From Gammaproteobacteria bacterium (GTDB lineage Bacteria; Pseudomonadota; Gammaproteobacteria; Eutrophobiales; Eutrophobiaceae): DNA of 64,000 nucleotides. Shown here piece by piece: positions 1 to 64,000 of this stretch (positions within the stretch are counted from its first letter, which is position 1; the number at the start of each line of letters is the position of its first letter). The position numbers and the translations under genes are program-made. The notes beneath the pieces are model-generated. The model saw only the letters and a list, made by a program, of their open reading frames with translations, was not told where the DNA came from and made no database searches. Location: assembly GCA_028819495.1 (NCBI GenBank), contig JAPPLI010000100.1:4190-68189 (forward strand), given 5' to 3'.

Positions 1-1308
1 ATGCAGCGCGATATCAAACAACACCTCCTTCAATGGAAAGACTCGGACAGGCGTAAGCCTCTGGTCTTGCGCGGCGCGCGCCAGACCGGCAAAACCTATT
101 CCCTGAGAGAGTTCGGCCAGCAACACTACAAGCGCCTTGCCTACCTGAACTTTGAAGAGACGGTGTCCGCCTCACAAATTTTCCAGGCGGACTTGGACCC
201 GCATCGGATCATCTCGGAAATCGGCCTGATGCTGGATCTGCCCATCATCCCGGCTGAGACGTTGGTCGTTTTTGATGAGGTTCAGGCTTGTCCCAATGCG
301 CTTACGAGCCTGAAATATTTTGCCGAGAAGGCCGGCAAGTACCATGTTGCTGCGGCAGGCTCGTTACTGGGCGTTAAACTGGGCAAACCGGCGAGTTTTC
401 CGGTGGGGAAAGTGAATTTCCTGGATTTGTATCCGCTCAGCTTCTGTGAGTTTCTTGACGCCCTGGATAAAAGCCGGCTGCGTGAACATATCGATTCCAT
501 CGACAGGTTAAGCCCCCTCCCCGCCCCCATTCACGAGCAGTTAATTCACTTGTTGAAGGTCTACACCTTTACCGGGGGGATGCCGGAAGCGGTCATGCGC
601 TACCGGGAAAACCAGGACCTGCATAGCGTCAGAACAATACAGAGAGAAGTCCTGAACGCCTACCTGCTGGACTTCTCCAAGCATGCCGACCCGCGCGAGG
701 TCATGAAAATTTCCACGGTCTGGAACCAGGTCCAAAGCCAACTGGCAAAGGAAAACAAAAAATTTATCTTTTCGGCGGTTCGAAAAGGCGCTCGGGGGCG
801 TGAATATGAGAACGCTATTCAGTGGTTGCTGGACGCGGGGCTGATCTACAAATCGGTGAAAATTTCCGCTCCCAGGTTGCCGGTTGAGGCGTATGCCCAA
901 TCCAATATATTCAAGATTTACCTGCTGGACCCCGGCCTGCTTGCGGCGATGGCCGACATACCTGCCCGCATACTGATTGAAGGCCACCGGCTGTTTACCG
1001 AATACAAAGGCGCTTTCATTGAAAACCTGGCCGCGGCCACCCTGGTCGGCGTTCACGGGAAACAGCTATATTACTGGGCCAGCGAAAACATGGCTGAAGT
1101 CGATCTCGTCGTTCCGTACGAGCATGAACTCTATCCGTTGGAGGTGAAGGCAGGAATTTCAAGGAAGAAAAAGAGCCTGCTTGCCTATGACGACAGGTAT
1201 TACCCCCCCAAGCTGGTAAGGACGACACTGATGAACCTGCGACAGGATGGCAGGATAATCAATATCCCGTTGTACCTGTTACACAGGTTTCCGGGGATTG
1301 TCCTTTAG
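1..1308 (+). CDS. AAA+ ATPase (AAA_14 + DUF4143 family)
   Basis: Walker A GARQTGKT, Walker B VFDEVQ, GGMPEAV motif, C-terminal EVDLV...PLEVKAG nuclease-like DUF4143 signature. Confidence 0.9.
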   Translation: MQRDIKQHLLQWKDSDRRKPLVLRGARQTGKTYSLREFGQQHYKRLAYLNFEETVSASQIFQADLDPHRIISEIGLMLDLPIIPAETLVVFDEVQACPNALTSLKYFAEKAGKYHVAAAGSLLGVKLGKPASFPVGKVNFLDLYPLSFCEFLDALDKSRLREHIDSIDRLSPLPAPIHEQLIHLLKVYTFTGGMPEAVMRYRENQDLHSVRTIQREVLNAYLLDFSKHADPREVMKISTVWNQVQSQLAKENKKFIFSAVRKGARGREYENAIQWLLDAGLIYKSVKISAPRLPVEAYAQSNIFKIYLLDPGLLAAMADIPARILIEGHRLFTEYKGAFIENLAAATLVGVHGKQLYYWASENMAEVDLVVPYEHELYPLEVKAGISRKKKSLLAYDDRYYPPKLVRTTLMNLRQDGRIINIPLYLLHRFPGIVL

Positions 1309-1538
1309 GGACCCGCACGCACGGCGTCCACTTCGTCATCAACCAGTTTAAGAATTTCCTGCTGATCATATCCGGCATTACGATCCTTGACCTGTTGAAC
1401 AGTTAGCTCAAACACGCGGCGGCGCACTGCTTCATCAACGAAGCGGGACAGGTCACCTTTTTTACCGCCATTACGAGCAAGAAAGGCTCGAACCATCCTG
1501 TCCGTTTCTTCGGGGATTGTGATGTTCCATCGAACCAC
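1305..1538 (-). CDS. Ribbon-helix-helix protein (XACb0070-like), probable antitoxin/regulator
   Basis: 77 aa; VRWNITI beta-strand followed by GGKKGDLSRFVDEAV; GTG start 3 nt after the RloB stop. Confidence 0.75.
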   Translation of the reverse strand: MVRWNITIPEETDRMVRAFLARNGGKKGDLSRFVDEAVRRRVFELTVQQVKDRNAGYDQQEILKLVDDEVDAVRAGP

Positions 1539-1541
1539 GAC

Positions 1542-2120
1542 TCATTTCCTCAGGCTAGGAAAGATTCGGTCAAAACCTATGCCGATTAGAAAATCTTTCA
1601 AGCTGTCTTCTACCGTACAGGCCCGCATAAGACCGTCTTCACCCAGTTGTTTATAGATAGACCTGGCGTCAATCCCCTTGAAATACTCGGGCCAGACTTT
1701 TGTCAGATCGGATAATGATACATCGGCAGGAGGTCTTTTATTCTCACTTCCGGGAAAGTGTCTCAACAGGAATGCCTCAAAATTCGTATTGCTATAAAGC
1801 AGCTTGATATCACTACCTGAGGCCAACGGTCCTATTTTGTTATCCCTGTCATTAGAACGGCCCAATTTATCCGCATCCAGCATTATGGCCTTTACCAGGT
1901 AGTCTCCGTGGTTTCTTGAATTCCGTTTCATCAGCTTGATCGATTCCTCGACTACTTTTAATGGGTCTCCGCCACCGGTCACATAGTTGCAATCAATGTG
2001 TACCGGTAAATTATACTTCTCTGCAATGAGCCGTAGGTACTGCCCGTAATTTCTCTCGCTGAGGCCCTCGGATCCCAGGAAAATCCTTTTTCGCGTCTTT
2101 CTTCCCTGCATTGGTAACAA
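1542..2120 (-). CDS. RloB/AbiLii-like (TOPRIM-like) protein
   Basis: IFLGSEGLSERNY N-terminal motif, DAD, SNTNFEAFLLRHF; directly downstream of an AAA_21 ATPase. Confidence 0.75.
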   Translation of the reverse strand: MLPMQGRKTRKRIFLGSEGLSERNYGQYLRLIAEKYNLPVHIDCNYVTGGGDPLKVVEESIKLMKRNSRNHGDYLVKAIMLDADKLGRSNDRDNKIGPLASGSDIKLLYSNTNFEAFLLRHFPGSENKRPPADVSLSDLTKVWPEYFKGIDARSIYKQLGEDGLMRACTVEDSLKDFLIGIGFDRIFPSLRK

Positions 2121-2123
2121 ACC

Positions 2124-3338
2124 TCAACCGATATTCGGCACAGCGCCGAATACACCGCCCAGGTACTTTTTATAGTAGTTGTCTACTCTTCTGACTCCGG
2201 AGATGTCTTTTAACCCGTAGACCTGGGTCCTGCCATCATGAGTTTTCTCGGTGAAATAGATTTCCTCTTTTTCCAGGTGCTCCAGTAAAGATGCATTGTG
2301 GCACGCCATGAATAATTGGGCGTTATGGGGGTTGGTTCGTTCATCGTGGAACCAGCCGATGATTTCCGGCATCAGGGCTGGGTGAACGTCATTGTCTATT
2401 TCATCAAGAACCAGTAATCCTCCTGATTCAAGCACATGGTCAATATAAGGAAATAGGGTAAAAAACTTTTGTGTACCCTGCGACTCTAAAATGTATGGCA
2501 CTTCACAATTTAACCCGGAATGTTTGAAAACAGGCTCTGGTACACGATTGTAAATTGTACTGATAGCAACATTATCGATGCCCAAATCCAGCATTCGTAA
2601 TTTACTGTTCAATTTTTTCAGCACATCTTCGTTTGATGCATAAAATTTAGTGATCAGATTCTCATCAAAATCATTTTTTTGCAGTGTAGATATATTCGTG
2701 AAAATTGAATTTAACACCGAAGTGAAAGCGTTGGAGACTGCATGGTTGTATGGAACCAGTGTGGGTATGACACTGGCATTATCCCGAAAGGTTTGAAGCG
2801 GATAATCTTTTACTTTGACTTTAAATTCGGGGGAATCCTTTATCTGTTCCCTTTCACGATAGAACAACCTGCGGAATTTACCTTCCGGCGCAAAATACAA
2901 GCTTTCTGACTCAACAACAGGCTTGGGTTCTGGTTGGAGTAGAGTTTTATTGCCGGGATCGTGCCGTATCTCCAGGCTGTATCGATAAATGCAAGACTTT
3001 CCTGCCTCTATCAAATCGCTGTCGAATTCAACTTCAAATCGAGAAATACTATGCTTGGCCTCTAAATCGAGGAACGGCATCAGGCGTAAAGTATTTGTTG
3101 GTGTCTGATTAAACGATTCGGTTAAAAACCACTTTAAAAATCCCAACGCCCGCAATACGGTCGTCTTACCTGAAGCATTTGCGCCGAAAATTGAAACTAC
3201 CTTGGGAATCCTGGTAGTGGATATTTCCTTATTAATGGCGAAGCAGGGAGAATCCGGCGCATTGCTGGGCACTGCAAGATCAAGAACCTGTTTATCCTTG
3301 ATCGAATAAAAATTTTCGATTGATATCTTCCTTAGCAT
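2124..3338 (-). CDS. AAA_21 ABC-type ATPase (RloA/AbiLi-like)
   Basis: ENFYSIKD start, Walker A GANASGKT, ESQGTQK signature, Walker B LVLDEID, H-loop ACHN, C-terminal YLGGVFGAVP; AT-rich DNA. Confidence 0.88.
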   Translation of the reverse strand: MLRKISIENFYSIKDKQVLDLAVPSNAPDSPCFAINKEISTTRIPKVVSIFGANASGKTTVLRALGFLKWFLTESFNQTPTNTLRLMPFLDLEAKHSISRFEVEFDSDLIEAGKSCIYRYSLEIRHDPGNKTLLQPEPKPVVESESLYFAPEGKFRRLFYREREQIKDSPEFKVKVKDYPLQTFRDNASVIPTLVPYNHAVSNAFTSVLNSIFTNISTLQKNDFDENLITKFYASNEDVLKKLNSKLRMLDLGIDNVAISTIYNRVPEPVFKHSGLNCEVPYILESQGTQKFFTLFPYIDHVLESGGLLVLDEIDNDVHPALMPEIIGWFHDERTNPHNAQLFMACHNASLLEHLEKEEIYFTEKTHDGRTQVYGLKDISGVRRVDNYYKKYLGGVFGAVPNIG

Positions 3339-3372
3339 GACATTATGACAAAAATAATACTTATTTTCGAGA

Positions 3373-3397
3373 TTAACGTATTATAATCATACGTTAA
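3373..3397. promoter_or_regulatory. Palindromic putative operator upstream of the AAA_21 gene
   Basis: TTAACGTA-N9-TACGTTAA in the AT-rich intergenic region. Confidence 0.4.
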
Positions 3398-3446
3398 ATG
3401 CAATATAAGACAATTTTTTGTCTATGTCAAGATTTAACAGATCTTT

Positions 3447-4322
3447 TTATTCCCTTTCCAGCACCCCCTGACACGCTGCCGGCAAATCGGCCATCATGAT
3501 TTCAGGCGGTTGATCTTCCGGCGCCCGAGGTGGCGGGTACAATGCCTCGTCGGTGAACCACCAGTCCAGTTCCTCGTTGCAGCCGTCGCCCTCGGGCGGT
3601 GGTTCCTGGTCGGTGCAGGCACTCGCTTCCGGGCAGTGTAGACGCACGTGGAAATGGGAATCATGGCCCCACCACGGGCGGACCTTGCGTAACCAGTCGG
3701 TGTCGTCCTCCGTACGGTCCCGACACAGGCGGCGTTTGATCGCAGCATTCACGAAGATGCGGGCGACAGCTTCATCCCGCGCCGTAGCCTCGATGACCTC
3801 GGAATGCGCGCCGGTCCAGTTACCATTCACCTGCAACCGGCTTGCCGCGACCATCGAAGGGGAATTGATCTTCTCTCGTTCCGCCGCGCTCAACTTCAGG
3901 CTGCCCGGCGCACGTAGCCATATATCGGCGTCGAGACCGATCTGGTGCGAACGGTGGCTGGACACCATGGGCCCGCCGCGGGGATGGCTGATATCTCCCA
4001 CGTACAACCCGGCCCAGCCCACGGCCTGGGCTGCGCGTGACAGCCGCTCAATGAACGCGATCATATCGGGATGGCCCCAGTTGCGGTTGCGAGACAGGCG
4101 CATCGCCTGCCAGCGAGGACCTGTTTCGGGAAGCTGGGCCGCGCCCGCCAGGCATCCTGCCGCGTAACCGCCGAACGGAGCAGGCACAGCATTGGTAGGC
4201 GCGTCGATTGCGCTGAAGGCGAACTTGGCGGGCTGTTCGTTTTGCGCGCCTGCGCCGAAAGCGGATGAAAGGATGAGGGTGAATATCAACGCCCGTCCGG
4301 CGCGTCGGGCAGTTGGTGTCAT
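3447..4322 (-). CDS. mepA: Penicillin-insensitive murein endopeptidase
   Basis: Signal peptide; GCLAGA, RNRNWGHP, HRSHQIGLDADIW, VRPWWGHDSHFHVRL motifs. Confidence 0.92.
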   Translation of the reverse strand: MTPTARRAGRALIFTLILSSAFGAGAQNEQPAKFAFSAIDAPTNAVPAPFGGYAAGCLAGAAQLPETGPRWQAMRLSRNRNWGHPDMIAFIERLSRAAQAVGWAGLYVGDISHPRGGPMVSSHRSHQIGLDADIWLRAPGSLKLSAAEREKINSPSMVAASRLQVNGNWTGAHSEVIEATARDEAVARIFVNAAIKRRLCRDRTEDDTDWLRKVRPWWGHDSHFHVRLHCPEASACTDQEPPPEGDGCNEELDWWFTDEALYPPPRAPEDQPPEIMMADLPAACQGVLERE

Positions 4323-4362
4323 GGGATCGCTCCCGGCATATCCCGGTTATTCCGAGGCCGCG

Positions 4363-4788
4363 TCATTCCGGAGTAAATTCACTCATACTCGGCGGATAAG
4401 TATCGTATTTCGGCAGGTCGTCGTTGACTTCGCACCAGCTTGCCTTGGACTGCCAGAACATATGTGCGGCATGCCCGATTTCAACCTCACCGTCCAGGGT
4501 GGCGGCGGTTGCAGCCAGCACCTCGCCGCCGTTGATCTCCGCGACCAGGGCGGAACCGCACACGCTGCAGAACAGCCTGGCGGAGTGGGAGCTGGACTGG
4601 TAGCGGGCGACCAGTTCCTTGCCTTCCGTCCAGGTGAACTTATCGGGAGGCACCGGCTCGATATAAGTACCGAACGCAGCGCCGTGGTATTTCTGGCAGA
4701 AAGTGCAGTGGCAATGGTCGATGTCATCGGACGTGGTATTCACTTCGTAGCGGATTTTTCCGCACAGGCAACTGCCCCGGGCTTTCAT
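4363..4788 (-). CDS. GFA/CENP-V family Zn-binding protein
   Basis: GSCLCG...HCHCTFCQK...FCSVCGS cysteine pattern. Confidence 0.9.
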   Translation of the reverse strand: MKARGSCLCGKIRYEVNTTSDDIDHCHCTFCQKYHGAAFGTYIEPVPPDKFTWTEGKELVARYQSSSHSARLFCSVCGSALVAEINGGEVLAATAATLDGEVEIGHAAHMFWQSKASWCEVNDDLPKYDTYPPSMSEFTPE

Positions 4789-4829
4789 GACGACCTCTGA
4801 TCAGGTTGAGAATCTGCAGATATTATGCC

Positions 4830-6449
4830 TCATCCGTCCCGCATCTGCTTGAAGCCCGCCACGAAGCGGCTCAAGGTCTTGGACATGAGGCCGCGCGCCA
4901 GGCTGATGTCGATCAACTGGAAGCAGGATTCATCCCCGAAGGCTCGGTCCAGGGCGGCGTGTAACTCCCGTTTTGTGCCGACCGCCTGCCCGTTGCCTCC
5001 CAGGGCGTTCGCCAAGGCGGCATAATCCAGCCGGTCCAGGTCGTTGAACGCGGATTCCGGTTGGAACGCCCGCAGCATCTCCCAACTGCTGTTGTTGAAT
5101 ACCAGCACGATGGGGTTCCAGCCGTAACGCCGGCAGTTCAGCAGTTCCATCCCGGTCATCTGGAACGCCCCGTCGCCCACCAGGATGAGCGGCCGCCGGC
5201 CCGTGGCGGCCTGTACCCCCAGGCCGGAGGGGACGCCGTAGCCCATGGTGGCGTAATAGCCCGGCGCCACCAGTTCGGTGTATTCCATGTCCATGGCGGT
5301 AAACAGGCAATCGCCCATGTCCGCGGCGATGGGCAAGGCGCCGTAGCGGTGGAACATGTCGTTCACCGCAGTGGCGATATCGGTCGGGGTGATGGGATCA
5401 TCCGTCAATGCCAGGTCCTTCGGATGTTCAAACCGGGCGGCCTCCCGTTGCGGCCGGTCCGGCAGTTTGCCGTTCAGGGCCAGCACCAGTTCCTGCAGCG
5501 GGATGTCCGGGTACACGTGGAAACCCAGGGACACCGAACCGTCACAGGCCAGCACGGTCTTCCTGAGGTCGATCTTCTTTTCGGAAATGCCGAAGTTGGT
5601 ATCGGACAACAATACTCCCAGCAGGAACAGTCCGTCGGAGGACTCGACCAGGCCGGTCAGGGACTGCTCCCCGGCAATCCCCATGTACGTGCCCCTGAGG
5701 TCCACCGGCTGTCCCGCCAGGAGGCCCTTGCCCATGAAGGTCGTGACAACCGGTATGCCCAGTTTGCGGCTCAGCAGCGCAACCTCCTGTTCCAGCCCGT
5801 AACGGCGGATTTCCACCCCTACCATGAGCACAGGGGAGCGCGCCTGCCCCAGGGCTTCGATGATCTCATCGGTGCAGGCATCCAGCGCGTCCGCGTCACA
5901 ATCACTGGTCAGCGGCAGTACGGGCACGGGGTCACAGGGTTCGAACACCTGGTCCCTGGGCACTTCGATGTAAACGGGGCGGGAGTCGATAATGCAGTTT
6001 CTCAGGACCCGCGCAATCTGCGCCGGCGCCTGCGCCGTATCTTCCAGGACCGCCTGGTCGCAGGTCACTTCCCTGTATACCTGCACCTGGGAATTGAGTT
6101 GCCTGGCCTGGTGGTGCACCAGCAGACCGGTGGACTTGTCCGCCCTCCCCGGTCCGCCGGATATGACGATGACCGGCGACTTTTCCGCATAGGCGGCCGC
6201 GACCGGGTTCACCATGTTGAGCGCCCCGGCGCCGTATGTCACCGCCGCCACGGAAGGCCTGGTATGGAAACGGGCAGCAGCATCGGCGGCGAAGCCCACG
6301 GCGGGTTCATGGCTCAGGGTGTACAGCGGCAGGATTTGGGTCTCTTCGATGACCTTGAACAGCGGCAGTGCGAAATCACCGGGGATCCCGAAGATTTCCT
6401 TGACGCCGTAGGCTTTCAGGGCCGTGAGGAGTTGCTCGGCGAGGTTCAT
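4830..6449 (-). CDS. ipdC: Indolepyruvate/phenylpyruvate decarboxylase (ThDP-dependent, Azospirillum type)
   Basis: IFGIPGDFALP, HEPAVGFAADA, LVHHQ, ThDP motif GDGAFQMTG...NN. Confidence 0.88.
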   Translation of the reverse strand: MNLAEQLLTALKAYGVKEIFGIPGDFALPLFKVIEETQILPLYTLSHEPAVGFAADAAARFHTRPSVAAVTYGAGALNMVNPVAAAYAEKSPVIVISGGPGRADKSTGLLVHHQARQLNSQVQVYREVTCDQAVLEDTAQAPAQIARVLRNCIIDSRPVYIEVPRDQVFEPCDPVPVLPLTSDCDADALDACTDEIIEALGQARSPVLMVGVEIRRYGLEQEVALLSRKLGIPVVTTFMGKGLLAGQPVDLRGTYMGIAGEQSLTGLVESSDGLFLLGVLLSDTNFGISEKKIDLRKTVLACDGSVSLGFHVYPDIPLQELVLALNGKLPDRPQREAARFEHPKDLALTDDPITPTDIATAVNDMFHRYGALPIAADMGDCLFTAMDMEYTELVAPGYYATMGYGVPSGLGVQAATGRRPLILVGDGAFQMTGMELLNCRRYGWNPIVLVFNNSSWEMLRAFQPESAFNDLDRLDYAALANALGGNGQAVGTKRELHAALDRAFGDESCFQLIDISLARGLMSKTLSRFVAGFKQMRDG

Positions 6450-6466
6450 CTCCTATCCTTCGACAG

Positions 6467-6539
6467 GGGGACGGAATGAATTCCGTCCCCGGATTCCCTG
6501 ATGATGGATGGTGATGGGGACGGATTTAAATCCGTCCCC
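6467..6539. repeat. Two 24-bp palindromes of family B (GGGGACGGA...TCCGTCCCC)
   Basis: 6467-6490 GGGGACGGAATGAATTCCGTCCCC and 6516-6539 GGGGACGGATTTAAATCCGTCCCC; the second contains the hydrolase stop codon. Confidence 0.85.
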
Positions 6540-7350
6540 TGTTATCCCGATAACACCCGTCGCAAAACTCAAGCATGTGCGCGTTGAAATCTTCCGCGAA
6601 CTCATGGAAGGAAAGATGGGCGGGCATGTAATAAATTCTCGCATTCGGTTGATTCTCGCTGATCCACTGCCCGGCCGCCTTTCTCCAGTCCTCGCGCACC
6701 ACCTGCATTACCGGTATCTCATTGTCGATCCTGCGGGCAACCTCGCGGTAGTCCAGGTCAAAGCTGGTCCTGATCAGTTCGCAGGCGACAGCTTCTGGCG
6801 TCCTGGCGGCCTCGTTCAGCATGTCCCGGACAAAATCCGGGTCGGGCTTCTCTACGTAGCAATGGTACAGGTAATCCTCGAAGAATTTCAAATGACCCCG
6901 CCTTGTCAGCATCTCCAGGCCGGCCCGGAGTTCATGTTCCTCTCCTTCTCCCCAGTCGGTCCCGTTCTCCTTCCTGATCTTCGGCGGCTCGTCAATGCTG
7001 ATAAACCCGCGCACTCCGGCGCTGCCGAACTGTTCAAAATACGAATACGCCGTGCACACGCCGAAGGACCAGCCGGCTATGAGGCAATCGTCCAGTTCAA
7101 GGCGGTTGATGAATTCATACAGGTCGGCGCCGTGCTGCCTGAAATCGTTGCCCGCGGCGGTCACGCCGGAAGCGCCGTGGCTGCGCTGGTCGTAGGCCAG
7201 GACCCGGTAACGCCCGGCGAAGGCCGGCAGGTTCCTGGCGAAGACCTTCGCAGTATAAGTCCAGCCCGGTATGAAAATGACCGGCTTGCCGGCGCCGTAA
7301 TCTACGTAAGCGAGCGTTAAGTCATCCGATATAACGAGTCGCTTTTTCAT
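6526..7350 (-). CDS. Alpha/beta hydrolase (non-heme haloperoxidase/esterase-like)
   Basis: FIPGW, DQRSHGAS, nucleophile elbow GWSFG, C-terminal His; start overlaps the TBDR stop (TGATG). Confidence 0.85.
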   Translation of the reverse strand: MKKRLVISDDLTLAYVDYGAGKPVIFIPGWTYTAKVFARNLPAFAGRYRVLAYDQRSHGASGVTAAGNDFRQHGADLYEFINRLELDDCLIAGWSFGVCTAYSYFEQFGSAGVRGFISIDEPPKIRKENGTDWGEGEEHELRAGLEMLTRRGHLKFFEDYLYHCYVEKPDPDFVRDMLNEAARTPEAVACELIRTSFDLDYREVARRIDNEIPVMQVVREDWRKAAGQWISENQPNARIYYMPAHLSFHEFAEDFNAHMLEFCDGCYRDNRGRI

Positions 7351-9662
7351 CAGAAGTCCTTGCGGACTTCGAGGCCGAAACTGCGCGGGCGGTTCGTGAC
7401 GATGCGCGGCCGTCCGGGCTTCTCCGCCGCGATGGAGCGGTTGTCGGACAGGTTGGCGTGTTCATTTGTCGCATTTTTAACGAACAGGGCCACGTCCCAA
7501 CTGCCTGCCTGGAAGGCGCCGATACGGACATTCAGCAACTCGAAGGAATCCCTTACCCGCGGCGGGATGGTGCCGCTGACGTTGTTGGCGCTGAGACTGT
7601 CGTCATAGTACGAATAATCGCCACGGATATAACCTTCCCAGTCGGCAAACAACGGGAAGCTGTATTCCGCGCCGGCGTTGAAGGTCACCTCCGGCACCTG
7701 CAGGATCCGATCGCCTTTCATTGTTCTTATTAAAGGATCGCCTTTTGTTATCTCGGCATCGGTGTAGCCGAAGCCCATTGATATATTCAGGCCTTCCACC
7801 GGCGCCGCCTGCAGTTCAACTTCAACCCCTTTGTTTTCTGCTTCCCCGGAATTGGCCACGTACTGGAAACCGCAGGCGAGCCGGTTCGTCTGCAAGGTAT
7901 CGTCCCAATTAATATTGAACGCCGAGACATTCAGATTGACCCGATCATCAAACAGCGATGACTTCATGCCCAGTTCAAAATTCCACAGCGAGTCGGAATC
8001 GAACGTGGCCACGTCTTCATTGGTAATACCCAGGTCTGCAAGCTCGGCGGCGCAGAAGGCCACCGGCACGGGCATATTGATGCCACCCTCGCGAAAACCC
8101 TTGGACGCGGAACCGTAAACCAGCAAATCATCAGTGACATCCAGTTCCAGCAGGACCTTGGGCACGACCCTGGAACTGCTGCGCGTCGGTGGCATGACGA
8201 TGGCAGGGCCGCCGTTGACAAAACCGCCGCGATCGGCGCTGAAGTCTATCGTCGTTTCCGACCAGCGTGCGCCCGCGGTCAATCGCAGACTTTCACTCAG
8301 CCTCAGCGTCAACTCGCCGAAAACCGCAATTTCCTCGGTGTCCTTATCATCGTAGGTATGGAACACCAGGTCGGACCCAAGCAGCCCCGGCGGAACCGGC
8401 ACCGGGAACCCCGGAACAATGCCGGTCAATATCGAATTGAGTATGCCGGTGAATTGTGCATTGATCCCAGGCGCAAAAGACGGCGGATAATTGAGGATAT
8501 GTTCCCTGTCCTCGTAGAATACGCCCAGCGTTATGGCCACGCCGTCAAACGGCAGGTCGCCGAAATCGGCAATCAGGCGGGTTTCGTGCACGAACGAGGT
8601 GTCTTCCTCTTCTTCGTAGACAAAGCTCGGTATATGAGGCTCTGGCAGGCCGCTGGCCGCAAACAGCAGGCCATCCAGGGTGCCGGTCTGGTCCTCGTAT
8701 TCCTTGATCTTCCGGTCAAACCCTGCCGTGGTGGATACGAGCTCGCCAAATCCGGTATCGATATTGACGGTCACACTGGCCAGCCACCATTCCTCTTCGC
8801 CGGGTTCCTCGATGTTGTTATGCCGCGGCACATCAAAATTGCCGGGGGAAAGGTCAGCAAGGGGCAGGTTGTCCGAATCCGTGCGCTGATACATGAACCG
8901 GGGTCTGATACTGATGTTATCCGTAGCATTCCAGACCAAAGAGATGGCGCCGCCGTAAAATTCATCGTCGTCGACATCTTCTACTGTATTGAATGCGGGC
9001 CGGTTGGAACCGGGAATATGCACCCGGTCAAAGATGCCCGAATTTTGCGCATAGTAAAATAACGCGCGGGCGCCCAGTACGCCTTCCACAATCGGCGCGT
9101 TCACGCTGCCATCCACCCGCCAGTTGATGTCTCCCTCCTTGATGTCCGATATCGATGTTCCCAGGTAGCCGCCAAACTCGTCGGTGTCAGCCTGTTTTGT
9201 GATAACGCGCACGGTGCCGCCCATGGAGCGCGCGCCGTAGAGGGTGCCTTGCGGTCCGCGCAATACTTCGACTCGCGAAATATCCGAGACACGCGGGTTC
9301 ATGTATTCCGGCACCGGGATGTCATCAATATAGAAACCGGTCGCGCCGACAACGCCGCCCCCCGCGACACCGCGGATTGCAGGAGAGCCTGAGTTAAAGC
9401 GGCCATCGGCTTCATTGCTGAAGCCCAGGTTGGGAATCTTCACGCCATAGTCGAATATGCCCTCGGCCCCGATACGTTGCAGTTCGAACTCCCCCAGGGC
9501 CGTGATGGACATGGCCGTATCCTGCAGGCTGGTCTCGCGCTTGGTCGCGGTAACGATAATCTCTTCAATAACCTGCGCCCGCGCCGGTAACGCGGCGACT
9601 GCACACAACAGGAATAAAATCACCCAATGTCGGGTATGGGTGATGATCTTTTTTCCAATCAT
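7350..9662 (-). CDS. TonB-dependent receptor
   Basis: Signal peptide, EEIIVTATKRE, VEVLRGPQGTLYG, terminal Phe; ATG 9662 preferred over the ORF start at 9701. Confidence 0.92.
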   Translation of the reverse strand: MIGKKIITHTRHWVILFLLCAVAALPARAQVIEEIIVTATKRETSLQDTAMSITALGEFELQRIGAEGIFDYGVKIPNLGFSNEADGRFNSGSPAIRGVAGGGVVGATGFYIDDIPVPEYMNPRVSDISRVEVLRGPQGTLYGARSMGGTVRVITKQADTDEFGGYLGTSISDIKEGDINWRVDGSVNAPIVEGVLGARALFYYAQNSGIFDRVHIPGSNRPAFNTVEDVDDDEFYGGAISLVWNATDNISIRPRFMYQRTDSDNLPLADLSPGNFDVPRHNNIEEPGEEEWWLASVTVNIDTGFGELVSTTAGFDRKIKEYEDQTGTLDGLLFAASGLPEPHIPSFVYEEEEDTSFVHETRLIADFGDLPFDGVAITLGVFYEDREHILNYPPSFAPGINAQFTGILNSILTGIVPGFPVPVPPGLLGSDLVFHTYDDKDTEEIAVFGELTLRLSESLRLTAGARWSETTIDFSADRGGFVNGGPAIVMPPTRSSSRVVPKVLLELDVTDDLLVYGSASKGFREGGINMPVPVAFCAAELADLGITNEDVATFDSDSLWNFELGMKSSLFDDRVNLNVSAFNINWDDTLQTNRLACGFQYVANSGEAENKGVEVELQAAPVEGLNISMGFGYTDAEITKGDPLIRTMKGDRILQVPEVTFNAGAEYSFPLFADWEGYIRGDYSYYDDSLSANNVSGTIPPRVRDSFELLNVRIGAFQAGSWDVALFVKNATNEHANLSDNRSIAAEKPGRPRIVTNRPRSFGLEVRKDF

Positions 9663-9790
9663 AACTATTCCCCATACAGATGTAGTTACAGGATTTGACA
9701 AGGGACAGTATTACTGCTTGAATTAAGAGAGTGTTATCCTCAATGCGCAAGAAAGTCGTATTTTTCAAACAGATTTGGTGAATACGTGCG

Positions 9791-10780
9791 ATGGATTATC
9801 CGATTTGCGCAAAAACGCCTGCGATCCAGAAACTTCATCACCGGGACATCGATGAACAGGCGGCGCGGCTGACCGGTTACGATCAATCCTACCAGCAGAT
9901 CAGCAGGGGCCCTTTCCGCGGCACTTTCACCACCTGTGATGTGGACCCGGAACTGAGCCTGTTCTTTGAGAAGACCAACCAGGTGCTGTATCAAAATGCC
10001 ATGGTCCCGCGTGATTATTACGCAATCGGCCTGTTGATGAACACCGACAGGACGCTGGTGTTGAACTGTGAACCTTTTCCGAAAGGCGCGGCGTTTATAT
10101 TACCTCCCGGGTCTGAAATGGAGGGCATTTCATCTCCCGACATGCGAATCTGCATCGTCCATGTTTCCTGCGATTTGCTGAAGCGGACGCTTCAACACCA
10201 GTACCGGGAATCGAACCTGTTCGACCCGGATTATCTTCCGTATATGCTCATCCAGAACGAAAAGGAAACGCAGCCCCTGTTTTCGTTACTGGAAGATTTC
10301 CAGACCGGGGCAGATAAAGCGCATCTTTCCCTGGAAAGTACGAACCAGTTGGCGGCGCTGAAAAATGCCCTGGTAGAAACGATATGTTCGGTGTTCATAA
10401 CAAAGCAGGATCAAGGCAGGACTAAATCCGGCATCACGACAATAACCAGGCACCATCGTCTGTTTCATGATGCGCTCGACCTGATTCAAGACAATATCTG
10501 TGAAGAATTGACTGTCGGGAAACTGTGTGAGGAGTTGACGACGTCACGGCGCACGCTGGAATACGTGTTCAAAGAGAACATCAAAATGAGCCCCGCCAAG
10601 TATATCAGGGCCTTTCGTCTCAATAATATCCGGCGGGAAATCCTGTTGATGGAACCTGACACACTGGGAGACATCGCGGCAAGGTGGGGTATCTGGCACC
10701 TGGGACGCTTCGCCCGGGACTACTACCAGCTTTTCGGCGAACTGCCCTCTACGACGAAAGGAGGCGTTTACCGGCGTTAA
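9791..10780 (+). CDS. AraC-family regulator (EutR-like)
   Basis: DIDEQAARLTGYDQSYQQISRGPFRG N-domain; C-terminal WGIWHLGRFARDYYQLFGELPSTT. Confidence 0.88.
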   Translation: MDYPICAKTPAIQKLHHRDIDEQAARLTGYDQSYQQISRGPFRGTFTTCDVDPELSLFFEKTNQVLYQNAMVPRDYYAIGLLMNTDRTLVLNCEPFPKGAAFILPPGSEMEGISSPDMRICIVHVSCDLLKRTLQHQYRESNLFDPDYLPYMLIQNEKETQPLFSLLEDFQTGADKAHLSLESTNQLAALKNALVETICSVFITKQDQGRTKSGITTITRHHRLFHDALDLIQDNICEELTVGKLCEELTTSRRTLEYVFKENIKMSPAKYIRAFRLNNIRREILLMEPDTLGDIAARWGIWHLGRFARDYYQLFGELPSTTKGGVYRR

Positions 10781-10786
10781 TCTCGC

Positions 10787-11851
10787 CTACGCCCCCCTGT
10801 CGACCAGGACACCGCGCCGGACCTGGTCCTGTTCAATGGATTCGAACAGGGCCTGAAAATTGCCCTCGCCAAACCCCTCGTTGCCTTTGCGCTGGATGAT
10901 CTCGAAGAAGATCGGGCCGATCACATTTCCGGTGAAGATCTGCAGTAATATCCCCTGTCCTTCAGTGGGCGCGCCGTCAACCAGGATGCGGCGTTGCCTG
11001 AGGGCTTCAAGGTCTTCGCCGTGACCGGGCACGCGCCGGTCTACGCTTTCATAGTAGCTGTCGGGCGTATCCTGGAACACCACGTCGTGGCTGCATAACG
11101 CATCCACAGTTACATAGATGTCCGCCGTGCCCAGAGCAATATGTTGTATGCCTTCGCCGCGATATTCGCTCAGGTATTCCTCGATCTGCGATTTATCATC
11201 GGCGGACTCGTTGATCGGGATGCGTATTTTGCCGCAGGGACTGGTCATGGCCCGGCTCTTCAGCCCGGTCAGTTTCCCCTCGATATCGAAGTACCTCAAT
11301 TCGCGGAAGTTGAACAGTTTCTCGTAGAACCCGGCCCATTTGTCCATATTGCCGCGCCGGACATTGTGGGTCAGGTGGTCTACATAGGTCAGCCCTGTGC
11401 GCATGACATGATAATCGGCTTCCACCGGCACAAAGTCCACGTCATAGATGGTCCTGTCCCCGTAGCGATCAACCAGGTAGATGCGACTCCCGCCGATCCC
11501 TTCTATGGCGGGGATATTCAATTCCATGGGGCCCGGCCTGGTCTCCACGCCTTGCGCGCCAAGATCCAGCGCCCGGGCATAAGCCCTGGCCGCGTCCTTC
11601 ACACGGAAGGCGACCGCGCAGATGGACGGTCCGTGCTGCTCCGCAAAGCGCCGGGCGAAACTGCCCGGTTCGGCGTTGATGATGAAGTTGATGTCTCCCT
11701 GCGAATGCAAGGTCACGTTCTTGCTGCGGTGTTTTGCCGTTACCGGGAAACCCATCTTTTCAAACAGGTTGCGCAGCAACTCCGGGTCCGGCGCGGTGTA
11801 TTCGATGAACTCGAAACCGTCGGTGCCCATCGGGTTGTGGATGTCAGTCAT
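10787..11851 (-). CDS. hppD: 4-hydroxyphenylpyruvate dioxygenase
   Basis: NPMGTDGFEFIEY, DHLTHNV, EGIQHIAL, FFEIIQRKGNEGFGEGNF; AGGAG RBS before ATG 11851. Confidence 0.96.
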   Translation of the reverse strand: MTDIHNPMGTDGFEFIEYTAPDPELLRNLFEKMGFPVTAKHRSKNVTLHSQGDINFIINAEPGSFARRFAEQHGPSICAVAFRVKDAARAYARALDLGAQGVETRPGPMELNIPAIEGIGGSRIYLVDRYGDRTIYDVDFVPVEADYHVMRTGLTYVDHLTHNVRRGNMDKWAGFYEKLFNFRELRYFDIEGKLTGLKSRAMTSPCGKIRIPINESADDKSQIEEYLSEYRGEGIQHIALGTADIYVTVDALCSHDVVFQDTPDSYYESVDRRVPGHGEDLEALRQRRILVDGAPTEGQGILLQIFTGNVIGPIFFEIIQRKGNEGFGEGNFQALFESIEQDQVRRGVLVDRGA

Positions 11852-11875
11852 GTTTTCGACTCCTGGCATGTCAAA

Positions 11876-11915
11876 TAGTTGCTTTAACAACTGATTTTAG
11901 TTGCATTGACAACTA
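11876..11915. promoter_or_regulatory. Tandem MarR-type operators TAGTTG-N6-CAACTR
   Basis: TAGTTGctttaaCAACTG (11876-11893) and TAGTTGcattgaCAACTA (11898-11915) between divergent hppD and marR. Confidence 0.6.
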
Positions 11916-11939
11916 TTGTCAATTATGTGTGAGATACTT

Positions 11940-12046
11940 GGGGTCTGAGTAAAATTCTGAAGAACATTGCCTATATGCAGGGGTCAGAGTAAAATCACTC
12001 TTGTCCTTGCCATCGGCGATAGACCTCAAGATTTTACTCCGACCCC
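11940..12046. repeat. Family A palindrome: half copy plus long-loop variant
   Basis: GGGGTCTGAGTAAAATT half site at 11940; GGGGTCAGAGTAAAATC-(33 nt)-GATTTTACTCCGACCCC at 11980-12046. Confidence 0.8.
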
Positions 12047-12068
12047 ATCAATCTCATAATTCTTTACC

Positions 12069-12515
12069 ATGCAACACCGTAAGCCCTTGCGACTGGAATC
12101 ATTCCTGCCCTACCGGCTGTCCCTGTTGTCGAATGCCATCAGCGGCGCCATCGCTGCCGTGTATGGGGACAAGTTCGCCATTTCCATGCCGGAATGGCGC
12201 ATCATGATGATCCTGGCGGAATACCCTGACATATCCGCGGATGAGGTCTGCCGCCGCACAAAAATCGAAAAATCCGTGGTCTCCCGCGCCGTGGCGCGGC
12301 TGCTCAGCCGCCACCTTGTCAACCGGGACGTGGACGAAAAAGACAGGCGCCGTTCAATATTACGACTTTCCGAGACCGGCCTGTCCGTCTATGATGAAGT
12401 AATGCCAATCGCCAGAAATTACGAAGCAGAGTTGCTGGCGGATTTAACCGCTGAAGAACTGGAAGCGTTTAACGCCACGATCGATAAACTGATGGCAAAG
12501 GCAACCCGTATCTGA
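12069..12515 (+). CDS. MarR-family regulator
   Basis: LESFLPYRLSLLSN, EWRIM, KSVVSRAV, DRRRSILRLS. Confidence 0.92.
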   Translation: MQHRKPLRLESFLPYRLSLLSNAISGAIAAVYGDKFAISMPEWRIMMILAEYPDISADEVCRRTKIEKSVVSRAVARLLSRHLVNRDVDEKDRRRSILRLSETGLSVYDEVMPIARNYEAELLADLTAEELEAFNATIDKLMAKATRI

Positions 12516-12527
12516 TACCGGATTCCA

Positions 12528-12598
12528 GGGGTCAGAGTAAGAAATTCGTAGAATTTTTACTCTGACCCCATAATTTGGGGCGATTTTACTCTGACCCC
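12528..12598. repeat. Family A palindrome (42 bp) plus half copy
   Basis: GGGGTCAGAGTAAGAAATTCGTAGAATTTTTACTCTGACCCC at 12528-12569; extra TTTTACTCTGACCCC ending 12598. Confidence 0.92.
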
Positions 12599-12624
12599 AC
12601 AAATTTATTAACAGGAGAATTTTG

Positions 12625-13713
12625 ATGGAATTAGCCGTTCTCGGCGGCGGTCACGGCAGTTACGCCGCTGCCGCAACACTCACCGAACAAGGTCACCAGG
12701 TGCGTTTCTGGCGCCGTGACAGGGACGCGTTTGAACCGGTATTGCAGTCCGGGTCCGTTAACATCTTGGACAGCAACGGGGAACGGGAGGTGAAGATACA
12801 CCATGTGACGACCGATCTCGCTGATGCAATCGGCGGGGTGGACTTGATAGTGAATCCCTTGCCGGCGCTGACCCATGAATCCCTGGCAAAAGCGATGGCG
12901 CCCCATTTAAGCGACGGCCAGGTCGTTTATCTTCCGCCGGGCACTTTCGGCAGCTACATCTTTGCCAGGGCCATGCGTGATGCAGGAAACCAGGCAAATG
13001 CCAGTTTTGCCGAAACCGGCACCTTGCCTTACCTGGCCAGGAAACGGGCGGCCAACCTGGTCGCCGTCAGCGGTTACGCCACCCGTTTGCCCACCGGTGT
13101 CTTCCCGTCGAAAAATTCGGACCATGCCTTCCCCATACTGGAACAGGCATACCCGGTCATCGAACGCATCGAAGACGCCCTGAGCGGCGCTTTGATGAAT
13201 GCCGGTCCCATTATCCATCCGCCATTAATCATGATGAACGCCGGTCCCATGGAGCATTTTGACGAGTGGGACATCCATAACGAAGGCACACAACCCTCCA
13301 TCCGGCGCGTCACGGACGCGCTTGATGGGGAGAGGATTGCCATCCGCAGAGCATTCGGCTACGCCCCGCCCCATTTCCCCCTCGCCGACCATTACAGCCT
13401 GGAAGGTGATGAGTGGATGTACGGCAACGCTGCCCATGAAAGGCTGACAGACAGCGCGGACTGGCGCGAACACATCGACCTGATAAACCACCGGTACATG
13501 ACCGAGGATATGGAGTTGGGACTGGCTTTGCTGGTCTCCTGCGCCGATTATCATGGGCTGGACACACCCGTATCCCGCGGCCTGTTGGCCCTCGGTTCGG
13601 CGATAGTGGGACGGGATTTCCGTGAGACTGGACGAACACTGGGCAACCTGGGCCTTGCCGGTTTTGACCGTGATGCCCTGGCTGATCTGTTGTACGAAGG
13701 TATCCGCAGATGA
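12625..13713 (+). CDS. NAD/NADP-dependent opine (octopine/nopaline) dehydrogenase family protein
   Basis: GGGHGS Rossmann motif, ETGTLPY, NAGPIIHP, HRYMTED; AGGAGA RBS. Confidence 0.85.
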   Translation: MELAVLGGGHGSYAAAATLTEQGHQVRFWRRDRDAFEPVLQSGSVNILDSNGEREVKIHHVTTDLADAIGGVDLIVNPLPALTHESLAKAMAPHLSDGQVVYLPPGTFGSYIFARAMRDAGNQANASFAETGTLPYLARKRAANLVAVSGYATRLPTGVFPSKNSDHAFPILEQAYPVIERIEDALSGALMNAGPIIHPPLIMMNAGPMEHFDEWDIHNEGTQPSIRRVTDALDGERIAIRRAFGYAPPHFPLADHYSLEGDEWMYGNAAHERLTDSADWREHIDLINHRYMTEDMELGLALLVSCADYHGLDTPVSRGLLALGSAIVGRDFRETGRTLGNLGLAGFDRDALADLLYEGIRR

Positions 13714-13728
13714 CGCAGATTTTCGCAG

Positions 13729-14715
13729 ATGCGTATGGAGGATAAACGGATCCTGGCCGCAGGCGCCGGGCGCATGGGCAGGGGTATTGCCCACATGTTT
13801 GCCTATGCGGGTTATTCGGTGACGCTGCTTGACCTCAAGGAACGCGACGGTGAAGGATTCAGCCAACTGGCCGATGCCGCCCTGGCTGAAGTTGAAGCAA
13901 ACCTGATATTCCTGTCCGGGCTGGGCCATATCAGCCGCGCCCAGGTAAAAAAAGTCCTTGAACTCATCCGGGTCAGGCCGCTTGCGAGCGCCGCCGGCGA
14001 GCTTGCCGCGGCTGATATCGTCATTGAAGGGGTTCCGGAGACCCGCGAGGCGAAACAGAACGCACTTGGACTGATAGGGGAGCATGTCCGCGCTGATACC
14101 ATCGTGACCTCGACCACCTCATCCATGCTGGTGACCGAGTTACAGGAATGGACAACGAAACCGGAACGTTTTTTAAACACGCATTTCCTGAATCCAGCTT
14201 ATCTTATCCCTCTGGTGGAGGTCAGCCCCTCCCCGAATACCGACGAAAGCGTTGTAGAAGACGTCATTGCCCTGTTCGAGGCCATCGGCAAGGTGCCGGT
14301 CAGGTGCTCGGCGTCACCGGGCCTGATCATCCCGCGCCTGCAATCGCTGATCATGGCGGAGGCCTGCCGCATGGTGGAAGAAGGCGTAGCCACGCCAGCA
14401 GAGATCGACAAGGCCATCACCCACGGTTTCGGTCCGCGTTATGCGACCCTGGGCGTGATGGAATTCATCGACTGGGGCGGCGTCGATATTCTCTACTATG
14501 CAGGCCACTACCTCTCAAAAGCACTCGATTCCCCGCGCCACGCCCCGCCAGAAGAAGTGACAAAAATGATGGAAGACGGCCGCAAGGGCCTGCGCGAAGG
14601 CCGGGGCTATTACGATTTCCGCGACATGGACGTGGAGGCCTGGCAAAAGGAAAAACTGACCCGCTTTGTCACCCTGCTGGGCAGCCTGGGACAGATCCCG
14701 AAACCCGGCGTCTGA
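13729..14715 (+). CDS. 3-hydroxyacyl-CoA dehydrogenase family protein
   Basis: GAGRMGRG, EGVPE...K, STTSS, HFLNPAYLIPLVEV. Confidence 0.88.
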   Translation: MRMEDKRILAAGAGRMGRGIAHMFAYAGYSVTLLDLKERDGEGFSQLADAALAEVEANLIFLSGLGHISRAQVKKVLELIRVRPLASAAGELAAADIVIEGVPETREAKQNALGLIGEHVRADTIVTSTTSSMLVTELQEWTTKPERFLNTHFLNPAYLIPLVEVSPSPNTDESVVEDVIALFEAIGKVPVRCSASPGLIIPRLQSLIMAEACRMVEEGVATPAEIDKAITHGFGPRYATLGVMEFIDWGGVDILYYAGHYLSKALDSPRHAPPEEVTKMMEDGRKGLREGRGYYDFRDMDVEAWQKEKLTRFVTLLGSLGQIPKPGV

Positions 14716-14731
14716 CGATCAGGTAAATCCA

Positions 14732-14773
14732 GGGGTCAGAGTAAGAAATTCGAAGAATTTTTACTCTGACCCC
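14732..14773. repeat. Family A palindrome (42 bp) between convergent genes
   Basis: GGGGTCAGAGTAAGAAATTCGAAGAATTTTTACTCTGACCCC. Confidence 0.95.
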
Positions 14774-14780
14774 TTAATTC

Positions 14781-15401
14781 TTAATCAATCCGGATAATTC
14801 CCTTATCCTTCATATATTCAACAATGATTTCAACCTCTTCCTCAAGCGTCATCCGGTCGGTTCGGAGATGGATCTCCGGACTTTCCGGTTTCTCATAAGG
14901 ATCGTCAATCCCGGTAAAGTTCCTGATCTCCCCTGCCCTGGCTTTCTTGTACAGGCCCTTGGGGTCGCGCTGCTCCGCTGTCTCCAGCGAACAATCCACG
15001 TGTACCTCGATGAATTCGAACTCCGCTTCCCGGTGCAGTTCCCGTACCCGGTCGCGATCCGCCCGGTAAGGGCTGATAAAAGCGGACAGGACCAGCAGGC
15101 CCGCATCCACAAACAGCTTGGAGATCTCGCCGATACGGCGTATGTTCTCCGTGCGGTCCTCCGCGGAAAAGCCCAGGTTCCTGTTTATTCCCATGCGGAT
15201 GTTGTCACCATCCAGCCGGTAACTCAGTTTTCCGAGTTCGTAAAGCGCCGCCTCCAGCGCGACCGCAATCGTGCTCTTACCGCTGCCTGATAGTCCGGTA
15301 AACCAGAGTGTCGCCCCTTTCTGCCCCAGAAACCGGTTCCGGTCCGCGCGGGTGATGTCTCCGTCATGCCAATGTACATTGGTCGCTTTTTGTTTTGTCA
15401 C
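14781..15401 (-). CDS. cysC: Adenylyl-sulfate kinase
   Basis: [38 protein letters not shown]; GTG 15401 ([12 protein letters not shown]) preferred over the ORF start at 15521. Confidence 0.95.
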
Positions 15402-15492
15402 GTTCTGTACCTGTGTATTCCTGTTCCGATAGAGCGGATGAGAGGAAAACAGTTTAACATGTAGCATGAACCGGGATATATCAGGAACCAGG

Positions 15493-16674
15493 GTGAATAA
15501 CGACAGAAAACCGGTAGTCATCAGCTACGCGGCCGCAAGAGTAGGACGGCTGGAACAGGCGCGGTTCGAGCACGAAATCCTTTCAGATCTGGTCATCGAT
15601 GCCGTGCGCTCCGCCAGCCTCGACAAGGCCGATATCGGTTCTGCCGTATTTACAGCGCCGGCACCCACCACGCGCCAACGGGCTTTCGCCACGTTCATGT
15701 TGAGCCGGCTGGGGTTGCGCTGTCACGGACAGGCCGCGGAGGTCAGTAACCTGGGCATTACCGGCGGTCTGGCCTTCGACCAGGCCTGCGCCGACGTCCG
15801 GGGCGGACGGGCTGAAGCAGCGCTTGCGCTGGGCATAGAGTACAACTCGGGAGTCGATGCGGCAACCATGATGGAATCCGCGATCCGTGCGGCAGGCGAT
15901 GTAAATTTCCAGTCACCCTTCGGACTGACGCCTATAGCCTGGTATGCTCTGGACGCGGACCGTTACCTGTTTGAGACCGGGACCACCCGGCGCGATCTCG
16001 CTGCAATAGCAGTCAAAAACCGGCGTCATGCCATGCTCAATCCCCTCGCCCAGTTTCAAACCCCGCTAACGGTGGACGACGTATTGGAACAACCTCCCAT
16101 TGTAGAACCGCTCGGGCGCTTCGATGTTCCGCCACGTAGCGACGGCGCCATCTGCCTGGTGATCACATCCGAGGAAGCGGCACGTGAACTTGGTAAACCC
16201 TTCCTGCGGGTATTGGGACGAGGGTTTGCCCACGACGGGCGCCACCAGGTGGGTTGCACACCCCATGACATGACCGACTTTCCCGCCGCCCGGCAGGCAA
16301 CCAGGCAGGCACTGGAAGACGCAGGCACGGGGCTGGATCAAATCGGTGTGGCGGAATTATATGCCCCATGCACGATAACGGAGGCGCTGGTTACTGAAGC
16401 GATAGGACTTGTGGGTAAGGGTGGAGGCGCTGCCGCCGCGGCCAATGGTGAGACTGCAATCGGCGGGCGCATCCCGGTATGCACCTCCGGCGGTTGCCTG
16501 TCCCGCGGACACCCGCCCGGACTGACCGCCCTGTACGGCATTGCCGAGATTTTCGATCAACTCACGCACGGGGCAGGCGAACGCCAGGTTGCCGGCGCCG
16601 GTCTGGGCCTGCACATGTGTGAACTGGGTAATTACAATGCCGCCCTTGCCCACGTGATGGATGCAGGGAACTGA
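15493..16674 (+). CDS. Thiolase-fold protein (SCP2/Ltp2-like) lacking the N-terminal catalytic Cys
   Basis: [32 protein letters not shown]; SNLGITGG replaces the usual N-x-C-x-S-G. Confidence 0.8.
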
Positions 16675-16676
16675 TC

Positions 16677-17090
16677 ATGGATATCATCAAGGTCCCGAAA
16701 CCTCTTCCACTCGTACCGGAATACTCCGAATTCACCGAGACGTTCCGGCAAGGTCTGGAAGCAGGGAAATTCATGACGACCGCTTGCGCGTCATGCGGCG
16801 CGTTGACGTTCCCGCCCAAACAACATTGTCCGGACTGCTGGTCGGATGACTTGAACTGGACTGAACTGTCGGGACAGGGAATCCTGTATGCAAGAACGAC
16901 CATCCATGCCGCCGCCACACAATTCCGCGACGAGGTGCCGTTCAGTGTCGGCATTGTCGACCTGGAGGAAGGGGTAAGGTTAGTGGCAGGCTTGATCGAT
17001 GACCCGGACAGAATTAAAAACGGCGATGCAATCAGGCTGGTAATATTGTCATACGAAGACGGGCTGTTATTTGCGGCAAGACCGGCGTAA
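16677..17090 (+). CDS. DUF35 Zn-ribbon/OB-fold protein (ChsH2-like)
   Basis: CASCG...FPPKQHCPDC, SGQGILYART, VDLEEGVRL; follows the thiolase. Confidence 0.9.
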   Translation: MDIIKVPKPLPLVPEYSEFTETFRQGLEAGKFMTTACASCGALTFPPKQHCPDCWSDDLNWTELSGQGILYARTTIHAAATQFRDEVPFSVGIVDLEEGVRLVAGLIDDPDRIKNGDAIRLVILSYEDGLLFAARPA

Positions 17091-17200
17091 CCGGGTGGCC
17101 CGGGGCAGGACTGTGGGTTATCCTGCATAGGGAAAATACGGCATTGCATAAATTTCTGCCGGTTTATGGTACTAGAATAAACATTGAGTGATCTTTCATC

Positions 17201-19579
17201 ATGGGGGTCGTTGTGGACAAAAAGTATTTCTTAGCGGCTGGATTCGGTTTCTTTTTTACATTGATTTCCACCCTGGCCGTCGCCCAGGCAGTGCTGGAAG
17301 AGGTCGTTGTAACCGCCCAGAAACGCGAACAGTCCATACAGGACGTGCCGATCTCCATTACAGCCATCAGCGGGGAAAATCTATCAGCAAATATTGTACA
17401 GGACATTTTTGATCTCCGTGCGACTGTACCCGCGCTTGAGATCAGGGGCATCGATCCACCCAGCCAGGGCGCTGCGTTTGCCATCCGCGGCCTGGGGTCT
17501 TCAGTGTTTAACATGGGGTTTGAACCTACTGTCGGCACCTTTATCGATGGCGTTTATGTGAGTCGTTCCGGCCTGGTGGCGAGCAATGACCTGCTTGACC
17601 TGGACAGGGTTGAGGTATTAAAAGGCCCGCAAGGTACCCTGTTCGGCAAGAACACTACCGGTGGTGTCGTTCATTTCATCACGAATAAACCCTCGTTTGA
17701 TGAAATGGAGGGCTTTGCTGAAGTAACCTACCAGGAATATGACCAGGTCAGGGTGAGAGGCGTACTTAATGTGCCTGTCCAGGATAACTTCGCAGCCCGT
17801 ATCGCTGCTTCCTGGCATAATGGAGATGGATATCTTGATAACGCAAACGGCAAAGATATCAATGACCGGGACCGGTTCACGGTACGCGGCCAGTTGCTGT
17901 GGGAACCGAGTGACGATTTGAACATCCGGGTTATTGTCGATTATAGCGAAGTGGATGAAAACTGCTGTTGGGCAGTAAGACATACCAACAATCCGCTTAA
18001 CCCGTTTGTGAATGCGCCTTTGGCTGCAGCGATCGGTTCCAATCTTATTGACCCTCCCGATGTGGATAACCTCAGAGTAGCCTCTAATGGCGATCTGATT
18101 TTTGATGCCGAAGACTTCGGCATATCCGGTGAAATCAACTGGAAACTGGGCGATATAACGGTCACGTCCATCACCGCTTACAGGGATTACCAGGATGTGA
18201 CTATCAAGGACAATGACTTTACCGGTGTGGATATGCTGATTAATACGGATACCCTGCCGGAGGTGAGCATCATCTCGGAAGAATTCCGTATTGCCGGGGT
18301 GAGCGAAGACATTGGATTTGCCCAGTCGCTTGACTGGGTCGTCGGATTCTATTACGCCAACGAGCAGATTCAGCGTACCCGGGAATTTGTCTGGGGATCA
18401 CAAATCACTGCATTTCCATTTTTCGCTCCTGGTTTGTTCGGCAATGTCCCGGGACGTGCATTCTTCGATGAATTCAGCCAGGACGTAGACACCATAGCCG
18501 GTTTCGGCCATATCACCATCGACATCAACGATAAACTGTCACTTACAGGCGGCATCCGTTACACCGATGACGAAAAAAGCGCCAGCCACAGGGGTCAGAC
18601 AGGTATTCCGACTGCGCCTTTCAATAACTTACCGCTTGCCGTAGTACACGACTTCGATGCAACAAGGGCAGACAGTGAGGCAACAGGCACTGCCAGTATT
18701 CAATATAATGTCACGGATAATGTGATGGGCTTTTTCACTTATAGCCGCGGTTATAAATCCGGCGGCATCAGCCTGAACAGGGACGCTGCCGGTAACGCAC
18801 TGAGCCTGGGCGATCCGTTCCTGGGATGTCCTCCTGGAGGCACACCCGTGCCTGCATCTCCATTCTGCGCTTTCCCGCCGGCTGATCCTACATTCGAACC
18901 GGAGTTTGCCGACCATTACGAAATCGGTTTCAAAAGTACGTTGTTTGACGGCAGGATGCGGTTAAATGCTTCTATCTGGAAAACAGAGTTCGAAGGCCTG
19001 CAACTCCAGACATTAAGAAGGGATGGTTCTTTTCAAGTCATAAATGTAGCAGGAGCAACTTCTCAAGGTATTGAAGCAGACGTAAATTTTGCTGCAACTG
19101 ATTACCTGGACGTCTTTTTCGCCGTACAGTTTCTTGATGCGGATTTTGCTGATGAGGTTCCGGGACTGACACCGGGATTGCCGGCGCTGGGCGGACAAGA
19201 CATTCCTTTCGCTTCCGATATTACCGGAAATCTTGGAGCTAATCTCAGCTTACCGGTCGGTGACAGTGGCTGGGACTTTTTCCTTAACGGCAACCTGTTT
19301 TTCCGGACCGAGTATTTTTCCTTCACGGAACCGGATCCCGCACGCACCCAGAAAGCATATGAATTACTGAGTCTTCGGGGTGGCGTGAATTCACCGGACG
19401 GAAAATGGGAACTCGCCGTGTGGTGCCGTAACTGCACAGATGAAAGGTATAAATACAGTGATTTTGCTATTCCTTTTGACGGTGCGATACTGGCGTTTCC
19501 GGGGACTCCTCTTGGAACTCTCTGGTCACATTATGGTTCACCAAGATTTATCGGGGTAACCGGTACTTTCCGTTTCTAG
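17201..19579 (+). CDS. TonB-dependent receptor
   Basis: LEEVVVTAQKREQ, VEVLKGPQGTLFGKNTTGG, terminal Phe. Confidence 0.93.
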   Translation: MGVVVDKKYFLAAGFGFFFTLISTLAVAQAVLEEVVVTAQKREQSIQDVPISITAISGENLSANIVQDIFDLRATVPALEIRGIDPPSQGAAFAIRGLGSSVFNMGFEPTVGTFIDGVYVSRSGLVASNDLLDLDRVEVLKGPQGTLFGKNTTGGVVHFITNKPSFDEMEGFAEVTYQEYDQVRVRGVLNVPVQDNFAARIAASWHNGDGYLDNANGKDINDRDRFTVRGQLLWEPSDDLNIRVIVDYSEVDENCCWAVRHTNNPLNPFVNAPLAAAIGSNLIDPPDVDNLRVASNGDLIFDAEDFGISGEINWKLGDITVTSITAYRDYQDVTIKDNDFTGVDMLINTDTLPEVSIISEEFRIAGVSEDIGFAQSLDWVVGFYYANEQIQRTREFVWGSQITAFPFFAPGLFGNVPGRAFFDEFSQDVDTIAGFGHITIDINDKLSLTGGIRYTDDEKSASHRGQTGIPTAPFNNLPLAVVHDFDATRADSEATGTASIQYNVTDNVMGFFTYSRGYKSGGISLNRDAAGNALSLGDPFLGCPPGGTPVPASPFCAFPPADPTFEPEFADHYEIGFKSTLFDGRMRLNASIWKTEFEGLQLQTLRRDGSFQVINVAGATSQGIEADVNFAATDYLDVFFAVQFLDADFADEVPGLTPGLPALGGQDIPFASDITGNLGANLSLPVGDSGWDFFLNGNLFFRTEYFSFTEPDPARTQKAYELLSLRGGVNSPDGKWELAVWCRNCTDERYKYSDFAIPFDGAILAFPGTPLGTLWSHYGSPRFIGVTGTFRF

Positions 19580-19637
19580 CTTGAAGCCGTTATACATAGC
19601 AAATTAAATTGATGGTGGCTGACTGCAACAGTTAGCC

Positions 19638-20606
19638 TTGGTCTTTTTAGCTATGGTACTTCCCCGGCGCTTATTTTTAATTTTCCTGCTGTTTTGTCTT
19701 GTGAATCCCGTTGCAACGGGTGATGTTGCATGGATAGAGAAAAGTGAAGCCACGCGCAAGCTGATGCAGGAAATGGATAAGACCATTAATCAGGTGGACA
19801 GGAACAAGGCTTATCATGATTATATGAAATTTTTTGCCAGGGAACTTCAAGCTTATGGGTTGCTTGAAACAGGCGTAGCGGATTTAGAATACGTTAAACA
19901 GCACTATAAACCGGTATTCGAATATTTCGATGATGGATCACTGGTAACAGACACACTGGTAGTCGCCGGAAACATGGCGGCTCAGCGCTATCATTCCCTG
20001 TTTACCCTTAATGGTGATTTTGATGGTGTCAGCTACAAGGGCAAACTGGTTGCGATTAGAGGTTTTACATTTTTTGAATTTAATGAAAATGGTCAAATTA
20101 TCAGGCGATGGTCCAATCATGACCACGCCTATCGTATGGAACAGATACTAGGCGCCTCAGGAAAAGAATCTGGAACAATTCTTTCAAAGAGACTCAATGG
20201 ACCCGGTCTGTCCGCACAAAAAGTATCGGAAACTATACGGGCGCTCGTTGCGGCAAACAACCGGATACATGACCCGGAGTTACGAAAAAGTGCGACTATG
20301 GCCATATTTTCGCCAGCCGTTAAAGTATGGGGTGTCACCAAATCAGTAGCTGGATATGATGAATTATCCAGGTATTTTTCTGATATTTGGAAATCATTTC
20401 CTGACCTTGTATTTATCCCTGGTGACTTACTATCCGCCTGGTCGTTTGGCGCGGTAATTCTGACAGGGCACGGTACACCGAAAGGAAATATCAAAAGTAC
20501 TGATACTGACGTAGCGCCCGTTAAGATTACCATTGAATTGATTCTCCATTTCAATGATCTCTCTAAAATAGATTTAGTCTACCTCTATCAACATCCATTA
20601 GATTAA
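19638..20606 (+). CDS. Exported protein with two SnoaL/NTF2-like domains
   Basis: Hydrophobic N-terminus; VVAGNMAAQRY...GFTFFEF...RRWSNHD and KSFPDL repeats; AT-rich; start uncertain. Confidence 0.6.
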   Translation: MVFLAMVLPRRLFLIFLLFCLVNPVATGDVAWIEKSEATRKLMQEMDKTINQVDRNKAYHDYMKFFARELQAYGLLETGVADLEYVKQHYKPVFEYFDDGSLVTDTLVVAGNMAAQRYHSLFTLNGDFDGVSYKGKLVAIRGFTFFEFNENGQIIRRWSNHDHAYRMEQILGASGKESGTILSKRLNGPGLSAQKVSETIRALVAANNRIHDPELRKSATMAIFSPAVKVWGVTKSVAGYDELSRYFSDIWKSFPDLVFIPGDLLSAWSFGAVILTGHGTPKGNIKSTDTDVAPVKITIELILHFNDLSKIDLVYLYQHPLD

Positions 20607-20624
20607 CAGATGGAGTAATTACAT

Positions 20625-21149
20625 ATGACAATCAGTAATACATGTTCTTGGAATCTGTTTAATTACATCTTTATATCCCTGATAGTTTTGTTCCCTTCAC
20701 AAGCAAGCCAGGGTGATGACGCTTATGCAGCGCTTTCACAAGAGGAAAAACAAAACAAGCTGGTAATTGCTACAGCAATAATTGATGTCCTGAACAAGGG
20801 CCAATTTGAAAAAGTCGATGAGTTATTTGCAGATGAACTGGTCGAACATGATCCATATCAGACTAAAACGAAGTCCCCCAAAGAGAGCTTCATAGCCGCG
20901 GTGAATGCTTTTCGTTCTGCATTTCCTGACGGCGTTATGACTATCGAGAAACAAATTGCCGAAGGTGACTTTGTTTCAACAAGATGGAGCAAAACCGGCA
21001 CACACATGGGTGAGTTTATGGGGATCCCCCCGACAAACCGTAAAATAACATTTACCGGAATATTTTTCGACAGGCTTGAAAACGGCAAGATTGTTGAGAC
21101 CTGGGCAAACTACGACCTTTTCGGATTGTTACAACAGATCAGAGACTAG
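20625..21149 (+). CDS. SnoaL-like ester cyclase with signal peptide
   Basis: RSAFPD, QIAEGDFV, GTHMGEFMGIPPTNR, GKIVETWANYD. Confidence 0.85.
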   Translation: MTISNTCSWNLFNYIFISLIVLFPSQASQGDDAYAALSQEEKQNKLVIATAIIDVLNKGQFEKVDELFADELVEHDPYQTKTKSPKESFIAAVNAFRSAFPDGVMTIEKQIAEGDFVSTRWSKTGTHMGEFMGIPPTNRKITFTGIFFDRLENGKIVETWANYDLFGLLQQIRD

Positions 21150-21185
21150 CGGTTCTAAAACCGGACACCCCACCTATAGGACGCC

Positions 21186-22529
21186 TCAGGGCAGGGATTC
21201 AGGCATCAGGCTCTTTCTGGCCAGCCAGCGCCGTATGACGCCGTGGCGGTGCTTGTTGATTGGGTGGTTGTACAGCAATACCGCCCCGGCGACGCCTATG
21301 ATGGCGGGCAGGAAAAGCCCGACGAAGATGAGTCCCCGGATTGCCTGTACGTCATTCTGACCCATTGGCTGAAATCCCAGAATGCCCAGTAACGGCAGGG
21401 CGATCCCTACCCCGCCGGCAAAAGCGACCTTTACCATGAAGTTGTAAACCGCCATGTATATCGCCGCATCGTCACTGCCGCCTTTCATCATGCCGTACTC
21501 GATGGTGTCGGCAATCAAGGCCGGCGGCATTACCCAGATTACTGAGATGATCGGTCCGTGCACCAGGGCGACTAGCAGCAACTGTGAAAAATCGCCGGGA
21601 GCGACCAGCAGGTACAAAGGTTGGACGGCAAGGTAGCCGAACCCTCCCCAGAACAAGGCCCGGTGCCTGCCGTAGCGGTTGCCGAATCTGACCCACAACG
21701 GCAGACAGGCGATACCGATCAGGTATTGAATCAGCACAAACTTCAGAAATCCCGAACGCGGCATCTGCAATATGTGTTCGAACGTGAATATGAGCGATGC
21801 ATTCATCACGCTGCCGCCGAGCCAGAGGAAAAAAACGCCGATGATCAAACGCACGAAGGGTTTGTTTACAAACAACAGCTTTAATGAGGAAAACAGGCCG
21901 TGTTTACCTGATTCCACAAACGCGGTCTTGGGCGTGACCAGTGTTGCACCGGAAGCTGCAACCGGGAGCAGGACCAGCAGGAACACGACATATACCCACA
22001 AGATGTCCCGCAACGCGGGATTCTCTTCCCGCAAAAACACGACGGGCAACAGGGTCGCGAGGATGATTCCTATCATGGTGCCCGTCTCCCGGTAACCGTT
22101 GATGCGGGTACGCGCGGTGTAATCCCGGGACAGTTCAGCCCCCCAGGACAGGTAGGGTATCTGCACGGTAGTCCAGGCCACGTAAAAAATCAGGGCCACG
22201 GCGAACAGGTAGGTCTTGCTGACGGCGACGGGCGGACTCAGAAACAGGTACAGGCTAATCATCAGCAACGGTACGCCAGCCGCGATCCAGGGCTTGCGCC
22301 GCCCCCAGGGGCCGCGGGTCCGGTCCGACAGGTGACCGATAACGGGGTCCGTGATCGCGTCCCAGGCGCGGGCAATGAAAAAGATGCCCCCGACCGCGGC
22401 CAGTTCCAGCCCCAGTTCCGCCGCGTAAAACGGCGGGACGTAGATGATCAGCGGCATTCCGAGCATCGCCAGGGGTATGGCCGGCAACATGTAAGCCAGC
22501 AGGGAAGTCCTGTCAGTGGCGGATCTCAT
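21186..22529 (-). CDS. MFS transporter (GPH/MelB-like)
   Basis: WDAITDPVIGHLSDRTRGPWGRRKPW, IPYLSWGAELS; many TM segments. Confidence 0.9.
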   Translation of the reverse strand: MRSATDRTSLLAYMLPAIPLAMLGMPLIIYVPPFYAAELGLELAAVGGIFFIARAWDAITDPVIGHLSDRTRGPWGRRKPWIAAGVPLLMISLYLFLSPPVAVSKTYLFAVALIFYVAWTTVQIPYLSWGAELSRDYTARTRINGYRETGTMIGIILATLLPVVFLREENPALRDILWVYVVFLLVLLPVAASGATLVTPKTAFVESGKHGLFSSLKLLFVNKPFVRLIIGVFFLWLGGSVMNASLIFTFEHILQMPRSGFLKFVLIQYLIGIACLPLWVRFGNRYGRHRALFWGGFGYLAVQPLYLLVAPGDFSQLLLVALVHGPIISVIWVMPPALIADTIEYGMMKGGSDDAAIYMAVYNFMVKVAFAGGVGIALPLLGILGFQPMGQNDVQAIRGLIFVGLFLPAIIGVAGAVLLYNHPINKHRHGVIRRWLARKSLMPESLP

Positions 22530-22563
22530 AGTATGACTCCTTTTGTTTCATTTGCCGGCGAAC

Positions 22564-24177
22564 TTATCCGGCCAGTGCGGCTCTCACCAGGTCCGCGCCC
22601 TTTTCACCGATCATGAGCACCGTGGCATTGGTATTGCCGGTGACCAGGGTCGGCATGACGGAAGCGTCTATGACCCATAACCCGTCAACGCCTCTTACCT
22701 TCAGGTCCGGGCTGACCACGGCTTGCGCATCATTCCCCATCCTGCAGGTCCCGACCGGGTGGTACATGGGAAAAGCCGCATCCTTCACGAAGTCCCTGAG
22801 TTGATCGCCGGAAAAGACCTCATCGTCCGGCTGGCGCCAGCGTACCAGGTGGCCAACGAAAGCAGGCTGCTCCGTGATCCTCCTGGCCAGCCGGCAGGCG
22901 TCGACGAGTTGCTCGATGTCGTCCCCGGAATCCAGCATCGGGTAATGAATACGGGGCGGTTCCAGCGGATCGGAGGAGCGTAAGGCAATCTCGCCCCGGC
23001 TTCCCGTCCGCATCAAGCCGACCGCGCCGCCGGCGATTCGTTCTTTGCTCAGAACGGCGCTATTTTCCGCGATATCTACATGAAACGGCGCCATGGTGAC
23101 CTGAATGTTGGGTGTCCTGAATTTCTCCCGGGTACGGATAAACGCGTGGGCATGGGCAATCGGCGTCGTCAGCAATCCCTTACCGTTAACCAGGAACCGG
23201 ATCAACTGCACCACGTTATGCAAAGGTCCGGTCCGGCTTCCCAGGGTCTCGCCGTTAACGTCGAACGAATAACGGATACCTGTATGCTCCTGCAGGTTTT
23301 TTCCTATTCCCGGTGAATGCGCAATACCGTCGATGCCCACCCGCTTGAGCGCTTGTGCGTCACCGATACCGGACAGTTGCAACAGTTTAGGTGAAGCGAT
23401 GGAGCCGGCACTCAGTATTACGGCGGCGCGGGCCAATGCCTTCCCGTATTGGCCAACTCCGTCTCTCACGAATTCAATGCCGTTTGCCCTGGCGCCGTCA
23501 AACAGGATCCGTGTCACTTGACTGTTAAGTTGTATGTGCAGGTTAGATCGCTTCCGAACCGGGTTCAGGTATGCCTGCACAGCGGACTCGCGCCAACCCC
23601 TGCGCTGGGCCACCTGGACATAGTCCACTCCTTCATGCTCTGCTCCGTTCAGGTCATGACTCCTGGGGATGCCGGCTTCCTGCGCTGCCTTGATCCAGGC
23701 ATGGGTCAGCGCGCTGTCAACGTTCAGTTCTTCCACGGAGTGTGGCCCCTGCCGGCCACGCCATTCATCTTCACCGCGCCGGTTACATTCCAGACGCTTG
23801 AAATACGGCAGGACCGATGCGTAATCCCAGCCGGTACAACCCAGGTCAGACCAGCGATCATAATCATCCCTGTGACCGCGGATAAACATCATGCCGTTTA
23901 TAGCGCTGCCCCCTCCCAGGCAAAGGCCGCTCCACCAGGAATCCACCTTGCCGGCGCGGGTCGGGTCCGGTTCGACCTCGTACATCCAGTTAAATCGGGG
24001 ACTGAAGACGGCAGCGCCGCTGGCCGCCGGGACACGGCTGAAGGGATGCCTGTCGCTGCCCCCTGCCTCCATAAGCAGGACGGAAAGAGAGGGGTCTTCG
24101 GATAAACGGCCCGCAACGACACAGCCGGCCGACCCGCCGCCGACCACGATCACGTCATATTCGATGATGGCGTCCAC
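22564..24177 (-). CDS. GMC oxidoreductase (choline dehydrogenase family)
   Basis: GGGSAG, LGGGSAINGM, GKNLQEH, YHPVGTCRMG, GNTNA; GTG 24177 preferred. Confidence 0.92.
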   Translation of the reverse strand: MDAIIEYDVIVVGGGSAGCVVAGRLSEDPSLSVLLMEAGGSDRHPFSRVPAASGAAVFSPRFNWMYEVEPDPTRAGKVDSWWSGLCLGGGSAINGMMFIRGHRDDYDRWSDLGCTGWDYASVLPYFKRLECNRRGEDEWRGRQGPHSVEELNVDSALTHAWIKAAQEAGIPRSHDLNGAEHEGVDYVQVAQRRGWRESAVQAYLNPVRKRSNLHIQLNSQVTRILFDGARANGIEFVRDGVGQYGKALARAAVILSAGSIASPKLLQLSGIGDAQALKRVGIDGIAHSPGIGKNLQEHTGIRYSFDVNGETLGSRTGPLHNVVQLIRFLVNGKGLLTTPIAHAHAFIRTREKFRTPNIQVTMAPFHVDIAENSAVLSKERIAGGAVGLMRTGSRGEIALRSSDPLEPPRIHYPMLDSGDDIEQLVDACRLARRITEQPAFVGHLVRWRQPDDEVFSGDQLRDFVKDAAFPMYHPVGTCRMGNDAQAVVSPDLKVRGVDGLWVIDASVMPTLVTGNTNATVLMIGEKGADLVRAALAG

Positions 24178-24178
24178 T

Positions 24179-24670
24179 TTATGGCGAATTATTATTCCCC
24201 ATATCCAGGATAATCTTCCATGTACCATCGTCCTGGCGTTCCCATAACAGGATATATTTGCCTTGTCGCGGGTTGGACCGATTTTCGGCGCCTGCGTCTT
24301 GAGGAACAAAATCGGCGACAAAATTGCCGCGTGTGAGCGCCCAGTTGCCCTCTGTAATCACGGAATCGACGGTTACGTCCAGTTGCTCGATAGTGAAAGT
24401 GCTGTGAACGGTCTCCGCAAACCGGCGCAGCGCCTGTTTCCCTTCCAGCGCCGGCAGTGTGTTGTGCATACCGACTGCGTCATCGGCAAAAATGTCCAGC
24501 CAGCGTTCGATATCACCTGTCTTATACGGCTCGATATAACTATTGAGCACCAGTTGCTCGAAATCCGGCAGGGGCGCCATTTGCTGATCCTGCCTGGAAC
24601 AACCGGCGACAGTCAGCAGAAATACCGGAATCAAAAGTAATCCGAAAAAGTTATTCATCAGTGTATTCAA
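24179..24670 (-). CDS. DUF4440/SnoaL_3 lipoprotein
   Basis: Lipobox VAGC; GKYILLWERQDDGTWKI. Confidence 0.8.
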   Translation of the reverse strand: MNTLMNNFFGLLLIPVFLLTVAGCSRQDQQMAPLPDFEQLVLNSYIEPYKTGDIERWLDIFADDAVGMHNTLPALEGKQALRRFAETVHSTFTIEQLDVTVDSVITEGNWALTRGNFVADFVPQDAGAENRSNPRQGKYILLWERQDDGTWKIILDMGNNNSP

Positions 24671-24673
24671 TAT

Positions 24674-26227
24674 TCAGTACCCGTATTTTTGAAGATAATC
24701 TTCCCTGATCAGTTGCTTCTTTATTTTGCCGGAATCTTCACGCGGCAGACGATCAACGAATTCGTAAACCCTGGGGACCTTGAAATCCGCAATTCTTGTC
24801 TTGAGATGGGCCGCAGCCGCATCTCCGTTCAGCATCCCTCTCTTTTGGATAACCGCTACAAGTTTTTCGCCGAATTCAGCATCGGGTATGCCAAATACGA
24901 CACAATCGATCACATCGTCCATGGCAATCAATACCTCTTCGATTTCCGCTGGATAGATATTCACGCCACCGCATATCACCATGTCCGATTGGCGGGATGA
25001 AATATATAAATAACCCTCATCATCCAGATAGCCGATATCTCCTGTCACCAGGAACCCGTTTTGCTGCAGGCCGGCACTGCCTGAGTCCGCATTGCGATAA
25101 GAGATACAATGGGAACCCTCGTGTTTCACGCAGATTAGGCCCTCTTCAAAAGCATTGCGCCTGTTTCCTTCCACTCCACGAATTTCGATCTCTACCCCCG
25201 GCGCCGGACGCCCGACTGTACTTGGGCGCTCCAGCCATTCAGCAGAACTGCAACAGGTAATGATGCCTGTTTCCGTCATGGCGTAATATTCGTAAATCAC
25301 GCTCCCCCACCAATTGATCATGCTTCTTTTAACATCCGCCGGACAAGGCGCGGCGCCATGAGTGACGTGAACCAGGGAATCAAGTCGATATGCGCCTCGG
25401 ATGTCATCGGGTAAATCCAGCAACCGGACAAACATGGTGGGTACCAGGTGCAGGTGGGTGATTTTATGCCGTTCTATCAACGACAGCAAACCTTCCGCAT
25501 TGAAGCGCGCCGCGAGGACAAGTATGCCGCCGGATTGCAGCACCATATTGGCGTAGCCGTTAGGCGCAGAATGATACAGGGGTCCTGCCATCACCGAGCG
25601 AAGCGGGGTTTGCTCGAAACCCCAGGCATATGTGGTCCTCTCGCTGATCCTGGCTACGATATCAGGAGTTACGTCTTTGCGCAGTACAGCTTTGGGTCTG
25701 CCACTGCTGCCGGAAGTATAAAACAACGGTGGCCTGAATTTTTTATTCGATGCAGTGCAACGTGGACTCTCTTCGACCCAGCGGGACCAATCCAGGAAAC
25801 CGGGTTCAAGATCTCCCGCGCCATCCGTAACGTTATAGCATTCCGTGATCTCGTCCGGTGTGGTTACTACAATCACCGGAACCCGGCCAATTACCACTGC
25901 CAGCTCTCGGGTCAATAAATCAGAATGCACAATAACAGCCTTCGCCTGACAATCGGCCAATATGAAACTGATCTCTGCCGGTTTTAAATGCCAGTTTACC
26001 GGCACAACGTCGAAGCCGAGATAATGGGATGCCTCATGGATAATAAAGTAAGGGATATCATTGCGGAGAATGACAGCAACAGCATCGTCCTCGCAAATTC
26101 CCAGAGAGCTTAAGCCGCCGGCAACGTGCCTTGCTGCAGAATCCAGGTCACCGGCAGAACAGGTCCGTTCGCCGAATACCAGGGTGGCGAGCTCCGTATC
26201 CACGTCAGGAGGGAGAACGCGGGGCAA
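24674..26227 (-). CDS. Acyl-CoA synthetase (AMP-binding)
   Basis: YTSGSSGRPK, YYAMTE, TGDIGY, GGVNIYPAEIE, SGKIKK. Confidence 0.9.
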   Translation of the reverse strand: MPRVLPPDVDTELATLVFGERTCSAGDLDSAARHVAGGLSSLGICEDDAVAVILRNDIPYFIIHEASHYLGFDVVPVNWHLKPAEISFILADCQAKAVIVHSDLLTRELAVVIGRVPVIVVTTPDEITECYNVTDGAGDLEPGFLDWSRWVEESPRCTASNKKFRPPLFYTSGSSGRPKAVLRKDVTPDIVARISERTTYAWGFEQTPLRSVMAGPLYHSAPNGYANMVLQSGGILVLAARFNAEGLLSLIERHKITHLHLVPTMFVRLLDLPDDIRGAYRLDSLVHVTHGAAPCPADVKRSMINWWGSVIYEYYAMTETGIITCCSSAEWLERPSTVGRPAPGVEIEIRGVEGNRRNAFEEGLICVKHEGSHCISYRNADSGSAGLQQNGFLVTGDIGYLDDEGYLYISSRQSDMVICGGVNIYPAEIEEVLIAMDDVIDCVVFGIPDAEFGEKLVAVIQKRGMLNGDAAAAHLKTRIADFKVPRVYEFVDRLPREDSGKIKKQLIREDYLQKYGY

Positions 26228-27233
26228 GAAGGCCGTGTCTCAACCCGTCCCGTCCGCGCTTGATTAAACCGGTAAAGCTGTCGATATCAATGTTTGAACC
26301 ACAGACGATCAGGGCAACCCGTTTACCCCTGAGCCGGTCTGCAAGCGGTCCGAAAGCGGCGGCCGTCGTCGCGGCGCCGGCAGGCTCAACCGCCAGTTTC
26401 ATGTGCTCAAACAGGATAGCGGCCGCTGCCGCGAGTTCATCATCCGATACCAGAACCAGGTCATCCAGTGAACGCTCGCACATCGCGTAGCAATAGTCGG
26501 TGGTGAACGGCGGAGCCAGGCTGTCAGCTATCGTTGACAGCTCGGTAAGGCTCTGCGCCGAACCGGCTTCCAGGCTTTTCTTCATCACGGCAGCCCCTTC
26601 GGGTTCAACCCCGTAAACCTTGCATTTTGTATTCAACAGCCCGGTTACCACTCCGACGCCGGAGCACAACCCGCCGCCGCCGATGGGCACGACTACCGCG
26701 TCAAGGTCCGGTACCGCATCGTGCAACTCCAGACCACAGGTGCCGGTTCCTTCCGTTACCCGCCGACTTTCGAATGGATGAATAAAGACCCGCCCCTCTT
26801 TTTCCACTATTTCCTCGACCATCCTGAAGCCGACCGGTCCATTTTCTGCAATCAGGATATCCGCGCCCAGAGCGCGGGCGATTTCAATGCGGATGGGGTT
26901 GGCGCTGGCCTGCATGACCACCTTTACGCTCGTGCCGACACAGCGCGCCGCATAGGCGGCAGCAATGGCATGGTTGCCGGCGCTCATTGCGGTAATGCCC
27001 CGGTCAAGCTGTTCAGACGACAATGCCAGCACGTTATTAACTGCGCCCCGGACCTTGAACGTACCGGTACGCTGCAACAATTCCAGTTTCAGAAACAGTT
27101 CCGTTTCCGTCCCGAGCCGGGAGCCGACCGTATCCCCTTCCCAATGGAAGGTTGGTGTTATCCGGGTATAAGGTTTCAGCCTGTCGGCAGTTAAACGGAA
27201 TTCTTCCAGGGTAGGCGGATTATAGTTACTCAT
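26205..27233 (-). CDS. PLP-dependent threonine/serine dehydratase family protein
   Basis: KLELLQRTGTFKVRGA, SAGNHA, PIGGGGL, EPAGA, CGSN. Confidence 0.88.
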   Translation of the reverse strand: MSNYNPPTLEEFRLTADRLKPYTRITPTFHWEGDTVGSRLGTETELFLKLELLQRTGTFKVRGAVNNVLALSSEQLDRGITAMSAGNHAIAAAYAARCVGTSVKVVMQASANPIRIEIARALGADILIAENGPVGFRMVEEIVEKEGRVFIHPFESRRVTEGTGTCGLELHDAVPDLDAVVVPIGGGGLCSGVGVVTGLLNTKCKVYGVEPEGAAVMKKSLEAGSAQSLTELSTIADSLAPPFTTDYCYAMCERSLDDLVLVSDDELAAAAAILFEHMKLAVEPAGAATTAAAFGPLADRLRGKRVALIVCGSNIDIDSFTGLIKRGRDGLRHGLLAPRSPS

Positions 27234-27283
27234 TACTGAAGCCCGCCATTCCGGGTCATCGGACAATAGTTGCTTATATCCAT

Positions 27284-28330
27284 TTACACCGCTATCGGGG
27301 TATGTCCGGTTCTCACCTGCCTGGGGGTTACTCCAAAGTGCTTCCTGAATGCCGTGGTAAAATTACTCGAATACTCATAGCCCAGGTTCATGGCGATTTC
27401 AGTAATCGTCATCTCCGTATTAGCCAGTAAATCACAAGCCTTTTCCATGCGCGCCCGATGCAGGTAATTATGTACGGTCGTGCCGACGGCCTGCCTGAAC
27501 ACCCGCATCAACTGAGTCTCGTTCCAGGACAGGGTTTTTGCCAGTTCACTGATGGTAGGCGCTTTCGACAAATCATTATCGAGAATTTCACATATCTCCG
27601 CGACGCGTTTGACGTCCCTCTGCCGTAGCGGTGTTTTATCCGATCCCGTAGCCGTCCACATTTTTGATAACTGGTCCAGTGTGAAACAAAGCAATTCCAG
27701 GGTCTTGGCCTCAATCTGTAACTGTTGCAGGCGGCCCGTATAATTCGTTTCAAACAGAGACCTGACGGCAGAAATCATTTCGGGACGCATACGTACCGCA
27801 CAGTAGTACATGTCCTTCTGCTCACCGTACAGGAACTGTCCCAGGGGCGTGGACTTCAACAGCGATGTGCCGGAAATGATTTCTTCCAGGAATGGCGGTT
27901 CACACAACAGGGTGACCGATTGTTCGTGCTGGTGTGCGGGGAAACACTCAATCTTTTTCATCCCGGAAGGCTGAATCAATACTCCGAAGGTCATGGGGTC
28001 CACCGGTTCCAGTTCTCCTCCCTCGGCGCCTATCTCACTACTGCCGCTGTAACGGAAATGAAATTTGACCACGTCACCGCTTTCACTCATATCACTGTGG
28101 GCAGAATCATGTTCCACATCACCTATCAGGACAGCCAGCCCCTTCCTGACCATGCAGATGTCCTTTATTCCGTGAGTCTCCGGTACAGGCGTCGCCAGTC
28201 GTAATCCAAAATGGTGATCATAAGGTTGTTGATCAAGCGGTGCATATTGGGGCGGTATGTCTTTCAGCAATTCGGGAGTGGCATTTTCCCGTTTGATCGG
28301 TACTACTGATTCCGGTTTGTTTTCAGGCAT
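27284..28330 (-). CDS. AraC-family regulator
   Basis: C-terminal double HTH, LGYEYSSNFTTAFRKHFGVTP. Confidence 0.9.
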   Translation of the reverse strand: MPENKPESVVPIKRENATPELLKDIPPQYAPLDQQPYDHHFGLRLATPVPETHGIKDICMVRKGLAVLIGDVEHDSAHSDMSESGDVVKFHFRYSGSSEIGAEGGELEPVDPMTFGVLIQPSGMKKIECFPAHQHEQSVTLLCEPPFLEEIISGTSLLKSTPLGQFLYGEQKDMYYCAVRMRPEMISAVRSLFETNYTGRLQQLQIEAKTLELLCFTLDQLSKMWTATGSDKTPLRQRDVKRVAEICEILDNDLSKAPTISELAKTLSWNETQLMRVFRQAVGTTVHNYLHRARMEKACDLLANTEMTITEIAMNLGYEYSSNFTTAFRKHFGVTPRQVRTGHTPIAV

Positions 28331-28423
28331 TGATAAACCTCTACAGTTCAGTTTTGCGTTGTCAATATTGATATTCGTACCAAACGCATAATTTTTAACA
28401 CTGAAAGCAGACTTTATTACATA

Positions 28424-29944
28424 ATGGCGCTTATTGACAAACCTGATTGTACGAGCGTGACCATGTTAACTGATTTACACAGAAGAGATGTACTGCGCCG
28501 GCTCGGCGCACTGGGAATAACAGGCGCTATCGGTCAACTGTATTCAGGTTCATTGTTCGCACGCTCCGGCGAAGCTGCTACAGGGTTGGACCGGTTGGTG
28601 GACGGTGAAGTGGTCAACCGAGCGCATGACCGGTATGAAGCCTGGCGCAATAGCATGGTCTGGCACTTGAGAAAGCCGGAACGCTATCCGGACGCGATCA
28701 TTCGGGCACAATCCGAGCAGGATGTCATCGCCGCGGTGAAATACGCCACCGACAACGGGCTGAAGGTATCGGCCAGAAGCAGCGGTCATAATTCCACCGG
28801 CGCGGCACTGCGGAATGGCGGCCTGCTGATCGACCTGGCGCTGCTTCGCGGCGTCGAAATTGACACCGCACGCAAGACCGCGCGCATCCAACCGGCGCTT
28901 TGGTCGGAGCAACTTGTGCAGGAAGCTGGTAAACACGGCCTTGCCTTCCCCGCCGCTCACTGCCCTACGGTGGCCCTGGGCGGCTACCTGCTCGGCGGTG
29001 GCATGGGCTGGAATAACGCCCATTGGGACGGCATTGCCTGCCATGCGATAACAAGCGCCGATATCGTCCTGGCCGGCGGCAGGAAGGTCACCGCCAGCGC
29101 TGATGCTTATCCAGACCTGTTCTGGGCCGTGCGCGGCGCCGGTTACGGCTTTTTCGGTGTCGTCACTGCCATGGAATTGCGGCTTTATCCCTTGCCGCGT
29201 GCGATCCACACCAGCATGTATATCACGCCCCTCGACAAGCTGCACACCGTATTCGCCGCGCTGGATGAACTCAACGAGGTAAAGGATGAGCGCGTAGAGA
29301 TACTCGTGCTGTTGATGCACGATCCGCAGGCGTCCGCGGACACACCTCCCGACCAGGCGAAAATATGTATGGTAGGCGTCAATGTGTTTGCCGATACGGA
29401 GGATGAAGCCAGGGCGATGCTGGCGCCGTTTGCGAACAGCGCGCTGGCTGCCGCCAGCGTGTTCAAGCTGGAGTACCAGCCGAGTTCCTTCGAGCAGTTG
29501 TATAACCCGGAGGGTCTTGATACCGGCGTCGGACGTTACATGGTCGATAGCATCTGGACCGAGGAACCGGGACAGTCCCTGCTGTCCCTGGCGGAACATT
29601 TCAAAACAACGCAGTCCGCTCGCACCCATGTATTATGTGCCTACGGGGTGAAGACGGAACTGCGTGAGGATGCCTGCTTCTCACGCATCGCCAATCACTA
29701 CATCGCCAGCTACATGCTCTGGAACGATGCGGCAGACGACGCTGCCAACGAGGTCTGGCTGCGACACACAAACGCGTTGTTGCAACCCTACAGCAAAGGG
29801 ACTTACATCAACGAAATTGAAGCAACCCTGTTCCCGGAACGGGTCAAATCCTCTTTTTCCGAAGAAAGCTGGCAACGCCTGGCAGCGCTACGGAAAAAAT
29901 ACGACCCGGACGGGGTTTTTCATTCTTACCCAGGATATTCATAA
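28424..29944 (+). CDS. Tat-exported FAD-linked oxidase (BBE-like, probably bicovalent FAD)
   Basis: HRRDVL twin-Arg signal; RSSGHN (His) and HCPTVALGG (Cys); LFWAVRGAG; KKYDPDGVF. Confidence 0.85.
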   Translation: MALIDKPDCTSVTMLTDLHRRDVLRRLGALGITGAIGQLYSGSLFARSGEAATGLDRLVDGEVVNRAHDRYEAWRNSMVWHLRKPERYPDAIIRAQSEQDVIAAVKYATDNGLKVSARSSGHNSTGAALRNGGLLIDLALLRGVEIDTARKTARIQPALWSEQLVQEAGKHGLAFPAAHCPTVALGGYLLGGGMGWNNAHWDGIACHAITSADIVLAGGRKVTASADAYPDLFWAVRGAGYGFFGVVTAMELRLYPLPRAIHTSMYITPLDKLHTVFAALDELNEVKDERVEILVLLMHDPQASADTPPDQAKICMVGVNVFADTEDEARAMLAPFANSALAAASVFKLEYQPSSFEQLYNPEGLDTGVGRYMVDSIWTEEPGQSLLSLAEHFKTTQSARTHVLCAYGVKTELREDACFSRIANHYIASYMLWNDAADDAANEVWLRHTNALLQPYSKGTYINEIEATLFPERVKSSFSEESWQRLAALRKKYDPDGVFHSYPGYS

Positions 29945-29968
29945 GCTGCTGTGAGCTGCTTGTGTTAA

Positions 29969-30119
29969 GGAGCCTCTGATTAAGTCAGAGGCTCCTGCGA
30001 TACAGGGACGTATCGCCAAATTTAATGACGATAAGTCATTGAATTTGTGAGCAATACAAAAATCGCATTTTTGTATTGCGTGCTCTGACAAGTCCAGGAT
30101 GGACTTGTTCAGAGCTTCC
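29969..30119. mobile_element. 151-bp IS5-family-like MITE
   Basis: TIRs GGAGCCTCTGATTAAGTC and GACTTGTTCAGAGCTTCC; TTAA on both sides (29965-29968, 30120-30123); no transposase. Confidence 0.7.
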
Positions 30120-30183
30120 TTAATTTCAAAGTTTGTCATTACAGCGTATTGACAATTTAGCGGGCGCCTGGCATGATGCAGCC

Positions 30184-30675
30184 ATGCCAAAGACCAGCCA
30201 GCTTCAAATCCGAATTGATACCGACCAGAAGGAACGTATCCGACAACGCGCGCAGAATGCGGGAATGGATGTATCGAAATGGGTGTTGAGCCAGCTCCTG
30301 CCTCCTGCCGGGGAACGTTTTCAAACGCTTTGCAAAGAACTCGCAGAAAAGCCTTCGCTACGAGCCTACACTCTTGCGGAGTTACATGATTTCTTCAAGC
30401 GCCTTGAACCACAGGAATTTTCCAGGGCGCTGCAATATCCCCCTGCTGCTCAACTCGCCCCCTTTGAAGCAAACTACCTGGCGGCGATGATTGAGTATGC
30501 CGCTGCCGCAAGAAATGTGCCCGTCCCCCAGTGGGTGATAAATATAGAACGGCTTGAGACACCCTGGTTTGCTTCATCCCTGCAAGGCCTGCGGTTGTAC
30601 CTGCTGACACATTCCCCGCCTGCTTTCCGCCGGCGCAACCTGTTTATCGACAGCAGTGTCGGGGAGCGGATTTAA
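30184..30675 (+). CDS. RHH-like DNA-binding protein, putative antitoxin
   Basis: LQIRIDTDQKERI...AGMDVSKWV N-terminus; stop overlaps the NTase start (TAATG). Confidence 0.6.
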   Translation: MPKTSQLQIRIDTDQKERIRQRAQNAGMDVSKWVLSQLLPPAGERFQTLCKELAEKPSLRAYTLAELHDFFKRLEPQEFSRALQYPPAAQLAPFEANYLAAMIEYAAAARNVPVPQWVINIERLETPWFASSLQGLRLYLLTHSPPAFRRRNLFIDSSVGERI

Positions 30676-31205
30676 TGGCTTTTCAGAAGGAGGAGATTCG
30701 CCGTTTACTGGAGCGCCTCAATGATGAACTGGCCGATGCCGGTATTACCGGAGAGTTGTACCTGGTGGGTGGCGCCGTTATGTGCCTGGCATTTAATGCG
30801 CGTCCATCAACCAGGGACCTTGATGGCTTTTTCAAACCGGCGCGTGCCGTCCGTTCGGCAGCAAAACGTATCGCTGCAACCCTGGGCCTGGATGAAAACT
30901 GGCTTAACGATGCCGTGAAAGGATACCTGGGCAATCAGGGCGACTTTCAGGAATACCTCGATCTTTCAAATCTACGGGTGATGATTGCAGGCCCCGAATA
31001 CCTGCTGGCCATGAAATGCCTGGCCCTGCGTCTTGGTGAAGAATTCCACGATGAGGCCGACGTGCGTTTCCTGCTCCGCTACCTGAATATTACAAATTAC
31101 CGGAAAGCACTGGATATCATCTGCCAATATTACCCGTTGGAGCGATTCCCGCAAAAGACGCTGTACGCGTTGGAAGAAATGGTAGATGATCTGGTTCCGG
31201 ATTAG
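30675..31205 (+). CDS. DUF6036-like nucleotidyltransferase, putative toxin
   Basis: LVGGAVM...RPSTRDLD motif, WLND, YLLAMK...R. Confidence 0.78.
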   Translation: MAFQKEEIRRLLERLNDELADAGITGELYLVGGAVMCLAFNARPSTRDLDGFFKPARAVRSAAKRIAATLGLDENWLNDAVKGYLGNQGDFQEYLDLSNLRVMIAGPEYLLAMKCLALRLGEEFHDEADVRFLLRYLNITNYRKALDIICQYYPLERFPQKTLYALEEMVDDLVPD

Positions 31206-31267
31206 CGGGCTGCCCGGGGTTCCTGAAGAATTTTTTACCTCAAATCAAAACCGGAGGTTAACTGAAG

Positions 31268-31750
31268 ATGCATACCGACAAACAATACACCGACCGGTTC
31301 GCCCGGGAAGTCATCGACCTGCACATCTTTTTTGAAGACTGGTTCGGCGGCTACTGCGAGAACAGCGAGCAGGTTTTTGCGGAACGCCTGCTGGACCGGA
31401 TGCACGGGGATTTCAACATTATCCTGCCCGGAGGCATGATGATTTACGGCGCCCATTTCTGGCCGGAGTTCAGGAAACTGTACGGCAGCAACCCGGATTT
31501 TCATATAAGCATCCGCGCCGTCCAACAGCAGCCGCTGCCTGGTGAATCGGTATATCTGGTGAACTACCAGGAATGGCAGAGGAATGCCTTGCAATCCACG
31601 CCTCAGAACAACGGGCGGCTGTCATCGGCCGTCTTTGTTGAAGACAAGGATGCGCCCAACGGTATCAAGTGGTTTCACGTACATGAGACTTGGCTGCCGG
31701 ATGGTGTTATGTCGGCAGAGCCGTATGACTGGGAGCATGATACAAAGTAA
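31268..31750 (+). CDS. DUF4440/NTF2-like protein
   Basis: EVIDLHIFFEDWF, YQEWQ, RLSSAVF, WFHVHETW. Confidence 0.72.
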   Translation: MHTDKQYTDRFAREVIDLHIFFEDWFGGYCENSEQVFAERLLDRMHGDFNIILPGGMMIYGAHFWPEFRKLYGSNPDFHISIRAVQQQPLPGESVYLVNYQEWQRNALQSTPQNNGRLSSAVFVEDKDAPNGIKWFHVHETWLPDGVMSAEPYDWEHDTK

Positions 31751-31751
31751 A

Positions 31752-31779
31752 TCGGGGACAGGTTAAAACCTGCCCCCGA
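31752..31779. repeat. REP-like hairpin or possible terminator
   Basis: TCGGGGACAGGTT-AA-AACCTGCCCCCGA directly after the stop codon. Confidence 0.55.
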
Positions 31780-31828
31780 CCATATTCTTCCGACTGAAAT
31801 CTGTCCACTTCAGCACGACATTGTCAAT

Positions 31829-32050
31829 TCAGGCGCGTAGTAGTTTTCCAACCGGGTCCGCTTTTGCAGTTTCTGAAATTGCCTCTTGAGCCCAAGGAGC
31901 GAATTCTTGGTAGGGAGGCAAAATAATCCATCCGTAATCATCGTCGCCAACCGCAGTAAATTGCCCGGCTGCGACACACAGCGCCGTCAATGCACAAACA
32001 AGGGCCGCCCTGTCATCATGATTCGTTATTTCACAAGGATTTATTTTCCA
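31829..32050 (-). pseudogene. 5'-truncated DUF429-like gene remnant
   Basis: Manual translation EITNHDDRAALVCALTAL...FTAVGDDDYGWIILPP...stop; no start codon, in-frame TAG just upstream. Confidence 0.6.
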
Positions 32051-32295
32051 CCTGTGCTACGGGTTTTGCCGGAGCAGCGGCGTAAACTATTTATATCGGC
32101 GCCCGTTCGACGTGCACTGACAATTTCAGGCAAGACCTCGGGTTGTTCCACCCAAAGGGAATACTCATGCAAAGTCAGGCCAAGGAAATCGTGGATGGTT
32201 TTGTCGCTATCACACTCGTGCCAGCGCGCTACATAGGCATCTATATCGCTAAATCGAGCCGCGCCGGAAAGGCACTTTTGCATGAAATCAGACAC
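32041..32295 (-). CDS. Small protein, putative immunity/antitoxin for the ColE3-like toxin
   Basis: GTG start overlaps the toxin stop; DIDAYVARWHE...IHDFLGLTLHEYSLWV. Confidence 0.65.
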   Translation of the reverse strand: MSDFMQKCLSGAARFSDIDAYVARWHECDSDKTIHDFLGLTLHEYSLWVEQPEVLPEIVSARRTGADINSLRRCSGKTRSTGGK

Positions 32296-32521
32296 GGATT
32301 TTTCTCCCTTTGACGGCACTTTTCATTAAACGTCCCTCAAGCGGTTCGAGAACGCCCAGATGATGCCCGCGACTATTGAAAACTTCAATTTCGCCATGCA
32401 GCGAATCCCAGGTATATAGCCTTTTTCGGTCATGGGACCGCCACCTCTGCTCTCCGTAGCGAAACCCCAGATATTCTTGTTTCTCAAGGAATGACGAGAG
32501 AGATTTAGACTTCTTTGACAT
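32288..32521 (-). CDS. Stand-alone colicin E3/pyocin S6-type RNase domain
   Basis: RWRSHDRKRLYTWDSLHGEIEVFNSRGHHLG aligns by eye with the ColE3 RW...IYEWDSQHGELE...HLG motif; catalytic D/H/E conserved. Confidence 0.85.
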   Translation of the reverse strand: MSKKSKSLSSFLEKQEYLGFRYGEQRWRSHDRKRLYTWDSLHGEIEVFNSRGHHLGVLEPLEGRLMKSAVKGRKIRV

Positions 32522-32659
32522 ACATCCGTGTGAAGTAAATATCCTACATCGTGGTCAAGCAATGTATGCATTCACGCGATAAGCGGATAAACCGGTTAAG
32601 TTTAAATCTGTCATACGTCATAGTATCGACAAAAAGCAAGCGTTGCCCTGTTAATAACG

Positions 32660-34915
32660 CTAAAAGCTGTACCTGGCCTCCGCGCCCCAGATTCTCGGTT
32701 GGTTGACGTAGCCAAGCAGGTTGGCGAAGTCGATGCCGCCGATGGGGTTGTGCTCGTTGGTGATGTTACGGGCGAACATGCCGATCTCGAAGTTCCTGAC
32801 CGTATCCCGGTAACCCAACCTCAGTCCCCCTTCGAACTGCGTCCCGAAGGTGAATTCAACGCTCTCATAGAGGAAATCACTGGTCTTGCCTTTCAGCTTC
32901 CAATCGGTGAACAGGTACAGTTCATTGCCGTTCGCCAGGGGATGGGTGTAGTCCAGTTGCAGGTTCGCGGTCCACTTCGGCGCATGCTGGAACGGGTTGC
33001 CGTCGATGATTGCCCTGCCGTTTTCATCCAGCGGGTCACGGCTGGTTGCCAGGGGGCCTGGCGGCAAGGTCAGTTCCTTATCATTGAGTTCCGTCTTGTT
33101 ATAACCGTAACCGCCTGAAAGGATCAGGTTGTCGGTCAGCGCGATATCAACGTCGAACTCAACACCGTAGCCGACACCCTCATCCGCATTCAGCAGGGTC
33201 GTCGTATTGGCGTCGCCGCCTACCGCGACCAGTTGCATGTCGTCAACCTCGTAGTAGAAGCCCGCCACGTTCAGCCTTACCTTGTCGAACAGCGCCTTGT
33301 AGCCGATTTCATAGGACGTGATGGTCTCCGAGTCCGCGATGGTCGCTACGGGGTCATCTTCCAGGCGGTCCTGTATGGTGGGCGCCCGGAAACCGGTTGC
33401 CACCCGGGCATAGACCTGTGCATCGTCGCTGACTGCAAACGCGAGCGACACGTCCCAACTGAGTTCATCATCCCCCAGGCTGATTGGATCAAGCACCCCC
33501 TCGACGGCGGGCCTTTCATGCTGGGCATCTTTCTCATCGTCTGTGTAACGCACCCCTGCGGTCAGCGTCAACTGGTCGGATACGTTATAGGAACCCTGTC
33601 CGAAGACGGCCCAGGTCGTGTTCTCGATTTCGGAAATCGACCCTACGACAAATGCCGGCGCGCCGGCGCTCATATTCTGGGAAACACTTAAGAGATCATC
33701 CTCAAAGTAGAATGCGCCCACCTGGTAATTGAACGGGCCGTCCAGGTTGCTGGCGATGCGTATTTCCTGGGTAATCTGTTCTACCTCCTGATCACCGCCG
33801 GTATCCACGTTAACAACGAAAGGCGAATTGAACGGGCTGAAAGGCGTGCTGGGCGGACCGAACGGACCATGCGGACCCGGCGCCAGACCTCCACAGGTAA
33901 ACAGACAGCCGTATCCGCCATCAATGTCCCCGCGTGCAAACCGGTCATAGATGTCCTGATAGGACGTGATCGAGGTAATCGTGTGGTCGCCGACGTCCCA
34001 GTCCAGTTTCAGGGTCACGCCGAAACTCTTTATTTTCGCCGGGTTATTGTTGCCGCCGTCGAAATAGACGGTATTACGGTCGTAATTATCGTTAAGCTTG
34101 TTGCTGCCCTTGTCGAAAATATTGGCGCGGAACAGCGAGGCGGAATTGCCGCCCTGGTCCTGGTGCTGGTACAGGAGCAGGGCACTGAAATCATCAGAGG
34201 GGGTCCACAACAACTGCACGCGGCCGGCAAAGATATCGAACCCGCCCATGGCATCGTTTTCACCGGTGTAGGCGTTATTGACCCAGTCCGAGCGATGCTG
34301 CGTAATGAACGAGACCCGGCCCATCAAGGTGTTCTCTACCAGGGTGCCGCCGACGGCTCCCTCCACGTTTATCGTCCCCAGGTTGCCGCCGGAAGCCTTG
34401 ATATAGCCTTCCGTTTCCTCGGTGGGGCGGCGCGAATCGAACTTGAGGATACCCGCCGTGGTGTTGCGCCCGAACAGGGTGCCCTGGGGGCCGCGAATTA
34501 CCTCTATATCGTCGAGATCGAAGATGGGAAATGATTTGAGAGACGCTTTCTCCATCGGCACTTCGTCAAACACGATGGATACCGGTTGCGATGCGGCCGC
34601 GGTAAAGTCGGCATTGCCCAGGCCACGCATGTAGAAACGCGGGGATAACCGCCCGTTGGAACTCTCCACGTGCAGTCCCGGCACCGTGCTGGCCAGTTCC
34701 AGCACATCCCCTCCCCCCGCGAACTTGGATTCAAGCCACTGACCGGACATCCTGGTGATCGAGATCGGCACGTCCTGGATGTTCTGCTCGCGTTTCTGCG
34801 CGGTAACCACGATCTCCTCCAATACGGTCTGGGCTTGAGACGGTATTGCGAGGGCACACAGCAGGGTGAAAAAACCAAAAATAGAAGAAATTCTTATACT
34901 TGTCGAATCGCCCAT
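32660..34915 (-). CDS. TonB-dependent receptor
   Basis: LEEIVVTAQKREQ, RGPQGTLFGRNTTAG, terminal YSF. Confidence 0.93.
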   Translation of the reverse strand: MGDSTSIRISSIFGFFTLLCALAIPSQAQTVLEEIVVTAQKREQNIQDVPISITRMSGQWLESKFAGGGDVLELASTVPGLHVESSNGRLSPRFYMRGLGNADFTAAASQPVSIVFDEVPMEKASLKSFPIFDLDDIEVIRGPQGTLFGRNTTAGILKFDSRRPTEETEGYIKASGGNLGTINVEGAVGGTLVENTLMGRVSFITQHRSDWVNNAYTGENDAMGGFDIFAGRVQLLWTPSDDFSALLLYQHQDQGGNSASLFRANIFDKGSNKLNDNYDRNTVYFDGGNNNPAKIKSFGVTLKLDWDVGDHTITSITSYQDIYDRFARGDIDGGYGCLFTCGGLAPGPHGPFGPPSTPFSPFNSPFVVNVDTGGDQEVEQITQEIRIASNLDGPFNYQVGAFYFEDDLLSVSQNMSAGAPAFVVGSISEIENTTWAVFGQGSYNVSDQLTLTAGVRYTDDEKDAQHERPAVEGVLDPISLGDDELSWDVSLAFAVSDDAQVYARVATGFRAPTIQDRLEDDPVATIADSETITSYEIGYKALFDKVRLNVAGFYYEVDDMQLVAVGGDANTTTLLNADEGVGYGVEFDVDIALTDNLILSGGYGYNKTELNDKELTLPPGPLATSRDPLDENGRAIIDGNPFQHAPKWTANLQLDYTHPLANGNELYLFTDWKLKGKTSDFLYESVEFTFGTQFEGGLRLGYRDTVRNFEIGMFARNITNEHNPIGGIDFANLLGYVNQPRIWGAEARYSF

Positions 34916-35021
34916 TATTGTTCTCCTGGCAGGGTAATGATGTCTTGATATTATCGCCGTGATTTTACACCACTATTTGCCCGTTGTGAACGTGAAATTA
35001 TCGGGATCAGGAACAATTGAT

Positions 35022-35135
35022 GGGGTCGGAGTAAAATTTCTGACGAAATTCTTACTCCGACCCCGAGAATCCCGGGAATCTCGCCAGACGCCAGGGGTCA
35101 GAGTAAGAAATTCGCAGAATTTTTACTCTGACCCC
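35022..35135. repeat. Pair of family A palindromes (43 bp + 42 bp)
   Basis: 35022-35064 and 35094-35135. Confidence 0.92.
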
Positions 35136-35145
35136 ACATATCCGG

Positions 35146-36180
35146 TTATTCGCCGAGCAGGATATCGACCAGTTGATCCTCAAACGCACGGAGGTCCCGC
35201 CACCCCGTCGCGCAATGCACAATCCTGCCGTCACGTTCATCAACCACGGTATAACCGTCATCCGTGACCCTGACCGGCAAATCCTCCATGACCAGGAGAG
35301 CCTGTGAGTGCGCCGCATAAACGGCGACGGTATCAAACAGGACTGTGCTCATTATTGCCGGATCGGTCCCCGGTTTTATGAACGGCGCCAGGGGCAACCA
35401 GGTCTTGTAATTCTCCACCAGCGCCCTGATCCAGGGGTCTTCACTCCGGTATATTCTCTGGTAGTTTCCGCCTGTGACCTCCACGAAGCCGCATACATCC
35501 AGCGGCATTATCGTGCAGTCCCAGGGCGCGGCAAATACCTGTTGCAAGGCTTTAGGACCGGATATGACATTCCATTCCGCCGAGGGTGTCGCGCTGCCGC
35601 CATAACCCACGTACAGGGAACCGTGCATACCGATAAACCGCGCATTTCCGGCAATCGACGGGTCCCGCCTCAGCGCTTCGGCAATATTCGGCACCGGACC
35701 GATACAGATCAGCGTGACGGGTTCCGGGGATTGTTTTATCGTATCGATCAATGCCTGAACGCCATCGCGCCGGACTGCCCCCGGGTAGTTTTCCAGCCGG
35801 TAATCACCTATCCAGCCACTCTGTCTTCCCGGTTGATCTTCCCGGCCCAGGCCCACGCCGATTGGAATATCGGTGCGTCCGGTAAGTTCGAGCAGTTTGG
35901 CGAACAAACGGCAACGGTAGATTGCATTGCCGAAATCACTGACCACCAGTTTCACGTCGAACTGCGGCATGCGCAGCAGCATCAATAATGCCCAGGTATC
36001 GTCGATGTCATCGCCGATGTCGGAATCGAGTATGACGGGGATCCGGGGTGTCTCGGAGCCGGATAATGACTCGGCGTTATTGGCTGCCGGGGCGGACAGA
36101 GGCGGCATGCCTGCCCAGAGGGTGGACAGTAACGCCAGGGAATTTTGAAGAAATGACCGCTTTGTCAGTTTCCGGGACAT
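35146..36180 (-). CDS. Nucleoside hydrolase (IU-NH family), probably Tat-exported
   Basis: DSDIGDDIDD metal motif, IGPVPNIA, AEWN, LFD; TKRSFL signal. Confidence 0.85.
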   Translation of the reverse strand: MSRKLTKRSFLQNSLALLSTLWAGMPPLSAPAANNAESLSGSETPRIPVILDSDIGDDIDDTWALLMLLRMPQFDVKLVVSDFGNAIYRCRLFAKLLELTGRTDIPIGVGLGREDQPGRQSGWIGDYRLENYPGAVRRDGVQALIDTIKQSPEPVTLICIGPVPNIAEALRRDPSIAGNARFIGMHGSLYVGYGGSATPSAEWNVISGPKALQQVFAAPWDCTIMPLDVCGFVEVTGGNYQRIYRSEDPWIRALVENYKTWLPLAPFIKPGTDPAIMSTVLFDTVAVYAAHSQALLVMEDLPVRVTDDGYTVVDERDGRIVHCATGWRDLRAFEDQLVDILLGE

Positions 36181-36211
36181 GTTATTAAATTCTGGATACC
36201 TGGGGATGCTT

Positions 36212-36253
36212 GGGGTCAGAGTAAAAATTCTTCGAATTTCTTACTCTGACCCC
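36212..36253. repeat. Family A palindrome (42 bp)
   Basis: GGGGTCAGAGTAAAAATTCTTCGAATTTCTTACTCTGACCCC. Confidence 0.95.
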
Positions 36254-36273
36254 TGAAATAAGTCCTGAATTGC

Positions 36274-36825
36274 TCATGCCCGCAGCACGCGACCGGTAAC
36301 GGCATCCCTGATCACGCTGGGTCTTGGATCTCCGCCGACGTTGCCGGGGACGTAACAGTCCACGTCCTGTCCAAAATAAGCCCTGACGCGCCGCCGGGTC
36401 CGGGCCGGACGGCAACCGGACGGGTTGGCGCTGGTTGAGACAAGGGCGCCGGCTGCGTCACACAATTGTTGAACGACGGGATGCGCCGACACCCGCACGG
36501 CCAGGGTATTATGCTGCCCCGTGAGCCAGTGCGGCGTAACGCGCCGCGCCGGCGCCAGCCAGGTGACCGGGCCGGGCCATGAACCGGTTATCTCCTCCAA
36601 CGCCGGAACACGGGAAAAATCCACCAGTTCCGATAACTGGTCGATGTTTGAGGCGGCAATGATCAGGCCCTTGCCGGCGGGTCGGCGCTTTAGCCGCAGA
36701 ATTTCAGCTACCGCATCTTCATCCCAGGGGTCGCAACCCAGGCCCATCACCGCCTCGGTGGGATAGGCGATGACGCCGCCATCTTGCAGGACGCCCAGCG
36801 CATTATGAATATGCCAGCTTTTCAA
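36274..36825 (-). CDS. tsaC: L-threonylcarbamoyladenylate synthase
   Basis: GGVIAYPTEAVMGLGCDP, KRRPAGKGLI, WPGPVT, STSAN. Confidence 0.93.
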   Translation of the reverse strand: MKSWHIHNALGVLQDGGVIAYPTEAVMGLGCDPWDEDAVAEILRLKRRPAGKGLIIAASNIDQLSELVDFSRVPALEEITGSWPGPVTWLAPARRVTPHWLTGQHNTLAVRVSAHPVVQQLCDAAGALVSTSANPSGCRPARTRRRVRAYFGQDVDCYVPGNVGGDPRPSVIRDAVTGRVLRA

Positions 36826-36848
36826 TATGGCTTAACAGGAAGATACCT

Positions 36849-36952
36849 GGGGTCAGAGTAAAAATTCTCCGAATTTCTTACTCCGACCCCTCCGGCCAAG
36901 GAGATAGATGGGGTCAGAGTAAGAATTTCGTCAGAAATTTTACTCTGACCCC
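36849..36952. repeat. Composite of two family A palindromes with a 19-bp linker
   Basis: 36849-36890, linker TCCGGCCAAGGAGATAGAT, 36910-36952. Confidence 0.93.
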
Positions 36953-36958
36953 TGGATT

Positions 36959-37465
36959 TCACAACTGCTCCTGCAGCGCCGCGTCCTTTGCCTGGACCGT
37001 GCGGGTCATCTGCTCGCGTTCTGCGCTAATGGCAGTGGCCAAGTCCGCGTCCTGCAGGGCTAGGATCTGCGCGGCCAGGTAGGCGGCGTTTTTTGCGCCG
37101 GCCTTGCCGATCGCTACGGTGCCCACGGGGATGCCTCCCGGCATCTGGACGGTCGCCAGCAACGCATCCATGCCGCTCAACGGGCCGGCATCCAGGGGCA
37201 CGCCGATGACCGGCCTGGTGGTGGTTGCGGCCACCGCGCCGGCGAGGTGCGCGGCCAGGCCGGCGGCGGCGATAAATACCGCGCAACCCCGCGCCTCCGC
37301 GTCCTTGATGTAAGCCTTGGTTGCCTCGGGGGTGCGGTGCGCGGAGGTGATCTTCACTTCCCTGGCAATGGAAAAGCTGTCCAGTACTTCAACTGTGGAA
37401 CGCATTACGGGCAGGTCGGAATCGGAGCCCATTAAAATTGCAACGAACGGTTTGTTTTCGGTCAT
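36959..37465 (-). CDS. purE: N5-CAIR mutase
   Basis: [35 protein letters not shown]. Confidence 0.95.
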
Positions 37466-37490
37466 TGTTATCTCTCATATTACGATTTAT

Positions 37491-37594
37491 GGGGTCAGAG
37501 TAAAAATTCTTCGAATTTCTTACTCTGACCCCTCCAGCCGGGGAGATAGACGGGGTCAGAGTAAGAATTTCGTCAGAAATTTTACTCTGACCCC
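37491..37594. repeat. Composite of two family A palindromes with a 19-bp linker
   Basis: 37491-37532, linker TCCAGCCGGGGAGATAGAC, 37552-37594. Confidence 0.93.
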
Positions 37595-37612
37595 TGGATT
37601 TACCCCTGAATT

Positions 37613-39997
37613 TCACTTACGGCGTTTGCGCCCTGCCGGCGCCGCGGCAATCAGATCAAGGCATTCCTGCAGGGTCAGGTCCTGCGCTTCCTTATCCTTC
37701 GGTATCCTTGCATTCTTTTTCCCATCCGTAATATATGGCCCGTAGCGTCCGTTGAGGACGGAAATGCCTTCTTTTTCAAATACCTTGATGTATTTTGCGG
37801 CGTCCGCGGCCTTCTTCTCCCGCACCAGTTCCTGCGCCCGCGGCAAATCAATCGTATAAGGATCATCCCCCTTTTTCAATGAGACGAACTTGTTGTCATA
37901 GCGCACATAAGGACCGAAGCGGCCGATGTTGACGCTGATCTTCTCGCCCTCTTCGGAAACGCCCAGTTCCCGCGGCAGGTGGAACAGCTCCAGGGCCTGT
38001 TCCAGGCTGATGGAATCCATGCGCTGGTCAGGCAGCAGGCTGGCAAATTTCGGATCCTCCCCGTCATCCCTGGCGCCGATTTGAACGAACGGCCCGTAGC
38101 GTCCCATGCGCACCGTCACCGGCCTCCCGGTGGCCGGGTCATTGCCCAGGCTGCGCGGGCTCACCGCTTCACTGCGGCTTACTCCACCCTCCTTGTCCTG
38201 CACCCGCGCCGAGAACGGTTCCCAGAACTCCCTCATCAGCGGGACCCACTCCTTCTCGCCCCTGGAAACGGCATCGAGTTCATCTTCCAGCCTGGCGGTA
38301 AAGTCGTAATCGACATAACTGTCGAAATGCTCGGTCAGGAACCTGTTCACGACTCGCCCCACGTCAGTGGGAACGAAGCGTTTCTTGACCATCTCCACGT
38401 ATTCGCGGGTGCGCAGGGTGGAAATGATGGCGGCATAGGTAGAGGGGCGGCCGATGCCGTAATCCTCCAGGGATTTGACCAGGGTCGCCTCGGAATAACG
38501 CGGGGGAGGTTCGGTAAAATGCTGTTCGGGCCGTATTTTCAACAATCCCGCCGCATCACCGGGCTGCATGGGAGGGAGTTTCCTCTCAGTGGCATCATTC
38601 CCCTGCCCCGTTTTGCGATCATCTTCTCCTTCGGTGTAGAGAATCATGAAACCCTTTTCAACCACGGTAGCGCCGTTGGCCCGCATCAGCGCGCCGGGGC
38701 CGCATTCCAGGTCCACCGCGACCGTGTCGATGACGGCCTGGGCCATCTGACTGGCCAGCGCCCGCTTCCAGATCAACTCGTACAGCCGGAACTGCTCTTT
38801 CGACAGTTTCGACCGAATTTCTTCCGGCACGCGCTGCACGGAAGTCGGCCGGATCGCCTCGTGCGCCTCCTGGGCGTTTTTCGACCTGGTCCGGAACCGG
38901 CGCGGGCGTTCGGGCAGGTACTTTGCGCCGTATTGTTTGTCTATGTACCAGCGCATCTCATTGATCGCATCCGCCGCCAGGCTCACCGAGTCGGTCCTCA
39001 TGTAGGTGATCAGGCCGACCGCGCCTGATCCGGTATCTATTCCCTCGTACAATTGTTGCGCCACGCGCATGGTCTGCTGTGCGGTGAACCCGAGCTTGCG
39101 CACGGCCTCCTGCTGCAGCGTGGAGGTGATGAACGGCGGCGCCGGCTGGCGCTTGCGCTGTTTACGGTCAACCTTGCTGACGATCAGCTCGCCCTTGTAT
39201 TGCGCCTTCTGGCCGATCCCGGTTGCGTCATTGTTTGGCAACGTAGCGCCCCCCTGTCCGATCTGCGCTGCGGCTTGTTGTTCCAACGCCGCGGAAACCT
39301 CCCGCGCCCGTTGCTCATCCGTGATGCTGAACTGTTCGATCTTCTTATCCCGGAAACGGATCAAGCGGGCGGGAAACGCGGTTCCGGCCCGCTCCAGGTC
39401 TGCTTCTATGGTCCAGTACTCACGGGTCTTGAAGCGTTCGATTTCTTCTTCGCGCTCGACGATCATCCTCAAGGCGGGGCTCTGAACCCGGCCGGCGGAG
39501 AGACCCCTGCGAATCTTCTTCCACAATAACGGGGACAGGTTGAAGCCTACCAGGTAATCCAGGGCGCGCCTTGCCTGCTGGGCGTTGATCAGGTCCCATG
39601 AGAGCTCGCCGGGATTATCGATGGCGCGTAATACCGCGTTCTTCGTGACCTCATGAAACACCACCCGTTTTACTTCCTTGCGCTTGAGCGCGCCGCGCTC
39701 CTTGAGCAGTTCAAACAGGTGCCATGATATGGCTTCACCTTCCCTGTCGGGATCAGTGGCCAGGTAAAGAACGTCGGATTTTTTCAGGGCACGCGCGATC
39801 GCGTCCACGGAACGGGCATTTTTATCGATGATTTCATAACGCATGGCGAACTCCTTTTCCGGGTCCACCGCGCCGGATTTCGGCAACAGGTCGCGCACGT
39901 GGCCATTGGAAGCCATAACGGTGTATCCGCTACCCAGGTAACGGTTCAAGGTCCTTGCCTTTGCAGGGGATTCAACTATAACTAATGCTTCAGACAT
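37613..39997 (-). CDS. topA: DNA topoisomerase I
   Basis: IVESPAKA, ATDPDREGE, SAGRVQS, GLITYMRTD, AQEAHEAIRP; three GR(Y/F)GP C-terminal repeats and no Zn fingers. Confidence 0.98.
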   Translation of the reverse strand: MSEALVIVESPAKARTLNRYLGSGYTVMASNGHVRDLLPKSGAVDPEKEFAMRYEIIDKNARSVDAIARALKKSDVLYLATDPDREGEAISWHLFELLKERGALKRKEVKRVVFHEVTKNAVLRAIDNPGELSWDLINAQQARRALDYLVGFNLSPLLWKKIRRGLSAGRVQSPALRMIVEREEEIERFKTREYWTIEADLERAGTAFPARLIRFRDKKIEQFSITDEQRAREVSAALEQQAAAQIGQGGATLPNNDATGIGQKAQYKGELIVSKVDRKQRKRQPAPPFITSTLQQEAVRKLGFTAQQTMRVAQQLYEGIDTGSGAVGLITYMRTDSVSLAADAINEMRWYIDKQYGAKYLPERPRRFRTRSKNAQEAHEAIRPTSVQRVPEEIRSKLSKEQFRLYELIWKRALASQMAQAVIDTVAVDLECGPGALMRANGATVVEKGFMILYTEGEDDRKTGQGNDATERKLPPMQPGDAAGLLKIRPEQHFTEPPPRYSEATLVKSLEDYGIGRPSTYAAIISTLRTREYVEMVKKRFVPTDVGRVVNRFLTEHFDSYVDYDFTARLEDELDAVSRGEKEWVPLMREFWEPFSARVQDKEGGVSRSEAVSPRSLGNDPATGRPVTVRMGRYGPFVQIGARDDGEDPKFASLLPDQRMDSISLEQALELFHLPRELGVSEEGEKISVNIGRFGPYVRYDNKFVSLKKGDDPYTIDLPRAQELVREKKAADAAKYIKVFEKEGISVLNGRYGPYITDGKKNARIPKDKEAQDLTLQECLDLIAAAPAGRKRRK

Positions 39998-40028
39998 TTT
40001 TATTATTCACACTTTGTTATTGATTTAT

Positions 40029-40070
40029 GGGGTCAGAGTAAGAAATTCGAAGAATTTTTACTCTGACCCC
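40029..40070. repeat. Family A palindrome (42 bp)
   Basis: Identical to the copies at 14732 and 41434. Confidence 0.95.
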
Positions 40071-40096
40071 TTTTATCTGCAGCAGGCCGGTTCCGT

Positions 40097-41266
40097 CTAT
40101 GACGGTTCCCGTTCCGCACGCATATACAGGCCCGGCGCAACCGCCGTGATCAGCCCTTCCAGTTCCAGGTTCAACAACTTTCCCATAATGTCCTCAATAC
40201 CGAGTCCGGTCATGTCCACAATTTCATCCAGGCCTGTCGGTTCGTACCCTATATTATCAAGCAGCACTTTTTCCCGTTCGTCAAGTGTATTGCTCTTCCC
40301 CACCCCGGCTGAGGCTCCCCCCGAGGATGTCGCTTCAAGGTTGACGCAGCGGCCGAGAACGCCCGCAATATCCTCCACCCGCTCCGCCAGGCCGGCCCCT
40401 TCGCGCAACAGGCCGTGGCAACCCTGTTTCATCGGGTTCCTGATGGAACCCGGCACTGCGAACACCTCCCGGTTCTGTTCCAGGGCATGCCTTGCCGTGC
40501 TCAGCGAGCCGCTCCTGCGGGCCGCCTCAACCACCAGGACCGCTTCACTCAGGCCGCTTATGACCCGGTTGCGGCGCGGGAAATTATGCGGCAGCGGCCG
40601 CCAGGACAAGGGAAATTCGGACACCAGGGCGCCGCTTTCACTGATCTTCTCTGCCAGTCCCGCATTGGACTCCGGATATACGCAATCCAGCCCGCTGCCC
40701 AGCACTGCCACGGTCCTGCCCTGTTGTCCCAGCGCGCCCCGGTGCGCTTCCGTGTCTATCCCCCGGGCCAGGCCGCTGGTCACCGTAATCCCCTGCCTTG
40801 CCAGTTCCCCGGCAAAATAGCGGGCATCCCTGCGGCCATCCATGGTAGGTTTTCGACTCCCCACAATGGCAACCTGGCAACTTCCCAGGACTTCGGGGTC
40901 ACCGCGTACGAACAGGCCTGGAGGAGGCGCCGCTATCTGTTTCAATATAGCCGGGTAATGTGGACTGTCAAGCGGGACCAGGCGGTAGTCCGGACGTTCC
41001 AGGGACCGGATTTCGCGCTCGATTTCCTGTGTATCAGGCTCCCGCAGGGCTTTCAGGACCGGCCCCGGCAAGTGGGAACGATTGATTGCCCCTGCCCCGA
41101 CCGCGTCCAGCACGGCCTGAGCAGTCCCGAAACCCGCCAGCAATTGAGACAGGTCATGCTCAGCCGCAGCCGCGGCATGCAAAAGCACCAGCCAGGCATA
41201 TGTTTGGGAATGTTCTGAAGCCCCGTCCTTGACTGTGTTCACCGATATCCTCCCTGACATGTACAA
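40097..41266 (-). CDS. dprA: DNA-processing protein DprA
   Basis: VAIVGSR, SGLARGID, FPRRNRVISGLS, EVFAVPG; start uncertain. Confidence 0.95.
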   Translation of the reverse strand: MYMSGRISVNTVKDGASEHSQTYAWLVLLHAAAAAEHDLSQLLAGFGTAQAVLDAVGAGAINRSHLPGPVLKALREPDTQEIEREIRSLERPDYRLVPLDSPHYPAILKQIAAPPPGLFVRGDPEVLGSCQVAIVGSRKPTMDGRRDARYFAGELARQGITVTSGLARGIDTEAHRGALGQQGRTVAVLGSGLDCVYPESNAGLAEKISESGALVSEFPLSWRPLPHNFPRRNRVISGLSEAVLVVEAARRSGSLSTARHALEQNREVFAVPGSIRNPMKQGCHGLLREGAGLAERVEDIAGVLGRCVNLEATSSGGASAGVGKSNTLDEREKVLLDNIGYEPTGLDEIVDMTGLGIEDIMGKLLNLELEGLITAVAPGLYMRAEREPS

Positions 41267-41276
41267 TAAAAATCTG

Positions 41277-41475
41277 GGGGTCAGAGTAAAAATTCTTCGA
41301 ATTTCTTACTCTGACCCCTCAAAGTAAGAAATTTCAGCAAATGCCTGCGATGGCATGCAATGTGGAATAGCTGGAAGTGTATCCCCACATCCGCCAGGGA
41401 GTCAACGGTATACCACATTGTGAACCAATTCCAGGGGTCAGAGTAAGAAATTCGAAGAATTTTTACTCTGACCCC
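41277..41475. repeat. Two inverted family A palindromes flanking a 115-bp spacer
   Basis: 41277-41318 and 41434-41475. Confidence 0.92.
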
Positions 41476-41553
41476 ATCCATCCACATTGCCCGCGGCACT
41501 TTTTTTATGGATAATAGTCAAAGGCTTACCCGGTAGAATCAAGCAGGAATCCG

Positions 41554-42060
41554 ATGTCAACATTGACCGTATTACATTTTCCCGACCCCCGGCTGCGTAA
41601 GAAGGCCCGTCCCGTCGCGGCCGTGGACGCGCAGGTCAGACAACTCTCTCGGGATATGCTGGAAACCATGTACGCGGAAAACGGCATCGGCCTGGCCGCC
41701 ACCCAGGTGAACGTACAGCAGCGGGTCGTGGTCATGGACCTCTCGGAAGAGAAAAACGAACCCGTAACCCTGGTCAACCCGGAAATCATGCAAGAAACCG
41801 GCACGGAGGAAATGGAGGAAGGCTGCCTTTCGGTGCCCGGATTTACCGACCTGGTGCAACGGGCGGAAAAAATCTCCTACCGTTACCTCGACCTGGACGG
41901 TCAGGAAATCGAAGCGGAAGCCGACGGGTTGCGCGCAGTCTGCATCCAGCATGAAATCGATCATCTTGACGGAAAACTGTTCATCGATTACCTGTCCCCG
42001 ATAAAACGGCAACGGGTGCGCAAGAAAATAGCGAAGCAGAACAAGATCCGCGCCTTGTGA
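41554..42060 (+). CDS. def: Peptide deformylase
   Basis: [20 protein letters not shown]. Confidence 0.98.
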
Positions 42061-42983
42061 ACCTCTCCTTTGCCGGCACGCCTGAACTCGCGGCAGTCAT
42101 TCTGGGCGCGCTGATCGAGACCCCGCAGCACCGAATCCGGCATGTTTACACCCAACCCGACCGGCCCGCGGGGCGCGGCAGGAAGAACCGTCCGAGTCCG
42201 GTCAAACAACTCGCTCAGCGGTTCGCTATTCCCGTCAAACAGCCCGCGAGCGCTGCTGAACTCGCACGGGACGCCGACCTGGCCGGCATCGATGCCTTGA
42301 TAGTCGTCGCCTACGGCCTGATCCTGCCCGCACAGGTACTGTCCCGGCCCAGCTACGGTTGTATTAACGTGCACGCTTCCCTGCTGCCCAGGTGGCGCGG
42401 CGCGGCGCCGATCCAGCGGGCGATCCAGGCGGGTGATAGTGAAACCGGGATTTCAATCATGGTCATGGACCGCGGCATCGACACCGGCAGGATCCTGCTG
42501 CGGAAGGCCTGTGCCATCGGCAAGGCCGATACCGCCCTGTCCCTGTCGGAACGGCTGGCGTTGCTGGGCGCCGAGTGCCTGCCCGAAGCCCTGGCAGGAC
42601 TGGCGGATGGTTCCATTGACCCGGTGAACCAGGATGACGAGAAAGCGATCTACGCGCACAAGGTCACTAAACAGGAGGCGGAAATCGACTGGAATGCAGG
42701 TGCGGAACAAATCGAAAGAAGCATCCGCGCGTTCAACCCGGCGCCGGTTGCGCACACCTGCCTGAACGATGTGAAGATACGGGTCTGGGAAGCCCGGACA
42801 CTGGACGCCGTCGCGGACCGCTGCAATCCCGGAAATGTCATAAGTTACGGACCGGAAGGACTCGATGTCTGCACCGGAAGCGGGGTCCTGCGTATCCTCG
42901 CCCTGCAACTGGAGGGAAAGAAGAAACAGGCCATAAGGGAGATCCACAACGGTTATCCCGGCCTTTTCGTTCCACGGCAATGA
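42057..42983 (+). CDS. fmt: Methionyl-tRNA formyltransferase
   Basis: [40 protein letters not shown]. Confidence 0.98.
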
Positions 42984-43005
42984 ACCTGCGCGCGTGCTGC
43001 AAAGC

Positions 43006-43030
43006 GGGGACGGATTTAAAATCCGTCCCC
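43006..43030. repeat. Family B palindrome between duplicated rsmB starts
   Basis: GGGGACGGATTT-A-AAATCCGTCCCC. Confidence 0.9.
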
Positions 43031-43038
43031 AGACAACA

Positions 43039-44340
43039 ATGAACCTCCGGGCCCGCGCTGCAAAGACCATCTGCCGGGTCGTGGATGCCGGGCTGACCCT
43101 GGATGCGGCCCTGGTACAAAGCCTGCATGGTGTCGAACGCGCCGCTGACCGCGGCTTCATCAAGGAACTGTGTTTCGGGACGCTGCGCTGGTTCGATCAA
43201 CTGGAATTCCTGCTCGCCCGCTACCTGGACAGACCGCTCAAACAGAGAGATGGCGATATCGGCATGCTCATCTTGGTCGGCTTGTACCAGTTGCACCACC
43301 TGGGCACGCCCCCCCACGCGGCGATCTCGGAAACGGTGGAGGCAACCGTGGAACTGGACAAGGCCTGGGCAAAGCCGCTGGTCAACGCGGTGCTGAGGCG
43401 CTCACAGCGCGAATATCAACAGAGCAAACCGGAACCGGACCGCCACCCCGGCGCGCATTATTCCCACCCTGCCTGGCTGCTTGACAGGATCAGGTCCGAC
43501 TGGCCGGAACAATGGCAAACCATACTGGAAGCCAATAACAAGCGTCCTCCCCAGCACCTGCGGGTCAACCTCCTGCGTAGCGCCAGGGACAGCTACCTTG
43601 AAGAGTTGGAGCGGACCGGCATCCGGGCGCAACCACTGGATTTGACGCCCTGCGGGTTCCATGTGACGGAGCCGGTCGACGTCAACGATCTGCCTGGTTT
43701 CGGGGACGGGTACGTATCCGTGCAGGATGCCGGCGCGCAGTTGGCCGCCGGCCTGCTGGACCTGCAGCCCGGACACCTGGTACTGGACGCCTGCGCCGCG
43801 CCCGGCGGGAAAACGGCCCACATCCGCGAAACCCAACCGCAGATCGCGGGGATAACGGCCCTGGACGCCGATGAAAAACGTCTCACACTATTGCGCGACA
43901 CCCTGTCCAGGCTGGCGCTGGATGCAACCGTCATCCGGGCCGACGCCGCCAAAACGGACACCTGGTGGGACGGGCGCCCGTTTGACCGCATCCTGCTCGA
44001 CGCGCCGTGCAGCGCCACCGGGGTCATCCGCCGCCATCCCGACATCAAGCGCCTGAAACTCCCGGAGCAGGTCCCTGCCCTGCAAGCCAGCCAGGCAGAA
44101 CTACTGGCAGCCCTGTGGCCGTTGCTGAAACCCGGCGGCAGGTTGCTGTATTCAACCTGCTCCGTGGTGCGAGATGAAAACGACCGGGTAATCGAAACAT
44201 TCCTGGGCAACCACCCTTCGGCCAGAGCCGAAGCGATCCAAGCAGGATGGGGAATTGCTGCGGAGTACGGCCTGCAACTGCTGCCCGGCATGGATGACAC
44301 GGACGGGTTTTATTATGCGGTATTGACCAAAGCGAGTTGA
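43039..44340 (+). CDS. rsmB: 16S rRNA m5C967 methyltransferase
   Basis: VQDAGAQ, DACAAPGGKT, DAPCSATG, YSTCS; ATG 43039. Confidence 0.97.
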   Translation: MNLRARAAKTICRVVDAGLTLDAALVQSLHGVERAADRGFIKELCFGTLRWFDQLEFLLARYLDRPLKQRDGDIGMLILVGLYQLHHLGTPPHAAISETVEATVELDKAWAKPLVNAVLRRSQREYQQSKPEPDRHPGAHYSHPAWLLDRIRSDWPEQWQTILEANNKRPPQHLRVNLLRSARDSYLEELERTGIRAQPLDLTPCGFHVTEPVDVNDLPGFGDGYVSVQDAGAQLAAGLLDLQPGHLVLDACAAPGGKTAHIRETQPQIAGITALDADEKRLTLLRDTLSRLALDATVIRADAAKTDTWWDGRPFDRILLDAPCSATGVIRRHPDIKRLKLPEQVPALQASQAELLAALWPLLKPGGRLLYSTCSVVRDENDRVIETFLGNHPSARAEAIQAGWGIAAEYGLQLLPGMDDTDGFYYAVLTKAS

Positions 44341-44358
44341 CGCATGATTATAATAGAT

Positions 44359-44401
44359 GGGGTCAGAGTAAAAATTCTGGCGAATTTCTTACTCTGACCC
44401 C
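44359..44401. repeat. Family A palindrome (43 bp) at the left edge of the accessory island
   Basis: GGGGTCAGAGTAAAAATTCTGGCGAATTTCTTACTCTGACCCC. Confidence 0.92.
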
Positions 44402-44460
44402 GGAGTTAATGTGCCTGGATATAATAACCCCATGATTTATCACTTCCTTAACCGGACTGC

Positions 44461-45243
44461 ATGATCTCAAAAGACTCAAAGGATTTTATCGGTTCAATCG
44501 AACGGTGCATGGAGGTTATCAGGGCGTTTGATGCCGATGATGTTGAAATGGCGCCGGCGGACGTGGCTGCGAAAACCGGCCTCACCCGGGCGACGGCCAG
44601 GCGCATACTGTTGACATTGACCACCCTGGGTTACGTCGCCAGTGACGGCAAGTGGTTCCGGTTATCGCCGAAAATTCTCGACCTGGGTTTTTCCTACCTG
44701 ACTTCCATGCAGATTGGCCAGGTTATCCAGCCAGTCATCAATGCCGCAAGCAGGAAGGTTGGCGAAACATGCGCGCTCTCGGTATTGCAGGAAGATGATA
44801 TCGTCAGTATAGCCCACAGTTCGTTCGACCGGTTCGACCAAGTGACATTTTACCCCGGCACACACCTGCCAGCCTGTGTCTCGGCAGCGGGAAGGGTGAT
44901 ACTGGCCCATCATAAGTCGGAAAGACTCGATACCTATCTCAGGAATCTCAAGCTGAAACGTTACACATCGAACACGATCACTACTAAAGCGTATTTGAGA
45001 AAAGAACTGGAAAAAATAAGGCAGCAAGGGTATGCCCGTGTCGACGGAGAACTCGAAGTAGGGCTGTATACTCTTGCAGCGCCGATATTCAATGATGAAA
45101 AAACTCCCGTTGCCGCAGTCACTTTCGGTGGCAATGTCGCACGTATCAATGACCGGAATATCGAAAAAGAATTCCTGCCGGAATTATTCGGCGTTGCGAA
45201 GAGGATTGGTCAGCTACTGCCTGACAAGCATCCGATTTTTTGA
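44461..45243 (+). CDS. IclR-family regulator (PcaR/PobR-like)
   Basis: TGLTRATARRILLTL HTH; GRVILA; ELEVGLYTLAAPI. Confidence 0.92.
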   Translation: MISKDSKDFIGSIERCMEVIRAFDADDVEMAPADVAAKTGLTRATARRILLTLTTLGYVASDGKWFRLSPKILDLGFSYLTSMQIGQVIQPVINAASRKVGETCALSVLQEDDIVSIAHSSFDRFDQVTFYPGTHLPACVSAAGRVILAHHKSERLDTYLRNLKLKRYTSNTITTKAYLRKELEKIRQQGYARVDGELEVGLYTLAAPIFNDEKTPVAAVTFGGNVARINDRNIEKEFLPELFGVAKRIGQLLPDKHPIF

Positions 45244-46391
45244 TATCAATTTTGAAAATACAAATTAACAGGTTGTTTCTTGCCGTCAGCGCCGGCAAGT
45301 TCGTCAGTGTCGTCGGTCTGTTGATTATGCCGGTACAGGTCGGCGCCATGCTGGATGGCCTGCGACTGGGTGAGGCAGCCGTCGGTTTTCTTGCGACGAT
45401 GGAATTTTCCGCGCTCGGCGCCGGCCTCATATTTGTCGCGATGAACCCTCTGAAAACCTCAGCCATGAGATACGCGTTGATTGGCGTAGCATTGATAGTT
45501 GCAGGCCAGATCGCATCCGCGCTGATTACATCATATGGCGTCCTGACGGCGCTACGATTTATCGTGGGCTTCGGAGCCGGCCTGGCCAATGCGGCTGCAA
45601 CGGTTACCATTGCGGCGAATTTCAAGGAACCGGAACGAACCGCCGGCTATGCGTTCGGACTGGTCTACCTGGTGGGCGGGGCGCTCTATCTCGCTTCGCC
45701 CTATATGACCGGATACGGCTACCATAAAGGCGTTTTCCTCAGTTTGGCCGCCGTCGTACTGGTATTCACACCATTGCTGTTTGCCTTGCCTGACACGCCG
45801 CTGCAGAAGAAAAAAAGAGACGTTGCCGGGAAGGACGCCATATTAAGCACTGCTGCCTTTTTACTGTTTACCGCCGAGATTTTCCTGATGATCGGAATGG
45901 GCGCGGCCTGGGCATTCGGCGAGCGTATGGGATTGGCAGTTAATTTAACACCACAGGAGATTGGATTTTATTTTGCCTGCACCATGATTGCATCGATCAT
46001 CGGTTCATTGTGCGCAGGCTGGTTGGGCACGCGCTTCGGCAGAACCCTGCCTTTCGTAGTCTGTACTGTACTGGTGGCTATCTGCTGCTATTTCATGGCC
46101 AATCCCGGCATTGCCATTGTCTATGTAATCTGCCTGCTGAGTTTTCAGGTGTTCCAGGCGGTGTTCATACCGTTTTTAATCGGCACGGGCGCGGCCCTGG
46201 AAAGCAGCGGGCGCCTGTCCGCGGCTGTGGTCGCGGTCGAAATCTTCAGTTTCGGCGCCGGCGGGTTCGCAGGCGGCACGGTAGTCGAAACATTCGGCTT
46301 GGCGGCGGTCGGCTGGCTGGCGCTTCTGGGCGGAGCAATCGCCATTCCCCTCCTTATCGCGGTTTGCCTGCCCCTGGATCGGCGCGCCTGA
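45240..46391 (+). CDS. MFS transporter
   Basis: About 12 hydrophobic segments; LRFIVGFGAG. Confidence 0.8.
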   Translation: MISILKIQINRLFLAVSAGKFVSVVGLLIMPVQVGAMLDGLRLGEAAVGFLATMEFSALGAGLIFVAMNPLKTSAMRYALIGVALIVAGQIASALITSYGVLTALRFIVGFGAGLANAAATVTIAANFKEPERTAGYAFGLVYLVGGALYLASPYMTGYGYHKGVFLSLAAVVLVFTPLLFALPDTPLQKKKRDVAGKDAILSTAAFLLFTAEIFLMIGMGAAWAFGERMGLAVNLTPQEIGFYFACTMIASIIGSLCAGWLGTRFGRTLPFVVCTVLVAICCYFMANPGIAIVYVICLLSFQVFQAVFIPFLIGTGAALESSGRLSAAVVAVEIFSFGAGGFAGGTVVETFGLAAVGWLALLGGAIAIPLLIAVCLPLDRRA

Positions 46392-47568
46392 TTCGTGATT
46401 GCCTGTACATGCCTGCAAACAGCATATAACTGAATGACAACAGGAACAGGCTGATATAGATAACATTGGCGTATTGATTATCGACGATGACCAGTCCCGC
46501 CAAAACCGGCCCTGCTGCAATACCGATACCCTGCAGGAAAGGCAACAGAACAACAATACGGCCGTCCCGATCAAAACTGGCTATCCAGCCGTTCTGGAAT
46601 GGGATAACGAAACTGTAAAAGAAATTGTAGACGCATAGTGCCACCAGGTAGGTTGTGGCTGCCGGATGCCGGCCAATAGTGAAAATGGCGATGAATAAAC
46701 ACACATAACCGAATGAGATGGGCACGATGCGTTTCATCCTGCCTGCCAGCCACGCGGGAACCAGGGCGCCGGCAAAACTGAACAGCAGGGAGACAGACAG
46801 GGTTATCGCGATAAAGTCCGTGGCAAACCCTTCGGCATCCCCAAGTCGTTCCATGAACGACCAGATGCTGTTCATGGATGCAAAGAATAATCCGACTGCA
46901 AGCAAGCCATACAGGACAGTACGGTCCGTCACGGCAGACGGTTTACTCAACTGCTTGTCGCTGCGGGTGTTTCCCGTTAAAGGATTTGAGCGCGGTATGG
47001 CATGGTAGCAAATCACAGGTAAAAGAGCCACCAACCCGGTCATGATGAAAACCGGCGCCGCGCCCCATGTCATCCACAGCCAGGACGCGCCATTCAGGCA
47101 CAGCGCGCCGACAAATACCTGCAGCGCCATGGCATAGGCGAACTCCCGGTCCGGATTCACGGACGCACTGATGGTGGCATACATGAATGCAACCATCGTT
47201 CCCGCGCCCAGTCCGGCCATATAACGATATGCCAGTAACGCTTCAAAACTTTCGACCATACCACAAAGCAGGTTGGGAATGACGGTCAACAGCACGGCGA
47301 AAGGGAAAACCCGGCGCCAATAGCAGCGGTGTATCCAGTAGCGGGCGCTGAACGCGGCAATGGTGTTCGCTGTCATATCCGCAGATAACAACATGCCTGT
47401 CTGTCTGCTGCTAAACCCAAATGTTTCGGTAAAAATACCGGCCAGGATGGGCAATAAATAGTAGATTGCGAGACTGGTCGCAAAAATCAGGTAAGTCAGC
47501 CAACGCGTCGCAGTCGCGCTGACATCAACAGGTTCCGTGTCGTGATAGTCTTCGGGGAGAAAAATCAA
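46354..47568 (-). CDS. MFS transporter
   Basis: About 12 hydrophobic segments; YRYMAGLGAG; similar subfamily to the convergent MFS. Confidence 0.8.
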   Translation of the reverse strand: MIFLPEDYHDTEPVDVSATATRWLTYLIFATSLAIYYLLPILAGIFTETFGFSSRQTGMLLSADMTANTIAAFSARYWIHRCYWRRVFPFAVLLTVIPNLLCGMVESFEALLAYRYMAGLGAGTMVAFMYATISASVNPDREFAYAMALQVFVGALCLNGASWLWMTWGAAPVFIMTGLVALLPVICYHAIPRSNPLTGNTRSDKQLSKPSAVTDRTVLYGLLAVGLFFASMNSIWSFMERLGDAEGFATDFIAITLSVSLLFSFAGALVPAWLAGRMKRIVPISFGYVCLFIAIFTIGRHPAATTYLVALCVYNFFYSFVIPFQNGWIASFDRDGRIVVLLPFLQGIGIAAGPVLAGLVIVDNQYANVIYISLFLLSFSYMLFAGMYRQSRIRRADPGAGKPR

Positions 47569-47580
47569 ACGATACTTCCC

Positions 47581-48825
47581 TCACCTATTGCCAAAATCAC
47601 AATCACTACGTCCGCATAACTTATCCAGATACCACCGGGTGAATTCACGATTCATTACTTCCTGTTCAGAATAGGGCCCGGGTTGATAGTGAGAAGACAA
47701 TATCCCTGCCTGGTTATTTTCCGTGATAACCGCATCCTGTTTTAACGTGGCATCCCATACCCAGGACACGCGCTCCGGTACATAATCGACCCCTTCCCGG
47801 GCATCTCCATCCACCAGCCATATGGCTTCCACGTCCGTGACCAGTTCGGAAATGGGGGTAAACCGCAATATTACCGCATGGTCATTGGATGCGAGCAGGT
47901 AGTTCAGATAATTGAACGCTACATAGGTCACACCCCCGTCATACTCCCTGAACTTCCCCATCAAAGTCGAAACGGGCCGGCCATCCTGGCTTTCGGTTAA
48001 AAAACCTTCCTTGATTGGCATCCGGATCATCCCTGCGCCATGATCGAACGCACCCTCCAGGCAGGGATGCCCTAATGCCTCAACCTGTTTTTTCCATGCG
48101 TTGAGTTCCACCGCATAGTCCTGGCACGCCGCTTCGGGCCCTGAGCCCACGCCCGCACCGGCGGCCAGTAATTTTAATTCCGAATGCACGGAACAGTATT
48201 CCGGGTGAGCCGGGATGCAATGATAACATTCAATAAAATTCTCCACTACCAGTTTCCAGTTGGCGCGGGTCGGCAGTTCCAGCCGCCGTGCAATTTTTGC
48301 GTTCTCTATACCGTGAAAGGACAGGTAGTTACGGCAATCCCTGCTCGTGTCATCAAGACCGACAGGCTCGTCCGCCAATGACACAAAGATCACGCCGTCA
48401 AGCACCTTGATACGGCAGGCGTGCAGGCCGTACCCCTCCCTGGAAAACTCTTCGGGCATTAATCGTGCAGTACGCAGGCTGCCGTCCAGGTTATAGGTCC
48501 AGGCGTGATAGGGACAGACCAGCGCGGATTTTTTCCCTTCACTGTCCAGACATACCCTCGAACCCCGGTGACGGCAGACATTGTAGTGGGCATGGATATT
48601 GCCGTCCCTGCCGCGTACGATAATGATTTCTTCACCGCAGATCCTGAACAGGAAATAATCCCCGGCGGCAGGAATCCTCGAAACATGGCCGGCCAGGTGC
48701 CATAACCGGTCCAGGACTCTTTCGCGATCAAGCGAAAACACATCCGGGTCGCCGTAAAAGGGCTGCTGCAGCGTGTGGCCGGCTACGTGGCCGCCGACCA
48801 GGTCCTGTATGTTTACTCCCGGCAT
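47581..48825 (-). CDS. Rieske oxygenase alpha subunit (GbcA/Stc2-like amine-oxidising group)
   Basis: CRHRG...CPYHAW Rieske motif; NWKLVVENFIECYHCIPAHP Fe site. Confidence 0.88.
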   Translation of the reverse strand: MPGVNIQDLVGGHVAGHTLQQPFYGDPDVFSLDRERVLDRLWHLAGHVSRIPAAGDYFLFRICGEEIIIVRGRDGNIHAHYNVCRHRGSRVCLDSEGKKSALVCPYHAWTYNLDGSLRTARLMPEEFSREGYGLHACRIKVLDGVIFVSLADEPVGLDDTSRDCRNYLSFHGIENAKIARRLELPTRANWKLVVENFIECYHCIPAHPEYCSVHSELKLLAAGAGVGSGPEAACQDYAVELNAWKKQVEALGHPCLEGAFDHGAGMIRMPIKEGFLTESQDGRPVSTLMGKFREYDGGVTYVAFNYLNYLLASNDHAVILRFTPISELVTDVEAIWLVDGDAREGVDYVPERVSWVWDATLKQDAVITENNQAGILSSHYQPGPYSEQEVMNREFTRWYLDKLCGRSDCDFGNR

Positions 48826-48831
48826 GCGGAT

Positions 48832-50217
48832 TTAACCTGCGCGTTTGCTGAAATCCTGTTGCGCTTTGCCAAACACAACCACCAGGATACCTGCCAGTTC
48901 ATCGACGTTCTCCTTGCTGAACACAAGAGGCGGGGAGATGATCAGGTTTGAACCGACGTTCCTGATCAACAACCCATGTTTCCGCGTCAAGTCCTGAACA
49001 AGTTCAAGAAAGGGATCTCCCGGTATGAAAGATTCCTTTGATGTTTTGTCCGTGACCAGTTCAATGGCCATCATCAGGCCCTTTCCCCTGATGTCACCGA
49101 CAAAATCATAATGAGCCAGCTCATTTTTCAGTTTCGCGAGACAGTAGCTGCCCACCCGCGCGGCATTTGCCGGCAGATCCTCATCCTCCACAATCTGCAA
49201 GGCCGCATTGGCTGCCGCGCAGGCAAGCGGATGACCCGAATAGGTATAGCCATGCAGGATAGCGGCCAGCGGGTGCTCGGAATCCCAGGCCCGGCGCACA
49301 CGTTCATTAACCACCGTTGCGCCCAGCGGGATATAACCGGAGTTGATACCTTTAGCCAGGCACATTATGTCGGGTTTGACGCCCCAGCCGCGGCAGCCGA
49401 ACATGCTGCCGCTACGGCCAAATCCGGTGACGACCTCATCGGCAATTAGCAATACGCCGTATTTGTCGCAGACTTCCCTGACCAGCGGCCAGTAATTATC
49501 CGGCGGCACGATCACGCCGCCGGCGCCCTGTACGGGCTCGGCAATAAAGGCAGCGACCGTATGCGGGCCCTGGTGCAGGATCTCCCGTTCCAGCAGGTCG
49601 GCGCAGATCTTTCCCAGTTCTTCAGGATCTTCCGACCAGGGATTGCGGTACAACCAGGGGGTGTCAACCTGGAAACAACCGGGGAGAACCGGCTCATACA
49701 TGGAGCGAAAGTACATCTGGCCGCCGATGGACGTACCACCGAAATGTACCCCGTGATACCCCTGTTTCAGGGAGATAAACTTGGTTCGTTGCGCTTCACC
49801 GGACAGTTTCCAGTATTGGCGGGCCAGTTTCAGCGCGGTCTCGTTGGCATCAGAGCCGCCGGAACTGAAGAAAACCCGTTGCATGTCCTCAGGAGAGAGC
49901 ATGCGTATCAATCGCTCTGCGAGTTCCATGACCGGCAGGTTGCTGGTGTCGCCGAAGGTGGTGTAGTAAGGGAGTTTATCCAGTTGCGCCTTGATGGCTT
50001 CCTTCACCTCTTTACGCCCGTGTCCGACATTGACGCACCATAACCCCCCCTGGGAATCCAGGTAGCGCCTGCCTTCGGTGTCAAAGATATATACGCCCTG
50101 GGCGCGTTCGAATACCAGGGGTGTTGACTGTTCGGCCGTCTTCGGGTCGGCCATGGGATGCCAGTGACTGGGTGTGGTCGCTTGCTCGTCTAACGATGCC
50201 AGGTTCTTCATATTCAC
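48832..50217 (-). CDS. Class III (omega) aminotransferase
   Basis: GLWCVNVGHGR, SGGSDANETA, AEPVQGAGG, DEVVTGFGR, AKGINSGY, HGYTYSGHP. Confidence 0.93.
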   Translation of the reverse strand: MNMKNLASLDEQATTPSHWHPMADPKTAEQSTPLVFERAQGVYIFDTEGRRYLDSQGGLWCVNVGHGRKEVKEAIKAQLDKLPYYTTFGDTSNLPVMELAERLIRMLSPEDMQRVFFSSGGSDANETALKLARQYWKLSGEAQRTKFISLKQGYHGVHFGGTSIGGQMYFRSMYEPVLPGCFQVDTPWLYRNPWSEDPEELGKICADLLEREILHQGPHTVAAFIAEPVQGAGGVIVPPDNYWPLVREVCDKYGVLLIADEVVTGFGRSGSMFGCRGWGVKPDIMCLAKGINSGYIPLGATVVNERVRRAWDSEHPLAAILHGYTYSGHPLACAAANAALQIVEDEDLPANAARVGSYCLAKLKNELAHYDFVGDIRGKGLMMAIELVTDKTSKESFIPGDPFLELVQDLTRKHGLLIRNVGSNLIISPPLVFSKENVDELAGILVVVFGKAQQDFSKRAG

Positions 50218-51894
50218 TTACCTTTGATTTGCATTGCATGGCGCAGCTTGATCGGCGTCGGGTTTCACCGCATCGCCCGCCGTTTGCTTCAGCCTGCGTT
50301 TATCGGGTTTGTTGTTGGGCAGCAGCGGTAATGATGTTTCTATCACCACCTGCTTCGGGATCTTGTAATTGGCGAGATACCGCCGGCAATGATCCAGCAG
50401 GATTTGTTCTGCGGCGGTTTGTCCCGGCGCCAGGGTCACGAAAGCATGGCCGACCTCACCGTAAACCGGATCAGGCACGCCGACGACACAGGCAAGGTTA
50501 ACCGCCGGATGAGCTTCGAGCGCCTGTTCAATCTCCTTCGGGTACACGTTATAACCGCCCGACTTGTACATATCGGATAAACGTCCGACCAATATGATAT
50601 TGCCGTCGTCGCGTTTAACGGCCACGTCTTTCGTGTGCAGCCACCCTTCATCATCTATGGCTTGCCCGGTGGCTTCGGGCAGACGCCAGTACTCTTTCAT
50701 GATAAACGGACCGCGAATAAGAATTTCACCGGGTTCGCCTTTGCGCACTTCCTCACCGCGCTCATCGACCAGGCGAAATTCACAATCATCCAGCGGCTTG
50801 CCGACACTCTCCGCCAGCAGGTCAACATCATTGGTCGAGGGGATCGCCGTTACCGCGCCGGCAGCTTCGGTCAGGGCATACATGGTGGTAACGGCAGGAC
50901 AGATTTCCTGTATCAGCCGCTCCAGCAGGGGTTTCGATGCAGTCCCTCCACTGCAGGAAATTTCCTTGATTGAGGATAGGTCCGTGGTGGAAAAATCGGG
51001 GTGGTCCAGCACTTTCTGCAGCATGACGGGCACCCCGCCCCAGACGCTGATACGCTTCTCTTCAATCGTCCGGAGCACTGCTTCAGGGTCGAATTTTTCC
51101 AGGTAATAGCCCGTGCCCCCGGTAACCAGGCAGTACACCGAACAGGCGATGATGCCGGCAATATGATTGATGGGATACGGGTTAATCATCCTGACGGCGC
51201 CGGGTGAACGTAGTGATACCTGTACATGGGAATGACGGATGGCGCCGTAATGATGCAACACGGCCCCTTTCGGTTTGCCCGTCGTCCCGGAGGTATAGAC
51301 GAGAAAGGCCGCATCCATACTCCTGACACTGCTTTGAGCAGCCGCGAGGTCGGTAGCGCCGACATTGTTGCCGTGCAAAAGGAAAGCGCTGTAACTGATG
51401 TCAGGCGGGTGCGTAAAATCACTGCCAAGTACGATCAGTTGTTTGACGCTCCGGACGCTGCCGCAGATGGAATGCAACTCGTCACGGTATCGACGCTTAT
51501 CAATCCGGGTCCTGGCAAAGATGACGGACGGTTCCGCATCGGCGATCACGTGCTCCAGTTCGGCGCGGCTGTAACGGGGGTTCAGGCCCAGCCAGACCCC
51601 GCCGATCATCGTTGTCGCCAGCAAAATGATGAAGTAATCGGGATGCGGCGGTGATAGTGTCGCCACCCGGTCTCCCTTCCTGATACCCAGCGCCAGCAAG
51701 GCCCTGGCGCACTTCTCCACGCTTTCACGCAGGTCCGCATAGGATTGCATGGATTCCCCGATACCGACGGCCTCCTTTCCCGGCATCGTTTCAGCATGCA
51801 GGTAAAGATAATCAGTAATGAGTTTATCCTGAAACTCTGCCGGATTGATGTTCATGGCCGCCATCCGATCTTCATTATAAACAATGGAAAGCAC
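50218..51894 (-). CDS. Acyl/aryl-CoA ligase (AMP-binding)
   Basis: YTSGTTGKPKG, YALTE, SGGYNVYPKEIE; true start probably about 30 nt downstream. Confidence 0.9.
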   Translation of the reverse strand: MLSIVYNEDRMAAMNINPAEFQDKLITDYLYLHAETMPGKEAVGIGESMQSYADLRESVEKCARALLALGIRKGDRVATLSPPHPDYFIILLATTMIGGVWLGLNPRYSRAELEHVIADAEPSVIFARTRIDKRRYRDELHSICGSVRSVKQLIVLGSDFTHPPDISYSAFLLHGNNVGATDLAAAQSSVRSMDAAFLVYTSGTTGKPKGAVLHHYGAIRHSHVQVSLRSPGAVRMINPYPINHIAGIIACSVYCLVTGGTGYYLEKFDPEAVLRTIEEKRISVWGGVPVMLQKVLDHPDFSTTDLSSIKEISCSGGTASKPLLERLIQEICPAVTTMYALTEAAGAVTAIPSTNDVDLLAESVGKPLDDCEFRLVDERGEEVRKGEPGEILIRGPFIMKEYWRLPEATGQAIDDEGWLHTKDVAVKRDDGNIILVGRLSDMYKSGGYNVYPKEIEQALEAHPAVNLACVVGVPDPVYGEVGHAFVTLAPGQTAAEQILLDHCRRYLANYKIPKQVVIETSLPLLPNNKPDKRRLKQTAGDAVKPDADQAAPCNANQR

Positions 51895-51924
51895 GGGAAC
51901 GGGGGGAACCTTGTCGATGAATAT

Positions 51925-53892
51925 TCAGATCAGGCCCAGCGCCTGGCGTGCGGCCCGCTCCCCTTCTTCCACGCCGCGTGACCAGAGTTGCTGGCCGGAA
52001 AGTTCGGAGTGGCCAATGGTGATGCGGCCGTAACCCTGACGGATAATATCGCGCGGCGCCGGGGCGCCGTTTTTCCCGAAATAAAACCCCGGCTGAGGCG
52101 CGATGTAAGCATGTCCCCACCTGTTCAGGATAATCGCGGCTATGTCCCGTTTCGCATCAAATCCAGCCATACCGAATAATTTCTGCATCTGCCTGCGCAC
52201 CTGGATCTCGACATCACGGTAACTGCTGGCAAACAACTGGTTGCGGCCGATTATTGTCTGCGCCTGCAGCGGCATTCCCGGGTTGAGATACGGCACATAA
52301 AATGTCAGTATAGTGGGTTTGCCCGGATCCAACGGGTCTGCCGTACCGTCGATGACCATTTGTCGCCGCAGGTTGGTGTACCAGCCAAAGCCACTGAACC
52401 ACTGGGCTGCAGAGATTCCCAGACGCTCCATAAATTGCCAGTTTCGTACCGCCACGTTCACCGTTAATATCGGCGCGTGGTAGAACTGTTGATAGGCGTC
52501 CCTGTGCGGCTTCGGCAGGTCGCGCAGGATATGCTTGTTGACCCAGCCGCCACTGGCCATCACAACCGAGCGCGCCCTGGCCCGGTAGTGCTTTCCGCCC
52601 TTGTGATAGATCACGTTTACCGCATCGGACTTGTCCGGTTTACCGTTATGTTCGACGTGGACCGCCGTGGCATCAAGACGAATTCGTGTCTGTTGTCCGG
52701 GCCGGTCAAGTGCCTGCCAGTTCACTTTACCCCATAACACGTCCTTCAGATCGCTGCCGCCGGCAATGGCTTCCGGTAACATGGCTTTGACGAAATGACG
52801 CGCGGTACCGGTATTGCCGCCGGGCCAGCTCACCAGGGTAATCTGATGGACATCACCAGGATCAATACCCCGGGATTCATAATAACGGTCGGTATAGGCG
52901 CGCACACCGGGCAGGTAGAAATCAAAGCCCGTGTATGCGGATACCTGATCGCCGCCCAGGCCGCCTCCCGAAACGGCAAAAGCCTTATCGACAAAGGGCA
53001 TTACTTCGGGTGAACAAGCCAGTTCCCGGGTAATAAAATCCCGGTAAGTCATGGAATCCAGCCACGGCTCCCAGTCATCCCGTTCCGGCGGCGTAAAATA
53101 ATTTTCCAGGCGCATCAGGTCCTGTTTCACCTTGTCGGTCAACGGCGCATCCTTGAAGTCATTCGCCCAGGGATTGATGATCCATTCTCCGCCCTGATCG
53201 TTGTCGAAGAAATAACCGGTGGTCGCGCCGCCCCGATCACTGTACATGGACGTATAGTGGTCTGCTGGGACGGCCAACTGGTGTTTACTGCCCGTGACTT
53301 CCTGGAAGTCAAAGGAATCAGGCAAGCCCAGTTCATGCCAGTAACGGTGGAACAAACCGTATTTCCCGGCGTATTTCGGCGGCCAGATCATGCCGTTGGA
53401 ACCCTGCGGCGCGGTCAGGTGGACACCGTCCACCTCGAATTCGTTCTGTTTCGCTTCTCCCCCGAAGATGGAATGATTATCCAGCAGCAGACAGGACTGG
53501 TTTTTTTCCGCTTCCCGGGTAAAGGTGTAGGCGGCTCCCAGACCGGCGAACCCGCCGCCCACTATCACCATATCAAAGGTTTCCCCGGTATCTTCGGCGT
53601 GACGGACCGAGGATTGATAACGGCCGTCACGGATACCATGGGCGACATTGACGACCTCGGCGGTATTGCCGTTGGACCTTGCGTAGTCACCGATACCGCC
53701 GTAGCCGGTCCAGGCTTCGCCCACGTCAGGGAGCGTGGCCTGGGCAGAGGCCGAACGCAATAATCCCGGCGCCTGCATGCCCAGGAGCGCCGCGCCGCTA
53801 CCGATCAGGCCGGTATTGATAAAATCCCGACGGGTGATATCGGCTCCCAGTCCCAGAGCGTCCAATTCATGGGCGTTCCTGTGTTTATTCAT
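51925..53892 (-). CDS. Spermidine dehydrogenase-like (SpdH) Tat-exported flavoprotein
   Basis: LGADITRRDFIN, VGGGFAG, DNHSIFGGEAKQNEF, NRWGHAY. Confidence 0.78.
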   Translation of the reverse strand: MNKHRNAHELDALGLGADITRRDFINTGLIGSGAALLGMQAPGLLRSASAQATLPDVGEAWTGYGGIGDYARSNGNTAEVVNVAHGIRDGRYQSSVRHAEDTGETFDMVIVGGGFAGLGAAYTFTREAEKNQSCLLLDNHSIFGGEAKQNEFEVDGVHLTAPQGSNGMIWPPKYAGKYGLFHRYWHELGLPDSFDFQEVTGSKHQLAVPADHYTSMYSDRGGATTGYFFDNDQGGEWIINPWANDFKDAPLTDKVKQDLMRLENYFTPPERDDWEPWLDSMTYRDFITRELACSPEVMPFVDKAFAVSGGGLGGDQVSAYTGFDFYLPGVRAYTDRYYESRGIDPGDVHQITLVSWPGGNTGTARHFVKAMLPEAIAGGSDLKDVLWGKVNWQALDRPGQQTRIRLDATAVHVEHNGKPDKSDAVNVIYHKGGKHYRARARSVVMASGGWVNKHILRDLPKPHRDAYQQFYHAPILTVNVAVRNWQFMERLGISAAQWFSGFGWYTNLRRQMVIDGTADPLDPGKPTILTFYVPYLNPGMPLQAQTIIGRNQLFASSYRDVEIQVRRQMQKLFGMAGFDAKRDIAAIILNRWGHAYIAPQPGFYFGKNGAPAPRDIIRQGYGRITIGHSELSGQQLWSRGVEEGERAARQALGLI

Positions 53893-53943
53893 CTCTGATA
53901 GACTCCACCAAGTGTTGCAATATTACAAACCCGCGTGTTTTTA

Positions 53944-54009
53944 TTGACACGCCATAACTAATTCTATAATATTATGAACGTATAACGCTCATTTGTACGT
54001 TATGCGCAC
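53944..54009 (+). promoter_or_regulatory. Sigma70 promoter plus tandem IclR-type operators for the TBDR operon
   Basis: TTGACA-N17-TAATAT; GAACG-N5-CGCTC (53976-53990) and GTACG-N5-CGCAC (53995-54009). Confidence 0.55.
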
Positions 54010-54068
54010 ATTTTAGTGTAACAGATTTTTTTCGGAATTACGAGAAGCACATTCGGGGATCTAAAATC

Positions 54069-56346
54069 ATGAAGTTACGTCTTATTTCATCAGTAACAAC
54101 AAAATTTGCAACAGGCTTGCTGATCTGTATGGGTCTGCTGGGCTCATCCGTATATTCGGCCGTCCTTGACGAGATCGTGGTGACCGCGCAAAAACGCGAA
54201 CAAAGCCTGCAGGACGTGGGCATTTCCGTAACTGCTTTCAGCGGCGACCAGATCCGGGAACTGGGTTATACCAATACCATTGATATTGCCCAGCAGACGC
54301 CCGCGTTGAACATCATTCAGTTTCACCCCACCCTGACCACGTTGGTGATCCGCGGCATCTCACAGAACGATTTCGCTGACCACCTCGAAGCCCCCATTGC
54401 GACGTACGTGGACGAGACCTATGTCAGCGCCATGGGCGCGGCCCACGTGCAGATGTTTGACCTTGAACGCGTCGAGGTGCTGCGCGGCCCGCAAGGTACC
54501 TTGTTCGGGCGCAACGCGACCGGCGGCCTGATACACTACATCAGCCGCAGGCCCACCGAAGAATTCGAGGGTTACGGCGAATTTACCTACGGCTCCTACA
54601 ACCAGACCAAATGGGAAGGCGCGCTGGGCGGACCAATAACGCAAAACCTGCTGGGGCGCTTCTCTTTCGCAGGCAACTTTCACGACGGCGTGGCGGAGAA
54701 CCGCATCGGCCCGGACCTGCGCGAATCGGAAGCCTACGCCTTGCGCGGGCAGCTCGAATTCCGCGCCACGGATAATTTCACGCTCAACCTGAAAGCGCAT
54801 TTCTCGGAAGACGATTCCCTGGGCAACGCCTACACCAGCACGCCGATACGCGGCAACGAGGACGGGCTTGGAGTCAGGCTCGGCCCGGATGAAAATGCGT
54901 ACGGTACCTGCCCCGGCTGCGATCCTAACGGCTTCAGGGACCCTGATGACGATCCGTTTACCGGCTCATACGAGCACAGCGGTGAATTCCGGCGCGGCAT
55001 CGCGGGGTTCACCGGAAAAATGACCCTGGACGTGGGAGAAGCGACGACGCTGACCCTGATTGCCGATTACCTGCAGATGAATAAAAACTACTCGGAAGAC
55101 ACCGACGGCACGCCCATTGATTATCACGCCCATTGATTATTTCGTGTACGCAACCGACCAGGACTTTGAGCAGACCTCCTACGAGTTCCGGGTAAACAGT
55201 GCAGCGGGAGACAATCTGCGCTGGACCGGAGGGCTCTATTACCTGGATATTGAGCATACCGGCAACCGCAACGTGTATGTGTTTTCCTACTTTTACGAAG
55301 GGCAAGCCACCGACGATGTGAAAACCGATTCCTGGGCCGCCTTCGGCCATGTGGAATACGACTTCAACGATAAGTGGAACGTTATCGGCGCGCTCAGGTA
55401 TACAGCCGATGACAAAGACATCACTTTCACCGCAACGGACATCATTGAGGTCTTTGGTGGTGTTCTGGGCCATTATGATCTATCGGCTGACCCGGATCCG
55501 GCCACCGACCTGTTTGACCAGGAATATGAGAACGTCTCGGCCAGATTCGAGATAGACTGGCGCCCGTTTGCAGACACCCTGGTGTTTGTCAGCTTCAACC
55601 GCGGCCATAAAGGCGGCAACGCGCGCACTTCGGCAGCGGGGTTGCCGAATTTTGAGGCTCAGCCCCTGCCGACCTGGCCGCACGATGAAGAAGTGCTGCA
55701 CAGCTGGGAGGCCGGCGTCAAAACCACCTTCTGGAACGGACGGGCGCGCCTGAACGCCAACGTGTTTTACTACGATTACAAGGATTACCAGGCCTTTATT
55801 GCACTACCGGTGCCGGAAGAAGAGCGCCAGATCGGCGACCTTGCCGCATTGACCATCATCAACCTTGACGCCGAGGCCGTGGGGTCAGAGATCGAGTTGA
55901 GCCTGGCGCCGGCCGAAGGCTGGGATTTCCGTTTCGGCGTGTCCCTCATGGACAGTGAGGTGAAGGACGTGCTGCTGCCCAGCGGGCGTCTCATTGACAG
56001 CGACTTGCCGTATGCCCCGACTTTTGCCATGAATGGATTGGCACGTTATCAATGGCCGGCCCTGGGCGGGACCATGGCGCTGCAGGCGGATTTCACCTAT
56101 TCCGACAGTTTCTGTTTTACCGTAGTGTGCGGCCCCATAGATGTAGAAGGCTCGTATACTATCGGTAATTTTCGCGCGAGCTACACCAGCGCCGATGAAC
56201 GCTGGCGGCTGGCCGCGTTCGTCAATAACGTAAGTGACACGGCGTACCGGTTATATTCCCTGGATATCAATGCGCTGGGCATCGCCAACGACGCCTTCGC
56301 CAACCCGCGCTGGGCCGGCGGCACCATCACCTTTAACTGGCAGTAA
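54069..56346 (+). pseudogene. TonB-dependent receptor frameshifted by a 16-bp tandem duplication
   Basis: N-half ORF 54069-55136 and C-half ORF 55117-56346; CACGCCCATTGATTAT occurs twice at 55109-55140; removing one copy restores DTDGTPIDYFVYATD. Confidence 0.9.
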
Positions 56347-56358
56347 GAACGAACAGGT

Positions 56359-56476
56359 TCTGGGGTCAGAGTATGCATACTCTGACCCCAGATGTCCCGA
56401 CCCCGTAAATCCATGGGTACAAACAGATTTATCGGGGTCAGAGTAAGAATTTCGCCAGAAATTTTACTCTGACCCC
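56359..56476. repeat. Short perfect family A palindrome plus a 43-bp copy
   Basis: TCTGGGGTCAGAGTATGCATACTCTGACCCCAGA (56359-56392) and 56434-56476. Confidence 0.92.
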
Positions 56477-56493
56477 ATATATCGCACGCAAGC

Positions 56494-58083
56494 ATGAACA
56501 CAACGTATGATGCCGTCATCATCGGCGCGGGACACAACGGCCTGACCTGCGCCAACTACCTGGCGCGTAAAGGGCTGAAGGTGAAAGTGGTCGAACGCCG
56601 CCACGTGGTCGGCGGCGCGGTCGTCACCGAGGAGTTCCATCCCGGCTACCGCAACTCCACCTGTTCCTATGCGGTAAGCCTGCTCAATCCGAAGGTGATC
56701 CGCGATCTGGAACTGCAGAAATACGGACTGGAGATAAAAGACAGGGAATTTACTGCCCTGGTACTGGGTTCAAAAGATTCTTATTTGTTCATCGATAGCA
56801 ATCTCGAACAGTTCTTTGCGCAGTTACGCCAGGCCTGTCCGGGAGATGACGAGGCTTACCGCGAATACGAGACGGTGATCCAGCAGGTTGCGGACGTACT
56901 GCGGGATGTAGTGCTGAAAACGCCGCCGAATATCGGTGGCGGATTAACGGACCTGTGGCGCGCCGGGAAACTGGCCAACAGGATGCGGCGGCTGGATCCT
57001 GCAATGCAACGGGAAACGATCAAGCTGTTCACCATGAGTGTGGGCGACTACCTGAAACAGTGGTTCAACGGGGACCTGATACTCGCGCTGGAAAGCTATA
57101 TCGCCATGGTGGGAAACATGCAGTCGGTTTACGCCGGCGGTTCGGCCTACGTGTTGCTGCACCACATGTTCGGTGAAGTGAACGGGAAGAAGGGAGCCTG
57201 GGGACACGTTACAGGCGGGATGGGCGGCATCACCCAGGCGATGGCGAAGTCCGCCGAGGCGCAGGGCGTCGAGATTGAGGTCAGCGCGCCCGTCAAGGAA
57301 GTCATCGTGAAAAACAATCGGGCCGGTGGCGTCAGGCTGGAAGACGGGCGGGAAATTCATGCAAAAGTCACGGCCGCGAACGTCAACCCGAAGTTGCTGT
57401 TCCAGAAACTGGTGAACCGGGAAGATGTGGATGCGGATTTCAGACGCCAGATTAATCACTACCGCTGCGTGTCAGGCACGTTCCGCATGAACGTGGCGCT
57501 GGATGAACTGCCGCGTTTCCGTTGCCTCGACGGGAAACCGGATTACGAGCGTTACCTGCAGGGAAGCGTGTTTGTCACCAACTCTATGCAGTACAACGAA
57601 CGAGCTTACCAGGACGCCGTGAACCTGGGCTGGTCGCAAAAACCCATCGTCCACATGATGGTTCCCTCACTGTATGATGATTCCCTGGCGCCGGAAGGCA
57701 AACACGTGGCCAGCATGTTCTGCCAGCATTTCAACCCGCAACTGCCTGACGGCAAATCCTGGGACGATGTCAGGGAACAGGTCGCGGATTTAATCATCGA
57801 TACCGTCAACGACTACGCCCCCAATTTCAGGCAGGCCGTCATCGGTCGTATGGCGCTCAGTCCGCTGGACCTGGAACGGGAGTTCGGACTGACGGGCGGC
57901 GATATCTTCCACGGCTGCGTCCAGCCGGATCAATTGTTCTCATTAAGACCCGTAGCCGGGTATGCCGATTACCGGATGCCGGTTAAGGGGCTTTACCTGT
58001 GCGGCTCCGGCGCACACCCGGGCGGCGGTGTTACCGGCTGTCCGGGACATAACGCCGCGCGTGAGATCCTGAAGGATATCTAG
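56494..58083 (+). CDS. Phytoene-desaturase-like FAD oxidoreductase (PYROXD2-like)
   Basis: IGAGHNGL, GGAVVTEE, GGMGGIT, GLTGGDIFHG, GSGAHPGGGVTG. Confidence 0.88.
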   Translation: MNTTYDAVIIGAGHNGLTCANYLARKGLKVKVVERRHVVGGAVVTEEFHPGYRNSTCSYAVSLLNPKVIRDLELQKYGLEIKDREFTALVLGSKDSYLFIDSNLEQFFAQLRQACPGDDEAYREYETVIQQVADVLRDVVLKTPPNIGGGLTDLWRAGKLANRMRRLDPAMQRETIKLFTMSVGDYLKQWFNGDLILALESYIAMVGNMQSVYAGGSAYVLLHHMFGEVNGKKGAWGHVTGGMGGITQAMAKSAEAQGVEIEVSAPVKEVIVKNNRAGGVRLEDGREIHAKVTAANVNPKLLFQKLVNREDVDADFRRQINHYRCVSGTFRMNVALDELPRFRCLDGKPDYERYLQGSVFVTNSMQYNERAYQDAVNLGWSQKPIVHMMVPSLYDDSLAPEGKHVASMFCQHFNPQLPDGKSWDDVREQVADLIIDTVNDYAPNFRQAVIGRMALSPLDLEREFGLTGGDIFHGCVQPDQLFSLRPVAGYADYRMPVKGLYLCGSGAHPGGGVTGCPGHNAAREILKDI

Positions 58084-58124
58084 TCTTTCGTTATGAACTG
58101 CCCGGTTCGATATTCGGTTGAAAG

Positions 58125-59423
58125 CTACCGGCCCAGGCCCAGTATGCCAAAACAGATATAGCTCACACCGAACAGCCCCATGGACAAAATACCCAGCCAA
58201 CTCCACGTTTCCATTATTTTACCGGGGCGATGCTCCGGTGGGAGAGCTGTTGAAAACATGGCGCGGTGATTCAAAAATGCTATCAACGGAGCGGTAACAA
58301 AGGCGATGCTGGTGGCAAAATCGACGAAAGCCCTGAAGGAGCTTGCAAACAGCATGAGTAAAACCAGGGCGCCGCTGCACTGGATGATGACAAGCAGCGC
58401 GTAGTGCTTGTTCTCCTGGTCCATCAGTTCCCCGAAGCGCCGCGGCACCGTCCGGCCTGCCCGTTCCGCGCCGGCCTGTTTCCGGTAGCTGATCAACACC
58501 CCGATGACGCGTGGGCAGGCATCGACAACCGCCAACAATGAAGACACCATCACAACGACGACGACCAGGGAGATGATCGGATAGGCAAAGCCGCCGATGG
58601 AAGTGGTAAACAGGGAGATCAGCTGCGCGGCAAAGCCATTGGGCGAATCCGCCACGGCAAGGCCCGGCTGGTACATGAGCACGGTTCCCAGGATCAGGAA
58701 ACCGAAAGCCAGCAGGGTCGATATGACATAGCCGAGGTTGAAATCAAAACGCGCATCCGCGGGGTTGAAAGGCGCGCCCATATCCCTTGACTTGGCGCAC
58801 ACCCAGAGCGACTGAAATACCGACACAATCAGCGCGGTAGGCATGACGCCCGACAACGCAATAATAAACAGCAAGGTAGCCCGGTCAAACTCCCCGGGCA
58901 GCGTTAACGAAGCTTCCTGCCAGTTGACGCCGGACAATGCCAGGGTGGTGGCCACTACTATAAGGACCAGCAACAGGGCTACAAAGCCCTTGGAGACCTG
59001 TTCGAAAACATGGTATTTGCCCGCGATCAGCAACGCCGCGCAAAGCGCCAGGAGAATCATTACGACCAGTTTCGGGTCGAGGCTCAGCGACAGGGCACTG
59101 CCGACCAGCCCGGCGCTGACCAGGGCAAGGGCGGCCGTGCCGACAAACATGCTGATGAGCAGGTCAAGACCAAGCACCAGGATCGCCCAGGGGCCCTGGC
59201 GGAAATAGTTGTCAACCAGGCTTTGCCCGGTCGCCGCGGCATATTCGGAACCGAAACGGAAAGCCGGATATTTGATGGCGCAGGCAAGCAGGATGAAACC
59301 GGCCAGCGCCAGGCCGAAATCCGCGCCGGCCCGGGTCGCCTGCACCAGGTGCGAGATGCCTATGGCAGTGGCGGCAAAAATTATGCCGGGGCCGAGTTTG
59401 GCGCTCAGGGAATTAAGTGACAT
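58125..59423 (-). CDS. NRAMP-like/APC-fold transporter
   Basis: LGPGIIFAATAIGISHLVQATRAGA N-terminal motif; many TM segments. Confidence 0.8.
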   Translation of the reverse strand: MSLNSLSAKLGPGIIFAATAIGISHLVQATRAGADFGLALAGFILLACAIKYPAFRFGSEYAAATGQSLVDNYFRQGPWAILVLGLDLLISMFVGTAALALVSAGLVGSALSLSLDPKLVVMILLALCAALLIAGKYHVFEQVSKGFVALLLVLIVVATTLALSGVNWQEASLTLPGEFDRATLLFIIALSGVMPTALIVSVFQSLWVCAKSRDMGAPFNPADARFDFNLGYVISTLLAFGFLILGTVLMYQPGLAVADSPNGFAAQLISLFTTSIGGFAYPIISLVVVVVMVSSLLAVVDACPRVIGVLISYRKQAGAERAGRTVPRRFGELMDQENKHYALLVIIQCSGALVLLMLFASSFRAFVDFATSIAFVTAPLIAFLNHRAMFSTALPPEHRPGKIMETWSWLGILSMGLFGVSYICFGILGLGR

Positions 59424-59559
59424 TTATTTATCGATAAAATCTCTTGCGCCAGCAGCAGTTCCCGCTTGCTCTCCCGGGATGAAAGCGCCCTCATACGGTT
59501 AGGATAGCCCGGATTCGGGTATGGATAAACTGTTACGACACAGTCTGATTCTGAGAGTC

Positions 59560-59588
59560 TTGACACTCTACATCGATAGTGCTATCGT
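59560..59588 (+). promoter_or_regulatory. Sigma70 promoter of vapBC with an overlapping palindromic operator
   Basis: TTGACA-N17-TATCGT with extended TG; CGATAG-TG-CTATCG at 59574-59587. Confidence 0.6.
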
Positions 59589-59620
59589 AATACGGTATAT
59601 CTTTCGATGGAAAATCACCC

Positions 59621-59827
59621 ATGACTACCGTTACCGTCTCACCAAAATACCAAGTCGTAATTCCCAAAGAAATCAGGGAGGCAAGCGGAATTGTCTCGGG
59701 ACAGAAAGTTCAGCTGATCAGTTACCGAAACCGGATACAACTTATTCCGATAGAGCCGATGGAGAACTTGAGAGGCTTCCTGAAAGGCATTGATACGAAT
59801 GTAGAACGCGACAAAGATCGGCTATGA
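59621..59827 (+). CDS. vapB: AbrB/MazE-fold antitoxin
   Basis: VTVSPKYQVVIPKEIRE; ATGA overlap with the PIN gene. Confidence 0.88.
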   Translation: MTTVTVSPKYQVVIPKEIREASGIVSGQKVQLISYRNRIQLIPIEPMENLRGFLKGIDTNVERDKDRL

Positions 59828-60195
59828 ATATAGTCGACTCGTCCGGATGGTTGTCCTATTTTGCCAGCGATAAAAATTCACGATCTTTTGCCGACCCGAT
59901 CGGAAAATTGGAAGAGTTGCTGGTACCCAGTATTACCCTGACTGAAGTTTTTAAGAATATTCTGCGTCAAGGAAACGAGGAGGCAGCCTTGCGAGCCATT
60001 GCGCATATGGAACAAGGGAAGGTTGTTCCTCTGAATGAAGAGTTGGCTGTGGATGCCGCTTATTTCGGAGTTGAATACAAACTGCCCCTGGCTGATAGCA
60101 TTATTTACGCAACGGCGCACAGGTATGAGGCCATGGTGTGGACCCAGGATGCAGATTTCAGGGATTTGAAAAACGTCAGGTATTATCCGAAATAA
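59824..60195 (+). CDS. vapC: PIN-domain toxin
   Basis: IVDSSGW, E, LADSIIYATA, WTQDADF. Confidence 0.9.
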   Translation: MNIVDSSGWLSYFASDKNSRSFADPIGKLEELLVPSITLTEVFKNILRQGNEEAALRAIAHMEQGKVVPLNEELAVDAAYFGVEYKLPLADSIIYATAHRYEAMVWTQDADFRDLKNVRYYPK

Positions 60196-60207
60196 CCGGG
60201 GCATTTG

Positions 60208-61845
60208 TTACGGTTTTTCGTAAACTACTTTCCCATCCAGGATGGTCTTCAACACCTGGGTTGCACCGATCTCCTTGCTGGGTATTTCCAGTATATTCCG
60301 GTCGATTACGATCATGTTGGCTGTTTTGCCGGCTTCGATGCTCCCCATGTTGTCCAGGTTGTTACTAACCCTTGCGGGATTGCGGGTATAAAACTCCAGC
60401 GCGGTCTCAACCGGCAGGGATTCATCGCCGCGCTGAACGATGCCCTGGATGGGTGGAAACGGGTTAAATGATTCAACAACCGCATAGTCCGAACCAACCG
60501 TGATCAGGGCGCCATGACCGTGTAATGAGCGGAACTGGTAACCGTCGCTGCCCAAAATACTGCCCGGGCTCCAGAAATAGGGAGACATTTCCGCAGTTGC
60601 ATAGAGTTCGGCAAATCGTGGAAGGTCGGTTTCAGAGACGTCCGACGTGTGTCCGATTTCATGCCAAATACCGCTGTCGCCGTTGGCTTTCCTGACAGCT
60701 TCGATGGCGTCCAGCCCTACGCGCACCGCGCCGTCCCCGGCGGCATGCATTTTTACCCTGAGCCCGGCCCGGTCCCATTCGGTTATTTTCCGCGCCAGCA
60801 CGTCACGCGGGATCAACAGGTTGGTCTCGTCCACTTCGCCGTCCGCGCCGATGGGGACGTGGGTAAAGACCGGCGGCACCGGCACCCCATCGAGAAACAG
60901 CTTTATCCCGTTCGAGGAGATATGCGGCGTTGCATACTTTGCGCGATCGGCAATCTGCGCTTCCTGGGCCTGCCGGCCAGGACCTCCCTCGGGGTTCCAG
61001 CCATGGTGCAGGTGGATATACGGCATTGGCCTTCCGGCGCGGTCCAGTTCGCCCAGCATTTCGAGCATGTCGCGGTCGAAACTGAAGGCGTCCTGCACCG
61101 ACGTCAACCCGGCGGCCAGCAACTCCAGCGACAGATCTTCAAGGGCGGCCTTTACCAGATCGCGCGGGTAAGGGGGAATGTGTGCCCGGACCAGCCATAT
61201 TGCGCTTACCTCGGCAAGCACGCCGGTTTGCGGATGTTTCACAATCACACCTCCCTCCGGTGGCTCTGTGTCCCTGTCGATACCGGCAATCTCCAGCGCC
61301 CTGGCATTCACCAGGCGCGTGTGCATGGTAACATCCCTGATAAGGACAGGCGTGTCCGGGAACACTTCGTTCAACAGGTCATTGCTCAGCGGCGAGTCGC
61401 CCCACATTTCCATATTGTTAATGAGCACCCATGGATAGCCCTCTACACGCCGGGTCTTGCAGTATTCCAGGGTTTCCCTCAATTGTTCCGGCTTGAACGG
61501 ACCCGGCGTGCAGTCCAGGGCATTGGTCACGCTCAGGTAATGAAAGTGCGCATCATGCAGACCGGGCAGGGCCATGGCGCCGTTGAGATCGTATTTTTCT
61601 GTTTCCGCGCCGGCCAACGCCAACATGTCCGCGTTGTTTCCCACTGCCAGAAACCTGCCGTCTTTGACGGCTACCGCTTCCGCCCAGGAACGCCGGTCGT
61701 CGAGAGTATATATTTTCCCGCCATAATAGACGGCATCTGCGGGCGCCCTGCTCCCTGGCGCTTCAGGCGCGCCGGTTTCATTCTGGCAGGCGCTCAGCGC
61801 CAGATGAAAAACAAAGGTGAGTAATATAGTTTTATCAACGTTCAT
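60208..61845 (-). CDS. Amidohydrolase (YtcJ-like) lipoprotein
   Basis: Lipobox LSAC; PGLHDAHFH, KLFLDG, HAAGD, GSD, GSIEAGKTAN. Confidence 0.88.
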   Translation of the reverse strand: MNVDKTILLTFVFHLALSACQNETGAPEAPGSRAPADAVYYGGKIYTLDDRRSWAEAVAVKDGRFLAVGNNADMLALAGAETEKYDLNGAMALPGLHDAHFHYLSVTNALDCTPGPFKPEQLRETLEYCKTRRVEGYPWVLINNMEMWGDSPLSNDLLNEVFPDTPVLIRDVTMHTRLVNARALEIAGIDRDTEPPEGGVIVKHPQTGVLAEVSAIWLVRAHIPPYPRDLVKAALEDLSLELLAAGLTSVQDAFSFDRDMLEMLGELDRAGRPMPYIHLHHGWNPEGGPGRQAQEAQIADRAKYATPHISSNGIKLFLDGVPVPPVFTHVPIGADGEVDETNLLIPRDVLARKITEWDRAGLRVKMHAAGDGAVRVGLDAIEAVRKANGDSGIWHEIGHTSDVSETDLPRFAELYATAEMSPYFWSPGSILGSDGYQFRSLHGHGALITVGSDYAVVESFNPFPPIQGIVQRGDESLPVETALEFYTRNPARVSNNLDNMGSIEAGKTANMIVIDRNILEIPSKEIGATQVLKTILDGKVVYEKP

Positions 61846-61850
61846 ATCGA

Positions 61851-61990
61851 TTATTCCTGTTGTGAGCGATCGTAGATTACCTTGCCATTGAACAAGGTCC
61901 GGTCGACGAGTGTCTCGCCGACCCGGTGCGCCTGGTTTTGTCCCGCCAACTCTTCGAAAAAGGGCACCACTGCAACATTGTCCGCATAAG
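61851..61990 (-). pseudogene. C-terminal remnant of a second amidohydrolase
   Basis: Manual translation ...VGETLVDRTLFNGKVIYDR...stop resembles the neighbour's C-terminus IGATQVLKTILDGKVVYE. Confidence 0.55.
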
Positions 61991-62012
61991 GCAACATCCA
62001 GCTATCCCCCGG

Positions 62013-62106
62013 ACCATTCCTGCGGAAACAGGACTCCAGCCTGAAAACTATTCTCTGTAAAGAAGAATACCATTTATACTGGATTCCGGGTCAAGCCCGG
62101 AATGAC
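62013..62106. repeat. Inverted pair of (GT)CATTCC...GGAATCCAG-type REP hairpins
   Basis: CCATTCCTGCGGAAACAGGACTCCAG ... CTGGATTCCGGGTCAAGCCCGGAATGAC. Confidence 0.6.
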
Positions 62107-62224
62107 AGCGGAGGCGCCCGGCGACTTTGAGATTGCCCTGGGTTGATAGCATTGATTTTATTGTGGTCTTCTTCCAGCATGTGGATTATAATAGCTAGGG
62201 CAATCCATATAATGATGTTTGCTT

Positions 62225-62458
62225 ATGAAAACAGTACAGATGACACTGGATGAAGAACTGTTGCACTCGGTTGATCAACTGGCCAGGGAGTTGAAGACGA
62301 CCCGTTCGGCTTTTGCGCGTTTTGCCTTGCAGAAGGCCATTGACTATTACCAGGTTCTGCGACAGGAAGAGAAACACCGAAAAGGCTACGAGGCTTATCC
62401 CGTAGCTGATGAAGAGTTCGACGTCTGGGAAGAAGAACAGGAGTGGGGGGATAATTGA
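62225..62458 (+). CDS. CopG/RHH antitoxin
   Basis: MKTVQMTLDEELL...RSAFAR, acidic C-terminal tail; overlaps the toxin start. Confidence 0.85.
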   Translation: MKTVQMTLDEELLHSVDQLARELKTTRSAFARFALQKAIDYYQVLRQEEKHRKGYEAYPVADEEFDVWEEEQEWGDN

Positions 62459-62766
62459 ACAGGGGTGAAATCAGGTGGTACAAATTCAGGGCGCCGGACA
62501 AAAAGCGTCCGGTTCTCATATTGACCCGTTCTGCGGTGTTGGAGTACCTGGGTGAAGTGACAGTTGCCCCCGTAACCTCCACAATCAGGGACATTCCCAG
62601 TGAGGTTGTACTGACAGAAAACGACGGTATGCCGCATGAATGCGCGATTAACTTTGATCACATTCAGACAGTGTCCAGGGGCAAACTCGGCGCTCATATC
62701 ACATCACTCTCACAAAACAGGCTTGTGGAGGTAAAAAAGGCCATCCTGTTCGCCCTGGGGTTGTGA
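62455..62766 (+). CDS. mazF: PemK/MazF toxin
   Basis: RGEIRW...KKRPVLIL, VAPVTST, INFDHIQTV. Confidence 0.9.
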   Translation: MNRGEIRWYKFRAPDKKRPVLILTRSAVLEYLGEVTVAPVTSTIRDIPSEVVLTENDGMPHECAINFDHIQTVSRGKLGAHITSLSQNRLVEVKKAILFALGL

Positions 62767-63305
62767 TGATTCCGGCGATTTTCCTTGTATTGTTCTCCAC
62801 CGCCGCCTGGGCCGCTGAGGAGGTAACCGTTGAACGCGTCTCCTCGGAGGTGGTCGACGGCGCCTGCTACGTGGATGCGCGCATCAACTTCAACCTGCAT
62901 GACGACCTGCTGGAAGCGCTCGACCATGGCGTGGAACTGGACGCGCGCATCATCATCAGGGTCAGGGAAAAGCGCAAGTGGCTTTGGGACCGGCTCTACA
63001 AGGAGGATGTCATCAAGTTCAAACTCGACCATCTGCTGCTGTCAAACGTCTATATAGTTACCGATGTCCGCAATTCCCGGCAGCGCCAGTTCGATACCCT
63101 GGGAAATGCGCTAAAATACATGGGAACGCTGGATCGATACCTGTTATTCGACAACAAGAATATCGACACAAGAACAAACCTGGTTGGTTCGCTGAAAACC
63201 GTGTTGAACGTGAAAAACCTCCCTGAGCCGTTGAAACCTGTTGCCTCCCTGTTCAACAAGTGGCAATCGGACGGCAAATGGCACAAGTGGACAATCATAG
63301 AATGA
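62763..63305 (+). CDS. DUF4390 family exported protein
   Basis: Signal peptide; EALDHGVEL, LPEPLKP; conserved position before ntrY. Confidence 0.8.
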   Translation: MMIPAIFLVLFSTAAWAAEEVTVERVSSEVVDGACYVDARINFNLHDDLLEALDHGVELDARIIIRVREKRKWLWDRLYKEDVIKFKLDHLLLSNVYIVTDVRNSRQRQFDTLGNALKYMGTLDRYLLFDNKNIDTRTNLVGSLKTVLNVKNLPEPLKPVASLFNKWQSDGKWHKWTIIE

Positions 63306-64000
63306 AATCCGGGCTACCCGGGCTGGGCGGCGGACGATTGATACTGCTGACGGGTGTGCTGCTGTTCGCCTGCATGCTGACTTCATTGGTGATCCTGAGC
63401 AAGGCCCTGCAGAACCCGGCGCAGTTCGATGAATTCTATACCGGCCTGCTGATTTTCAACACCCTGGGACTGCTGGCCCTGGTCATACTGATCGGCCTCA
63501 ATATCCGCAGCCTGATCAACCAGGCCAGGGAACGCATCGCCGGTGCCCGGCTGACGGTGCGCATGGTTACCATGTTCGCGATCCTGTCGGTCACGCCGGT
63601 ACTCATCCTCTACTACTTCTCCCTGGATTTCCTGTACCGGGGCATCGACAGCTGGTTCGACCTGCGCGTGGAACAGGCGCTGGATGACTCGCTGGAGTTG
63701 AGCCGGCTCGGCCTGGAGGAGCGTATGAAGGAACTCCTCAGGCAGTCTGAGGAAATGGCTGAAGAGATAGCGCGGACCCCTGACGCGTCGATCCCCCTTG
63801 AAGTCGACCGCCTGCGCACACGGAGCGGCGCCGATGAACTGACCGTGATTACGAGACAGGGGATTATTATCGGTTCCAGTTCGGCAAACCCGGACAACCT
63901 GGTACCGGAATCACCCGACGACAGCGTACTGTTCCAGGTTTTGCAGGGCAACAGTTATATCGGTATGGACACCATCAGAAACGCCGGGTTGTCCTTCCGG
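63302..64000 (+). CDS. ntrY: NtrY-like sensor histidine kinase (5' part, runs off the window)
   Basis: Not in the ORF track; manual translation from ATG 63302 gives TM helices and GARLTVRMV...GIDSWFDLRVEQALDDSLEL. Confidence 0.85.
   Translation, partial: MKSGLPGLGGGRLILLTGVLLFACMLTSLVILSKALQNPAQFDEFYTGLLIFNTLGLLALVILIGLNIRSLINQARERIAGARLTVRMVTMFAILSVTPVLILYYFSLDFLYRGIDSWFDLRVEQALDDSLELSRLGLEERMKELLRQSEEMAEEIARTPDASIPLEVDRLRTRSGADELTVITRQGIIIGSSSANPDNLVPESPDDSVLFQVLQGNSYIGMDTIRNAGLSFR

Follow-up and report, generated by a model that had tools for sequence, protein, structure and literature searches.

The window, by which we mean the whole 64,000-nucleotide stretch of DNA that was analysed, carries on its reverse strand two small overlapping genes that follow a TonB-dependent receptor gene. 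The first is predicted to encode a stand-alone ribonuclease of the colicin E3 (ColE3) type, and the second a partner that is probably an antitoxin holding this nuclease in check inside the cell. The remnant of a further gene lies directly beyond the pair. The features of the locus, in the order of their transcription, are:

32522..32659, minus strand: intergenic region between the TonB-dependent receptor gene and the toxin gene, the presumed promoter region
32288..32521, minus strand: toxin gene, coding for a predicted 77-aa stand-alone colicin E3-type rRNase (PF09000)
32288..32295, minus strand: overlap of the toxin stop and the partner start, 8 nt, GTGTCTGA
32041..32295, minus strand: partner gene (predicted antitoxin), 84 aa, GTG start, unnamed family
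31805..32040, minus strand: remnant of a DUF429-like gene, approximately its last 84 codons, out of frame, with the ORF 31829..31990 inside it

The toxin and its overlapping partner

The toxin ORF cannot be extended beyond 77 aa because it opens with the first start codon after an in-frame stop. Residues 25-75 match the Pfam family PF09000 ('Cytotoxic', the rRNase domain of colicin E3) with 50.1 bits and an E-value of 3.7e-13, where the curated cut-off is 22 bits. A profile of 19 members of the toxin family likewise aligned positions 23-75 with residues 494-547 of ColE3 in its solved structures (1E44, 1JCH and 2B5U; E 3e-11 to 6e-10). This profile alignment equates D39, H42, E46, H54 and R73 of the toxin with D510, H513, E517, H526 and R545 of ColE3, and the equivalents of all five are invariant among the 19 members. 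The catalytic roles of these residues belong in part to the general background on ColE3-type domains. They are also treated in the accessible text of PMC3482391. The earlier note, made from the letters of the window alone, had described the ORF as a ColE3-like catalytic core with a D-H-E triad, and the PF09000 match with its aligned D39, H42 and E46 bears this out.

As the alignment begins only at ColE3 residue 494, the first ~38 residues of the 96-aa RNase domain of ColE3 are replaced in the window's toxin by an N-terminus of 22 residues, which is hydrophilic and unrelated to ColE3. Judged from the sequence, this hydrophilic N-terminus (MSKKSKSLSSFLEKQEY) leaves the toxin without a stretch resembling a signal peptide; together with the ORF that cannot be extended, this agrees with the further claim that the protein has neither a signal peptide nor delivery domains. 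The 77-aa protein is best described as a putative minimal ColE3-type ribonuclease, whose target, by homology, would be the decoding centre of 16S rRNA, where ColE3-type enzymes cut between A1493 and G1494. Four PF09000 proteins described as 'distant from ColE3', and not placed relative to the 77-aa class in the accessible text of Tian et al. (PMC9304027), were toxic on expression in E. coli; all four made the same type of cut in 16S rRNA as ColE3, and the damage was reversed by RtcB2-PrfH.

A word-indexed protein search recovered 185 short homologues of the toxin with sizes of 42-135 aa. Among the 120 matches listed of these 185, nearly all are 75-78 aa in length and all contain PF09000; where the source gives a name, it is 'colicin E3/pyocin S6 family cytotoxin'. 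Longer homologues, in the range of 136-2000 aa, were not found, which is weak evidence. NCBIfam has no model matching the toxin, the partner or their relatives, and PADLOC has none for either protein.

The toxin gene ends in ...CGT GTC TGA, and the GTG start of the partner (32295) is embedded in this end. The 8-nt overlap of stop and start, already pointed out in the earlier note, implies translational coupling of the two genes. An alternative partner ORF of 92 aa opens at an upstream GTG, but the 84-aa form is favoured because an ATG or GTG occupies the same position in 73 of 78 partner genes; in these, the window's included, the junction is an 8-nt overlap, usually ATGTCTAA. A simple scan of 32522..32659 found no match to the sigma-70 consensus upstream of the toxin, and hence the promoter assigned to this region is only presumed.

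The window's partner matches no Pfam family at E<=1. When 40 members of the partner family were compared with Pfam at E<=10, none matched a recurring family, any of the helix-turn-helix (HTH) families or PF03513, the Im3/cloacin immunity protein family. A profile of the same 40 members likewise matched no PDB chain at E<=10 in a bank that holds structures of Im3. The impression that the partner is unlike Im3 therefore held up. The family itself is large: an exhaustive profile-free search gave 1183 cluster representatives at E<=1e-3, and in the ESM Atlas the look-alikes of the partner belong to clusters that have neither a name nor a Pfam family. P0130 and P0253, two long proteins of repetitive sequence that also matched the partner, were rejected as low-complexity artefacts. 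The alignment of the family defines a conserved core of ~65 aa with the pattern F-x3-C-L-x-G...I-D-D-x-V-D-x-W-H...L-H-x-F-L-G-M-T-x2-E-Y-x-L-W, in which W25, H26, L38, E44 and Y45 are invariant. The window's partner consists of this N-terminal core only and is missing the C-terminal module, (A/V/G)-A-R...W-L, that is found in most relatives.

Recurrence and genomic setting of the pair

Relatives of the toxin were surveyed with one genome per species, and the best 80 of 208 stretches encoding such a relative were compared. The family HMM recognised a stand-alone toxin ORF in 79 of these 80 loci (L050 has none), mostly of 75-80 aa; in 79 of 80 loci the subfamily thus shows a constant length of ~76 aa and a conserved N-terminus peculiar to it. 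A homologous partner gene lies directly downstream, overlapping the toxin stop, in 78 of the 79 toxin-bearing loci. The sole exception (L037) lies on a contig that ends 56 nt past the toxin stop, and one partner (L078) is shortened to 52 aa. An iterated search recovered 79 of the 83 candidate downstream ORFs, including that of the window, as homologues of the partner. The hosts belong to Pseudomonadota, Bacteroidota, Spirochaetota, Planctomycetota, Actinomycetota, Bacillota, Nitrospirota, Thermodesulfobacteriota and others. The two-gene arrangement in 78 of 79 toxin-bearing loci from this many phyla places the pair far beyond chance, with the counts to be read as those of mutually related loci and not as independent events.

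The reverse search, starting from the partner in metagenome contigs, gave 474 confirmed stretches, 80 of which were kept. Three of the 80 have no upstream room; among the remaining 77 the toxin lies immediately upstream in 64, and the other 13 are solo or fused partner genes with room for a toxin but none present. Across the searches no toxin without a partner gene was seen and partners without a toxin were fairly common, an asymmetry expected of an antidote and typical of antitoxins. The window's own genome encodes one copy of the toxin and two of the partner. The second, orphan copy lies on contig C70 next to a gene for an AMP-binding enzyme, as in the relatives L002, L004 and L005; its toxin has been lost but for a few codons at the end. 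The earlier note had left it to a neighbourhood survey whether the short toxin and this partner recur as a unit: they do so from both directions (78/79 and 64/77). Two small, co-oriented and coupled genes recurring across unrelated genomes are also the arrangement by which toxin-antitoxin (TA) systems of type II are recognised.

The genomic context of the pair is patchy and mobile-like, and its neighbours vary even among close relatives. Three integrases, one IS4 transposase and other TA or defence genes occur among the upstream neighbours in the family (n=74), which also include ParE, a HEPN protein, Uma2 nucleases and a large number of housekeeping genes; an Rhs, VgrG, PAAR, CdiA, pyocin or colicin delivery domain occurs in none of the 74. 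An association with phages was considered and dropped, there being only nine viral contigs with a relative, one of them near full length. The same holds for plasmids: a search of 72,556 plasmid records gave only partial matches, 20 in number and each covering less than 80% of the protein. They belong to other PF09000 subfamilies, such as the Bacillus 'SAR2788 family putative toxin' and cassettes from pyocin loci.

The third gene of relatives and the reduced form in the window

The partners of most relatives are 102-113 aa in length as against 84 aa in the window, and the extra C-terminal module of these long partners typically reads L-P-x-A-A-R-x7-9-L-x2-W-L-x3-G in the alignment. Directly 3' of the long partners follows a gene of the same strand that codes for ~320-335 aa and in most cases overlaps the partner. 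Of the 54 downstream proteins scanned, 36 matched the Peptidase_M78 / IrrE N-terminal-like family (PF06114), and an HMM built from these 36 identified the protease gene in 42 of the 78 partner-bearing related loci. Its best PADLOC match was capP in all seven cases tested (E 3.5e-20 to 3.6e-32), and RmrA was matched more weakly. Both the HExxH motif (as A-H-E-L-G-H) and a second motif, E-x2-A-N-x-F-A, are invariant in 17 protease sequences. The 78 loci and the window (79 rows) are distributed over the forms of the partner as follows:

Long partner with (A/V/G)-A-R, protease present: 42 rows
Long partner with (A/V/G)-A-R, protease absent: 7 rows
Long partner without (A/V/G)-A-R, protease absent: 9 rows
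Short partner without (A/V/G)-A-R, protease absent: 21 rows, the window included

The presence of the protease thus tracks the tail of the partner: wherever the protease occurs (42 loci) the partner is long and has (A/V/G)-A-R, and the protease is absent from each of the 21 rows with a short partner. Loci from Pedobacter and Methylotuvimicrobium are examples of three-gene relatives. The metagenome set shows a similar pattern, with 46 three-gene and 16 two-gene loci. On an unrooted tree made from the last 70 toxin residues and the partner core, with the partner tail excluded, the protease label changes 14 times, and at least five of these changes are forced by well-supported branches. From this we infer, and no more firmly than is warranted where the rows are kin, the tree is unrooted and few changes are well supported, that an ancestor with three genes may have lost the protease repeatedly.

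Beside the window's pair there is no M78 gene, and none is present throughout the clade of six rows to which the window belongs on the tree (100% SH-aLRT support). The other M78 genes of the window's genome are located elsewhere and match weakly (<=75 bits). L003 is the nearest relative: its toxin protein is 94% identical to the window's, and it is syntenic with the window over the TonB-dependent receptor, the toxin, the partner, a 160-aa gene and an FAD oxidase. By blastn, window positions 32044-32649 correspond to 2978-2373 of L003, and 31240-32058 to 4378-3547. In L003 the partner frame reads on for 357 aa and enters a region that resembles DUF429 only weakly (17 bits, below the cut-off); the window lacks ~570 bp of this region, with the junction at 32044-32058. 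The TAA stop of the window's partner (32041-32043) adjoins this deletion junction and is created by it. Because the partner ends exactly at the junction, its 84-aa form is a by-product of the rearrangement; the other four members of the clade have independent partner stops at 78-87 aa.

As a separate observation, the DUF429-like gene was considered as a possible replacement third component, but a link to it occurs in only three of the six loci of the clade (L003, L004 and, as the remnant, the window).

Neither ORF of the window is interrupted, and the toxin retains every catalytic residue. When the genes were compared with those of five relatives from the protease-less clade, the toxin gave dN/dS values of 0.08-0.16 and codons 1-75 of the partner values of 0.15-0.27, with dS in these comparisons reaching ~1.3. 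Both genes are hence under purifying selection, by which the pair has been maintained without the protease. The fully supported clade of six rows, with its dS of up to ~1.3, further indicates that the two-gene form has persisted through much divergence.

The predicted complex, its interpretation and known systems

Complex predictions with alignments for both proteins gave ipSAE values of 0.83, 0.82 and 0.85 for toxin and partner in three runs, and 0.00, 0.00 and 0.01 for three controls. These values express the confidence of the model and are not measurements. The partner is modelled with a pLDDT of at least 82, and the runs agree in at least 91% of contacts. In calibration of the tool, the mark was reached by 116 of 157 solved complexes and by 2 of 215 mismatched pairs, figures that apply only roughly here because the analysis used its own alignments. 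We know of no complex similar to the model, so that a score arising from the memory of a solved structure is unlikely. The confident contacts on the toxin (29, 31, 33-34, 47, 49-51, 53-56, 58, 63-65, 68-69 and 71-74) take in H54 and R73; those on the partner (19, 22-23, 25-27, 33-35, 42, 45-46, 49-50 and 52-53) take in D19, W25, H26 and Y45, and all fall in 19-53, that is, within the retained core. The models hence support a predicted direct binding of the partner over part of the catalytic face of the toxin. The earlier note had proposed complex prediction as a check on the pair, and the value of 0.83 against a best control of 0.01 speaks for the partnership.

We consider it likely that the window carries a type II-like TA pair with the toxin gene first, and that this pair derives from a three-gene module linked to a protease. 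The 77-aa nuclease would be made inside the cell, where a cut of 16S rRNA at the decoding centre would stop translation, and the 84-aa partner, translated from the overlapping start, would bind it around H54 and R73 and render it inactive. The pair would descend from the commoner operon of a toxin, a longer antitoxin and a CapP/IrrE-type M78 metallopeptidase. In the three-gene relatives a stress signal may lead the protease to act, probably by cutting the antitoxin at (A/V/G)-A-R, and thereby to free the toxin. The window's lineage would have lost both the protease and the C-terminal module of the antitoxin, and there the toxin might be set free as the antitoxin is turned over in the ordinary way, or when the locus itself is lost (addiction). 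We infer that the 77-aa protein is toxic, that it targets 16S rRNA, that binding neutralises it and that the protease of the relatives cleaves the antitoxin. As far as computation reaches, the recurring stand-alone pair and the modelled binding support the intracellular TA reading offered by the earlier note. What the window's sequence could not reveal is that a three-gene module, CapP/IrrE-like protease included, is the fuller form from which the pair has been reduced. The accompanying idea of abortive infection becomes more concrete for the relatives than for the window, because it is their module that includes this protease.

A more far-reaching proposal, which we put forward tentatively and lean against on balance, is that the family as a whole is a protease-gated, ribosome-killing suicide switch of which the window has a protease-independent derivative. 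Here the CapP/IrrE-type protease would sense single-stranded DNA or DNA damage, for instance during phage infection, and would cut the antitoxin at A-A-R, upon which the ColE3-type rRNase would destroy the cell's own decoding centres. If true, this would be a post-translational use of CapP/ImmA/IrrE, so far described as a transcriptional regulator, and the first case of a TA system that is based on the colicin E3 nuclease and has an antitoxin of a new fold.

Three other explanations of the window's pair have to be set against its reading as a TA pair. It might be a toxin-immunity cassette orphaned from a delivered system, whether bacteriocin, CDI, Rhs or T6SS, and kept as a recombination spare or as exported cargo. 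PF09000 is best known at the tips of colicins, pyocins and CdiA (accessible text of PMC9990079 and PMC3482391), and orphan cassettes do exist, as exemplified by a 176-aa 'colicin E3/pyocin S6 family cytotoxin' in an S-type pyocin locus on a Vibrio plasmid. We regard this origin as very unlikely, given the toxin's own conserved N-terminus and fixed length of ~76 aa in 79 of 80 loci, its want of a signal peptide, the absence of delivery domains from all 74 upstream neighbours and of any match covering at least 80% of the protein from the 72,556 plasmid records, and a usual third gene that encodes a cytoplasmic M78 protease and no secretion component; that no longer homologues (136-2000 aa) were found adds a weak point in the same direction. 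The worry voiced in the earlier note, that the ORF could be a fragment orphaned from long polymorphic toxins, is answered by the same stand-alone occurrence and delivery-free neighbourhoods. The intact reading frames with their catalytic residues, dN/dS of 0.08-0.27 against five relatives of the same clade at dS up to ~1.3, the protease-less clade itself (six rows, 100% SH-aLRT) and the position of all predicted contact residues within the retained core argue, in turn, against a decaying relic, that is, a pair no longer working after loss of the protease and the antitoxin tail and heading for loss. Such decay is unlikely, even with a window that is without the third gene and the C-terminal module of the partner, a ~570-bp deletion that abuts the partner stop, a second locus in the same genome that has already lost its toxin, and a simple scan that found no promoter consensus upstream of the toxin.

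The partner might also be mainly a transcriptional repressor, a diverged HTH protein of the CapH/DdrO/ImmR kind, and not a direct inhibitor, with the toxin set by expression. In the relatives it does have the place and size (~100 aa) of the CapH-type substrates of M78 proteases and, like these, a C-terminal two-helix module with a conserved Arg; the stretch LHxFLGMTxxEYxLW moreover looks HTH-like by eye, which is an impression only. However, 40 members matched no HTH family at E<=10, there was no PDB match, and the model places invariant residues of the partner on the toxin with high confidence as against controls of at most 0.01. Many type II antitoxins both repress and inhibit, and the two roles are not exclusive. 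According to the accessible text of PMC9304027, cloning of ColE3-CT into pBAD failed in E. coli, which suggests that a ColE3-type nuclease is too potent to be contained by leaky repression alone. A partner acting mainly as a repressor is thus quite unlikely.

Taken as a toxin-antitoxin pair, the window's genes invite comparison with several known systems. Colicin E3-type nucleases are weapons delivered between cells. The window's toxin shares the catalytic domain family and residues of colicin E3, cloacin DF13 and pyocin S6 (PF09000 with PF03513), and, as in colicin E3-type systems, the inhibitor gene follows immediately downstream. Unlike these proteins, it has no receptor-binding or translocation domains, and unlike colicin E3 it is predicted to be used inside the producing cell; the partner has no sequence relationship to Im3 and is predicted to contact H54 and R73 on the catalytic face of the toxin.

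The three-gene relatives resemble predicted three-component TA systems in which a COG2856 protease is combined with an Xre protein and with a toxin of the RelE or PIN type, as set out in the accessible text of Makarova et al. 2009 (PMC2701414). In both, a toxin, a small partner and a COG2856/M78 protease share one operon, and the proposed logic is the same, namely that the protease inactivates the partner. The systems in that text have a RelE/PIN toxin and an Xre HTH partner often fused to the protease, whereas the relatives have a ColE3-type rRNase and a partner without a detectable HTH, and the window has no protease at all.

The relatives are also comparable to CapH/CapP (and to ImmR/ImmA and DdrO/IrrE) in having a capP-type third gene with an intact HExxH. 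In the accessible texts of two preprints (bioRxiv 10.1101/2022.04.27.489752 and 10.64898/2026.05.16.725639), CapP is an M78 peptidase stimulated by single-stranded DNA that cuts the ~100-aa CapH at F82|R83, in the first helix of its C-terminal module, and CapH R83A escapes this cleavage. The F82|R83 site, as described there, is comparable to the conserved Arg in the C-terminal module of the long partners. CapH and CapP are described as lying upstream of, and divergent from, the operon that they regulate and as acting on transcription; in the relatives the three genes overlap in one operon and, as the likely substrate is predicted to bind the toxin, control would be post-translational. The comparison does not extend to the two-gene form of the window, which has no C-terminal cleavable module, and no Xre-type HTH was detected in 40 partners.

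These genes would constitute a compact and widespread ColE3-type subfamily for use inside the producing cell, with an inhibitor family that lacks a Pfam model and with about half of its copies linked to a CapP/IrrE-like protease. We found no published description of such a module in the full-text literature, as covered outside subscription journals and supplements. If confirmed, the pair would bring to the type II TA systems a class of toxin and a family of antitoxin that are both new, and would offer a natural minimal 77-aa rRNase with its inhibitor for studies of ribosome damage and repair, such as those on RtcB2-PrfH. The three-gene relatives would lend themselves to testing direct control of a toxin by an M78 protease, as opposed to control via transcription. 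Further parallels to the two-gene form are HigBA, MqsRA and HicAB, type II TA modules in which the toxin gene likewise comes first and is coupled to a small antitoxin gene. The window's pair shares with them a toxin predicted to target translation, a patchy, mobile-like spread and the occurrence of orphan antitoxins, and differs from them in the fold of the toxin, in its target (by homology, the decoding centre of the rRNA) and in its new family of antitoxin.

Surroundings of the toxin-partner pair

The region directly beyond the partner gene is occupied by two features of the window:

31805-32058, minus strand: DUF429-like gene remnant, just downstream of the partner
31750-31781: strong GC-rich hairpin of 14 bp with a T-rich tail after it

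Relative to the nearest, syntenic related locus, L003 (2727-3800), about 570 bp of the DUF429-like region are absent from the window, and the junction of this deletion is the site of the partner's stop codon; in L003 itself the partner frame reads in frame into the DUF429-like region, giving 357 aa. A further related locus, L004, has a gene that matches DUF429 strongly (178 bits), located upstream of the toxin at a distance of about 600 bp. With three of the six loci of the protease-less clade, the window included, as its basis, an association with DUF429 is possible within this clade. The hairpin is flanked by the remnant and by the stop of the 160-aa gene, and is likely a terminator of the convergent transcripts.

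A further gene couple adjoins the E3-type pair:

30133-31205, plus strand: two overlapping genes of 180 aa and 176 aa

The 180-aa product has a NikA-like/TacA-like ribbon-helix-helix N-terminus (match below the cut-off), and the 176-aa product faintly matches the DUF2204 nucleotidyltransferase. Both genes are missing at the syntenic L003 locus, and the couple looks like a second TA-like insertion.

M78-type peptidases elsewhere in the genome

The window's own genome encodes four other M78-type peptidases, one of them being:

C12:34959-35513: M78-type peptidase gene

The remaining three lie in three other places; all four are only weak matches to the CapP/IrrE-like protease of the family, scoring 75 bits at most, and all are distant from the pair.

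Further copies and other arrangements of the partner

Additional copies were recovered in the same genome and in Rhodopila globiformis:

L178:1519-1788 (contig C70), minus strand: second partner gene, an orphan that matches the family profile at E 1e-28
L046:1915-2367, plus strand: degraded second toxin-partner copy of Rhodopila globiformis

The orphan adjoins a gene for an AMP-binding enzyme, a neighbor common to the related loci L002, L004 and L005, and the toxin upstream of it is reduced to its last few codons; the genome has a single toxin copy. In the Rhodopila copy a C-terminal toxin fragment is merged into partner-like sequence, with an intact pair directly downstream.

Several proteins matched in the partner search (P0134, P0135, P0140, P0157, P0188 and P0196) show the domain in other arrangements: behind the toxin in a single 170-aa reading frame, as tandem duplicates, or with unrelated C-terminal extensions fused to it. 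Because such fused, duplicated and extended forms occur, the partner domain may also be used in contexts other than that of the E3-type toxin.
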